From: Eledone cirrhosa
Taxonomy: Eukaryota
DNA length: 64,000 nt
Assembly (NCBI GenBank): GCA_964016885.1
Contig: OZ024741.1
Coordinates: 285,820,001-285,884,000, forward strand
Direction: 5' to 3'
The number at the start of each line of letters is the position of its first letter. The stretch's first letter is position 1. The notes under the pieces were generated by a model, which was not told the origin of the DNA, made no database searches, and worked only from the letters and a program-made list of their open reading frames with translations. Made by a program: the position numbers and the translations under genes. Positions 1-64,000 of this stretch are shown here, one piece after another.

Positions 1-284
1 TACATAATCACCTTTATTTCCAAAATATTTTAATAGATCTATTATATATGGAACAGGTAATATATGCTTGTGATATATTTATGTGAAACGCAATGATGAA
101 TCAGTATCCCATTGTATTTAAGATAAACAGAAAGCCCGTGCTTACTCTCATATGCAGTTTAACATATTTTGAAGATAAAATGTAATAATACACTCCATTC
201 ATTGGAATTGAATTTCCATAAACTCGTTTGAACTTCTTTCACAGAATAATATTATTATTGTTATCATTATTATTAAAGGTAGCA

Positions 285-478
285 GGGCGGTGGATGGCGG
301 TATCGGTAGAGGGTCTGACGCCATGATTTGCAGCAAAGAGTTACGGCCCTTTATGGTCTGAGTTCAAATCCCGCCGAGGTTAACTTTGCCTTATATCCTC
401 AAGGGGGTCTATCAAATAAAGTACCAGTAATGCACTGAGATAATTGCTGGCCCTGTGCCAAAAGTAGAAACAATTATT
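285..478 (+). mobile_element. tRNA-derived SINE (main family), followed by two more diverged tandem copies to ~900
   Basis: Pol III A-box-like TGGCGGTATCGG and B-box GAGTTCAAATCCC; central ctttgcctt...aaataaagtaccagt block; tail gctggccctgtgccaaaagtagaaacaattatt. The same sequence recurs more than 20 times in the window. Confidence 0.85.
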
Positions 479-1399
479 AGTCGTTAGAACGTTAAATATA
501 ATACTTTGTGGTATTCGTTCCGGCTTTCCCCTCTCTGAGTCCAAATGCCGCCAAGGTTAACCTTGTCTTTCATCTCTTCGAGGTCTGTAAAATAAAGTAC
601 CAGTAATACACTGATGTTCACTTAATTGAGTTTCCCTCCCCGAAAATGGGTTGCTTTGTGCCTAAATCAGAAACTATTACTATTAAAGTGGTGAATTAGG
701 GTGGTAGCTTGGCACAATTGTTAGTGCATCGGACAAAATGCTTTGTCCGACTACTTCATTTCTCAATCGAAACCCTGCTGAGGTTAAATTTGTATTTCAT
801 CATTCTAGCGTCTATAAAATAAAGTACCAATAAAATGCTGAGGTGAGTATAATTGTTCTTCCTCTCTTATCAAAATTGCTGGCCTTGATTAGAAATCATT
901 ATCAAAGCGCTGAATGGCGATGAATTGCTGGTGAATGCTAGTATTGGAGATCGATGGAGGTATGTTTTAATTTTAAATTGTGTGATTATGTGGTTGCATG
1001 TGTGCTTATATTAACTCTTTAGCAATTAAACCGGCCATATCCAGCCAGAATTCTCTCACCTCTTTCTGTTCAAACTGGAAGTTACCGGTCGCTTATATTT
1101 ATGTTAAGATATTGTTCTCAAAATAAATAATATCAAAATCTTATAGATTCGATATTAAGTGAGATAATTATGTGAGGTAAAGGCTTTACATTGGAAATAT
1201 AATAGTATATAGAGAGTAATGTTAGGGTTTGTATAGTATATAGAGAGTAATATAGTATATAGAGAGTAATAAAGGGTTAAAGGTAGAAGGGCTGGATTAT
1301 GATAAGCTACAATAGTGTTGGATACATTTGGGGGAAGGGAGAGGTAGACAATGACCAATAGCTCTAGGGTTTATACTCACTAATATCGAAATCTTTGAT

Positions 1400-1790
1400 C
1401 ACATATTTCTGTGATGGTCGTCATGGCAGAGTACTCAAACGCTCCTTCCCGTGGGTGCTGCCAGAAGCAACCGCCTCCAATTTGGAGCAAGTTGCTAGAG
1501 AATAGTATATTCGCGTCGCAGATGGTGGATAGCAATATGGCCACCTGATATGATGGTTAGTTACGATATAAGCGGGCACCTACCGCAAAAATAAGCAGTG
1601 GTAAACTACTGGGGGAGATGGGTCCATCGTTGATACATTTTTAGCTTCAAGAAAACTCTCACAACCCAATTATGTAGCTACAGTGAGGCGAGTAAACGCC
1701 GCCTCTAAAACAGCCTAGTCTTCGTGTTCCTGAGAAAAGAACCATATTGGTGACTGACACGAATGCGACCTCCAAGTCACACCACAATAT
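1400..1790 (+). mobile_element. Dispersed repeat, probable 5' UTR remnant of an RTE-like LINE
   Basis: Shares ggccacc..gatat, gaggcgagtaa..ccgcctctaa..cctag.cttcg..ctgagaaaag with 56300-56550. Begins with an HDV-like motif (see findings). The family assignment is inference. Confidence 0.4.
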
Positions 1791-4647
1791 GGCTAGACAC
1801 AGTAGAAATCATTGTTACTATTGTTTATGAACCGTAGCCAATTTCATTGCCTCTGTTCTTTTCCAAAATCCATATCTCTGACTATGCTAAAAATTATAAT
1901 TAATTATTTTTGTTATTTTTATTTGCATCCCCACTAGTGTTGTATAGCGAAGATATTATATTCTTGTATTTATAACATGTTAGGATAATCGACCTATTGA
2001 ATATCGTTTACAATATAAAGATATCGAACGACATTTCAGTTTATTACATTAAATGTTTCTTTTTTCATCGCTACAAACAAAAATACAATCACGCAATCAC
2101 ACCAAACAACTACTTCATAATTTTCTTCTTTGATGTTTTCCATAAATGCGAAGCGACAGAGGAACCTATAATTGACAGGGAAAATTCTATCGGCATACTA
2201 AACTTAAGAAAACACTAGCAATGCTTATTTTATTTTGAGTATTTTAAAGAAAAGTTTCTATGAACGTTTATTCTTTTGTTTGAAAATATTTCCTACCTTC
2301 GAATTTACAATTAAATGTTCAATTGAAACGGATATGACGTAAGATATTTTAAAAGTATTTTTTAACATATTTTTTACGAGGCTCTGTTTGAATATGTGTA
2401 TATGTATTGATATATGTGTATATATGTGTATATGTATTGATGCCAGTGGGTCTATGTATGTGTATTTTGTGTATATATGTTTGTAAGCGTGTACATTTAC
2501 TCAAAATAATTATTACGTGCACCATTGTTCTTTAATCTCCCCGTTTTCTTGTTCAAATCCCCGAATTGGCTTATTAAACACAGCTTAACAATAATTATGA
2601 TAGTGCTCAATATAAGAGTAATAATATATGCGTCTATATATTTTTTCTAGCGTGAATACATATATTTACGTATATAGACTGCGAAATGATATGCGTCTAT
2701 GTAAAACAATGCTGCCGTTTAGGTTTGTGAGTGCCAAATTCAGATGACTGTATTTGTATCTAAACTGGAATTAATGACACATAGGACAATGTAGCTCCAG
2801 ATATAAAAAGATGATATAATCGGCGGTGAACAGTGCTATGAATCTGTTCAATCAATGTTGGTGTGAAGCTTGACTATACGAAAACAACCAGCTGTTAACG
2901 TGAGATATCCATAATTAACTTAATGAGATTATTGTGCTGAGTTCAAGTTCTCCTGTGTGATGTTAGTCACACTCATACCGAATCATTTTTTTAACCAATT
3001 CTCTAAATTAATCTACTGTAATGCATCGTTAATTACGAGATTGGTAATGATCAGTCAAGCAATAACCGTAAGTAGCCGTAACGATTTGCATCATAGCGTA
3101 CATGAAATTGTGTATATTCTTGACTTTTCGAAAATCGTTAGCAATTTCGGAGAAAGAATTTACGTAAATTTTACAAAAAATTAAAACAAGTATTTTTTTC
3201 CTGTCGCAGATTGGAATACTTTCTTTGGATTTAAAAAACAGATCCTAAATTTGCCGTATTGCCTGATATACGGCTGTGATAACGAAAATAAAGATATGAC
3301 AGTCTATGCATGGGCATATATGCTTTTATTATATCCATTTTCCATAGTAGAGAAGGTATTTGATTATGGGTACCGTGTCTGTGAGCTTATATTTGAGACT
3401 ATTTGTGTGAATTTAGCTATCGTAAAACGTAATCCATTCAATTAAAGCAGTATATCATCGTTGCTTGACATATCGAAGCTTAAGTTTGGCCCAGATACAT
3501 ATGCATGAAATATTTATGAAATACTTAGGATATGTAGCTTATGACATATTTATGAAATACTTAGGATATGTAGCTTCAGTCATCATGCAATATCGCGTTT
3601 TATTGTCGTATATCATACATTTACTTTTCAAGATATCTTCAATATTTTATTCAATTATGTTACTCATTGAACATTTCTGTTGGCAAATATATATTTTAAG
3701 CTAAGGTAGGAGAGAGATTTATTATTATAGAGCTAATCATGGGTAGCATAAAATCATGACGAGCACAACCCTCAATACCATTACTGTTACCATTATCATC
3801 ATTGTTGTTATCGTCATATATTGTTATCGTCATATATTGTTATCGTCATATATTCATAATTTTGAAATAATAAAGTAGATTCCTTTCGAAATATTAAAGC
3901 AGCAACCAGCTGCTTTCTGTTCTGCACTCCTATTAATGTTTTCAATTTATTGTTTATTCTGCCAGTGTATAATATCCTAGAGAAGAGAAAACACTTGGGT
4001 AAAAACTTAAAATTCCACTGCGGTTAAATCTGCATTTTATCTCCGGAGTCAATAGAAAGTTAAACATTAACATAAGTGAGATGACTCAATTGAATATAAC
4101 GCGCTTCTAAAGAAATGACGTCTTTAGCCACATTAAAAGAAAGCAATTGAATACATAATCCGTGAAATTTATAACGTAATTTCTCGGGATCCAAAACCGC
4201 ATGCTGGAATATGTAAAATGTTCTATTCAGTAAAAGCGGAGGATGTATGTTTTATAGAAACATTACCTTTGAGGATCTCAAAATATCCCTCCCAATAGTT
4301 GATGGAATGAACGTAAAGTGTGGATGAAAATATATAAAGAAAATCATGTCATTCAGTCCGCTCGCTACAACAGCCATCACAAAATCTCAGCAAGCTGGAA
4401 TAGCAAAATGGCAGATTCTTATTACAGTAAAATAAAGGGCCTCGTTATCAATATTTGTATTTTGTGTGATTTATTGAATTAATTTCCTTATTTTGGATGA
4501 TTTATTTTTATTTTTCTCGCAGTTTTTCTTTCTTGTTGGCGGAGTTGTGGGTTTACAACGAAAGTTTAGAAAAAGATTCAAAATTCTCTGGAGTTTCTAT
4601 TGATTTGTTATTGTTAAAGATACTACCTCCAACACCATCTTCATCGC

Positions 4648-4661
4648 CGCTGCTGCTGCTG

Positions 4662-4732
<71 letters not shown>

Positions 4733-4740
4733 GATGCTGA
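4648..4740 (+). repeat. (CTG)n-(CTA)n trinucleotide microsatellite
   Basis: Seen directly; explains the poly-Leu and poly-Val ORFs. Confidence 0.95.
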
Positions 4741-4954
4741 TGTTACTGCTCTGTTGCTCCTCTCAGATGACTCTATTATAAGGTACATAATAGTTTTATC
4801 ACAATTCTTATTATTTGAAACATTTTTCTAAAGTATGACTTTCTCTGTGGCCTGAAGTTAAACTCATTAGGAACCATTTCCGTTGCCATATTTGTTTTCC
4901 CACCTGTAAACAATCGCTTTGAAATTATCCTTTCAAAAACGCATATAATTAATA

Positions 4955-5011
4955 TTATCATCATCATCATCATCATCATCATCATCTTCATTCTTCTTCT
5001 TCTTCTTCTTC

Positions 5012-5070
<59 letters not shown>

Positions 5071-5086
5071 GTTATTGTTGTTATTA
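4955..5086 (+). repeat. Compound (ATC)n(TTC)n(TTA)n(TTG)n microsatellite at the 3' end of an RLE-LINE fragment
   Basis: Seen directly. Confidence 0.95.
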
Positions 5087-5089
5087 CTC

Positions 5090-5640
5090 TTTGAGTCTCA
5101 GTCATTGATGTTAGTTAACTGGAAAGTTTGTTGAAATGAATATCAAGCCGCTACCTGCAGCCTCAGATATTCAGGACGTATCGGAGGGTTCTTGCTGTTC
5201 CCAGCAAGCATGCCTTTTGAAGCGTTCAAAAAGCGTGAAGGGGCCAATTTTCTTTAACCATCCCTGGAAACTTTTTGAGATAGTCCCTAGTGCGCCTATG
5301 ACAATCGGGACCAGTTTGACTTTATGGCAGTTCCAAATCCTTTTTACCTCCCACTTTAAGTCCTGGTATCGGTTAATTGTCTCCCTCTCCTTCTCTTGCA
5401 CTCGTGTCGAATGGGCAGGCCACATCCACAATCAGGCATGATCTTTTTTCTTTGTCCAAAACCACCAGGTCAGGTCTATTGTGTTCCAGTTTCTTGTCCG
5501 TCTGTATCCTAAAATCCCACAGCACCTTCACCTGATCGTTTTCTATCACCGACTCTGGCTTATGCTCATACCACTTCTCAGAATGTGGTAAACTGTTTAC
5601 TTTGCATAGGTGCCAGTGGATCACCCTGCCCATCACATAA
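5090..5640 (-). mobile_element. 5'-truncated Dong/R4-like non-LTR retrotransposon (RLE domain + 3' UTR)
   Basis: Frameshifted ORFs read IHWHLC..KWYEHKPESVIENDQVKVLWDFRIQTD..NRPDLVV..IVDVACP / YQDLKWEVKRIW..VPIVIGALG (PD-(D/E)xK restriction-like endonuclease). Ends in (TAA)n. Confidence 0.9.
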
Positions 5641-5840
5641 ATGTCTCCAGCCCTTATAGTAAGTCTGGGCTAGATGTTTTATTATTATTATTATTACAGT
5701 TGCATTTATCTTGCTTTATGTTCATACGAGTTATCACCAAGTCACAACCAGTGACCTCAAGAGACAACAAGGTCCGCCATGTTCAAGAAAGAACATACAT
5801 ATTCACACATGCATCTTTAGTGTTTAGACTTGTGATGTAC

Positions 5841-6848
5841 TTATATTGACAGAATCTTCCTTAGTATATGAGCAGTTCCCATTAGTACTATCTTTTGTAT
5901 TTCTCCTATACGCGGGTTTCCTGGGATTTGCGATAAGTAATCATTAGACCCCTTAGGTATCATTCCCAGAGCGCCTACAACCACCGGTATTGTTTTAGTT
6001 CTCAATTTCCACATTTTTCCAATTTCTATCTCCAGGTCCTTATACTTGCTCAATTTTTCAAATGTTTTTATAGATACATTCTTGTCTATTGGAACAGACA
6101 TATCAATTAGCAGGCATACCCTCTTTTGAAAGTCCTTCAATATTATATCAGGTCTATTTGCATCTATTTTTCGGTCTGTTTGGATGCTAAAGTTCCACAA
6201 GATTGAGATGTGATCTTTTTCAAGTATGGGAGGTGGTTGATGCTCCCACCAATTCTTTTGATGGGGCAGGTCAAAATGCTTACACATTATCCAATGTATG
6301 TATTGTGCAGCTCTGTCATGCCTGTTTAGGTATTCGGTTGGAGCTATAGGACTGCACATTGAAATTATATGGTCAATGGTCTCTGGTTGTTTTTTGCATA
6401 CACGGCATAATGGGCTGCACCCATTTTTTATTATGTTGGCTTGGTAATTTTTTGTTGGCAGACACTGATCTTGTGCCGATATAATCAGTCCTTCAGTCTC
6501 CGATTTCAGTCCAGAGGATGCCAACCACTGATGGGTTAAAGTTTTGTCAACATCAGGATTGTTAGCTGGCTCTGGGTATTTTCCATACAGAGGCTTTTCT
6601 TGCCATTTCTTAGCCAGTTTCTGTAGCAGGTCTTTCTTTGCAGTTACTTTTACCTGCTTTGCTTTTTCTGTGTTTTCCATTTCAGCAGTAAATGGGACTT
6701 CTGAAATTTGTAGTCCATTACTGTATCTTTGTGCATCTTTTGTGATGGAATATGATCTTTTGATGCTTTCGTGTTTCAAAACGAGTTTGATCATCCAATC
6801 ATGTGATTCCCTTAGATATGTAGATAATCCAATTGTTGCAGTTTTCAA
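5841..6848 (-). pseudogene. C-terminal part of the RLE-LINE ORF: CCHC zinc finger + restriction-like endonuclease
   Basis: CRVCKKQPETIDHIISMC, RHD, NRPDII..LIDMSVP..KLSKYKDL, PVVVGALG. Confidence 0.9.
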
Positions 6849-6888
6849 CGCAATGTCTAACTGGATTAAGCCACGTCCTCCTTCTTTC

Positions 6889-8427
6889 CTATATTCTATC
6901 TATATCTGCCTTAGGGTGATGCATTCTGTGCATGGTTAAGAATTTTCGAATTTTTGTATCGAGCCTACGGATCTCAATGCTTGACCAGTTGATGACATTG
7001 TAACTGTAGGTTACTACTGGTATGGTAAGCGTCTTTATGGCATCGATCCTATTCCTTGCATTCAATTCCGTTCTTAAGATTGCTCTTACTCTGCCGTAAC
7101 ATTCCTTCCTCATCCTTTCCCTCATTGTCGAGTGCTTGATTCCGTCTCCTTCACAAACACCTAGATATGTGTAAGTTTTTTCTTGATCAAGTTCTCTTAT
7201 CACGTTCCCCCGATCAAGATTAATGTCTGAACTCTTCAGCAGCTTTCCTCTGGTGAACGTTGCTTTGGCGCATTTATCTAGTCCAAACTCCATTTTAATG
7301 TCATCACTGAACTGCTTCACAGTGGATAATAGCCCTTGCAATTGTTCATCATTTTTTGCAAATAGTTTCAGGTCATCCATGTAGAACAGGTGATTAATGT
7401 TTTTGTCATAGACTTTATATCCATGTTTTGTTTCATTGAGCATTTTACTTAATGGTATAAGTGCGATGCAGAATAAAAGCGGTGATAAAGAGTCACCCTG
7501 AAAAATTCCACAATTAATATTAACTTCTCCAGCTTCCAGTGATTTTGTTTCACTATTCAAAAGGAGTGTCATTTTCCATGTCTTCATACTGAATGACAAA
7601 AACCTCCTGACAAGGGGGGATATTTTGAAAATCTCTAAACATTTTTCAATCCAACTGTGTGGCAAACTATCGAATGCTTTTTTATAATCTATCCAAGCAA
7701 TCGATAGATTTTTGTGTCTATTATGACAATCTTCCAGTATCATTTTGTTAACCAGAAGCTGGTCCTTACAGCCATATGAGCCTCGTTTACACCCTTTCTG
7801 CTCAATGGGAAATAGGTCATTTGTTATCAGGTGGTCATATGTGTATTCAGCTAGGACTGATGTTAAAATTTTATACATTGTGGTCAAGCAAGTTATCGGT
7901 CTGTAATTTTTGGGATTGTTTGTCTCATCATTCTTCGGAAGCAGAAATGTAATGCCGTTAACTAGCCATGATGGTATCTTTTCTGGCTCCTTAACTATTT
8001 CATTGTAAAGTTGGGCTAACAGCTCATGAGACTCTGTGAAGGCATTTATCCAAAAGTTTTGTATTTTGTCTTTTCCTGGGGATTTCCATTTGCTGGTTTT
8101 TCTTAGAGCCAAGCGCAACTGTTCAACTGTTATATTTTCCCATGTTTGTTCCTCAAGGTAAGCTGTATCTTTCATTTGTCTGTCTATCCATGGGGCATGT
8201 ATGTTATGAACTTTTTCTTCGGCCCAGATCTTTTCCCAGAATTCTTGCACTTCCTCCTTGGGTGGTATTGATTTAGCAGTTATTGTTGACTTACCAATTT
8301 TTCTGTAGAAGTTTCTTTGGTTGTTTTTGAACATATTATTGTCCTTATAGAATCTAGATCGTTTTTCAAAGCGCCTTATACGAGCAGCTTTGGCCGACAC
8401 TTTTTGCTTGATTATTTCTATCAGCAT
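6889..8427 (-). pseudogene. Reverse transcriptase domain of the RLE-LINE
   Basis: KSPGKD, YRPITCL, EQKG, WIDYKKAFDS, GIFQGDSLSPLLF, HLFYMDDLKL, YTYLG. Confidence 0.95.
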
Positions 8428-8531
8428 GTCTATGTCACATGTTGATTTTATACTGTACTTTTTTTTTCAATTTTCTAAGTTTAGTTTGTTTAACATGTTC
8501 ACCTACTTTATAGTTTGTTAAAATTTCTATG

Positions 8532-9485
8532 TCAGATCGGAGAAGGTTTATTTGGCGATTGATGTTCTCTTGCCAAGTAGATTTCTTGTGGGAATTTCCT
8601 TTGTTTTTTCATCTTCACTCCACATAAGTGAGTGGTGACTTTAGCCGATGCATAATAGAGATGATTTAAATCAGTAATGTTTAGTTTGTTTGTGATGATA
8701 ATGTTTTTGAGAATTATGTTAGTCTTGAGTATTATCTTTTGGTTCTGTTTGGAGTTCTGGATCTTAGGGAGGGTGTCTCGTTGCCCCATGTCAGATTCTT
8801 TCATTTTCATCCATTCGATCATAATTTCATCCTTCAAGTTGGCAAGTTCATTCTCATTCATTTCTTTATCATTTACGATCTCATAATTTTCATTTGGAGT
8901 TTCATCCTGAGCATGCACTCCCTCCACTTTTTCGATCCTTTCTTTAATTTGTTCTGTTGCCAGTGATTCCGCCCCAACCCTGGGATTCGAAGTGTTACAG
9001 TTTACCTCGTTTTCACTGACACATGTTTCATTTTCCCTTCGCTGACTTTGTGCTAATAGCTTGATCTGATCAATTTCTATATCAGTTAGTAACTTTTTTC
9101 TTACAATATTTCTTCGTATATTGGCTAGTTTGTTACTGTCAATATAGCCTCTGTTTTCTGGATGTTTCTTTTTCCAGTTGATATATGTCTGTTCTGTATT
9201 CGATGTATTTGATGGGTAGTACATGGCAGTGTAGAAAGCCTCAAGGACTTCTTTATTATCTTCCCTTGACCATTTTTCTCTCTTTTTCTTTGGATTTCTT
9301 GGTGGTGAGCATGGAGGACCAACAGTAGGAGTATTCCGGTTATGGGACGTCTCCAGCTCCGAAGTGATGGGAAGGTTTGAACCATTAGCTGATTTTTCGA
9401 CCCAAGTCTGGTTCCTCTCTGAGAGACGCGGCCCTTTTTTACCCGGGTGACGGCCGATCCGGTATGAGATTTTATCATTAGACAT
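8532..9485 (-). pseudogene. N-terminal part of the RLE-LINE ORF (Myb-like DNA-binding region)
   Basis: KKKREKWSREDNKEVLEAFY..NKLANIRRNI..LTDIEI is homologous to KRMKWTREEYKEVIYAYY..NKLANVRRYI..LSDTEL in ORF 17891..18469. Confidence 0.8.
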
Positions 9486-10634
9486 TTACTTTATTTTGTC
9501 GCGTTTTATCCTTTTCCGCCAAGGGGTAATCATTTCGTGTTACCACTTCTAGAACGAGTGTCAACCAAGACTAGAGGGGTCGTTCTCCCCTAGAGACACG
9601 GCTATTCCCCGCCGGCCGCCATCCCGGTATTTCTTGGTCACGGGGTTTTCTTTTTGTTGTTTTTTTAAATTGTTATTATCATGAGTGGTTCCTTAATGTG
9701 AGCATTGCGTGGCTTAAGAATGAAATTATTAATAATTGTCTCCACTCCAGGCACAAGGCTAGCAATCACCCAGTGCATTACAATAATATAATATACTTTT
9801 TGTTGGCTGTTATTGTTGTTGGCTATGTCGGTGGTGGTGCCGGGGCTTTTTATATTGTTGGTGAGGAAGGGGTGAGCCAGCAGTCCCATAGTTGTTGATG
9901 TTGACGTTTGGCCGATGGCCAGGTCACTAAGTCAATCTATTTATATCTTTTGCTAGCCTCTCCCTTGTCTAGTGATACCGCCACCTTCCCCTTTCTCTCT
10001 CAAGTTAACAGGGGAATAGTGGTGGTAGCATTGAAGGAGTGGTGGCGGCGACGATGGGATAGTGGTAGCAATGATGGATGGGGTGGGGTGGCGGCAGCGG
10101 TGGCGTTGTGGTTACTGATATGTAGTATCTATGAGTTTGTGTTCGTATGTTTAATATATATTTTTATTATATTTTGTGTTGACATATTCCCGTAAAATTG
10201 GAATTAAACATTTTTTTTAAATTTGAGACAATAATAATAGTAATTATTATTATTATTATGCTGTTGAAATTGCCGTTATCTGGCTGTTATATTTAGTGTG
10301 ATGGGATAGGTGGTGTATCAAGTTTCTGGTGTTGGTGAAATTGCTGTTATTTGGCTGTTCTATATAGTGTAGACAGAGGGTGTTTTTTCCCCATTTATAA
10401 CCATTTTCTTTTTTTGAATACAAAATATATAATACAAAATTGAGTATTTGAGCGATACAACAATATAATATGGATCCGAAACTTTATGGGACCTGATTCG
10501 GTGGTTTATGCAACATTTGTACTAAGAATTGTTATTTCACAAATGATTTAAATATGTTAAAAATCAAAAACTTACGGGAGCGATTTCATGACCTTCTACC
10601 ACCTCGTGCCTCTTCTTCCCTTATTATTATTATT

Positions 10635-11248
10635 AACGCGAACACCTGCCGTCGCGTTTAGGACGGATCCGGCTATCATCTGAGTCCATCGTGAGGATTG
10701 CCCCGCCCTCCTCCTTTAGCCGGGAAGGGCAGGCAGTTTTTATCTGCCTGGTGGCCATGGTGAAAGAGATAGTATGGTGGACACGTTTGAAAGGGCTGAA
10801 GACGAGCACTTACCTCTTCGGTGATGCTCTGATTGACTTTTTCAAATTTCATTTGAAAAGGAAAATCAGAGTAGAGAGGGGAGTGCTCTCTTCCCAGCAT
10901 TTTGTTGAAAGATGGGTGAGAGAAGCAAGAATGGCCCGAGTGAATGGGCCTACTCTGAGTATATATCTGTAAATTAAAGGTGGAAAACTGGGAGAGGGCA
11001 CTTGCCTTGGTGGTCAGGGTCATTGTGGCTTTTTACTGGGCTTTCTCCACAAATGTCCCTCCGAAGTCTGCCCCTATTGGGGAATTTTTCATTGTTATTT
11101 TTTGTTACATCCTCTGTTTTTGTTTTTTACACGCAGAAATGCCCATTTGTACCGTCCTGCATTGTCCTGCACTGTCCTTAATGTCTACTGTATGTAAACC
11201 CTTGTGGTTAATAAAGAAATCATTATTATTATTATTATTATTATTATT
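10635..11248 (+). mobile_element. 3' fragment of a Tx1/L1-like LINE
   Basis: AVFICLVAMVKEIVWWTRLKGLKT..FFKFHLKRKIRVER..FVERWV matches the C-terminus of the element at 23126-23512. Ends aataaagaaatc(att)n. Confidence 0.85.
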
Positions 11249-11294
11249 TGAAACTTCTTTTGATTTCTGCTTCTTTCTTATATCATACCGCGTG

Positions 11295-13090
11295 TCAACC
11301 TGACACCTCAAGCAAAATTTGATAATACACAAACACCCACAACAAACACAAGATCAAAAGAACACACAAACAACTGAAATCGCAGATATCACACCAACAG
11401 AGACACACCCAAAAGAACACCAGCAACACCATCACCACCACAATCACTGAAACGAAAACAAGTAAAACCACAACAACAACAAAACACACAAAACTTCGCA
11501 CTTGTAAGAAGGGTCAACTAGGAATTAATGGTCCTTATAGCACGAAGACAAGAAATCGAGAAAGAGGTAGAGATTTTGGGAACGAGCACATTTCGCATGC
11601 CAGAAGATTTATTTCTGGTACGGGTGTCGAGCGACACCCACAAAAGGATCAGGGAGAGCTATCCTAGTGACATGGGAATCCCGAATACAAGAACAAGCAG
11701 ACTGTTTACAGAAACTCCACAAAATATGGCGGTCGAATGACCCAACCTTCACATGACTCCGGGAAGTAAGTGTTCCTTTCCTCTCTCTTTTAGCCTGCCA
11801 ACATGTCAACCGTAAGAGTAGAATGATTGAATGTTTGTGGTCTGGGATCGTTCTGGAATATGGGTCACCTGCTGAACGATCTCAAGTCACTAGATATGGA
11901 TGTGACTGTGACCAGCAAGACTAATTTCCGACACACACGCACTAGCTTCGATTTCCACGACTATTAGATCTTCACATATGTTAGTCGGCCGGAAATGGGA
12001 GGTGGGAACGTCTTGAATATTGAAATAAGGTCAATCTTCCTGCACCCGGACGGTAAGTTGGTGGTCCCGGACGTGAGCATCAGTGAAGGTGGTTCCTCCA
12101 GTCTAGTGGCCGTCTACGCCTCGACTGGGTCGGACAGCTCGATTTCCTTAGGCGCCTGGAAGCGTTTCTGGGAATGTCTAACCCTTTACTGTTAACGAGG
12201 GACTGGAACAGCATCTTATACGCCTGCTGGAATTGTGTGGGAGTAGCTGATAGGAGCGGGGATGCAAAAGCTTCAAATACCTTATCAGCAAATTCCAACT
12301 GACAGTTACCGACTAAATTTTCCTAATTCGCCAATGTGGACCTGGACCAACCGCCTAGAGTCATCTAGATCGTTTATAAATAGGTTTTTAATTAGGTCAA
12401 TAGATAAGGATAGTATATGTTGTCTACATTTTCATACAGTCGCCTATTCAGAGGACACATTTGTGATCTGCATGGTTGACCTAGATAGGACAAAGATTAT
12501 TTTCTCGTTACTGGAAACAGAACATGTCCTTCCCGGCATATAAGGCTGACAGGGACCGAGTCACCACTTTAGTTAAGTGAACATTGACAGTGGGGATCGT
12601 CAACACATGTGGTGCGGGGCTCGTGAAGGAGAAATTGGAGTAATGTCGATAGGCTTTATAAAGAATGTAGCACTAGAAAAAATAGAAAGCAGAGGAGCTG
12701 GTAGCTATAGTAGACGTGGCTATTTGTAATGGCATTGCGACTGACGTGCTATCGGCGAGAATAGCATTAGACCATTTCTTCAATGCGAAGCACAAAGGTT
12801 GCATAGTCAGAGCTAATGCGCCTGCACTAAGAAACGAGGGTATGAAAGCTGTTGGATGAGCCTGTGTGGCGGAGGCGCGGTGGGTAATAAGACACGATTG
12901 GGTATTTGACGGACCGAGACGAAGGTGTGCTGAACGGTTCCAGGCAGGTTTGTGCGGCCTTTCACCATCACTTCGCTTGACTATATGGGAGGGCGGGGAT
13001 GGAGACCGTAGTGAACTTCAGTTCTTACCTTGACGACCTCCTGCGACTCTCCCCAGCCAATGCTGAATGCGGCGAAAGGCCGTTAAAGTC
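11295..13090 (+). mobile_element. Degenerate 5' portion of a Tx1/L1-like LINE (ORF1 end, APE endonuclease, linker)
   Basis: 11300-11640 is homologous to 25740-26030 (inverted). LNVCGLG at ~11827 is an APE motif I. 12730-13085 is homologous to 25330-25700 (ARIALDHFFNAKHKGCIVRA). Confidence 0.75.
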
Positions 13091-13213
13091 AGGTTTGTGT
13101 CGTTTGTTCCAGTTTCTTTCTTCCTGGTATCAACATTTGCATTTTATGTTTCTGAGCTAGATAAAATAAAGTATCAATCAGGTAGCGGGTCGATGCAATC
13201 GTCTATCCCCATT

Positions 13214-13400
13214 GGGGGATTGGCAGTATCGGTAGAGGGTCGGACGCCATGCTTTCCAGCATAGTGACGTCCATTTACGATCTGAGTTCAAATCCCGCCG
13301 GGGTTGACTTTGCCTTTCATCCTTACCGGGTCGATAAAATAAAGTACCAGTAATGCCCTGGGTAATTGCTGGCCTTGTGCCTAAAGTAGAAACAATTATT
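13214..13400 (+). mobile_element. tRNA-derived SINE (main family); older copy follows to ~13600
   Basis: A box TGGCAGTATCGG, B box GAGTTCAAATCCC, family core and tail. Confidence 0.9.
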
Positions 13401-15204
13401 TTCATTAGGGCGGCGTGTTGGTGAAATTGTTAGTACAACAAACAAATTGATTTGTTCTGTATATTTACATAGAAGTCAGTTTTATTTTTCATCTGACAGA
13501 GATCGATAAAATAAAGCACCAATCAACTACTGATGTTGAAATGGTGCTTCAAACTCCCACCCAACTCTTACTAAAAAATGCTGACCTTGTGCCTAAATTA
13601 AAAACTTCCATTTTCGTAGTGGTGGTGGTTGTTGTTTTCGGCGTGCACAGACGGGTCCTCTGGAACATGTAGAGAAAATTCTACTATTCCGATATGATAG
13701 TTAACGATTTCTTTTATAGATTCTTTTACAAACAAAGCCCTTGAGAACATCTGAATATCTATCCCTATATCTGTCGCAAACACGTAATATCTTTTAGATA
13801 TTGTTTAATTTTTTTCCGAAAAATATTGTTATATACAGATTCTATTCAACATAGATAATTCCACTGGGAAAGCAGAGAGACTTTGACAAGAAAGGAACAT
13901 AAAGCGAAATAGTCTTAGAAACCACGAAAATGACAAATGATGCAATAAAATATAAAGAAAAATTAACTGAAAGAAGTAGATGTACATAGAGACAAATTGT
14001 CGCAATCTAGCATCAGAAACCTCAGGTTTGCAAGATATGAACATAAACACTAAAGAAACCACCACAATCAACAATAATATTACTTCGAATTCAGTTACAT
14101 GAGTTTAAATTCCGCCCTGTTTGACTTTCAATTATATAATTCTGGGTTCTATAAGTATAGTTCAGGCACGTAATATGGTTTAAACCATCCTTAATATGAG
14201 ACGAAATTGAATCTATATGTTTAATTATCTTTAGTATATTCGTTGGATGATAAAAGAACCACTAGTCATTCATTAAGATTCGTATAATCGGCTACAAACC
14301 CTTTTGAAATTGTTGCCCTTGTTCTTAATAGAAATTATTACCATTCATATTAGTTGACTATCATAGTGTGATGGATTGATAAGATCATTAGAACGTCGGA
14401 TAAAATACATTGGCGTATTTCGGAAGGACTATTTACGTTTGAATTACACGTCCCGTCGAAGTCAACTTTGCCTTTGAAGTACCGGTAAAATAAAGTAGTT
14501 GGATCGATTTAATCGACTTTCCTTTTACCAAATTTCTGGTCCTGTGCTTAACTTCAGAATAGTTATTAGTTGAATGTCGGTTAAAACGCCTTGCGATATT
14601 GTGGATTTTTGTATTCTTAGACCAAATCTCATTCTTCTGAAGTTGATAAAATGAATTAACAGTGAACCACTGGTGTCGATATAATACGGGTTTTCTTCTC
14701 CCAAGTTTGATACCTCATCCTTAATCCCGGAATTATTATTATCGTTTGTCAGTGGATGTTTCTTAATTCTATTCAATATTACATTCAGAATAACATACAT
14801 GATCAGGGCTTAGAGGTGGTGATTGTAATGAAGCAATGTGTAATTTTTAGTATATTCAATACGGATAGCTTGATTCGGCAGCAGATGGAAATATATTTTA
14901 GTACAGGTCAAGCATTATGAATGAAATTAGGTAGACGAAAACTGAAAGATTTTATTGTATCTATAATTCCATGGTCCAATCGCACCACATATTACATGCA
15001 AAATATTCATCCACTCAGACATACCACATTGTGTTCCGCTGACTCGGTGTGGAAATTACTTTGAGAATGGAAATGTTTGTGGAGAAACCACCAGCCACTT
15101 TTATGTTCATCTAGCGAGCAGACGTTCAGTTAATCGTATGGTCAAAAACTTAATCTAACGAAATGTGATTCAGAGTAATGTATCTAACATAGAAATATAT
15201 AATA

Positions 15205-15390
15205 ATGGTTTCTACGTTAAGCACAACGCAAGCAATTATTCCAGTGTATTACTGGTACTTTATTTTATCGACCCCGAAGGGATGAAAGGCAAAGTTAACC
15301 TCGACGGGATTTGAACTCAGCACGTAAAGGGCCGTAACTCTATGTTGCTAAGCATGGCGTCCGACCCTCTACCGATACTGCCAATCTACC
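15205..15390 (-). mobile_element. tRNA-derived SINE (main family); older copy at ~15405-15600
   Basis: Reverse complement of the family consensus. Confidence 0.85.
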
Positions 15391-16329
15391 TAAATACATA
15401 ATAATGGTTTCTACGTTAGGCACAAGACCAGTAATTTTAGTAATTTGAGGGAGAGTAAAGTTGATTATATAAAAGCCAATACTTAAATGGTCCTTTACCT
15501 AGACTATACTGGTAGGATGAAAGGCAACAGTGACCATGGCAGGATTTGAGCTCAGAACGTAAAGAGACAGTAACAATATCCTACCCATTTTCCTGCGTTC
15601 TACCATTACACCATCCTTACACTACCATTACACCATCCTTAAAAATATATAATGGTATAACGAAAATATAAGGTAAAAACACGCTGCTATGAAATATAGA
15701 AAAGTATATATACCTGAAATATGGGATGTTGTTTTATTGCTTCTTTCTAGATATTGGTTATCCACTTTAGAATGCTTGATTACATTAGTTGAAAAGTAAT
15801 GACGGTAAAACTGTAAAGATATTCCTTTTCGTGGTGTCAATGATCCATTGCTGTTTAAATATGTTTCCCAAATAGCCAGTGAAACTTTTGAAAACAGCAA
15901 TTCTTTTCCCCATCTAATGTCTTCTCGCTTGAAAATTATTGGGTTCTACTTTCAGAGAAAATTTCAGTAATGGAATTCCTCAAGAGATTCAATTGATGAT
16001 ATAGCTTAACAATGTCTAACTATCCGTCTATTTGATTCTCGGCAACTACTTACTCACTCGTTCACCACATCAACGTCATTTGCACTGCCATATAAATTTC
16101 TAGAGCTCTTATCATTCTCATGTTTCTACTAAGATTTCTTTACTGCATGTTTTTTCATATGTGAAACATACTGTTAGAAATTGATGAGATATTCACAACA
16201 TACCTAATGTTTGATTTATTGCCTTTGGTACAATCATCACACATCGCGAAATCACTGGAAGTATTTTTCAACGGGATGATAAAGATAGCGTGCAGTGCTA
16301 AATAATCACATTCTGAAATTACTTATATA

Positions 16330-16525
16330 TACGAGGGCAATCCCAAAAGTAAGGTCTCCTTCCGATATTGCAACTTCCGATATTGCACCTTTTTCCGTTA
16401 AAATCCTGTGGATGGTGCTTCGGCAAACCTCAGGAACCAAAATGCAGAGAGCATCCAGAGTGTTCCGCCGATCTTTACGCATGTTTTCCTCGGAAGGAGA
16501 CCTTACTTTTGGGATTGCCCTCGTA
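16330..16525. mobile_element. Tc1/mariner-type MITE
   Basis: Perfect terminal inverted repeats tacgagggcaatcccaaaagtaaggtctccttccga (16330-16365) and tcggaaggagaccttacttttgggattgccctcgta (16490-16525); TA at both ends. A second right TIR lies at 16702-16730. Confidence 0.88.
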
Positions 16526-16769
16526 TATAATAACTGCGCGAAATTCGCACTTGGCGGTAGCGTTCAACGGGAGCTCCATTCTCAACGGCTGTCAAGCCAA
16601 GATTGAGCATCCCAGCGAAGCGCGCGCATGCTTGTTTGGGAGTGAAGGAAGTACCAATGCCAACATCCGTACGAGCAGTTTATCTGCGTCCCCATCGCTT
16701 TGGAGACCTTACTTTGGGATTACCCTCGTATATATATATATAACATTATATATATATATATATTCTTCT

Positions 16770-17190
16770 TTTTTTTGTCACTCAATGTATTTTGTCATCT
16801 GTCAAGTCACCAACCGCTTTAAGAAGTATTGGAAGAGTTTCAATAGGATTGAACATAATATCCAAATCACAACTGGTATCATTTGCACATTATCCTCTCA
16901 AATTCCAAACAGTCATGCCATCTCCACTTTCAATTCGGAGTACTTGGTAATTTATTCAAACTCTTTACTCACAATATTCATGTCATTTGGTATGGCTACG
17001 TTTATGATTTGACAGTATTTGTCTTTCTTGTTCAATACGACAATACCTGGTCGGTGATGCTGAATTACACTATCTGTCTTGAAATCATAATTCCTGAATA
17101 TTGTTGCTTTCCCAACCTCCTGCATTACTTTATTGTCCGAGCTTGTTTCACTGGGATAAAAATGTTATAGGCTGCTGATCACTAGGAGAT
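16770..17190 (-). mobile_element. Decayed Dong/R4-like RLE 3' fragment
   Basis: Minus-strand translation YDFKTDSVIQHHRPGIVVL..IINVAIPND..TKYSELKVEM..IPVVI, with stops. Confidence 0.75.
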
Positions 17191-17277
17191 TTGTTCCCAT
17201 ACACTCTCTCACACACACATATTCACACGCAAACACATACATGTGAATACACACAAATACATATAATACAAACATAA

Positions 17278-17319
<42 letters not shown>

Positions 17320-17749
17320 GACTGTTACCTACTTCTCAGTGTCTAATGTGTGGGTATATATATGTGTGTATATACATAAGTGTGTATAGGTATGCACGTG
17401 TGAATGTATATTTATGTATGTGAATGGAGCCCACACAAAGGATAAAACAAAGGGGAAGAAAAAAAAGAATACTAGCATCCCCTCCCTCGCCCACATTTAC
17501 ACCTCAAACTCAAAATAGACAGAAAATATCACCGGAGAAGCAACTCCTATAAGCTACAATGTCACCCTACCCACTACCACTCCCAGCACCCCACCCCAGC
17601 ATTAATCTCCCTGTCACCACCAACAACACCACTCACACCACAAGAACAGTTGAGAAAATTATCGTACACTTCTTACAGCTGCAACCATAACAATATCACC
17701 TCAATCAACAATAGCAATGACCATAACTATACTGTTATAATAGTAATAA

Positions 17750-20700
17750 TGATCTCAGTGCCAGCCAGCAAATGCACTACCCTAAGAGCGGGGCAACTTT
17801 CCACGTACCCCCAATACCAAAGCGTAACGCAAGCATGTACTGCGAGATAAACAAATAAAAATTAATACACAATACCAAATCGCTTTTCCTATGGTTAATC
17901 AGGAAGCGCGTTCCTCAGGAAGGTGCCAGCCTGAGATCGAAAAGTCCTCCTGTGGCACAAACTCTTCTCCAATTATGAACCTGGATGGTCACTTGATCGG
18001 AGATTGCCCCGACACGAGCCCTCCAGATCCACCATCCAAACCACCTCAAAAAGAAAAACTTAAAAGGATGAAATGGACCCGAGAAGAGTATAAAGAAGTA
18101 ATATATGCATATTACTATGCATTAGGTAAGCCATCACAAGACAGACACACTTTAAACTCCTACAAAATTTGGAAAACTCGGAATCAAGCTAGCAGACGTG
18201 ATATGGAGGGAAACAAGTTGGCAAATGTAAGGAGGTATATCTTCAGAAATAATAGACTCTCAGACACTGAACTAACTGTGATCAAGCAGGCTGCGGAGAA
18301 TGAGATAAATATAAATGATCAAAGAACTGAAGAATCTCCTGGAGATAGTAATCAGTCACAAGTCTTTACTGAAAGACATCCATCTGACCAAATCACAAAT
18401 AGTTTTGTAGAAATGAGAAGCCCTATTGAACCCGCTGAAAATAGCCAGGAGAGGGACTTAGAACAGTAATTGAAAACCAAACATCTGTTGAAGAACACAG
18501 GGAGACTATGAAGGAATTAAAGCAAAACATACTGTATAAATGATAGAGACCCACTTCAAAAACTCCCAATTACAATCTAAAATAGAAAACAAATAATGAT
18601 TGGTAATTCTGTGACAAAAGAAATCATAGAAGAACTAGAACCTGATCTTACCGAGTTAAATGAAATCATTTATGCATCTGCTAGAGTAATTGAAACAAGT
18701 TGTTTACCACAAAAAAAAAAGTCGAACCTTCGAGGTAAACCAATTTGAAGGAGTAGAATCGAAAGGGAGATTGACGTAATGGGGGGAGAAATATCTTTAT
18801 TGAGTGAGTTAACCGCTGGAAATGATATAAGATCCAAGAAGGTAAGAAAGCTAAAGAGAAAATATGGACTATCTTCTAGAGAAGCAATAGTTTCAACAAA
18901 ATAATCTCTGAAACAAAAAGTCCAAGTAAAAGCCCAACGAGTTCGTAGATTCGAGAAACGAAACACCTTCTACAGGCACGATAAGTTGTTCTCATCCAAT
19001 GCCAAGTCATTTTATAGAGAAGTAGAGGAGACAAAATAATTATTGAAGACCCCCACCCCACCCCCGTCCATAGAAGAAGTCGAAAACCTCTGGAGTAAGA
19101 TTTTGAAAAAACCTACACAAATTTAGAAGAACAAGCGTGGGAAGATATCTCTATAGCGGACTTAAGGGCAGCACTCAATACATCTCATAAATGGAAATCT
19201 CCTGGTAGAGACAGGGTGCAAATTTCTGGCTTTCCTCACTGCCGTACACTCACAATATACCTGATTGGATAGCAAGTGGCATTACCTACCTTCTACCAAA
19301 GTACAACGAAACCAAAGATCCAAAAACCTACGGCCCATAACCTGCTTGTCCACCACTTATAAACTATTAACCTCTATTCTCATGGAAAAAGCATGCGTGT
19401 TTTTGGAGGAGAATAATCTTTTACCCATTGAACAAAAAGGGTGCCGACGAGGTTCATATGGTTGCAAAGATCAACTTTCGATTAATTGTATGATCCTTGA
19501 GAACTCTCAAAATAAACACAGAAATCTCAATTCTGCATGAATCGATTATGAAAAAAGCCTTTGACAGCATACCACACTCATGGATTCTGAAATCACTGGA
19601 CATCTTCAAAATCTCACCTCTGATCTCAAACTTCCTGTAGCACAATATGTCATTATGGAACACAAATCTCCAATTGTCTCATTCTACTGGGGCACTGTGC
19701 TCTAGGAATATAAACATCAACTATGGTATATTCCAGGGTGACTCACTTTCACCCTTGCTTTTCTGCATAGCTTTAATATCCCTTACATCCGAACTTAATA
19801 GAACAGGGTACGGTTATAGAATTGGCAACAAAAAAATAAGCCACCTATTTTATATGGATGATTTGAAACTATATTGCAAAGATAGTGACGAACTGGAAGG
19901 CCTTTTGCGGACAGTATAAACGTTTAGCGATGACATCAGGATGGAGTTTGGACTTGACAAGTGTGCAAAAGCCACTTTCAAGAAGGGGAAGCTTGTCAAC
20001 TCAGTTGAATTGGATGCTGAAACAATCATAAAGGAACTTGAGCAGGAACAAACCTATAAATACTTAGGGATTAATGAGGGCTCTGGCGTACAGCATGCAA
20101 GTATGAAAGAGAGCATAAGGAAAGAATGTTACAGGAGAGTACGTGCAGTTCTGAGGTCAGAACTAAACGTTCGTAACAAGGTGCTAGCCATAAATTCCTT
20201 GGCAGTCTCAGTTGTCACTTATAGCTTCGGTGTGTTGAACTGGAATATGAGTGAAATCAAAAGAATCGACACCAAAGTCCGTAAGCTACTGACCTGTAAT
20301 AGGATGCACCACCCAAAAGCAGATGTGGATCGTCTTTACCTTCCTAGAACTCAAGGAGGCCGTGGCCTGATCCAATTTCAACTTGCTTACAAGACCACCA
20401 TCATTGGACTGGCCAAATACCTTGAAACAACTAGCGAGTGTATGTTGAAACTTGTTGAAAAGAATAAGAGAAGGAAGAAGCTTCATTCTATCTTGAAGGA
20501 GAGCAAAATGTATGCGACTGATCTCATGCTTGATACCCAGGCTGGACAGACTAAAGAAACTGTTGCAACTGATGCTGCTAGGCACATAAAATCACTTGCA
20601 AAAGCAAAAGGGCAAGGACAATTAGCATCAAATTGGGAGCAGAAACCTCTGCATGGCAAATATGTGACCCGTAGCAAACAAGCTGATATTGACCAAAAGC

Positions 20701-21600
20701 ACACCCATCAGTGGCTATGTAGTTCAGGGCTAAAGGCGGAGAGTGAAGGCTTCAGCTTAGCAGCCCAATATCAAAGCTTATTGACTCGTAATTACCAGGC
20801 CAATGTGATGAGAAACAGAATAAACCCAAAGTGCCGAATCTGCAATGCTGAGGTTGAAACAGTGGATCACTTAGTCTCTGGATGTAAAATTTTAGCACCA
20901 GTAGAATACAAATATTGACATCACAGTGTTGGCCAATATCTACACTGGGTAATATGTCGGCATTACAAAATCAAAGCTGAAGACAAGTGGTACAATCATC
21001 ACCCTGAGGCTGTAACTGAAGGAGAACAAGTAACAATTCTCCGGGACTTTCCTGTACATACTGACAGGACAATAAAAGCAAATAGACCTGACATCATTAT
21101 AAAAGATCAACATAACAAGGTCTGTTTATTGATAGATATGAGCATCCCATGTGATCACAATATCGCGGCAAAAGAATTTGACAAGCTACGAAAATATAAA
21201 GATCTACTTAGTGAAATTGAGAAAATGTGTCACCTCAGGGCCGTTACAATACCAGTGATTGTGGGAGGAGTGGGAATGATCAAGAAAGGAACAAAACAAT
21301 ATTTGCGAATGATTCCTGGTTTACCTTCTCTGCACGAGGTGCAAAAAATTGTTTTGACTGGTACTGCACACGTATTGAGAAGAGCACTATCTCTGTAAGA
21401 TTGATATCCCTCCTTGTCTTTACATATGCATATGCACATGTGTATATATGTATACTGTTTTGTTTTTAATTATAATCAATGTGCTGTATTAACTGGCTTA
21501 CCAATGCACACTGTGAATTTATTTGCCCTAGGTGTCAGGAAGACACTTGGCATATATCTCAGAAACAATAATGAAAGAAAATAAAAACAATAATAATAAT
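17750..21600 (+). mobile_element. Full-length but degenerate Dong/R4-like RLE non-LTR retrotransposon
   Basis: Myb-like N-terminus (17891-18469); RT fragments (RPITCL, GIFQGDSLSPLLF, YMDD, YKYLG); CRICNAEVETVDHLVSGC; RLE (RPD, IDMSIP, KYKDL); ends in (TAA)n. Multiple stops and frameshifts. Confidence 0.92.
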
Positions 21601-21602
21601 AA

Positions 21603-21995
21603 TTGTTTCTACTTTTGGCACAAGGCCAGCAAATACCCAGTGTATTACTGGTACTTTATTTTATCTACCCCGTAAGGATGAAAGGCAAAGTTAACCTCGG
21701 TGGGATTTGAACTCAGAATGGGAAGGGTCGTAACTCTTTGCGTCAAAACATGGCGTCCGACACTCTACCGATACTGCCAATCCACCGCCATTAATAATAA
21801 TAATAATAATTGTTTCTACTTTTGGCACAAGACCAGCAATTATCCCAGTGTATTACTGGTACTTTATATTATCGACCCCGAAGGGATGAAAGGCAAAGTT
21901 ACCCTCGGCGGGACTTGAACTCAGACCATAAAGGGCCGTAACTCTTTGCTGCAAAGCATGGCGTCCGACTCTCTACCGATATTGCCAATCCGCCG
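21603..21995 (-). mobile_element. Two head-to-tail SINE copies (21603-21790, 21811-21995) separated by (TAA)n
   Basis: Reverse complement of the family consensus twice; tail-to-tail with the RLE-LINE. Confidence 0.9.
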
Positions 21996-22672
21996 TAATA
22001 ATAATAATAATGCATATTTTTCGTTGAAAACAAATAATTATTTAATTGAATATCGTTTGTCAGGTCTGTCTATTACAATTTAGCATCAGTCATGCTGTGA
22101 GATAATAGAACCCCACCCTCAACTATCACTCTAAACTCCACAATTAGAGATCTCCACAATTTATTTTATAATCCAAATACTAGAGTCAGATTTGGCTCCA
22201 AAGGAGAGCATTTTAAATTGAACTTTTTTTGTAATCTATAACACAACAGAAACAGTTACAACACACAGTACAATCCATAAAGTGTATGCTTCTAAACAGA
22301 TTTATATTTTTACGTCCGAATCATTCCTCCACACTCCCTATACCCTAATCAATAAATGATTGATTTTTTTTATATTTTCAGTTTGTACAGATGAATACTA
22401 TGAAAACAAAACTCAGGGAACACACACCGACAGAATGATTAATTTGTCTACTAAATGAAGTCTGTGTGTGACTTTAATTTTGTTTGTAAATATTATATCA
22501 AAATGTACGTTTCTGAACATCAAAAGAACAAACCAATAGCAGCAGGGACATTTATATTAATAACTATTATAATGGTTGTTGTTATAGAGATGGTGATGTT
22601 GGTATTAATGATGATGATGATGCTAATGATGATAATGAGGTGAATGAGACAATACAATTATGACAATAATAA

Positions 22673-22858
22673 TTGTTTCTACTTTTGGCACAAGGCCAGC
22701 AATTCACCAGTACATTACTGGTACTTTATTTTATCGACCCCGTAAGGATGAAAGACAAAGTTAACCTTGACGGGATTTGAACTCAGACCGTAAAGAGACG
22801 TAACTATGCTGGAAAGCATGGCGTCCGACTCTCTACCGATACTACCAATTCACCGCCC
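22673..22858 (-). mobile_element. tRNA-derived SINE (main family)
   Basis: Family consensus, full length. Confidence 0.9.
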
Positions 22859-22865
22859 TTTGACA

Positions 22866-25800
22866 ATAATAATGATTTCATTTATTGGTCACAAGGGCCG
22901 ACATATAGGGGACAATACAAGAGTCTGGGACAGTGGGGTTTTACAGAAAAATCGAGTAAACAATATGAATAACAATAACAAAATAACAAGAAAAATACAA
23001 CAAGAAAAATTCCCCATTGGGGGGATGACCACCCAGGGTTCGCTCAGGTACCCCACCAATCCTGAACGACCCGACGCTTTGAGAGCACCCTGGAAGGGCA
23101 CCCCTCTTCTCCTCAAATTACCCACCTACAGCCACATGACCAGAGTAGCCCCACTCACACGGGCCATTCTCGCCACATTAACCCACCGTTCAGCAAATGT
23201 ACTGGGGGGCAGCACTTCTCTCTCCACCCTCACCTTCCTTTCCAAGTGAAACTTGAAAAGGTTGATGAGGGATTGGCTGAAGAGAAAAGTGTCTATCTTA
23301 AGTCCTTTCAACCTCGTCCACCATACAACCTCTTTCGCTACTGCCACCAGACAGGGGAAAATTGCCTGTCCTTCCTGGCCAAAAGAAGGCGGCGGGTCGA
23401 TCTTCACTATGGACTCTGCCGATAGCCGGATCCGTTCTACACGCGACAACAGCTCTTCGACATAACTCCACAAGCCAGTAATGCACGGACACTGATTCCA
23501 GATGCCAGTCACCCAGTCTCAGTCTCTTCTTCACCCAGGACTGCAGCGCAGTCAAAAACGAGCTGCGGAAAGGCCTGTCTGACAAACGGCGACCACACCT
23601 GTTCACCGTTTAGGCAAAATATCTGGAGATGCCGCAGCCTCAGCGCGTGTCTGCGCATCATTAGCCACGGCATGCCCAGCCCTCAACGTAGAGGGTGCTG
23701 GCAGGAGATGGACTGCCTCACCAGCGGAACCTGAAGAGGAGCCGCTCCAAGATGGCGAGGCGCGAACGGGGGCAAGGGACGACGGTCAGACAATAGTAGA
23801 TGACGGACACGATGTACGCGTTCGCCAGCTCCGTCCGACCTTTCAGTGATAGCTTCCTCCCAGCCCATTTCTGGGTGAGACTGGCTACCCTGCCCGTTAC
23901 CTCGTCCCAATTCTTATTCACCTGGAGCTCTGGCCCGAACCAAACCCCGAGCAACTTTACTGGTCCATCCGTCGAGCGCCTAACGATGCTGTTGGACGGC
24001 ATGGACTTGCCTCTCCAGGTACCGAGTTGCAACCCCACCGACTTTTCAGGGTTAAGTTTTGCTCCCGTCAACCTTTCATATTCCTCCAATAAGTTGCCGA
24101 CCACCTCGATTTCTGAGGTGTCCAACACCATCACGGTGATGTCGTCCGCATAAGCCGACACAGCCTTTCCCAGTCCCGGTTCGAGCGGGATGTTCTGCAA
24201 CATCTCCAGCTTCCGCAGTAAAGGCTCGAGAGTCAATACGTACAGAAGGGAGGAGAGAGGGCACCCTTGACGGACCGATCGGGACACCTGAAACGGTTCC
24301 GAGAGGTGGCCATTAATTTTGACCACCGAGCAGGTGCCGCTGTGCATTGCAGCGATCCAGCTTCTGAAGACGGGACTGAAGCCAGCCGCCTTGAGGACAG
24401 CCTCCAGGTACCGATGATCGACTCTTTCGAATGCTTTCGATTGATCTAAATTGATCAGAACCCCACTGAAGCCAGGTTTACACCCTACCCTCTCTATGAT
24501 GTATCGCTTTAGGTGGAGGTTGTCGTGTATGAACCTAGTTGATATTGCGCAAGTTTGGGCCTCCCCTACCAGATTTTCGACACCATTACGGTTATGTCGT
24601 CGGCATAGGCTGACGCTGCTTTCCGCAGTCCTGATTCGATCGGGATGCCCTGCAACAGCTCCAATTTCCGCAGTAAGGGCTCGAGAGTCAGTACATACAG
24701 AATGGAGGAGAGAGGGCATCCCTGACGGATGGAACGCATGATTTGGAATGGCTCTGATAGGTAGCCATTCACCTTGACTGCCGAGCAGATGCTGGTGTGC
24801 ATGGCAGCGATCCAGCCTCTGAAGACGAGACCGAAGCCGACCGCCTTGAGAACTGCTTTCAAGTATTGATGGTCGACCCTATTAAATGCCTTAGACTGAT
24901 CTAAATTGATCAGAGCCCCACCAAAGCCAGGTTTACACCCTCTCTATGATGTATCGCATGAGGTGGAGGATGCCGTGTATGGACCTGGTCGGGATTGCAC
25001 ACGTTTGGGGGTCCCCAACCAAATCCCCGAAGACAAGCGCCAACATCTTCGCTAACACCCTGGCCAAAATCTTAAACTCTGTGTTGAGCAGAGTTATGTG
25101 CCTGAAATTGTCTAATGTGTCCTTCTTGTCCTCGTCTTTCCTTATCAGCGTCACTACGCCCCGGCTCATAGAACTGGGAATACTCCCGTTCTGCTGCCAG
25201 TTTCAGTAGAGAGCTTCGAGGCGATTGGAGACCAAGTCTGGCATATTTACGTAAAGCTCGTAGGGCAGACCATCCAAACCGGGTGACTTGTGCCTCATGC
25301 AGCCGACAAGGGAATCCTGAATCTCGGCTGAAGTAATCGGCCTTTCGCAGCGCCCAGCGTTGGCCGTCCAGAGTTGCGGCAAGCCATCGAGGTAGGGACT
25401 GAAGTCCGCCACCGTCTCTGACCCACCACTTCCCCCCGAACAACCGAGCAAAATGTTGGCAAAAGGCCTCACACATCCGCTTGGAATTGCTCACCTCGTG
25501 TCCGTATCGGTCCGTCAAAGACCGAAGCGTGGTTTTATTATCATGCTGTGCCTCTGCCACGCCGGCCCATCGAACAGCTTTGGTTCCCTCGTTTCTCAGG
25601 GCACGCACCCTAGCTCTGACAATGCAACCTTCGTGTTTCGCATAGAAGAAATGGTCTAATGCCATTCTCGCCGTTAGCACGTTAGTTGCAAAGCCACTAC
25701 CAATAGCCTCGTCTAACTTATCTACCAACTCTCGACATTCGCACCAGAAACAAATCTTCCGGCTCGCGAAATCTGCTCGATTTAAAAGTGTTCCCCTCTT

Positions 25801-26712
25801 TTTGTATATTTTCACTTCGTACTACGAGGGCCATCAGTTCCTTGTTGGTCCTCCTGACGAGCACAAAGTTTTGTATGTTTTGTTGGTGTGATTTTATCTG
25901 TTTGCGTGGCTGTGGTTGTGATGGTTTTGGTGGTGTTGTTTGGGTTGTCTGTGTTTGTTGTGAGTGCGGTGTCTGTGGTTTCATATGTTTGTGTGTGTAT
26001 TTGTTCTTACGTCTGTTTAGGTGGTTTGCGTTTGGGGGATTCTGGTGATGCTGATGGGGGTGTTGATGTTGGTGTTATTGGAGAGATGTTTGCGTGAGTG
26101 GTGTCTGCATTTTTTATTGTGGGTGATTTTGTGCTTTGTTGAGTTTTTTTTTCCCTTTTTGTGTTTCCTTTTTTGTATTTTGGGGGATTTGGGTTTTCCC
26201 TCCTCTTCACTACTGGTAGATGAGGGGTCTGTGTCTGTAAGTGTGTCTGTGTGTTTATGTTTTTATTGATGTGTGTATTTTGGGGGGAGGGGGAATTTGA
26301 CAACTTTCCTCGTTTCCCCCTGGGTGGTCAATGTTGGTGGTGGTCTTTCTATTGCTGTTGTTGGTGTGGTTTTGCCGGTATGGTGTTAGTTGTGGCCCTC
26401 ACCCCGGCGTCGGGAGCAGAGGAGCTCTTCTACCCCTTGCATCTTTCAGCAGTTGAGGGCAGTAGGCTCGCAAATGGGTGTTTTTCCCCACAAACAAAAC
26501 ATTGCGGCCTTTTGCCCTCGGGCATAATATGAATGACCGTCCCATTCTGAAGGCGGATGTGGTCCGGGATTGTCTTCACATTCTCGGACCTGATCTTGAG
26601 AAGTATCTCCAGGTCAACCCCGAACCAGTCCTCTCTGGCCGTTCTTGTCACTTCTATCGGGACTGTATCCGTCCCCTCCACATTCACACATCCCAGAAGC
26701 CACCACGACTAC
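22866..26712 (-). mobile_element. Tx1/L1-like LINE, rearranged (ORF1 remnant, APE deleted, RT partly duplicated, 3' UTR)
   Basis: RT motifs KSPGLDGLPYE, NLDQSKAFERVDH, VRQGCPLS, AYADDI, VKLLGVWFG. ORF1 knuckle-like RPQCFVCGEK. 3' end aataaatgaaatc(att)n. Confidence 0.9.
23718..24719 (-). pseudogene. Tx1/L1-type reverse transcriptase fragment
   Basis: DQSKAFERVDH, RQGCPLSSLLY, YADD, KLLGV, LSLKGR. Confidence 0.92.
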
Positions 26713-26779
26713 AAATAATAATAATAATAATAATTCGACTACCATCACCGCTATTACTATTACTAGAGCTACTAATATA

Positions 26780-27530
26780 ACAATTTATTGGCCACAAGGG
26801 CCCAGGTCATTGGGAACATTACAAGGACCAGAACACAACACAGTATTGGATTTACACCGAGTGAAGAAAATGAAACATCATTGGAGAGAATACAGGAGAA
26901 ATAACAATAATAGAAATTGTAATAAATATATATATAAATAGAAAACAATAACAAAACTAAATGTCAACAAGTAGAATTGCCCCAATCATGAGGAGGGCCA
27001 TGGGTTGCTTTGTTAATTCATGAATATTGAAAGTGCACTCTCCCAGATTTTAGAAAAACGTAGTGAGCATAGGCCGATTCAGCCTAGTCAATCTCAACGC
27101 TTTCATAAAACCCACTTGAAGGCAACACATCCCTCTCTACCTTCACATTCCCCTTCAAGTAGAACTTGAAAAAGTTTCTATAGGGCTTGACAGAATATAT
27201 CTGTCCTCCATCCTTCTAGCTGAGTCCATTATACAACTTCCTTCGCTATAGCTACTTGCCAGAAGACATGCCGCACAATTCTCATGAAAGATGGCAGAAC
27301 AATTTTAACTGTATCCCCGACTGAAAGTCATATTTGTCCTACACGTGATAACAGTTGTTCTATGGAAGCCTACAACTCTACAATACGCTGGCATTGAGTG
27401 ATATCATGCAGCGCAGTTTCATCCATCTGCATATATCTCGGACACATCGGCTTGTTGGCATTTTCATGCCTGTAAACCTTGTCCAGAAATGTGAGTTCCT
27501 CTCTGTAGTACTGCCATGCGAGGGAATTTT
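26780..27530 (-). mobile_element. Older, diverged 3' fragment of a Tx1/L1-like LINE
   Basis: Tail gggcccttgtggccaataaa; 27060-27400 is recognisably similar to 23140-23500. Confidence 0.65.
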
Positions 27531-27559
27531 CAAAAGAGCCTGCTCAGAAAATAATAATA

Positions 27560-28108
27560 GTAATAATTCTTTCAATTATTGACAAAAAGGGCGTTTATAT
27601 GGGTGACAATAGACACGAACCGTGGAAGTTTACAATAAAATCGAGTAAAATACAAATTAACAAAAAGAATTAACAATAGAAATATAATAAAATAAATTCC
27701 CTTATAGGGGCTGAACCATCCAGGGTTGATTCAGGTATCCCAATCCTGAATCCGGTATCCCCAATCGATTCAGATACCCCAATCCTGAATCCGCCAAAAC
27801 CTAGAGGGCATCCGGGAAGAGTACCCCTCTCCTCCTGAAATTAAACAGTTTACAGTCGCATGATCAGAGTAGGGACATTTACACGGGCCATTCTCGCCAC
27901 ATTTAACCCCTTTCTTTCAAATGTACTGGGGGCAGCATTTCTCTCTCCACCCTCACCTTCTTTTCCAACTGAAACTTGAAGAAGTTGAAGAGGGATTGGC
28001 CGAAGAGAAAAGTGTCCGTCTTCAGTCCTTTCAATCTGGTCCACCGCACAAGCTCTTTCGTTACCGCCACCAGACAGAGGAAAACTGCCTGCCTTTCCCG
28101 GCCCTTCC
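27560..28108 (-). mobile_element. 3' fragment of a Tx1/L1-like LINE
   Basis: QAVFLCLVAVTKELVRWTRLKGLKTDTFLFGQSLFNFFKFQLEKKVRVEREML. Confidence 0.85.
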
Positions 28109-28291
28109 ACTTTTGGCACAAAGCCAGCAATTATCCAAGTGTATTACTGGTACTTTATTTTATCAAACCCCTAAGGAGGAAAGGCAAAGTTAACCACAGC
28201 GGGATTTGAACTCAGACCGTAAAGGACCGTAACTCTTTGTCGCAAGGCATGGCGTCCGGCCCTCTACCGATACTGCCAATCCACCGCCCTT
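28106..28291 (-). mobile_element. tRNA-derived SINE joined directly to the Tx1 fragment; partial SINE tails also at ~28312-28367 and ~28556-28650
   Basis: Family consensus; the tail ends ...gccaaaagtggaa and runs into Tx1 sequence. Confidence 0.88.
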
Positions 28292-31200
28292 AGTAATATT
28301 AATAATAATAATTGTTTCTACATTTGGCACAAGGCCAGCAATTACTCCAGTGTATTACTGGTACTTTCAAATATTTGGGCCGAAAGGCCCGTATATTATG
28401 CGGTCGCCTTTACACCATGCAATGACGTGTGTCTCATGACACCTTTTGTCACATAAGATAGAACAATTAATTCCATGTTAAAAACTTGAAAGTTAACCAC
28501 TCCCGGAGCTCACACAAACACGTCTTCACAGTCTGACAACCAATAATAATAATGATTTCCATTACAGGCACAAGGCCAGCAGTGTATTACTGGTACTTTA
28601 TTTTATCGACGCCGTATGGATGAAAGGCAAAGTTAACCACGGTGGGTTATAACAATAATAAATCGTTACGTTTGACAATGTACATAAACAAGCGTTCCTA
28701 TATACGTCTATATACGTCTTTGCATCAATCACAATATTTTTATAAGAATAACTACGCAATACAAATACATGCATAAACGCCTGCACAAACCCAGCCTTAC
28801 TCATATGAATATATATAAAATGATTAGGCTTCAAACGTAAATATATATATCATTATAAATGTTTGCGTCACACACATTCTTTACCTTATACAGACTTCTG
28901 CTGCTATTTCGGCGAATACATATAAAACACAAACATATATACATAATCCAAATATCCACTACCGATATATGGAAATATTGCATTCACTGATAACTATAAA
29001 TTTAATTAAGAGAGGAATTCGTAGAGTACTCATCCTAATGTCCCAATGCAAGCATGTTTATCTGGACGATCCCATGGGAAATTAAAGAATTTACAAGATA
29101 ATTTGTTAAGTTAATCTCCTGGTGAAGCTTTGTCCATGAAATACCTTTGTTGAATTTGATGTAATTTGAATTCTCCAAGTTTCAACTGTAGCTTAATTTC
29201 AACTTATTGTTTGCACTTGTCCAATTTAATCAGAGAAAATCGAATTACTACAGGAAATTGGAACTCTTCTCTGACACTGTTTTATAGCTTTAGGTTATTT
29301 AAAGAAAGGATTTTTCTGTCTGCTAAAGGTTTTACTTCCTAGATAAAATAAATATTGAAAAGTTTAGCAGGCGTTCATTGCTCTCACAGGATACAACAAA
29401 TCTGTGATCATGTCTTATATTTGCATACATGTAAGCAAATCCTTGCTTATTTATGAAATAAATATAACCTTTATTCAGTTATAAGAAGCCAAAAGACGAT
29501 TTTCTGAAACCCGTACTTTTTTCTGAATGTAGGCGTATGTAGACTATAATGTCAATTTTATAAACATTTAATATTAATGTAAACGCAACATAAGCAGCGA
29601 GTCGTTAGAACGTCGGATAAAATTATTTGTGGTATTTATTTCAGCTCTCTGAGTTAAAATCCCGCCGAGGTCAACTTTACCCTTCATCCATTCAAAATGT
29701 ACCAGCCAAGTACTGGAGTTAATTTTTCCTCTGTACCTCTTTCTCATTCAATTATTTCACTTACTATATTTCTCTGGAAAAAATCTGTTGTATTCAGACC
29801 TGGAGAGGTTTGGGCTCCACCAGGTTTTAAAATGCCTTAGGAATACCGGATTTCAATACAATGCCTCTATGACTCCCTTAGCAACTATATCACATGTAAG
29901 TCACTCTATTTGAATAATAAAATACTATATAACTCCCCTACACACTGTGGCATACTGTGAAAGCCCAATAATACAATCCCTTACTCATACAGTAATATAT
30001 TGTCCTACTCCTCATAGACTAACACGTTTGTACACATATTTATCATTTTCTTCACACACACATAGAAAGGCATATTTCGCACATTGTTTAATTCTTACTT
30101 TTATTTCCCATACACTCTCTTTACAGTAAATACAAGTTTTTACTCTTCTACTCCTTGTCTTTTATTCATGTATGTGTCAGCTCAGACCAAACATCTATTT
30201 TTTCCCTTTTCCTTTTCCCCTTCCCTCATTTTATCTTAATGATTCTATCTTAATGACATGACTCCTCCAGCGCCATACCTGAATCATAATTATATCGTTA
30301 ATATTTATCGCTTCGATGCAGACATGAATTACTACTGGATTTATTTTACTACTACATGCATATTTTTATTTGTATATGTGTGTATGTACGAATGCGCTCT
30401 TATATGGGTTACTTTGTATGTCAGTCATTTATGGATAATGTTGCATATCATATAAGTATTCCATATTTTCGTTTTAAACGGGCTCTAAAGTAGCTCTAAT
30501 GCTATTTGATTGTAGAAACTTATACTTACGTGAAGAATGTTTATGTTAGACAAATAGCAAATGAGAAGTGAGAGATATATAGAGAAGTTAAAACAAACAT
30601 TAAGAATAAAAGTAAATAGCTACAATAATATCCGCCGTGGATTAATATATAAAAAATGCAACAAGTCAGCGGGAAGTAAGTATTGTAGTAAAACCGTGCT
30701 TGTTAGCATTCTTTTCGCATTCGATTTTTTGTTTATCTCGGAGTCGTTTTGGTAATCATGAATACATGTATAACCGCGTTGTCACACTGGAGGGGAATAT
30801 ACATTGGAGGGGAATAAACCTCAGCAGTGCTACAGAACTGTAGAACAAGGATGTGCTCGAATGTGAAAGTAAAGTTTTAGATTAACGATTTGCTGTACAT
30901 ACGAATTTTTGTTGGTGAATAATCGATTGCAAAACTAGTTTTATTGGATGTTGTTTTTTTTCTGAAGATAGACCACCGTCTTCCCAGTTAATAAAGTTTT
31001 CACGGAACATGCTAACTCTGTAATCTATGATGCTGTCTACTCTATTATAAATTATTATCTATTCTATATGCGTGTATGAACATATTTCCTTGCAGCCGAT
31101 GGAAATGAGCGTATGGAATTGGTGGGCCCCCTTTAGATCAAATTTGCCCCCCCCCCCTGGCTTTAAAAGCTAGTTACGCCACTGCTCAGCACCCCTTGTT

Positions 31201-33339
31201 TAACCAAAATAGCAATACTAGTGTCACTCGTCCATATCAGCTTTGGAAATATGGTCAGTCTGGTAAACAGATTCATTGATAGTTTATTCTCGTGATTATG
31301 TTTACTACATGATATAAATTGGTGTCTGCCAGGTTGACATTTTACTACTTTAAATCCTTAGCCTCATAGGCCTATTTGTCTCATTTGAAATATTAGTTTC
31401 TCAACTCCAATATAATATTCCAACTATATATGTGTATTCAGACTTTACTGAATATGGAAATTTCTTTTTATATTTGGTATCTATAAATACACAACTAGAT
31501 TTTGTACACAAAATATAGTCTTTAGCCTCCTTTATAAGATACGTGAAATCTAATTCAATGAATATGCGTCTATTCGTGTCTTAGTATACAATGAATATTA
31601 GTACACCGTACATCCAAATAGGTGTTTATGTATATATGTAATTCCTGTTATCAACATAAACAAGCATATTTAATTGATATCTTGAAAATTTTATATCTCT
31701 CTAACATATTTGTAACATCTGTTGTTCTTTCTGAATCAATAATTTCCACCAAATTTGCTGTTTATGAACCAATAACAAATGCATATTTAATTTACGTAAA
31801 CACTCGTTATAATTCCACATGCTAACATAAGGCTGTAATTAGCGTGCCATTTGTTATTTTGCATGCTTAATTCTGCCCAAACAACCAGTGTGTTTATGAA
31901 TCATTAATGTACTAAATGCCATCTCTATTATTACATCTAGTTTTTTTTTCTCAAAAACATATAATACACAAAAATCTTCACCATTCTTCCGGTACTTTTA
32001 TATTTTAGTATGGAGTAAATTGATTTAAGTAGAGATGTACAATCTAATTTTCTGTTTGATAAATTACTGATGATTCTTTGATTTCTTTTGCAGTAAATCG
32101 TTCACAATTCAGTAATTTTCGTAATAATTGCTAATATTTAAGAATCAACAAATATTCTTTCAAAATATTACTTTAGAATATTCGGTAACAAAAACAAAAA
32201 AATAAGAACATTTTTATAAACACACTAAAAACCTACCTGTGATGAAGATAATGACAACGTGGTGTAACTTATAATGTTTTGAGTGTTGTAAGAATTAACA
32301 GACATATATGACTAGGAACCTAGCATTATAATCTCAAAACTTAAGAATTTGAAGTTCTGATTTTAACCCAGCTATCGTAAGCATCAAAATATACTATTTA
32401 CATCGACGATCTGGCAAAATGCTCTTCTGTATAATAGTTGTAATTGTCATATAGCAAAGCAACCTGTCACAGGTACGTCGGCTATAATACAAACGATTTT
32501 TTTTAGGCGAGAGGAACTCGTCGCTAGCAAACTCTCTTGCTCTTTGTATGTGGGCCACATCTACAATTACGTTTTTTAATGCCTTCTCTGCCCGTATAAC
32601 TGTGTCAGGTTTGCCTCGCCGGCTCCATAGGGATATATATTGGTAGAACTCTTTTTTCTTGGGGTGGGGAGGGAGGGAGGTGTTTCTGCATCTATTTCTG
32701 CTGGCACAATTACTGCTGCCTTCCCATCTTTAAATTGTAAGATCGTGTTGGCTTCAGTCAATCCTGACTCTTTGTTTCTCAGTGTTAATATAAAAGTTTC
32801 TTTTTTATTTGTTCCTGCGATGCCTCAAATGTTTTTTTTTTGTGTTATTTTATTGCTATTAGTTTTTGCATTGGTTTTGTTGTTGCTGCTTTTGTCAATA
32901 CTGTCATTGTAGTTGGTGTTCATGTTGCTGGTATATTTTTCTTGTTTATGGTGTTGCTATTATTTGTATCAGTTTTCTAATTGTTGTAGTGGTGGGGGTG
33001 GTTTTGGCAGTATTGATGTTGTTGGTTGCGGTGGTGAAAGCGGAGGTGTTGTTGTTGGTGGTACTAGAGTTGTTTTATTGTGTTGTTCTTGTAAATTGGA
33101 TGAGGGAGGTACGCTTCATACTTTTCCCGTACGGCATTGTGGGTTCGGTTGCTGCTGTACTATTTTCTAAATTTTGGCTGTTCCATTTTGTGGACAGCCG
33201 GCTGTTCATTTTAGCAGACGGATTTTCCTTGTCCATCATGTCTATTTCATTTGAAAGGAGGGTCGAGTTTAGGAAGATGTGTGGTTTAGCTACAAAATAA
33301 TAATATGCATACACTCACACATGCACACGTACACACAAA

Positions 33340-33409
<70 letters not shown>

Positions 33410-33783
33410 TATAAGTTGCTGTTTTGTCTCGTCTCGTCTCTTACTCCACTGGACAGCGCTTTGGCTTGTGTTAGATGGTGTAACATTGAGCGGAGCAGCA
33501 TATATATATATAAACTTAGGAAAATCAACAAAAAGAAGACGAGATAAAGAACGAAGACAAAGCAAACAAAAAAAAAAATTTAAGGTGAAACCTTAAAAAA
33601 TTAGTTTTAGAAAATAAAAATAGAAACGAAAGACACAAAACTCCAGGGTTATCGGCCGTTGAGATGGGCTTTGGCACCCCTACCGATATTATTGCTGGTC
33701 CACCCGGGGTCACACCATCTGACACAATTCAAAGTACTGTCCAGTGGATTAAGAGACGATACGAGACAAAACCGCAACTTATA
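33410..33783. repeat. ~75-bp imperfect inverted repeat (33410-33484 / 33709-33783) abutting (TA)n
   Basis: ataagttgctgttttgtctcgtctcgtctcttactccactggacag..gatggtgtaac is the reverse complement of gtcacaccatc..ctgtccagtggattaagagacgatacgagacaaaaccgcaacttat. Confidence 0.85.
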
Positions 33784-34102
33784 GCAATTAAGTTATGATA
33801 AGTACACATAGAAGTAAAAGTACACCTAACCACAAGGGGAAGTTATTGTGCCTCTTACAGCATGATCGCTCATGAGGAAAAAAAAGGAAAAAAAGGAAGG
33901 GCAGAACAAGGAAGATCTCGAAAGTAAGTTATCGTGTTAAAAATGTGACAGGACAAGACAATGAACGAAAAAAAGGCAATTTTTCAATAGAGAAAGCTTA
34001 AGAAATTATTTGTCTTAAATAAAAGTTTCCCTCGTTGAAGGAATCGTATGAGTTTCAATTTCTCGCAGTAAATGTACTCTTAGTATACACACATACACAC
34101 CC

Positions 34103-34169
<67 letters not shown>

Positions 34170-37100
34170 GAAATTATGTACCTCAAATATATTTTCAGCA
34201 GCTTCAATAACAACTATAGATACGTTATCGTTTTTACTCCTAGATTACGGCTCTTGAGTGCTAAAGTGACTTGCTATGTCTTCAACGTTAGGCTTTTAGA
34301 CAGGAGCTGACGAAAGAGTTTTTAAATGGTTTGGTCAACTAGAAATGGCAGCTGTACATCTTTTCATTAAGAATGAAATGATATTAATGCGTTCTTAGTA
34401 ATTTGGCAAAAAATATTTTTGGTCATAACTGGAATTATTCTGATAATAGGTCCGTACAATCATGAATAAATAAGGCTAAATAGCAACGTTATTTTTGTCT
34501 GTTTGTTATTCTACCGATTATATCAAATTCTTACGTTTCCTATAGTTTAATAATTTGCGAATGAGTAAACATTTTAAATTGGTTCTATAAATAATAAATG
34601 CACTTCCCATAGTCTTTCACCCCGAATCAAATGTCCATCAATTCATAATAGAATAATCTAAATCGTTATAACAACTCAAGCATGGAAAAAAAATATATTC
34701 GTCACACAAATTAATTAAATCTATATGCGTGTAGATATATGCATAACGCTTAAATAAACCGTGTGTACCCAAGTCTTTTTTTTTTTCATTCAAGAAAACG
34801 AAAGTACAAGATATTATTAAAACCTACGTAATTGAACTTCTGCTGGAACAGTTTGATCTTTTCGCCTCTACAATATTAAATGATGTAGACTGTAGATATT
34901 GGGAACGTGAGTTTCAATGAACGAAAGAAAAGCCATAATATTTAGTAAGCTTAGTTATTTGTCAAATATAATGATAACTACAAAATAAAGTGAATCAATA
35001 GAGTGAATAATCTAATTTAAAGAGACAGAAGATAAAGTTACATTAATCACTGACAAGATCATGCTGCTGCCTAAACAAGTGAGGCCTGCTTTAGCTAAAG
35101 TACACAATATAGGAAAACCAATTTGCTATATATACGGCCGTCATCAAATACCTCTAAAGCAGATTCTGTAAATAATAAGTTTCCTTTATATGTTTAGATA
35201 TTTAGGCCGTTCCGAAATATGAACTACTGTCTTAGAAATTGCTCACATAACTTTAGTCTGCGACTCGGTTCCTATTCCTGACTTTACGCAATTGTTTCCA
35301 TGTATGTAACCAATTATAGGAAGAAGTTAACAACACCTCGTTTTCAACCACGTGTTATAAAATATTAATAGGTTGTTGGCGTTTTAGGAGGTTGGTAAAT
35401 ATTTAGGGTACTGAATTGATAAATCAGTTTTGATTCCCATGCACTGCTGTTTCTAATTATTTCTCCAGTGATGTTAGAACAATATAAGGCATTCACAACC
35501 TGAAAGTATTGTTTTCCTTAACGAACATATGCCCTATCTTTTAGTTTATGCTTTCTAAGGAATATAATGTTCGAAATATTCATTCACAACTTACATATTT
35601 CCATTAGATCAAATTAATTTGAAGTAAAGTCAGACATATTTATGAAATTATTTAAGCAATTAAACGTTCTATTCGTTTAATGTACAATGTTACAAAACTG
35701 TATTATTATTGATTAATTTTCACCTAGCAGAGTGAACATTTTCCAGAGAAGCTGACGTGTTTAATGAACCAAATGATCTCAGAAGTATTACTTTTACTTG
35801 TTTCAACAAATGTAACCCAGTGGCCTTTAAACATAAATTGTAGCAGCAACAAAATACTCTCTTGCCAAATAAATCACAACTTTATCGACGCTAATATTCT
35901 GTACGAATATTTTCTCAGAAAACTATATACGAGTAAAATATATATTAATTTTTAGTCTAACGATTTGGCAAGATTGACATCAATTGGTAAATATATATAT
36001 TTCAAATTGAATTGTAAATGTTCGCAAAATGAGACGTGTATACCGCTGAGTAAAGACACATGCTGCTCGGCTAAGTAAATAGCAAGAATACGCAAACGAA
36101 ATTGGTAACAGACTGCTAATATTATAGTATACATAACAAATCTCAATAATAGGCATATTTGATTCTGTATGACATATGAAACTGCAATTGTTTTTAATTG
36201 CTGGGTAGTAAGAACGTTAGTGGACTTTATAACGTATTATTTTAGTGCAATGATGCAACGAATTTCTTACTCTACTAAACGAACTGAAGGATAGAATTTC
36301 AACGAATAATGAAAGAACTTCCAAGATGTCGTTCGAGTATTATAAATGTTTAGTAGGCAAATCATTTTACACAATAGCTATTAAAATAACAACATAATAT
36401 ACATCCTGGAAATCACCCCCACAATAAGGATGTAATCTCCAGAGGCACAACGCTTATAAAGGTACGTCTTTTCACAAAAGAATTATTACGTAGAACGTCG
36501 TATAGCTGCATACATTAGTTAAGGTACCATTGCTTCGTTTGACTCAAGTGTTTGATTGGATATTTTCAGAAGATACCTTCACTTCAACAGAGCAGTCACC
36601 TCACCACCCTCGCCTCTACCAACAATCTGTGATGATGAAATCATCTTCTTCCAAAGTGTTAGAATGCGCACATGAACTCAAGTCTTCAATAACTGATCTA
36701 TTATGTATTTAGGCCGTTGTAATCGATTAGACGCAGAGTATACAAAGCATAGAAGATAAGGCGTTTTACATGTTAGGAATCAGTAAAAATCATGAGAGTT
36801 GTTAGTTGGCAATATTTAAATTATTGATTCTGATTTCGCAAACTTTCTTAATATCAACGTCTTTAGATAACAGAAAATAGATTAAAGTCAAATTAAGCTG
36901 TCACTACATGATGCTTCAAGTAAAATGGAATTGCAGTTTTATGACATCTCTAAAAATATATAAAACAGCCCCTTGAAGATGGTGTTAGCATTACTATCCA
37001 TGTTCTCTCTGTAAATGATATTTTTGGCAAAAGTCATACTTCTGATACATATGGGTTTAGAAGTGTCCTTATGTCATTTTACTCTCCTGTATACATACGT

Positions 37101-37200
37101 CCCACTGTAAAGATCTCCGACTTTCACAGGTATAATTTCTGTTAGAGGCTAAATTTAGTTCAACCATAATTCAGCAGACTTATTCCAGGCATAAGTATCA

Positions 37201-37389
37201 CGGTGGATTGGCAGTATCGGTAGAGGGTCGGCGCCATACTTTCCAGCATAGAGTTACGTCACTTTACGATCTGAGTTCAAATCCTGCCGAGGTTGACTTT
37301 GCTTTTCATCCTTACGGGGTCGATAAAATAAAGTACCAGTAATGCACTGGGTAATTGCTGGCCTTGTGCCTAAAGTGGAAACAATTATT
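37201..37389 (+). mobile_element. tRNA-derived SINE (main family)
   Basis: Family consensus. Confidence 0.9.
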
Positions 37390-37922
37390 TACAGAAAATA
37401 TATCCTGAACTATTATGAACATTGTGTTAGCCATTGAAAATAATTTTGTTATTTATTTGCAAATATTAAATTAAATGATGTCACTTCATCGTGCGACTGT
37501 ATACCATACTTGACTTCTCTCACATTCAATATCTGTTTATTCTTCATAAGAACCATTTTCAGTTACAAATGGAAAGTAAGAAAATAGCACAAGCAAATCG
37601 GAAATCTTCAATCATTAGTGTGTTAATAGTTCTTATAACAAATTTTCGTTTGGCAGCTGTTCTTTAATGCAAGCGTTCTTACCCGGGAATATTACTACTG
37701 CTTATTTTTCCAATGTATGCACCAGTCAATGTCAGTTAAAACAATCCTCCTAACTGTCCTGTTATCTTGTCTTGGTTTGCCACTGGACACATAGCTGTAT
37801 AGATAGAGTAGGTGATATTATGTAGCATTACCATCTTTATGTGCAGATATTCACATAGTAGTGGAGGAGTGGAAGCATCATAATAATAATGATAATAATA
37901 AAAATAAAAATAATGATAATAA

Positions 37923-38415
37923 TTGTTTCTACTTGAGGCACAAGGCCAGCAATTACCCAGTGCATTACTGGTACTTTATTTTATCGACCCCGTAAGGATG
38001 AAAGGCAAAGTAAACCTCGATGATTTCTACTATAGGCACAAGACCAGCAATTTTTTTTTTGGGGGGGGGGAGTCTATTAAATCGATCCTCAGCCCATTAC
38101 TGGTGTTTTGTTTTATCGACCCCATAATGACGAAAGGCAAAGCTAACCTCGACGGGATTTGTACTCACACCGTAAAAGGGCTGTAACTCTATGCTGCAAA
38201 GCATAGTTTACGACGCTATACCGATACTATCAATCCACCGCCCTTTAAAATAATGGTTTCTGGTTTAGGCACAAGTCTAGCAATTTGAGGGGAAGGGCAA
38301 GTCGATTAAATCGATCTCAGTGCATTACTAGTGCTTTATTCATCGACCGCTAAGGAGGAAAGGCAAAGCTAACCTTGGCGGGATTTGAACTCAGACCGTA
38401 AAGGGCCGTAACTTC
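37923..38415 (-). mobile_element. Array of three SINE copies or fragments in tandem
   Basis: Tails at ~37923, ~38022 and ~38253. The latter two carry a longer insert (gtcgattaaatcgatc), a subfamily variant. Confidence 0.85.
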
Positions 38416-38686
38416 ATGTTTAGTAGCACATAGTCACAAATCTACACATGGACTGCTTGAGTCTTATCCTAACGTCACTGCACTGTTAACCTGAACAACA
38501 ACATGCTTCGGCGGAGTCTTGAGCGTCTGAGCAGCCCTTTTGGGAACGGTCTACAAAAGCCTGTTCAGTCATCCAACTGACCAGCATCCTGTAGTTGGGA
38601 GTGGTTCATAATAGAAGGGTATTAGTCGAGGTGATAGCCATGTTCGGTAAAAAAGTAGCAGCTATCATGTATGTATGCAAGTATGT

Positions 38687-38802
<116 letters not shown>

Positions 38803-39237
38803 AGTTTGTATGTTATGTACGGATATTTTCCTTTCCCAGAGCCGTAAAGGCGCTATTTTCTTTTCTCTTACTGAGTTATCTATTTGACACCTGTATATGT
38901 TTTTTATTATCTAATGACGGGGGAGATGACCAACATATTACAACACAAATTCTTTTTTCTTTTGGCTGTCTTTCCAGGTTGCACCTTTTGTCTGATGTAT
39001 TTCATGTTCGTGCTTTACCTCAAGTATTTAGACACCCTGAGTCAAACGTTCCTTCGGCTCGTTTGAGAATTTCTCAGTGGCAAACAGCCAAATTTGGGTT
39101 TATTACTGAGGTGGAGATACGGATGATCTTTTTCTACTCTCACCGCCAAAGGACACAGGTCACAGGGCACAAATAGGTGATGAATAGAAAAGTTGTTTCT
39201 TTTGTCTTTCCTTCCATTTGAAATACACACAATACAC

Positions 39238-39282
<45 letters not shown>

Positions 39283-39284
<2 letters not shown>

Positions 39285-39475
39285 CGAAGGAAATGTGGTA
39301 AGGAACCAGGTGGACCATAACGCACCAAAGTACTCAATACTTAGGGTAGTAGAGTGGGTAATAGGAACGAGTAGGACCCCGACGACTGAGCTCAAGCCGT
39401 TTCGACGGCTAATTCTGGATGTCCAGAATTAGCCGTCGAAACGGCTTGAGCTCAGCCGTCGGGGTTCTCCTCATT

Positions 39476-39480
<5 letters not shown>
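39283..39480. mobile_element. Short (TA)n-embedded foldback element (family B) carrying the 3' half of a hammerhead ribozyme
   Basis: An 80-bp leader plus a 120-bp near-perfect palindrome (39361-39480). The arm reads GAAA-CGGCT-tgagctc-AGCCG-TC. Second copy at 57326-57528. Confidence 0.8.
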
Positions 39481-39528
<48 letters not shown>

Positions 39529-39530
<2 letters not shown>

Positions 39531-39579
39531 TTTCCTGCTGATTTCTTTCAAATGAAACAGTTCTAGTCCTGTAGAAGCC
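39529..39579 (+). ncRNA. Type I hammerhead ribozyme motif (family A), core variant CUGCUGA
   Basis: GGTTTC-CTGCTGA-tttctttcaaat-GAAA-CAG-ttctagtc-CTG-TA-GAAGCC: stem I GGUUUC/GAAGCC, stem III CAG/CUG, GUA triplet. Confidence 0.7.
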
Positions 39580-39789
39580 ACGTCTATATTAAATTTGATG
39601 TTTACACTCTACTAATGTATATCGTTACCCCAGATTAAAGAGGGGACTCACACATACACACACATACACACACAAACACACACACACACACACACATGTA
39701 TATATATATATAAAAAATAACGATCGAATTTCGTCAAATCGGACCGCGGAAACAATGTTTCCAGGGTCTTTCCAATTGCGAATACCATC

Positions 39790-39888
39790 TATCGGTCGTA
39801 ACTCCAGGTAGAAGGGGCAACGTCAAATAAAGTGTCTTGCTCAAGGACATAACGCATCACCCGGTCCGGGAATCGAACTCATAACCTC
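39790..39888 (-). mobile_element. Second tRNA-derived SINE family (fragment)
   Basis: Minus strand gagttcgattcccggacc (B box) followed by gcgttatgtccttgagcaagacacttt, a CORE-like SINE body. Confidence 0.6.
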
Positions 39889-39918
39889 ATATATATATAT
39901 ATATAATATATATATATA

Positions 39919-40015
<97 letters not shown>

Positions 40016-40079
40016 GTGTGTGTTTATATATATATATATATGAAAATAGGGAGAAAAAGACGATTATTAGGAAGAAAAA

Positions 40080-41880
40080 CATTTTTTTTTCCTTTTATTT
40101 TTTCTCTTTATTCTGGGTTAGAAAATGTTTAAAACAAAATATTTTACTTTGTGTGAAGTGTTAAGGTATTAGTTAATTTATTTATTAATTAACAATGGCA
40201 TTTATTTATTTATATATTTAATAATTGTCTATTACCAGTTTCGGCATTTTTTGCATTATCAAAGGGGGGAATTTGTATTGGTATAAAATGTTGGAGAGAA
40301 AGTAATGGGATGTTGAACATGTTAAGGAAATGGGAAAGAAAAATAATATTATTTACAAACAAGGTTTTTGAAGTAAAAAGAAAAAAGAAAAAAAGGGGTG
40401 ATGTGGAACATGATGAGGTAATGAGAAAGAAAGAATAATATTATTTACATAGTTTTTTAGGATAAGCAGTTCAAAATGTTTTATTATGGCAAGAGCGCTT
40501 GGTTGGTCCATAGTGGAGGCAAATGGTAGTCTGGGGTTTGATATGATTTCCCTTTTTAAACAGTTAATATGCAGGGGGAGGTAATTCAGGGTGGTCAGGT
40601 AGGGGAGTAATTCATTTATATAAGAAAACGATTAGGTAGGGTGTAAGGGAGTTAACTATTTAGAGAACATAGGGATCGGGCTTTGGTTAATTGTTCGTTC
40701 CAGTTTTAGTTTAGTCCGAAGTTTAATCCATTAAGTAGAGGTTGTAATTTGTTGATGAAGTACGTTTCCTTATTGGTACGATGGATGAAAGAAGAGTTGT
40801 CTATACATTTGTAAATGGGGAACATTTTAAAGTTTGGATGTTGGTTAGGTATACAATTGGCGATATGTTCACTAAAAGCAATCTTTCTGTATTCCTGTAT
40901 TTTGATTTGTGATCTATGGATGGTCATACGTTGTCAGAGGCTGTCTTTTGTCTGTCCTATATAGTGCTCTCGACAACTAGAGCAGGTTAAAACATAATTT
41001 AGGTTTTCAGATGCACATGTAAAGTTGTATTTAACTGTGAAATGTTGTCCTTGTTTAAAATGGAATGTTCAACCTTCTATTAGATTTATGCATATACCAC
41101 AGTTGGGTCTTCCGCATTTTTTTTACTGTAGGGTTTATTGTGAGGGTTCGTTGGATTTTGGCTTGTGTGGGGATGTTTTTTATGGATTTAGGTCTTTTTC
41201 TCTCTATGATGTTGTGTGTTTAGAGGATTTTGTTCATTCTTGGGTCTTTTTTAGTAAAAAATGTTCTGGAGGATGGTGTCGAATGCCTCATTGTTGAGGG
41301 GGTTGTGTGTGGAGATGTATGGTAGAGTTTTCTGTTGCGGTTCATTCCTGAGTTTGGAGTGTTTGAGTTCCTGGATGTTGAGTTTTAGGACACGTTGGAA
41401 TCCATTGTTGATTAGGGATGGTGGGTAGTTTCTGCTGATAAGTGTGTTCTTTAATTCTTCTAGTCGTGTGTGGCATGTGTATTTATCTGAAACTATTGTG
41501 CAGATCCTTCTGGCTAGGTTATAAGGAATTGCCATTTTTGTATGGCGAGGGTGGCACGAGTTAGATGGAAGATATTGTTTGGAGTCTGTGGGTTTGTAGT
41601 ATATGTCTGTTTCTATTTTGTTGTTTGTTTTCTTGATGAGGATGTCGAGGAATGGGAGTTGTTCATGGCTGTAATCCATTGTAAATTGTAAGTTTGTGTT
41701 GAGTCCACTTAGAAGGGTTTTAAACTCAATCAGGCCTTCTATACTTTCGTGCCAGAGGATGAAGCAGTCGTCCAGATATCTCTTCCAGTTTGTTTCTATG
41801 TGTAGGTAGAAGTGGTTACCGTAGTTGTCTAGGACTTTGCGGTAGAGAGTGGTTTCCAAATATCCCATGACAAGGTTGGA
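40080..41880 (-). mobile_element. Penelope-like element, 5'-truncated (RT C-terminus, GIY-YIG endonuclease, 3' tail)
   Basis: WKRYLDDCF, LPFLD, TDIYYKPTD..YL..SCHP, RICTI; then CGRPNCGIC and NYVLTCSSCREHYIGQT..RMTIHR..HI (GIY-YIG with CCHH). Confidence 0.9.
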
Positions 41881-42465
41881 AAATAATAATAAAAATTTGA
41901 GACTGAAATTTGAAATTTACAAAGAAAAGAAATTAGTGCATACTAAGTAATTTATAGTTTTTCAGAAATATTCAGGATTATCTAAGTGTTCTCTGTATAC
42001 TAAAGATATCAATTTACATGCACTTTATGTTCATGATGCCAATAATGATTTCTCACATGTACTCCATGCCAAATAATTTAAGAAGCCTATACTCAATTTG
42101 TGGACACCAATCATTGACTAACATTGGATTTACTGACTTCAGAAGGATAAAAGATAATTGTTTCTACTTTAGGCACAAGGCCAGGAATTAAACAGTGCAT
42201 CACTGGTACTTTATTTTATCGACCCCGTAAGGATGAAAGGCAAAGTCAAAAAGATAATGAACATTGATATTGGCGGGATTTGATCTCAAATCTGAAAGGA
42301 GTCTAACCTTAAGGCGTGTTGTCTGTCATTGTCCCGAGCTTGCCAAATCATTGTTCTCTTTTATAACATGTTATATATCAGCATATTATTAGTGAGTCTT
42401 TCCTAAAGCGAAGTATATTCCTACAATTTTCAGAGGCAAGCTATCCTATCAGATGACAAATATTA

Positions 42466-43962
<1,497 letters not shown>

Positions 43963-46695
43963 CTAACAGAATAGTATTTTTAAGCAAACCTTGAAATTCT
44001 TGATATGAATTCAACCACTGAAGTCAACTCAAATACTGTCTTGAATTATAAATTTCGAACATCTACCTTAGTGGAGAAAAAGATTTTTTCTCGGATTTAA
44101 TAAGGTTTACTTTGCAGTCGGAGAAAGTTTATGAATACTAAAAAGCCGTTGGCATTTATCCAACAGGAATGAATACCTCATTTCGATTTCTTTAAAATGT
44201 CGCAACGTAAAAATTATTAGCAATTCAGTGCAATGCTCTTCTGCAATTTTCTGAACACATGACTAGAAAATGTAACTAGTTGTAACAACCCCTTGGAGAA
44301 ATCTGACCAGGGGATTATTAATTAACACATAACAACCTAACGTCTGTATCGATTACCCTGCATGTTATTTTCAAGGAGACGTCCTCTATAATTATAAATT
44401 CGATTAAACATTTCCCAGGATGTTATGTCTGAATGCGAAGTTCTATGGTAGAAAATCAGTTTTTAAATGGACTTCGAATTTCGGTTATCGTCATATTTTT
44501 AATCGTTCGTTATTAATATATATTAATTAAATCTCTGATATGTGTTAGAATGAAGAAAGTAACATAAAGGTTTCTAATTTAGGTATAAGAGTAGCAAGCG
44601 ATAGTGTAATAATGTTAGACGTTTAATTTAACAGAAGGGTTATTACATTTCTAACCACACACATTGCTTTAGTATAATCTATTGGATCTATTGGCCATAG
44701 AAAATACTTTGGAATTCTTAGATTAGTGGCATATTTAGTATCCTGTAAATGTGCCAACTGAATACATGATATTAGTATACGAGACAAGGGTGTGTTTCCT
44801 CTCACCTTTCCAATCATATATATTATTTATTCCAACGACACGAGGAATCTTAGTCGACCTATCCAGTTAAAGTAGCAATCAAATCTCCCCCAATAAACAT
44901 TCGACTCTATTTAAAATGGGATATTATTAAAATTAACATGCATTGAGATGTATCGACAAAACCAATAACTAGCTGAATACAATGAAAAAAATACATTTAC
45001 CACACAGACAGTATTTTACCATATTCCGTCTTCATGTGAGGCTACTGGTGCAAGAATGCACCAGAATAATGAGGGAATGGAAGACAACATTGAATTAGGC
45101 ATGTTTAGTTTCAGAATATAAAGGAACCTAATAGATATTGTCAGGTAATTTAGTCTAATACTACAGTTTTATCTCGAACGTTGACTCATTACTTATGTAT
45201 ATATGTAACTGTGTATGTATGTATGTATATATGTATGTATGTATGATCATGTAAATATTGATGGGTTCGTAGGGGTTCCCTTGCGATAAACCCCGTGTTT
45301 TAGGCACTTTAAACCTAGAACTCATATCTTTTCCTGGTTGAAACATAGCCGACTTTTGGATGATTATGTTTTATCGAAAAGGAAAGGATGAAAAGCAAAG
45401 TTGACACCAATGAGATTTGAACTCGGAGAGCATCAAGAACAACGAAAAACCTTCGCTCCGATAGTATAACGACTCCGCCAATTCCTTTCACCTGACTAAC
45501 TATATACAAATTTAAACTATATATTCAAGACCTAGATACAATCGAAGTTTAAATCAGCGTTCCCCTATCGCACCTTTCCCGATAAACTTACCCAAAGTCA
45601 ATTTTATTTGACTAGTGCTATAGAATGCAAAACGAAGATAATCTAGTTGAAATTTGAATTACTGACAAAAATCTAAGTATTGATGAAGAACGAACGTCTC
45701 GTTTGCCATCTTGCCAATAAAGAGAAAGTTGGCACGAATGAGATAGTTGCTAAATATTTTTGCCGATGATAATTGAAATCAAATATTGACCATAATATTA
45801 TGGTATACTTTGATAGTATTAAGAACCGAGGTTATCTATAGTTTCTCTACAAGATATAAAATATCGGTTATTTACTTAAGCATAAGTCATCAGATATATA
45901 ATGATGTCTATAATCACTCTTTACACTGACAAGAACATTTTGATTAACGATGCATTTGAAGTACATTCGATAAGAGTAGATACTGATTTCAATACAATTA
46001 GAATTTCCTCACCATATGACGTTATATAATATGCAAAGTTTCCAGGTTAAATGGGAAAAATAAATTAGTATAACTGAAGTACATACTTAATGAAATATAT
46101 ATTTGGCATTTGCTTTTGTTGGGTCTTTTTATTAGTATTTTAACATAATTCTGTTAGAGGATGAAAGGCAACTCACAGCAATTTCCACGGTCTCGGAGAC
46201 TGCTTAGTTTAATAAACGGCAATAGTATCCTAGCGAACGTACCGATCGAATGCCTGCAAATATGTACACTCTATTAACGACACTTAAAGGGGTTAAATGA
46301 GGCGAAAGATTATTTACCAAAAACGTACAAAATCTCAACGATTACCTGTAAGAATAAAAACATAAATTTTATTGATCAGAAAATGTTGCTAGCACTTTTG
46401 TTATTAATGAGTGATTCGAATGAATTCAAGATTGATTTTCACTAGTCAGTTAATATAATTGCTATTTATCATATGTTGATTTATTTCACCCATTATGCAT
46501 GGAGCCTGATGATTATTTGACCTTCAATGGCCACTCAGTTCTTCCTCTTTCACAGTTTACATATCACTGAAAGATACGTCACGTCTGCTTACATAATGAT
46601 CACTGAACACTTCTCACAGAATACCAACTACAATAAATCTTATTAACTTATTAATTTTTTTCTCTAATCAATGTTTCTTCGATTAGTGTTTTGTA

Positions 46696-46845
46696 GGCGG
46701 CGAATTGGCAGAGTCGTCATAACGTAGGATATAATGCTTTGTGGTATTCATTCCAGTTCTCTTCTCTCTAGTTAGAAATCCCGCCGATTTCAACTTTGCC
46801 TTTCATCATTTCCAGGTCGATGAAAAAATACCAGTCCTGTACTGA
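46696..46845 (+). mobile_element. Older SINE copy
   Basis: ggcggcgaattggcagagtcg..aaatcccgccga..ctttgcctttcatc..gtcgat..taccagt. Confidence 0.7.
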
Positions 46846-47643
46846 GGGCGAATCTTCCTTTATATCCCTTTCTCACTTTCTGTCTCTCACTCTCTATCCA
46901 TATCTGGAAGAAATCTGCTGTGTTTAGACCTGGAGAGGGATGGGCTACGCCAGGTTTAAAAAGCCCAAGAAACGCCTACGACTCCTAAAGGAGTCACGGG
47001 ACTAACACATCAAAGGGTTTTATCTACACTACTAGAACCAGAAGCAAGACTAAATCTACAATCTCTTCCTTGACAACTACCGTAAACGCTGACACCATCA
47101 TCACCGCACTAATATCATCAGGATTACTAAATATATCAGCACAATTGTTAGTTTCACCCCGACCGCCAACGAAAGTAACCAAGCTAGCAATATTATAACT
47201 ACCTTGACAACCGACTGATCTCACAACCACTACCAGCCATCCCCAGTATACCCCAACATCAACTTTCACCAGCGTCTCCCACACAACAACATTAAAACTA
47301 ACCTCACCGCCAAACATGACCACAACAACTATAATGGCCATCTCCAGCAACAAAGACACCACCACCAGTAGCATCATTACTCCCGCCACCACCAAAACTC
47401 TTCATATATGGCTTATTGATAGTGACTACATCAAAGACTACATTACCTTGATGATCTATTTCATGTTTCATAACTTCCAGTCTCTCACGTCGTAATTAGC
47501 AGTTATTTTATTGTTTATAACAGCGTACCTATGTGTATGTAAAAGTTTGTGTCTGCATGTATATATATATGTGTGTATATGGGTACATAAATACAAATTA
47601 ATTTTTATACACACACACACACACACTCACACACGCACAAACT

Positions 47644-47700
<57 letters not shown>

Positions 47701-48161
47701 GGTGGCTACTAACTCGTTTTCGAGTACGGCCACTACTTTATATCCATGTAGGAGAACCCCTACCGATGCGCTGAACAAGTTTGACTTTTTAGTCCAGCCA
47801 GCGACTTGAAAACTCTGGTACAAACACTACACTTGTGACAATTATTGACACATAGTGCTGGGTCCATGGTACCATGTGACGACAAGTGCAGAGAGATCTC
47901 CAGATATAAAGCAATGCCTGTGCCGTGAAGCTTTTATAGTGAGCAAAGGCACTGCACAAAGCCAGTCCCACTCTCTTAACGAAGATGATATTTACCAAAA
48001 AGAAGAACAAGTCAACATCATTGCATACCATCAGGGTGGCAGGTGTTATATCAGAGTTTTCCTTCTCCTAGAATTCTGCCTTGACAAAGGCTAAGGGGTC
48101 ATCTCTCCCGGTGATTTGGGATGGTCATTGACTCTTAAGAGGTCCTTTGCCATATACATAT

Positions 48162-48261
<100 letters not shown>

Positions 48262-48270
48262 ATATATATA

Positions 48271-48893
<623 letters not shown>

Positions 48894-49890
48894 GTATCAG
48901 TCGTACTAAGAGTGAGAAATGAAATTTCATTTTTTCCGATATATATATATTGATATATTGATATATTGAAATATTGATATATTTATGTATACTATTTATG
49001 TAAAAACATTTTTTTTTTCAGCTACCTCTCCCCGGGTGAATCGTTGTGGCAAAGAAATTAGACATGTCATCTAGATGGTCACATCAGAAGCAACCATCAC
49101 CAAAAACACCACTATATTGGATACCACTTCATAATACCATTCATCTGCTATATTGCCCACACACTAACGTGCACCTACTCTGCGATTTCAAATTTACACC
49201 TTTGAAATATTTCCATTTGTTATACTAAGTTTACATAAATAAGCGCTTAGTACGCTATATGTTTAACTGTATCTTCAAAACACATCCAGTAATATATATT
49301 ACATTTAGAAACAATTATTTATTTATGTTCATATACAGAACAAAAGCAGCTCCCAATATCTCAAGGCCCACATTTGACTATACCATTGCCTTCTCTATTC
49401 TGTCCGCCGGGGCCGTCGGGCTAGCACGTGGGACCCCATTTGCTCATAAGACAGAGAGATGGGGAGGTCGTGAGAGATGGAGGCGATGATAGTGGGAGTT
49501 CGGCTCTTCTGTGTTCGGACCTGGTGTGCAGCATCAGTTGTCCGTTGGGAGGTAGTAGTTTGTATTTAGCGAATGCTTTTAGAACCTTGTTTTTGCGATT
49601 CCTGTATATTACTATATGTTTGGGTTGAAAGCAATCCATCACAAAAGATGAATTATGTAACATTATGTAACATTGTGTACATGCTAAGTTTATAGAATAC
49701 GAGAGGCATAAAATCTGTGACGAAGAAAGTTACAAATTTCATGCATCTTTTATTCTGAGGGTAATGTAAAATTTGAGCGTTGATACCTTGGGTAGCGCTT
49801 CAGTTCCGTGTATGAACATAAAAATAAATAAAATAATATTTCTGCTCTCTTCCCGATTAAGTGCTGTCCTTTTCACATCTACGGATATTG

Positions 49891-49957
<67 letters not shown>

Positions 49958-49976
49958 CATATATATATACATATAC

Positions 49977-50136
<160 letters not shown>

Positions 50137-50474
50137 TACCAGTTTAGCCCGGCGTTGCTCGGGTTTGTTCTTTTTTTATGAAAAGTTACAAACAGGTAAA
50201 CGTAGCTTGAAAGCGCATAAGCTTATCAATTAAGTGCATAAAGCAGTTGAACCGGTTATTAATAGTTACGAACCAATTAGCATTTTGGACAATCAATGAT
50301 GGGTTAATAATCTTCCAATAGCGAATTTAGTAGACCAAAGTTGCAAGATGGTGGCCCTGATGCTGCTGGGTGTCAGATCTCTCCGCTTTGGGTGACCTTA
50401 CTAGTTTTCCCGACGGCATAGCTCCAACACCTGCACCAACATCTATATCACCTCTTTGTAGACGATATTGCGTG

Positions 50475-51923
50475 TCATACCTTGAGGAGTGTAAGCAAAA
50501 AGTTCATTCCGCGGGAACAAACAACATAAAGTTGGCCATGGGAGAAACATGGCTCCCCCAAATGGATGCCCGCCACCGACAATGTTTGCCCTTGTGACTT
50601 GTTAATGGACATGACAAAACATATCTCACCGGAAATTGGGATCGCCGGAAATCGAACGGGAGATCTGACGCCGAGGTGAAAAGGTTCATCCTTGGAATGA
50701 AAACATTCTTCCCTCTCCCGCACCCCGTTACAATGGTGGCCTCAATCAAGTGGGGCGTCAATGACTTGACGACCATGCGAGTACCGTTGCACTGCTTTAG
50801 TGGACGCAAGTTCCTTATTAGCATAATGGGACAGCCAGCACTAAGCTTAAGAATGTGTGGTGGGAGCCCTGGGGGCTCAAGGGAATTTAATAACTCAACC
50901 GTATAATTAACGATATCGTCGGGGTCGATAGATTAGAAGATGTGTTCTTTACCGGGAATGTTCTCAATCAGCTGCTCGTTAATAAAATTAACCATGATAT
51001 TTTTCGGAGCAAGGATGGCTTTTTCGCTGAGCCAATCGAGGTTTTTAAAGTTAGATGAGACATTAGGAAAAACTGCTTTCCAAATGTCAGAAGGACTGCT
51101 CACAATGTTGCACAGGGTGTCGATTGCTATGCCGCCCTTGTCATCTGCAGGGACTTTGCCCTCACCAAGTGCTAAAATATTCTGAGCAAATGCTGCAGAC
51201 ATGTTGTCACCATGCAAATGAGCACGTATATTTGTGCTCAGGTACAAACTCTTCACCTGGAGCCACAACATGGACAACTTAAGACAGGCACGCACTTCAT
51301 CAGCTCTTGTCCCTTTGGAGATGACAGGCACCGTTTGCCGAAAATCCCTTGATAGCAGAAGGGTTACGCCACCCATAGGAGCCGTAGAATCCCTAATGTC
51401 TTTCAGGGTCCTCTCCAATGCCTCAAGGGCACCCTTGTGTGCCATTGTGCACTCATCCCAAACAATGAGGCAACATTTTTTGAGAACCAGAGCTTCGTGT
51501 GAACTCTTGCTGATATTGCATGTTGGTGTCTCAGTTTTTACTAAATCCAAGGGGAGTTTAAAGGTTGAATGTGCTATCTTGCCTCCCGGCAGCAAAGTAG
51601 CAGCGATCCCGGACGATGCAACGGCCAACGCATTTTTTCTCCTGAAGAATCTTAGCGAGAATCAATTTCGTTACATAAGTTTTTCCGGTACCCCCAGGAG
51701 CATCGAGAAAGTAAATACCCCCAGTCTGATTTTGAACCGCGTCAATGATAGTTAAATAGGCCAACCTTTGGTCCGACAGAAGTTTGGGCTCATTTTCCTC
51801 TAAGTATTGGGAAAGAGATTCAATGTCATATGCTGTTTCCCGCAACATATCCGGAGCCAACGTGTTAGCTTCCTCTCTGACGGTTGATGGCAAGTCATAC
51901 GTCGCCAACTCACTCCCACCCAT
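50475..51923 (-). pseudogene. Helitron PIF1-family helicase, frameshifted
   Basis: ORFs 51558-51923, 50933-51628, 50504-50824 and 50475-50723 carry successive SF1B helicase motifs. Confidence 0.9.
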
Positions 51924-53431
51924 GTCGAGGAGGGCGTCCTCGATATCAATGAGTGCCCTGTTGTAGATTATGTCGCTCTAACCAACTTCCACTGAAGTAT
52001 ACTGCAGATGAGCCAGGCGCAGGAAGTCCTCAGACATGAAGTCTCTGTACTTGACCCATAAAGATTTGGGATCACCCAATTCACACTTTTGAAGCAAAAT
52101 AGCAAAGAGTTCCCTTAGACCTTTAGGTGATTTCAACAAAGCACCCTCTGCTAAAGTGGAATCCCATTGCGAATTATCTTCCAAAAGACCACGCTTAAAG
52201 CAGGCTTCCCGGTACGTATCACATATTTCTCCATCAACAGTTTTGATGTCCTGAAAACTTTGTGTGCCTACAACTTGCAGAAGAAGGCGGAGATGAAAGC
52301 ACTCATGGTGACTTGGGGGCATAGTGTAAACCCTTCCAAGACAGCTGTCAAATGTTACACCAGGATATCTTTCAGCAGCCTGACCTGACTTTCTTCACAC
52401 CCAAGTGTTTTTCGACCATATAAAGTAGGAAGGAACCTGGGAGTACACAAATTGTTTGCGCAAATGTATCGAACTGGCAATGTTAGAAGAAACCCGTCAG
52501 AGTGATCTCTTTCGGATGGCGGCCAACTTGGCGGCGGTTTGGTCCGTAAAGTAAACCTTTTGCCCTTTTCCAAATGTACCGCAAGCTGTACAATGGCGGG
52601 GTGAAGTTGGTTAGAGGTAAACCGAATAGGCGCCAAAAAGCTTCATTGCTTGATGTACCGTCCCGCCAGGTATTCTGTGACCTCGTCCCTGCTATTTTCA
52701 GCTTGAAATGCGAACATTGCGGCATCAGAGCCCTTATTTGCATATGTATTTTATCGACTTGACGGAGTTGCAAAGCTCAACGTTGATGTGGGCGTTGAAC
52801 ATCTTCAAGAGAAGCGGGCAGTAAGGGACCAACCATCTATTGTCGACTTAACCTCCCCTTACTGTTGTGGTGAAGTCACCGTTCTCGGGCCGTCTCCGCC
52901 TGTACAGGGGGTACTCGTCGCCACCAGTCGAGTCTGGTCAACAAATTTTGGGGGTATCCCTTACTGCACGACCCCGCCCTATCAGATATGTGTGATGCTC
53001 ATTAGGACCCGACGCACACGGACCATGAATCATGTTACCTTTAACGATGTCATGTAATTCCTGGTCAGTTGCTGGGTTAGGGAGTTCAGCCGAAATGAAG
53101 CTGGCTATCGCATTTGAATTGATTTTATCAGCTAACCAAATCAAAATGTGAGCATGTGGCAGCCCTCGTTTTTGTCATTCGACGGTGAACATGTCACATT
53201 TTACAGCTCCAAATACCTGACCTCTTTTATTAAAGTTTGAGTTTAGCCAGTTTCAGTCTGAACACTCTGGCAATGAGGTCATGTCTGTTCGAATAATTTT
53301 TCCCAGGAAAAAGTTCACGGGTTACATTCCGATTCATATGTCTATAGCATTAAACTGTTATATGAAGTGTTACTTTGCGGGTTGTTATTTGCAATAAGCG
53401 GATTGAAAATGCCCCAGATAAGCCGTTGTCA

Positions 53432-53712
53432 ATACGGAACGCTCCACTGCAGTGTTGTCATATAGGGAGTGAAGAGCGACAGAGAGAGTAAAGCAGTTAA
53501 ATTATAGAGAGGAGGAATATACGGAACGCTCCATTTGATCATATACATTGTTTCTCTCTCTGCAGTGTTGTCATATAGGGAGTGAAGAGAGACAGAGAGA
53601 GTAAAGCAGTTAAATTATAGAAAGGGGGAATATACGGAACGCTCAATTTGATCATATACATTGTTTCTCTCTCTGCACTGTTGTCATATAGGGAGTGAAG
53701 AGCGACAGAGAG
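53432..53712 (+). repeat. ~115-bp tandem repeat inside the Helitron, with related units to ~54090 and ~60-bp units at 54190-54322
   Basis: atacggaacgctcc..tgcagtgttgtcatatagggagtgaagagcgacagagagagtaaagcagttaaattataga occurs 2-3 times. Confidence 0.85.
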
Positions 53713-54570
53713 TTTGTTGTTTTATAAATTCATCTGTTGCTTTTGAATATTTGTTATTTGATGTAAAATCTAACTGTGTAAGATGTAACGTTGAGAGAGC
53801 AGAATGTATTTAGTGTTATCGGCTTTTTAAATTTTGATATTTGATGTATGAGTGTCGTTATGACTGTTTGTTGTTGTATAAAATGATGTGTTGCTTAGTT
53901 ATCAAAGCTTTTTTCGCGTTCCCGAACGAATAGGGGGAATGATCTATTATATACAGAGAGAAGAGCGACGGATTGAGTGAAGCTAGTGTTAAACCTCGAA
54001 GCATGAAGAGAGTAAAGCAGTTAAATTATAGAGAGGGGGAATAATCTATTGTAGAGAGAGCGAAGAGCGGCGGAGAGAGTAAAGCTATGGTTGTTGTGTT
54101 GCTTAGTATTTCAAAGTTTGTGTCGCGTTCCTTCAAAAGAGTTTTGTCGTTGTTCTAAATTGTAATGGTGATAGAGTAGTAGACGGAGGCAGTAACCTTT
54201 TAAAGAGAGTTGCAGAGGAGATTGAGGGGGGAGTAGAGAGAGTGATGAACCTTTTAAAAAGAGTTGCAGAGGAGATTGAGAGTGGAGTAGAAGAAAGGAT
54301 GAACCTTTTAAACAGAGTTGCAAAATGTATGTAGTTTCATATATTTTTGATGGTAGTAGTGAGAGGAATGAAGCATGTAAGAGAGAGGGTTATAGCATTT
54401 ATTTAGTTTCATCGATTTTTTTTCATAGAAGCAGGAAACCTTTGGCACAAATAATTACACGTTGACCTGCCCTGGTAAATTTGGAGCACATTGGAAAAAA
54501 AATCATCAAAATCGGTAGAGAAATGTGGAAATGCATACATATCATACACACAGACAGACAGACATCTACC

Positions 54571-54702
<132 letters not shown>

Positions 54703-54765
54703 AATAAATATGTAAATAAATATGGTTTTATAAATATAGTTTTCCATTTATTTAATATTATATAT

Positions 54766-55064
<299 letters not shown>

Positions 55065-55091
55065 ATATATATATATATATAAATATGCGCA

Positions 55092-55234
<143 letters not shown>

Positions 55235-55887
55235 GGCTTCTACATATATATTAATGTTATATATGTATGTATAAGTGTGTGTGTATGTGTGTATTGTATA
55301 TATATTGAAAAGATTGAGAGAGAGATAGGCTATTACTTAGTGATGTATTTTGCAGGTCAAAGCAAAAAAAAAAATAAGACCCTGTCTGCGATATTCTATT
55401 TAACCTAGGACTCCAGCACCAAGAAAAGTAAAACACGAAAGAAAATAGTAATAGCAATGATGAAATATTAAAAAAAAATCTTTTAGCTGCGCATCGGTAG
55501 TAGATTTTATATTTTACGTATGGTATTAAATGGGTATTTGTTCCTGAATATCTATGTTTTCATCTGACACGCGAGGACTGAGAATCTTTCATAAAATAAA
55601 TTTAATAAAGGTCAAACCTTTATGAAAAATGCAATAATTCGTCTATACTATCACAAAAAGGAAATAGATGTCGTTCAAGACTAATGGCGTTTCCATGCTT
55701 ACTGTAAAAGAGAAGTATGGGGTACGTAGATTCATTTCATTATGAAATTATGTACGTAATAAATACTGTTATGTGGATAGCAATAAACAAAAAATTGTCT
55801 CATAAATATATGTGCGTATATATATATTACTCAAACACAGATACACACTCACACACACTCACACACACACACACACTCACATATATG

Positions 55888-55950
<63 letters not shown>

Positions 55951-56061
55951 CATATATACATATATACATACATATATACATATATATACATACATATATA
56001 CATATATATACATATATACATATATATACATATATACATATATACATATATATGTATACAC

Positions 56062-56146
<85 letters not shown>

Positions 56147-56299
56147 CGCGCGTGTGCGTGTGTATGTGGGCCGTATTTACGTTTAAATCTGGGCTATTTT
56201 CACTCCATATTTTATATTAATATATTGTAGTTTCGCATTTTGAGTAGAGAGTAAGCAGAGCTGTTTTGCTAGTGAAAGGGTCGTATGAGTTTGCTAAGC

Positions 56300-56550
56300 A
56301 ATACGGCCACCAGATATGGTTTGTTGCGATATAATCGTGCACATGCTGGACGAATAAGCAACAACGGGACCACGGCGGTGACCTACTAAGGACGATGGAG
56401 AAATGGGTAAGGTGACACTGTTAACTCTCATGTAAACTTTCGCAATTCTAGTGATAGAACTTCGATGAGGCGAGTAAGGCCGCCTCTAACAAAAACCTAG
56501 ACTTCGCGGCTCTGAGAAAAGTAAAAAATTGTTGACAGGCGCGAATGAGA
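56300..56550 (+). mobile_element. Second copy of the dispersed repeat seen at ~1535-1770
   Basis: Shared blocks listed for 1400-1790. Confidence 0.55.
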
Positions 56551-56893
56551 CAGCTAAAACACTGCAACATTGAAAGAAACAAAAATGACAGTAATACCTT
56601 AAAATCTTTCCTTTGATTTAACAAGTGACGCGTACAGGCCTGTTTCAAAATATATATTGTTGTCTCCCTCTAACACTACAAGGATTGGCGATGGCACTGC
56701 GAACTGTCCAGCCGTAACTCGTTCGGCATGCATATGAGGCTACTCAGGAGATGTGTACTTAAGAAAATACTATATATGTTCAGCCGTTCAACAGACTATC
56801 TGCTGATATGCAAATCAGGCCGATCAATCACTGCATATTTTAGAAAATATTCTATATTTTGACTAGCTCTGACAGTTGGCAATAAGCAGTATA

Positions 56894-56938
56894 CTGTACT
56901 GATGAAGGATAATCACCCAGAAACATTAGTGTCTGCAG
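56894..56938 (+). ncRNA. Type I hammerhead ribozyme motif with canonical core
   Basis: CTGTA-CTGATGA-aggataatcaccca-GAAA-CA-ttag-TG-TC-TGCAG: stem I CUGUA/UGCAG, short stem III, GUC triplet; stem II is weak. Confidence 0.7.
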
Positions 56939-57048
56939 GTCTGTTTACATGCCAACAGAAGAGCAAGAATGACTAGGTCATTCTAGTGACATGGCTTTAA
57001 AAAGGGTGTTTCCATAATTGCAAACGAAACGAATATTATTATTATTAT

Positions 57049-57200
57049 TTGGCAGTATCGGTAGAGGGTCCCTTTATGGTCTGAGTTAAAATCCCGCCCA
57101 GGTTAACTTTGCCTTTCATCCTTACGGGGTCGATAAAATAAAGTATCAGTAATACTCTGGGATAATGGCTGGCCTTGTGCCAAAAGTAGAAACAACTATT
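57049..57200 (+). mobile_element. SINE (main family) with an internal deletion
   Basis: ttggcagtatcggtagagggtc|cctttatggtctgag; the segment between the A and B boxes is missing. Confidence 0.85.
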
Positions 57201-57266
57201 AATATTTGGGAAACCCAGATTACTTTTATTGTATTCAGCCATGTAGATCGATAAACTATTCGTTTG

Positions 57267-57308
<42 letters not shown>

Positions 57309-57325
57309 TCTCTCTATATATATAT

Positions 57326-57528
57326 AACGAAGGAAGTGTGGTAAGGAACCAGGTGGACCATAACGCACCAGAGTACTCGATACTTTGGGTAGTAGAGTGT
57401 GTAATAGGAAAAGGGTCAGGACTCTGACGGCAGAGCTCAAGCCGTTTCGGCGGCTATTTCTGGACGGTCCAGAAATAGCCGTCGAAACGGCTTTAGCTCT
57501 GCTGTCGGGGTCCTGACCCTTTTCCTAT
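57326..57528. mobile_element. Second copy of foldback family B
   Basis: Same leader as 39283; palindrome 57404-57528; flanked by (TA)n. Confidence 0.82.
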
Positions 57529-58615
57529 ATATATATATATATATATATACTAGCATATATAAAGATATATGACCGAATATACGTGTGTGTAATCAAGTTT
57601 ATATGCATGTATAAGTCTGCGTGTCTTGCGTGTGGGCATGAATATAGGAAAGATAATTGACGCGGATATAACGCCTTTGGTAATACCCCCTTTGAATACC
57701 TGAAACCAGCAAAAAACATTAAAAGAAAACAGACACAATGTCTATATCAGCCACGCACACACACACACATACACCACTAATACCTACATATACACATACG
57801 TGCGCAAATCTTATATATATATATATATATGATGAGAGTGAATGTGCGTGTGTGTTTGTGTGCATGTATATGTGTGTTTCATTAAAACTATTACAAATCG
57901 AAGGCACAAAGTTCAGTAGATGTATTCACATATCTAGATTAATCTTTAGAATATTCATCGAATTCTTCGACAATCTCGAGAAATGTGGTATATGTATAAA
58001 ATGTAAGACGTCTTTGTCACAAGTGTTTTCCTGAAAAGTTGTATTATGTGGTTTTATTAACAAACGGACCTATTGTATATCAAAATTGATACATGACAAT
58101 TAGGTTAAATTTTCCCATCAGCACGACTTATTGGTGGACGATACATGTAATAAACTGTATTAGATCGTGAAATTACCATGCCATCAGAACTATTGTATGG
58201 AGTATGTTCTATTAGGTTTATATCAATAACGATGGCGGACGTACACGATATACGATAGAAATAAATATAAGCAGAATTTGAATTATTCAATACTGAAAAC
58301 AATAAAGAAATGCAACAAACACAATAATCATTAGATTTATCACCACGAACTCGCTCCTCGAACTCTTTCTTTTTCTTCTCTTCGTCATTATCACCAACTG
58401 CAATATGACTATCATCATCATCGTCAAAAATCATTATCATCTTCGTAAAAATGGTTTCTGATTCAGGCAAAAGGCAAACAATTTGTGGGGAAGGAAAAAG
58501 TCGATTAAATCGACCTCAGTGAATTACTGGTACTTTATATTATGGACACCGGAATGATGATGATGATGATTATGATAATGATAATAATAGAAATAAAAGT
58601 AATAATAATAATGAC

Positions 58616-58810
58616 GATTTCTACGATAGGCACTAGGCCAACAATTTGGGAGGAGGGAAAGTCGATTAAATCGCTCCCCAGCGCATTACTGGTGCTTTAT
58701 TTTATCAACGCCATAATGATGAAAGGCAAAGCCAACCTCGGCGGGATTTGAACTCAGACAGTAAAGGGCCTTAACTCTATGATGCAAATCATGGTGTCCG
58801 ACGCTCTACA
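58616..58810 (-). mobile_element. SINE (long-insert subfamily); partial copy at ~58452-58545
   Basis: Family core and B box. Confidence 0.8.
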
Positions 58811-59537
58811 GAAATAATGAGAATAATAGTAGGAAGAGGAATAAGAATAAGAATAAGATGATGGTGAGTATGGTCATGATAATAGTGATGATGCCGAGGG
58901 TGACGACGAAGAAGAATATTACAACAAAAAGTGTCATATAAGTAATCAACGGCATCAATACTAGTAAGGAAACCATCATCATTATCATCATCAGTAACAT
59001 CATCATCATGATTAATATTGTCCTTATTGATATAAATAAAACATGCAATATTAAATAAAGAAAGAAACAATAAAGAAATAAAGAAATTATTATTGACGCA
59101 TGACAACGCCATTAACTTATTTCACAAGTGCTGTCGATATTCACAATATTTGTTGATCATTGCTTGAATTTATTGCTGTTATTTTTGATATTGATGGCAA
59201 TAAAATTGGGTAACAATCGTAAGTGGCAAAAATAGAAATAAAGATAAATAAAAAATAAAATAATAAATAATCGAGATAAAAATTAAAAAAGGAAATATAG
59301 TAAATAAAATAAGCAAAAAATACGAATACAATAGAAAATAAAATAGACAAAAAATACGAATACAATAGAAAATAAAATATAATAAGAAAAACTAGAAAAT
59401 AAAAAGACATAAATAAGAAACAGGGAGAAGACAATATTTATACCATCGAAAATATATTGCTGACCCTGTCTAGATGGAATACATCTAATTATGTGCTAGC
59501 AAGAGAGATCTAAAGAATAAATAAAAGAAATCAAGTA

Positions 59538-60090
<553 letters not shown>

Positions 60091-60290
60091 TAATAAGAAT
60101 TGTCCTAGAAAAGATATATGCTCATTTATCATTGATGTTGTCTTTATGGAGAAGATGAAATAAGAAGGATTAATAAATAAATAAGGAGAATATTCTAGTA
60201 GGAAATAAAAATTATAATACAATACAATGCCGAGAAAAGACGGGAGGAGGAGGGGGAGAGGGGCTTTCATGCTGTTGTATATTATTATTA

Positions 60291-60790
60291 AGCCATTCTT
60301 TGTAGCATAGAGTTACGGGCCTTTGCAATCTGAGTTCAAAACCCGCCGAGGCTAACTTTGCCTTTCATACTTACGGGGTCGATAAAATAAAGTACCAGTA
60401 ATTCACTGGCTTAATTGCTGGCCTTGTGCCAAAAGTAGAAACAATTGTTATTTATGGAAGTTGTGAAAATAAAGAATAGTGAAACGACCATGTTGATGAT
60501 GGTGATGATGATGATGATGATGGTGATGATAATGGTGATCGCGATGATAATAATGAGAATGATCATAGTGGTAGTGGAAGTTGTGGTGCTTATAATGGGG
60601 ATTGTGATGATGATGATGATAATATTTATTATTTTTACTTTTGGCACAAGGCCAGCAAATACCCAGTACATTACTGGTACTTTATTTCATCGACCCCGTA
60701 AGGAAGAAAGGCAAAGTTAACCTCGGCGGGATTTGAACTCAGACCCTAAAGGGCCGCAACTCTATGCTGCAAAGCATGGCGTCCGACCTT
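60291..60790. mobile_element. Two SINE copies tail-to-tail (60291-60447 +, 60636-60790 -) around a (GAT)n-rich spacer
   Basis: Family consensus in opposite orientations. Confidence 0.85.
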
Positions 60791-61430
60791 AATGGAGATA
60801 ATGATGATGATAATAATGGGGATTGTGATGATGATGATGATGATATTAATGAGGATGATAATAGTGGTGGTGGAGGTGGTGGTGTTTATAATGGGGATGG
60901 TGATGATGAAGATGACGATAATGATGGTGATGACGATAATGATGATGATGATGATTGTAGTGGTGGTGATGATGATGATGACGATGATGATGGCGATGAC
61001 GATAATAATGATGATGATGATGGTGGTAGTAGTGGTGAAGATGATGATGATTATGATGATGATGATAGTAGCGGTGATGATGCTGGTAGTGGTGGTGATG
61101 ATGGTAGTGGCGGTGATAATGATGATGATGATGATGGCGGTGATGTTGATGATGATGATGGTAGTGGTGGTGATGTTGGTAGTGGTGGTGATGCTGGTAG
61201 TGGTGGTGATGATGGTAATGGCGGTGATAATGATGATGATGATGATGGTGATGGCGGTGATGTTGATGATGATGATGGTAGTGGTGGTGATGATGGTAGT
61301 GGTGGTGATGATGGTAGTGGTGGTGATGATGGTAGTGGCGGTGATAATGATGATGATGATGATGATGGTAATGGCGGTGATGTTGATGATGATGATGGTA
61401 GTGGTGGTGATGATGGTAGTGGTGGTGATA

Positions 61431-61463
<33 letters not shown>

Positions 61464-61500
61464 GTAATGGCGGTGATGTTGATGATGATGATGGTGATGC
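60791..61500 (+). repeat. (GAT/GGT)-based higher-order minisatellite
   Basis: Units gatgatggtagtggtggt and ggcggtgatgttgatgatgatgat are reiterated in ~120-bp blocks. Confidence 0.92.
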
Positions 61501-61685
61501 TAATAACAACGGCAACGATGCAGTTAACGAGGCATATAGATGGGAATGATTCCAGAAGATAATGTTGATGTCTTTGATAAATCTTCACATCTTATTAACA
61601 ACAGATATTTCTCCACATATGACATCACTGAACCCTCTGTCTTATCTTTTGTTTGTATATTGTTGTTATTATATCCCTTGTGCAT

Positions 61686-61876
61686 GGGCGGTGGATTGGC
61701 AGTATCGGTAGAGGGTCGGACGCCATGCTTTACAGCATAGTTACGTCCCTTTACGATCTGAGTTCAAATCCCGCCGAGGTTGACTTTGCCTTTCATCCTT
61801 ACGGGGTCGATAAAATAAAGTACCAGTAATGCACTGGGTAATTGCTGGCCTTGTGCCTAAAGTAGAAACAATTATT
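61686..61876 (+). mobile_element. Young SINE copy with a target-site duplication
   Basis: Full consensus; attatatcccttgtgc (61668-61683) and attatttcccttgtgc (61871-61886). Confidence 0.92.
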
Positions 61877-61892
61877 TCCCTTGTGCGATAGG

Positions 61893-61974
61893 TATTGCTT
61901 TTAACTTAGTCATGTATTCAGCTTAATGTTTACATACGGTATCCAATTTCCACTCACCCATTTATATATACATA

Positions 61975-62017
<43 letters not shown>

Positions 62018-62152
62018 GTGTGTGTGTGTGTATGTGTGTTTATATATATATATATATTTGTGTGTGTGTGTGTGTGTGTATAAATGAGTGAGCGAAAATT
62101 GGATACCGTATTTAAACATTAAGCTAAATACATGACTAAGTTAAAAGCAATA
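61893..62152. repeat. 260-bp foldback with a (CA)n/(TA)/(TG)n centre, ending at (TA)n
   Basis: tattgcttttaacttagtcatgtattcagcttaatgtttacatacggtatccaattt is mirrored as aaattggataccgtatttaaacattaagctaaatacatgactaagttaaaagcaata. Confidence 0.92.
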
Positions 62153-64000
62153 TATATATATATATATATATTCTGTATTTCTTCCTCTGTATCTCTGTCT
62201 TACTACTCATCTATCGCTCTCTCTCCTTCCCTGGAAGAAAGTGGCTGTGTACGCACCTGGAGAGTTGGTGGACTCTGCCAGGTTTAAAATGCTCAAGATA
62301 TGCCGCATGCCACCACGACACCCTTACGATTCTATCAGAGTAAAAGAAAACGGTTAAAAGAGTAAAAGAAAACGAAACATGAAAGATGAAATGCAAAATA
62401 GGCCCAAGCCTGGATTTTAACGCAGGCATGTAATTAGATAGTTCAAGGGAATGTTTCCAACGTTGCAGAAATTTATGTTAATATCTGTAACTAAACTGAG
62501 TAACCTTTCTATATCAGATGTGACAGATATCGGCAATACATATAACTCAGACACTAGCACATCATACAGACATATACCAATTTCCTATTTGTAAAAGCCT
62601 AATGTAATTAACGTTAATTCAACCCATGTCACCATTCAAAATTAAACCGTTAAAATAAAAATTTAAGACATGTTATATGCTGAAAGCATCATAATTCATC
62701 ATATATATGAAAACATAAGATGTTTTATGCATGAAGACCTTTATATTTTTTTTATTTGACTGTTAAATTTAAATAATCTAAAGAGTAAATCCCGTTTTCT
62801 TCATGACGAGCTAAATCGTGAAGAACAGGAATATGTCCCCTTTCTTGACCCCGAGACTGTTGGGAGACAATTAGCCTCCAACAACATGAATGGCTCGAAT
62901 GATTGCATCCGAGCGGACCCCGATAGAATGGTCCATTGATCAATTTCGAATTATGGCCACCACTATCAAGTAAGAACTGTCCCTCTGTCGACATTGCTTT
63001 CGCCTACGAATTTTACACATAATATGGATAGCTTAGAGGACAGTTTCTAGAGGTGAAGTTAGATGTAGTCACACTTCACACAGAACATCGTTTGTGCAAA
63101 AAGAACTTCGTAACCGCATAGTATCCCCTGTTTTAGCCAGAAGTTGCCGATTTCATTATTGGAAAAACTGCTATAAACTTTCAAAAATACTAATTATTCC
63201 TTTCCATGTAAAAAGTTAAGAGAGAAAATTTAAGAGAAAAAATTTAGGAGAAACTTAAAAAACAAAGTTCAAGAGAAATGTCGAACAAACGTTGCAACAT
63301 AACAGTACTTCTTGTAATCAATAATAACCAAATAACCGTCCTCTGAACGTATAACTGATAAAAGGCATCGGCACAAATTTAGACCTTAACTTAAATAACA
63401 TAATTATATTTAAGAACTAAAATCATAAATAGAAGATAAAAGAACTAAAGCCATAAAAGTATTACAAAAGAAACGTAAAATTTAGCTAAAACTCCATAAC
63501 CAAGTCAGATCAGTTTGTAATGTTATGTTTTTAAGTCATTAATCTATTTTATTAACTTCTATATCTTCAAAATGTTTATGAAGCTTGGGTGAAATTACAT
63601 CGATTAATTCCCGAAAAGAGCTTTACTTCTTTTATTTTTGCTACTGCTACTATTTTTAGAGAGTCAATGTATTTTTCTACTAAGCAGTGAAAACAAATTA
63701 CACAACATAGCTATTGTTAATGGATCTAGGAAGATGTTGAAAAACACAAATCATGATTTCACACAGTTGCATTTCAAAGATATTTTAAAATATACACATA
63801 TTCATTATTCTACTCACATGTGTTGTAATAAATATCTTCAACTGCAACCTTTCACGAGCAAATATAGCAAAGTGTGTAACTGGGGGGAGTAATAAACATG
63901 GTCGTGCATTAGCAAAAGGAGCAAAATTTACTACAACCAGGAATCGGAAATGTGTCCCTTCGAATTTAACAACTGCTTCTAGAATATTGATGTATTGAAA

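Follow-up and report, generated by a model that had tools for sequence, protein, structure and literature searches.

The window analysed here, a stretch of 64,000 nucleotides from Eledone cirrhosa, carries on its minus strand a LINE whose leader seems to fold, and the question that this locus raises is what such a fold is and what it could do for the element. The original prediction saw a pseudoknotted RNA at the 5′ end of an RLE-type retrotransposon and left two options for it: a self-cleaving ribozyme with an HDV-like layout that processes the 5′ end, or an RNA that serves translation initiation. The prediction holds in part: this RLE LINE does have a pseudoknotted RNA in its leader, and that RNA is real and under selection.

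The element (Table 1) has a single ORF in which an RT domain is present and an APE domain absent, and the TAA repeats that flank it are the target expected for a LINE of the R4/Dong clade. We call it R4/Dong-like from this domain content and target, not from an RT phylogeny; the CCHC and RLE-type motifs of the ORF were assigned by eye, from what we take to be their usual patterns. Its family is young and high-copy. The 21-mer at 9639-9619 has 1181 exact matches in the genome, a 1216-aa open frame is found in 20 of 150 family copies (among the matches listed), and tandem copies are spaced 4955 bp. At one locus (G000:C28:114444280-114459465, L010-L013) at least four full-length copies lie head-to-tail at this spacing, with TAA repeats at the joints, and a different R4 family is arranged in a like manner at L037. 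A fragment of another R4-like element, with RLE-type coding sequence, directly adjoins the element at 5680-5200 (minus strand). Further retroelement ORF fragments with zf-RVT and RVT_1 matches are found at 19920-21398 (plus strand) and 23718-25821 (minus strand); a search with the hold-out model described below gave no convincing match to the module near these two.

Table 1. Features of the element and of its leader (positions are those of the window).
Feature	Position	Strand	Detail
Non-LTR retrotransposon, R4/Dong-like RLE type, ~4.9 kb	5697..10620	minus	TAA repeats on both flanks
Single ORF with RT, CCHC and RLE-type motif	5841..9485	minus	window copy broken near 8530 and 6890
15-codon uORF, stop abutting the ORF AUG at 9485	9486..9533	minus	from the reading frames of the window
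Candidate small H-type pseudoknot before the ORF	9501..9524	minus	stem 9524-9521/9513-9510, loop 9519-9517 with 9503-9501
AG linker, third hairpin and tail ending ACC	9525..9550	minus	divergent hairpin GUG-GUAA-CAC, 9546-9537
Core 7-bp pseudoknot helix (first predicted as a kissing loop)	9551..9586	minus	9586-9580 with 9557-9551
Core 3-bp hairpin	9560..9571	minus	GUC/GAC; loop holds the conserved UUGG
Core stem, 4 bp, closing the 7-nt loop 9586-9580	9576..9590	minus	9590-9587/9579-9576
Candidate upstream pseudoknot	9600..9645	minus	helix 9645-9641/9611-9607, hairpin 9627-9624/9615-9612, loop 9620-9618 with 9602-9600
5′ extension of ~1 kb in the window family	9650..10620	minus	upstream of the position homologous to the relatives' 5′ ends

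All four pairings that had been proposed are found on the minus strand exactly where they had been placed. The architecture common to the families is a 4-bp stem with a 7-nt loop that pairs across a 3-bp hairpin, followed by a third hairpin. In the relatives the 4-bp stem and its 7-nt loop are followed by four linker nucleotides, the last of them A, by a 3-bp hairpin with a UUGG-type loop, and then by 2 nt, the complementary strand of 7 nt, AG, the third hairpin and a tail ending AAACC. Of the long hairpin originally drawn around the loop, the inner four pairs are kept across families and the outer CUA/UAG falls outside the common fold. The window copy is a divergent one: its 3-bp hairpin is GUC/GAC versus GCC/GGC in most relatives, and the part from the AG linker through the third hairpin to the tail fits the model poorly in its family. 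The single-sequence fold of the region is ordinary (z 0.50).

It is the comparison of sequences that supports the fold, and most strongly its 7-bp helix, which covaries both across and within families. A strict descriptor has one match in the window and none in five out of five block shuffles. Two MAFFT alignments made blind to structure, one of 13 and one of 12 sequences, show two-sided changes at 13 of 18 pairs, including six of the seven in the long helix, a result equalled by none of 500 shuffles (which ignore relatedness); slid controls are 30-49% paired versus 90% for the true register. An MI-APC analysis of 45 of 54 model-aligned matches (nine broken rows dropped, about 21 effective sequences) places four model pairs on top of all column pairs, with pair 23-32 of the 3-bp hairpin at rank 2, in an alignment that is fitted, and leans, to the model. 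A hold-out model made from 12 sequences of R4, RTE and SINE types, none from the Eledone genome, finds the window at 9523-9592 with 26.7 bits (E 2.9e-6), noise reaching at most 9.8 bits. A pattern that leaves the helix interior and its partner unfixed has 65 matches in the genome, 50 of which were scored; with 21 that have a TA microsatellite as their 5′ half set aside, at least six of the seven positions are paired in 20 of the remaining 29 copies, and five of the other nine come from a family whose linker is longer, so that the fixed offset misses them. In viral contigs the same pattern has four chance matches that pair at 2-4 positions, none reaching six.

The families in the supplement of an earlier study (PMC5786205) tell the same story by eye, with seven of seven pairs kept in 18 out of 18, including three SINEs with different helix sequences; in this tally AviRTE is counted once (one of its subfamilies has a mismatch) and three partial or divergent entries are left unscored. 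Within the window family, the pair 9584/9553 is A-U in 88, G-C in 10, G·U in two and A·C in none of the first 100 of 986 copies. Run X1 has few frequent variants, and these two changes are among them; the swap from A-U to G-C may be a single inherited event. Taken together, the comparisons show the core fold to be under RNA-level selection. The same study speculates that the conserved domain acts at the DNA level, as a promoter or enhancer, in which case pairing would be incidental. High conservation at several unpaired positions would suit such a motif, but the crossing helices carry compensatory changes that are unexpected for a DNA binding site, and we consider this explanation very improbable.

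The HDV-like layout of the original prediction depended on two further helices, P1 and P2, and neither of them finds the evolutionary support that covariation gives to the 7-bp helix. P1 (9639-9632/9570-9563) is nearly invariant in 104 copies, and is thus uninformative; 142 of 5000 shuffles produce a helix of the same strength. The last two pairs of P1 overlap the conserved 3-bp hairpin, whereas the first six involve the UUGG loop only and may be a lineage-specific contact. P2 (9600-9596/9540-9536) is at chance level (1273 of 5000 shuffles), and in 10 of 104 copies the change G9599A disrupts it with no compensation on the other strand; one of these copies has an intact 1216-aa frame (L095). 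Two other contacts were considered and rejected: pairing between the loop and upstream sequence as a family trait (equalled by 95 of 500 shuffles across 18 relatives), and an additional pseudoknot in which the UUGG loop would pair with the 3′ tail (equalled by 482 and 765 of 2000 shuffles, also with 18 relatives). No covarying partner for P2 was found in the family alignment of 45 rows, and no conserved C-N-A strand ahead of P2′ across families. That the RNA is not a canonical HDV ribozyme had been anticipated, and is confirmed by its UUGG-type loop in place of a pyrimidine-rich L3 and by the lack of a J4/2 cytosine. An HDV descriptor scan of 10800-9301, run without a positive control, gave no match; the covariance models of Rfam 15, ribozymes and IRESs included, gave no meaningful match at E up to 10, and none at E up to 1 for the motif in seven related loci.

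The structure had been placed at the 5′ end of the element, and this is wrong for the window family: the 5′ end lies some 1 kb further upstream, near 10620, and the core module is internal to the leader, some 1030 nt from the 5′ end and 38 nt ahead of the ORF. The proposed clustering of genomic 5′ ends at G9639 is not seen either. Among the first 30 of 1181 copies none begins there, 24 extend to 10400 or beyond, and two begin about 30 nt upstream of it. A second set, the first 81 copies holding 9585-9551, includes 18 without the upstream 21-mer that were retrieved to catch starts inside the structure; 17 of these run far upstream and one begins at about 9605. In all 81, no copy starts at A9586 or at the 7-bp helix, and a single one begins in the 50 nt that precede the core. 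The leader is retained to 10400 or beyond in 37 of 48 examined copies, with differing flanks, which means that the RNA from which they were copied still had about 1 kb of uncut sequence in front of the structure. More than any other observation, this speaks against efficient self-cleavage in the window family.

A ribozyme descended from HDV that cleaves itself in an atypical or conditional way therefore seems improbable, although there are points in its favour. The purine-led 7-bp helix around a 3-bp hairpin, with another hairpin after it, mirrors P1, P3 and P4 of HDV; HDV-like ribozymes exist at the 5′ end of Dong, R4 and RTE elements (PMC3774820); and 9650-9625 matches the 5′ terminus of the relatives. 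Against it stand the absence of starts at G9639 and A9586, the retained leaders, the lack of a covarying P2, a pyrimidine-rich L3, a J4/2 C and any Rfam ribozyme match, and the fact that cleavage would cost SINEs their promoter head. Since it is not at the element start, the folded RNA is likely not a self-cutting ribozyme, and of the two original options translation initiation is the one kept here, tentatively, cleavage at G9639 being left without support. The same counts bear on another function. Viral xrRNAs are known in tandem arrangement, and the module, a compact pseudoknot that is often tandem too (L036, L204), could in principle block 5′-3′ exonucleases or stabilise uncapped element RNA more generally. 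Were decay products that stalled there used as templates, many 5′ ends would be expected directly ahead of the module; only one of 81 copies has its start in the 50 nt before the core, and we judge this role to be improbable as well.

The sequence at 9650-9600 has its homologue at the extreme 5′ end of L035, L036 and L349-L373, the last being an old family of the Eledone genome whose starts cluster there; the boundary originally proposed is thus near an ancestral 5′ end that now lies behind an extension of about 1 kb. Within this extension, 9781-9724 holds a piece of 50-59 nt that is common to unrelated repeat loci. The candidate pseudoknot just upstream of the core shows one compensatory change in each of its three helices when compared with L035 (two sequences, first seen by eye, and equalled by 121 of 500 shuffles), a comparison that is only suggestive of RNA-level support. 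If these leaders hold any 5′-processing RNA, the upstream domain of L035 and L036 would be the better candidate. A leader of about 200 nt at the 5′ terminus is common to an R4 element and the old Eledone family (L036:14-210; L321:1281-1483; L349-L373). By eye it seems to fold into several hairpins enclosed by a 7-bp helix, with pairings from loop to loop, and one hairpin has many compensatory changes between L036 and the Eledone family; it has no Rfam match in L036 and is a candidate undescribed structured RNA. Just upstream of the element, 10760-10700 (minus strand) and a like flank at L091 resemble what we take to be the 3′ half of twister ribozymes of the schistosome type; at 10760-10700 no twister was matched in Rfam.

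Downstream of the core, the candidate small pseudoknot shows compensatory change in L035 and L036: its loop pairing is GCG/CGC in the window versus GCA/UGC in both, and its stem is UCUU/AAGA in L036; it is absent in L039. An IGR-IRES-like start behind this pseudoknot was rejected, as the reading frames of the window element and L036 disagree. Stop-start coupling through the uORF was rejected too, since 5 of 86 copies have lost its AUG and relatives show no such uORF; its stop changes from TAA to TAG in 6 of 86.

The module is not confined to the window family. Counting R4-like families with at least 200 nt of upstream sequence, it is present in that of the window and in three of four others, all from metagenome contigs, where it lies upstream of the ORF in L035, L036/L037 (twice) and L039 and is absent in L048; three further loci matching the N-terminal region have no usable leader. 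RTE-type elements carry it as well (L204 with three copies, L256 and L302), as do SINE-like repeats from host-like contigs, and tandem modules of two to three units are found in L036 and L204. The distance from module to ORF is about 32-150 nt in four R4 families, and in RTE elements the module stands roughly 300-450 nt before the coding region; an AUG-rich leader with structure near the start codon is found in the R4 families, not in the RTE ones. A non-autonomous repeat (48040-48112, minus strand, in the window; L111-L140) bears the module with a partly degraded 7-bp helix, its copies often 600-800 bp apart. With 27,742 genome matches to its 21-mer, this repeat shows that an intact fold is not needed for the spread of that family. 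Viral contigs contain no relative, only chance motif matches. The 74 matches in genome contigs are mostly chance in prokaryotic DNA, and we used only host-like contigs of four MAG records. Animal-type SINE or RTE repeats appear in these bacterial records (L177-L245; CAXXGD, CAXXMW, CAXXSI, CBDHHR), which suggests host contamination.

Our best explanation, still a tentative one, is that the pseudoknot is a non-catalytic, putative ribosome-docking or IRES-like module that occurs in the leaders of RTE, R4/Dong and Ingi LINEs and in SINEs derived from RTE. It would offer a docking site to the host translation machinery, be it the small ribosomal subunit or initiation factors, without any cleavage. 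In a LINE such as that of the window, ribosomes could then enter past the 13 upstream AUGs of the leader, 38 nt ahead of the ORF; in SINEs, the module might hold the transcript at ribosomes, where it could seize freshly made LINE protein, a role like that proposed for the Alu domain. The clades that carry it use different endonucleases (RLE in R4, APE in RTE; see also PMC5786205), and a common host partner would account for its presence in RTE, R4 and Ingi more readily than the three element proteins, which are distant from one another. The translation machinery is suggested by the upstream AUGs and, in four R4 families, by the short distance to the ORF, while the spacing in RTE, unlike that of an AUG-positioning IRES, counts against it. 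So do the family without a module (L048) and the 27,742-match repeat with its degraded helix.

SINE retention is explained at least as simply by binding of the element's own protein. The reverse transcriptase might bind the pseudoknot and aid RNP assembly or second-strand steps, by analogy with the 5′-RNA pseudoknot of R2 (PMC6765202). Non-coding SINEs keep the fold with compensatory changes (supplement of PMC5786205), and those mobilised by RTE repeatedly retain pieces of its 5′ UTR (PMC5786205, PMC4844689). However, a single fold would have to serve the distant proteins of RTE (APE), R4 (RLE) and Ingi, and IdioSINE2 has a different RTE 5′ fragment, so that we regard this alternative as somewhat unlikely. 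A bolder form of the ribosome-docking reading, which we hold to be unlikely, would have a catalytically retired derivative of the HDV fold reused as a portable docking module, an invertebrate or non-mammalian counterpart of the Alu domain. It would drive cap-independent translation in RTE, R4/Dong and Ingi, allow SINEs to hijack LINE protein, and belong to a larger leader with several pseudoknots that has yet to be described.

The sequence of the module was already known. Kojima 2018 (PMC5786205) describes, by sequence similarity only, a 'well-conserved domain' in the middle of RTE 5′-UTRs that is also present in Ceph-SINEs, Ingi-3_AC and R4-1_ADi, the R4 occurrence being called unexpected, and twice in AviRTE; the text of the paper's supplement gave no match to R4-1_ADi. 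Judged from its sequence, 9590-9525 of the window is a divergent copy of this domain, the sequences of our model being tied to the published domain by eye. The two are alike in sequence, as the hold-out model shows, and in lying inside the 5′ UTR; the window copy differs in its GUC/GAC hairpin and its remodelled 3′ hairpin. What is new is the structure that we read into this domain; we found none for it in Rfam 15 or in the literature searched, subscription papers and patents being outside its scope. With this reading, the conserved RTE 5′-UTR/Ceph sequence becomes a testable object, a covariation-backed pseudoknot of 70 nt with one 7-bp helix. It bears on the translation of AUG-rich LINE leaders, on the retention of LINE 5′ fragments by SINEs and on the exchange of modules between LINE clades. 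RTE-based gene-writing templates also carry their cognate 5′ UTRs (PMC13708176), where the domain would be of interest if RTE-1_MD has it.

Three other systems invite comparison. HDV-like ribozymes are found in R2, R4, Dong, RTE and L1Tc (PMC3774820, PMC4908430, PMC6765202), and those of R4, Dong and RTE cut at the 5′ junction (PMC3774820). They share with our module a pseudoknotted RNA in the 5′ region of a LINE, with a 7-bp helix enclosing a 3-bp hairpin and another hairpin after it. The window module, in contrast, is off the 5′ junction, has its 7-nt strand closed by a 4-bp stem, and is without a supported P2, an HDV-type L3 or the J4/2 cytosine. The protein-binding pseudoknot of R2 5′ RNA (PMC6765202) is a non-catalytic pseudoknot in the 5′ region of a LINE, as ours would be, but it is specific to the R2 clade, whereas ours is found across clades, and we liken them by type of fold only. 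The Alu domain (SRP9/14; 10.1101/2024.12.16.628748), finally, is a small structured RNA proposed to put SINE RNA at ribosomes. The analogy is one of function only, since sequence and fold are unrelated (no Rfam SRP match) and the window module is also carried by autonomous LINEs.

Follow-up and report, generated by a model that had tools for sequence, protein, structure and literature searches.

Among Penelope-like elements (PLEs), the closest described relatives of the repeats considered here belong to the Hydra clade, which includes Hydra-1_Obim and Penelope-13_HM and in whose description the PLE cycle is called undefined (Craig et al. 2021, PMC8557442). In vitro, the anole Poseidon element PAc cleaves and extends both strands, with two internal start sites that bound a tail and a predicted dimer, and its protein requires the first 172 nt of its own ORF (Frangieh et al. 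2024, PMC11167929). For Cercyon of Schistosoma, mention is made of pairs on opposite strands at distances of 100-700 bp, and a circular or read-through template has been proposed for PLE tandems (Cervera and de la Pena 2014, PMC4209133). Retrozymes are tandem units with complete ribozymes (10.64898/2026.07.22.740005). High hyper-editing in octopus and frog has been linked to abundant near-perfect dsRNA, a palindromic repeat being named for the frog only in the part of that study available to us (Porath et al. 2017, PMC5625713), and the main text of a 2026 octopus repeat annotation, as far as it was accessible, lists Penelope families with no palindromes or hairpins (PMC13282606).

The origin of the inverted and tandem structures of PLEs is open, and thousands of natural products of one apparently recently active element separate the models. 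Here we describe short tailed hairpins from the genome of Eledone cirrhosa, which we attribute to an active Hydra-clade Penelope-like element, as its shortest and most frequent product. Our main reading, to which we give a probability of roughly 0.8, is that each hairpin comprises two head-to-head copies of the front end of this parent, made by double target-primed reverse transcription on one source RNA.

Tailed hairpins in (TA)n tracts

The window analyzed here, a stretch of 64,000 nucleotides, contains two copies of the repeat (39284-39477 and 57327-57525) that are 88% identical across 188 aligned bases. Both conform to the anatomy given in an earlier note made from the sequence alone, with a length of about 200 bp, (TA)n on either side, a shared 80-bp leader and a hairpin. 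The hairpin comprises 55 predicted pairs in copy 1, whose outer stem is imperfect with three mismatches, and 60 in copy 2, each with an 80-nt unpaired leader. The Penelope-like origin proposed in that note is borne out as well: the arms are the front end of a parent PLE, copy 1 being 98.5% identical to long parent copies of one subfamily (L281, L240) and copy 2 95.7% identical to a long copy (L344) of another. The half hammerhead recognized in the arm, comprising GAAA, stem III and GUC, is found in the hairpin. A complete hammerhead core is not: its 5' box is missing, being located upstream of the fold point.

Positions within the window of the two hairpin copies, their parts and their flanking tracts
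Feature	Position	Strand
Left (TA)n target tract, copy 1	39243..39283	.
Tail of copy 1, from parent unit nt 59-138, bounded by the two putative RT start sites (the 80-bp leader of the earlier note)	39284..39363	-
Paired part of copy 1 tailed arm, from parent unit nt 3-58, holding the 3' half of the hammerhead	39364..39419	-
Copy 1 tip, single base at the head-to-head junction, unlike either parent arm	39420..39420	.
Untailed arm of copy 1, from parent unit nt 2-58, with the stem II 3' strand	39421..39477	+
GAAA in copy 1 untailed arm, followed by stem III	39438-39441	
GUC in copy 1 untailed arm	39458-39460	
Stem I 3' strand in copy 1 untailed arm	39461-39465	
Right (TA)n target tract, copy 1	39478..39528	.
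Left (TA)n tract, copy 2, broken by a short CT run	57268..57326	.
Copy 2 tail, 80 nt	57327..57406	-
Paired part of copy 2 tailed arm, from parent unit nt 2, of a subfamily other than that of copy 1	57407..57465	-
Copy 2 tip, single base unlike either parent arm	57466..57466	.
Copy 2 untailed arm	57467..57525	+
GAAA in copy 2 untailed arm	57484-57487	
GUC in copy 2 untailed arm	57504-57506	
Right (TA)n target tract, copy 2	57526..57549	.

Other repeats share the window. A 1.5-kb degenerate (TA)n-rich tract (42316-44008) dominates the output of the repeat finder, and a further hammerhead-like repeat occurs on the minus strand in two pieces, one at approximately 39530-39580, directly to the right of the TA tract of copy 1, and one at approximately 54940-54991, with CTGATGA...GAAA CAGTACT on the minus strand near 54991.

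Throughout the 3.0 Gb genome, the hairpin centre (GACGGCTAWTT-N0-30-AAWTAGCCGTC) has 17,670 exact matches, and a control pattern has none. To describe the family we used 50 unselected hairpins, namely the first 50 centres listed on contig C1, chosen by the exact motif alone. A TA tract lies at both ends of 48 of these copies and at one end of the remaining two, in agreement with the (TA)n targeting that had been suggested. The three examples of co-varying arm letters given in the earlier note are present in the sequence, and the pattern is general: only 226 of the 17,670 centres are mixed at a diagnostic A/T site by the tip, versus the approximately 46% expected with independent arms, a figure derived from the ratio of 32 A-type to 18 T-type among the 50 unselected hairpins. 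At 30 mixed loci inspected by eye, the linked subfamily letters are mostly the same in both arms, so that most mixed loci are point mutations. One locus (L167) carries, in the long arm of its hairpin, a 3-nt tag of another subfamily and is a candidate recombinant or conversion patch.

MITEs and foldback elements possess terminal inverted repeats and a fixed interior; the hairpins possess an 80-nt tail at one end and, among the 50, 39 distinct tips, in line with the copy-specific fold point of the earlier note. Non-LTR retrozymes are built of head-to-tail units, each with a complete hammerhead, whereas the hairpins are head-to-head and hold half a ribozyme. A self-propagating family would display inherited junctions and its own promoter, whereas the 11 youngest hairpins display 11 different tips and the upstream promoter region is absent. 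The hairpins, devoid of that region, are probably dead-end products of the autonomous element, and the separate non-autonomous or retrozyme-like family previously envisaged is thus probably wrong.

A second hammerhead-bearing family, with a canonical CUGAAGA, gives the same tailed and untailed hairpins (211 exact centres), with variable tips and a common inner limit (L190:2963-3480, L079, L027, L300-L304). In four head-to-head chimeras (among L031, L040, L049, L052 and L057) an arm of the family described here is joined to an arm of the second family, each at its own inner limit, which indicates that two templates, or later recombination, occur rarely. A third family is a GIY-YIG PLE with a TATA box, CAGTT and a hammerhead; its pLTR lies downstream of the ORF in L155 (approximately 2100-2300), one palindrome (L048) is folded at its own CAGTT, and a 97-bp piece of its 3' end lies at 34071-34166 of the window.

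The parent element and its hammerhead ribozyme

The parent was found through a TATA-like box upstream of the inner end of the arm, whose recurring contexts led to long copies. Its unit measures 3,531-3,543 bp, and nine complete ORFs of 717-719 aa lie in tandem arrays; the 14 ORF starts across seven fetched loci divide into these nine, one cut by the end of a locus and four broken. L240 is a partial tandem consisting of pLTR, ORF, a long 3' region, pLTR, tail and (TA)n, and partial-tandem pLTRs, an inverted truncated copy and a one-ended tail are all present in parent insertions. The first in-frame ATG lies at unit nt 232, downstream of both sites (nt 58 and nt 138) at which arms have their outer ends.

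The encoded protein carries the YRDD of its reverse transcriptase, invariant in 77 of 77 homologs, together with motifs of the Hydra clade: RWR (RWK in 51 and RWR in 21 of the 77 homologs), DKG changed to DKT, and the cysteine motifs CNCPDRSIC (the CxCX5C linker), CNLCSEE (CxxC) and NKKDELVTACKH (CxH), with no CCHH. One cysteine lies between the GIY- and YIG-like motifs, and the C-terminal VIYQC...YIG aligns by eye with Hydra-clade proteins. An alignment-based structure model of the 717-aa protein (pLDDT 91.5) has TERT (3du5) as its best Foldseek match, at an E value of 1.4e-8; a single-sequence model (pLDDT 32) was unusable. Pfam returned no match on the ORF, endonuclease included, a PDB sequence search returned none, and a whole-protein fold search returned polymerases only. 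In a GIY-YIG family search of the genome, the loci listed among the best 30 are other PLE families, the parent not being one of them. Judged by its sequence, the parent appears to be an intact, recently active Hydra-clade Penelope-like element with a single ORF for a reverse transcriptase and a GIY-YIG-type endonuclease.

The parent pLTR carries a complete type I hammerhead with stem I ACCCC/GGGGT, core YUGANAA, stem III, GAAA and GUC (61 distinct copies). Stem II is CGGCTA/TAGCCG, or CAGCTA/TAGCTG in an older subfamily, and stem III, at 7 bp, is long and closed by a palindromic loop. In a search whose pattern fixed A at position 8, 42 of the 61 distinct copies have U3-A8 and 19 have a mismatched C3-A8, and the variable N7 is G in 40, U in 12 and A in 9. 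The minimum-energy fold of L336 yields all three hammerhead stems, and an Rfam search at gathering thresholds gave no hammerhead match in the window or the parent loci. The earlier note suggested looking for longer copies with an intact CUGANGA and a PLE ORF; longer copies with a complete hammerhead and a PLE ORF exist, with a core of YUGANAA. Since the core is YUGANAA, a search for CUGANGA upstream of the arm missed the parent: among its 46 genome matches, none of the 30 inspected is the parent. Likewise, CUGANGA is indeed absent from the hairpin, as the earlier note said, but not by removal at the fold, the parent core being situated upstream of the likely RNA start.

Loop II of the parent is 30-40 nt long and contains an AT-rich box, TATA-like in some cases, about 29 nt upstream of TTAGT or TCAGT, pentamers that we take to be Inr-like on the Inr consensus. 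Canonical TATA is confined to some subfamilies, the search that found TATA-bearing parents having itself selected for TATA; elsewhere TATTTAAA, TATTCA or TATTTATT stands there, and an older subfamily has none. In the older subfamilies (L061, L070, L206, L342-L347) loop II differs, a TATA-like box is lacking and stem II is compensated; these loci also give hairpins, ending at TAGTT.

Arm ends, tips and the route of insertion

With the A of AGT numbered nt 1 of the unit, the outer ends of the arms fall at nt 58 in 39 of 48 short ends and at nt 138 in 38 of 51 long ends, and after both sites the next letters of the unit are TAT, matching the target. The inner ends lie between about -4 and +7, none of 100 arms extending beyond 4 nt upstream of AGT; when a wider set, of 83 hairpins, was compared with four parents, the inner limit was 7 nt, which equals the length of the yardstick. 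Junctions in the 83 comprise overlaps of 1 nt (33) or 4 nt (4), abutting arms (13) and gaps of 1-19 nt (33), and some gaps contain templated pieces of the arms. One recurring tip, CAGTCCAG, occurs in 13 of the 83 hairpins, across at least five subfamily tags. Among the unselected hairpins, 11 of 50 differ from an intact unit by at most two substitutions over 182 nt, eight of them by none. All 11 near-identical copies have different tips and three duplicated copies keep one, so tips most likely arise at insertion.

The hairpin holds only the 3' half of the ribozyme because both arms end at the Inr-like site within loop II. We infer that the RNA starts at this AGT and that the parent core sits upstream of the start. 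A weak cap signature accompanies these ends, the first untemplated base being G in 5 of 7 arms that end at the A versus 12 of 59 elsewhere. Loop II is able to form a small hairpin just upstream of AGT, and RT stalling could therefore contribute to the arm stop.

Two further features lie upstream of this site. A T>G change 8 nt upstream of the start recurs in three subfamilies (e.g. L226, L232, L270, L281, L286), often in one arm only. We rejected a cap scar as its explanation, as the change perfects a quasi-palindrome and G stands at -1 in 0 of 73 read-through arms; the site looks like a template-switch hot spot. Separately, long arms in L291, L293, L327 and L329 stop at one point approximately 85 nt upstream of AGT (near position 3436 of the L240 unit), possibly a second RNA 5' end.

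The model that we favor, double priming on one source RNA, would proceed as follows. The pLTR would start a capped RNA at the AGT of loop II, leaving just the ribozyme's 3' half at the front of that RNA. The RT-endonuclease, probably a dimer as predicted for the anole element, would cut both strands of (TA)n, and priming would take place at nt 138 from one 3' end and at nt 58 from its counterpart, in both cases beside a UAU that matches the target. Both cDNAs would run off the 5' end of the RNA, as in retroviral strong-stop DNA, and host end joining would fuse them with about 0-1 nt of overlap, trimming or short inserts. Derivation of both arms from one source RNA would account for their co-variation, although one RNA and two RNAs from one locus are indistinguishable in these data, and the target match at the start sites is 3 nt long. 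Occasionally the RT, having reached the 5' end, would re-enter the RNA and generate mini-tandems, and a template with no nearby 5' end, such as a read-through or circular RNA, would give long, independently truncated arms and perfect tandem arrays; that the perfect multi-unit arms stem from a circular or long read-through template is speculative. Strong-stop DNA is a short cDNA to the RNA 5' end that can jump; it is tRNA-primed and needs RNase H. L1 twin priming employs a second primer on the same RNA and leaves an inverted, non-overlapping segment, whereas here both arms copy the same stretch.

Jumps are recorded in 5 of 30 loci with a pLTR-ORF junction (L306, L307, L311, L314, L316), in which a segment runs from AGT (or at most 12 nt away) to nt 203-959, followed by a new segment from nt 1-4. 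Read in the cDNA direction, the RT arrived at the 5' end and re-entered the RNA, which speaks for AGT as the RNA 5' end and for a template extending into the ORF. A separate jump for each arm was considered and set aside, a mix of long and start-site-ended arms being found in about 2 of 11 unpaired long arms, most of whose partners are out of view.

An extension of the double-priming model to PLEs at large is conceivable, and we hold it to be rather doubtful. Obligatory double priming from a dimer would combine with a retrovirus-like strong-stop; a promoter within the ribozyme loop would give a capped front that cannot self-cleave and so yields hairpins, and complete ribozymes downstream would release unit-length circles, rolled into long arms and perfect arrays. 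The hairpins left over, near-perfect, 55-60 bp in length, numbering tens of thousands and derived from several PLE families, might constitute a major source of dsRNA for A-to-I hyper-editing in this genome.

The main surviving alternative, unlikely in our estimation, is that short RNAs from truncated pLTR or hairpin copies are mobilized in trans, which would make the hairpins a true non-autonomous family produced by the same double priming. In favor of such a family, potential short sources far outnumber full elements (7,016 exact genome matches to the ribozyme 5' half against 396 to the pLTR-ORF junction) and the subfamilies are many. However, tips are not inherited, the hairpins lack the region upstream of the start, the jump products show a template running into the ORF, and the subfamily tags that were checked all have long parents with the same tag.

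A snap-back or self-priming route, in which one cDNA or antisense RNA folds at its end and is copied into the second arm, has been put forward for head-to-head Penelope structures (Arkhipova et al. 2013, PMC3846280) and corresponds to the fold-back copying by which the earlier note would rebuild the palindrome. Concordant arms, tips that in some cases resemble tiny fold-backs and short templated inserts at tips would all suit it, yet a second arm made in this way could contain nothing that the first lacks, and the first would have to be the tailed one. The tail is found in one arm only, and the untailed arm nevertheless reaches deeper in 21 of 48 hairpins with a long and a short end, versus 16 for the tailed arm and 11 ties. 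Long insertions, both orders of arm depth included, follow the same head-to-head plan: among the first 100 ribozyme matches, inspection by eye found at least 24 minus-then-plus pairs within 5.5 kb, and each of the 19 usable insertions among 20 fetched has one tailed and one untailed arm; L282, whose junction is not clean, is excluded from the count of long pairs. By reading, the untailed arm reaches deeper in 8 of these 19, the tailed arm in 6, and 5 are ties or complex. The extreme case is a single 16.4-kb insertion (L335+L336), in which the tailed arm measures 287 nt and its untailed partner, longer by 16 kb, comprises 4.5 units, the four full ones being 100% identical. Because either arm can hold sequence that the other does not, the arms were copied independently from the element's template; snap-back as the main route is contradicted and, in any form, improbable. 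Another long array (L337+L338; G000:C1:91,489,170 onward) displays a 4.5-unit arm whose inner end adjoins at least 33 head-to-tail 55-bp pieces of the ORF, a minisatellite that repeats unit nt 1755-1812, was born at the truncation point and extends beyond the fetched stretch.

Still less credible is a fixed palindrome, similar to a MITE or foldback DNA transposon, that is copied whole, its tips varying by cruciform breakage and repair and its arms kept alike by conversion. Perfect palindromes are unstable, a few tips do recur, and the flanking TA is reminiscent of a duplicated TA target. Against these points, the unpaired tail at one end precludes terminal inverted repeats, the sequence is that of a retroelement pLTR, and the eight zero-substitution copies have eight tips while the three duplicated copies share theirs. 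Nor is there arm conversion: in 40 copies with subfamily partners, the distance per site between arms is 0.027 within a copy and 0.028-0.030 between copies of one subfamily, which indicates that co-variation reflects the subfamily identity of the template rather than the later homogenization that had been offered as an alternative. Across all copies the arm distance is 0.113, versus 0.038 within a copy (48 copies), and in 13 of 18 pairs compared by eye, short palindromes L289, L291 and L294 (in which the comparison window crosses the junction) excluded, both arms are mutual nearest relatives. Although fold-back chimeras are a familiar long-read artefact, an assembly or read artefact has a negligible chance of explaining arms with private differences and fixed, asymmetric ends, the more so as contigs from public runs (one study of unrecorded run kind, whose sample may be that of the assembly) have loose ends at the same three positions, with joints between opposite strands at the start site.

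Comparison with described elements

Inverted truncated copies, one-sided tails, (TA)n targeting in the Hydra clade, U3-A8 ribozymes and two start sites are already in print. In the literature that we searched, no mass hairpin class ending at an RNA start in loop II, no jumps from such a site and no genomic test against self-priming came to light; Repbase and Dfam lay outside its scope and may catalogue such a repeat. Automatic pipelines would likely file the hairpins as MITEs or unknown repeats. Their value lies in revealing template jumps and in locating, to a precision of a few bases, the two start sites and the probable 5' end of the RNA; with an intact ORF and so short a template, a direct biochemical test is easy. 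If transcribed, they would be ready-made dsRNA, and could be the ADAR or Dicer substrates envisaged in the earlier note.

The parent resembles the Hydra clade, as far as its published description was accessible (PMC8557442), in its single ORF for RT and a putative C-terminal endonuclease, its (TA)n targets, its type I hammerhead, RW[K/R], DKT, CxCX5C, CxxC and CxH, and the absence of CCHH; Penelope-13_HM has an inverted 5'-truncated copy, as does the parent family. Its unit of 3.5 kb compares with a length generally under 3 kb in that clade, and its tail of 80 nt with one of 30-40, and a mass class of ~200-bp hairpins is present here. All Hydra ribozymes in File S2 of the same work have CUGANGA and short loops, whereas here the core is U3-A8 or C3-A8, loop II spans 30-40 nt and stem III is long. 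Given its different ribozyme, the parent is not of the same family as Hydra-1_Obim, and a hairpin motif is absent from the portion of the supplement consulted (PMC8557442). The ribozyme shares U3-A8, a long helix II, a short helix I and an extra nucleotide after position 9 with the minimal Cercyon hammerheads of Schistosoma (Cervera and de la Pena 2014, PMC4209133); here, in contrast, stem III is long and the putative promoter, together with the start site, is situated in loop II.

An inverted pLTR, a one-sided tail, junction palindromes and a TATA with an Inr-like motif are also found in the Penelope structures of Arkhipova et al. (2013, PMC3846280), where, in the sections consulted, a handful of copies was read as antisense self-priming; the thousands of copies here argue for two RNA-templated arms. 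Both strands are used by PAc as well, with two start sites downstream of the ribozyme and AT-rich targets. PAc belongs to another clade, and its start sites are unlike the target and lie inside the ORF, whereas here they match TAT and lie upstream of the first in-frame ATG (PMC11167929). Joined head-to-head products are not described for PAc in the available text of that study, whose extension of both strands took place in vitro only; the hairpins are a natural record of the likely insertion route (Frangieh et al. 2024, PMC11167929).
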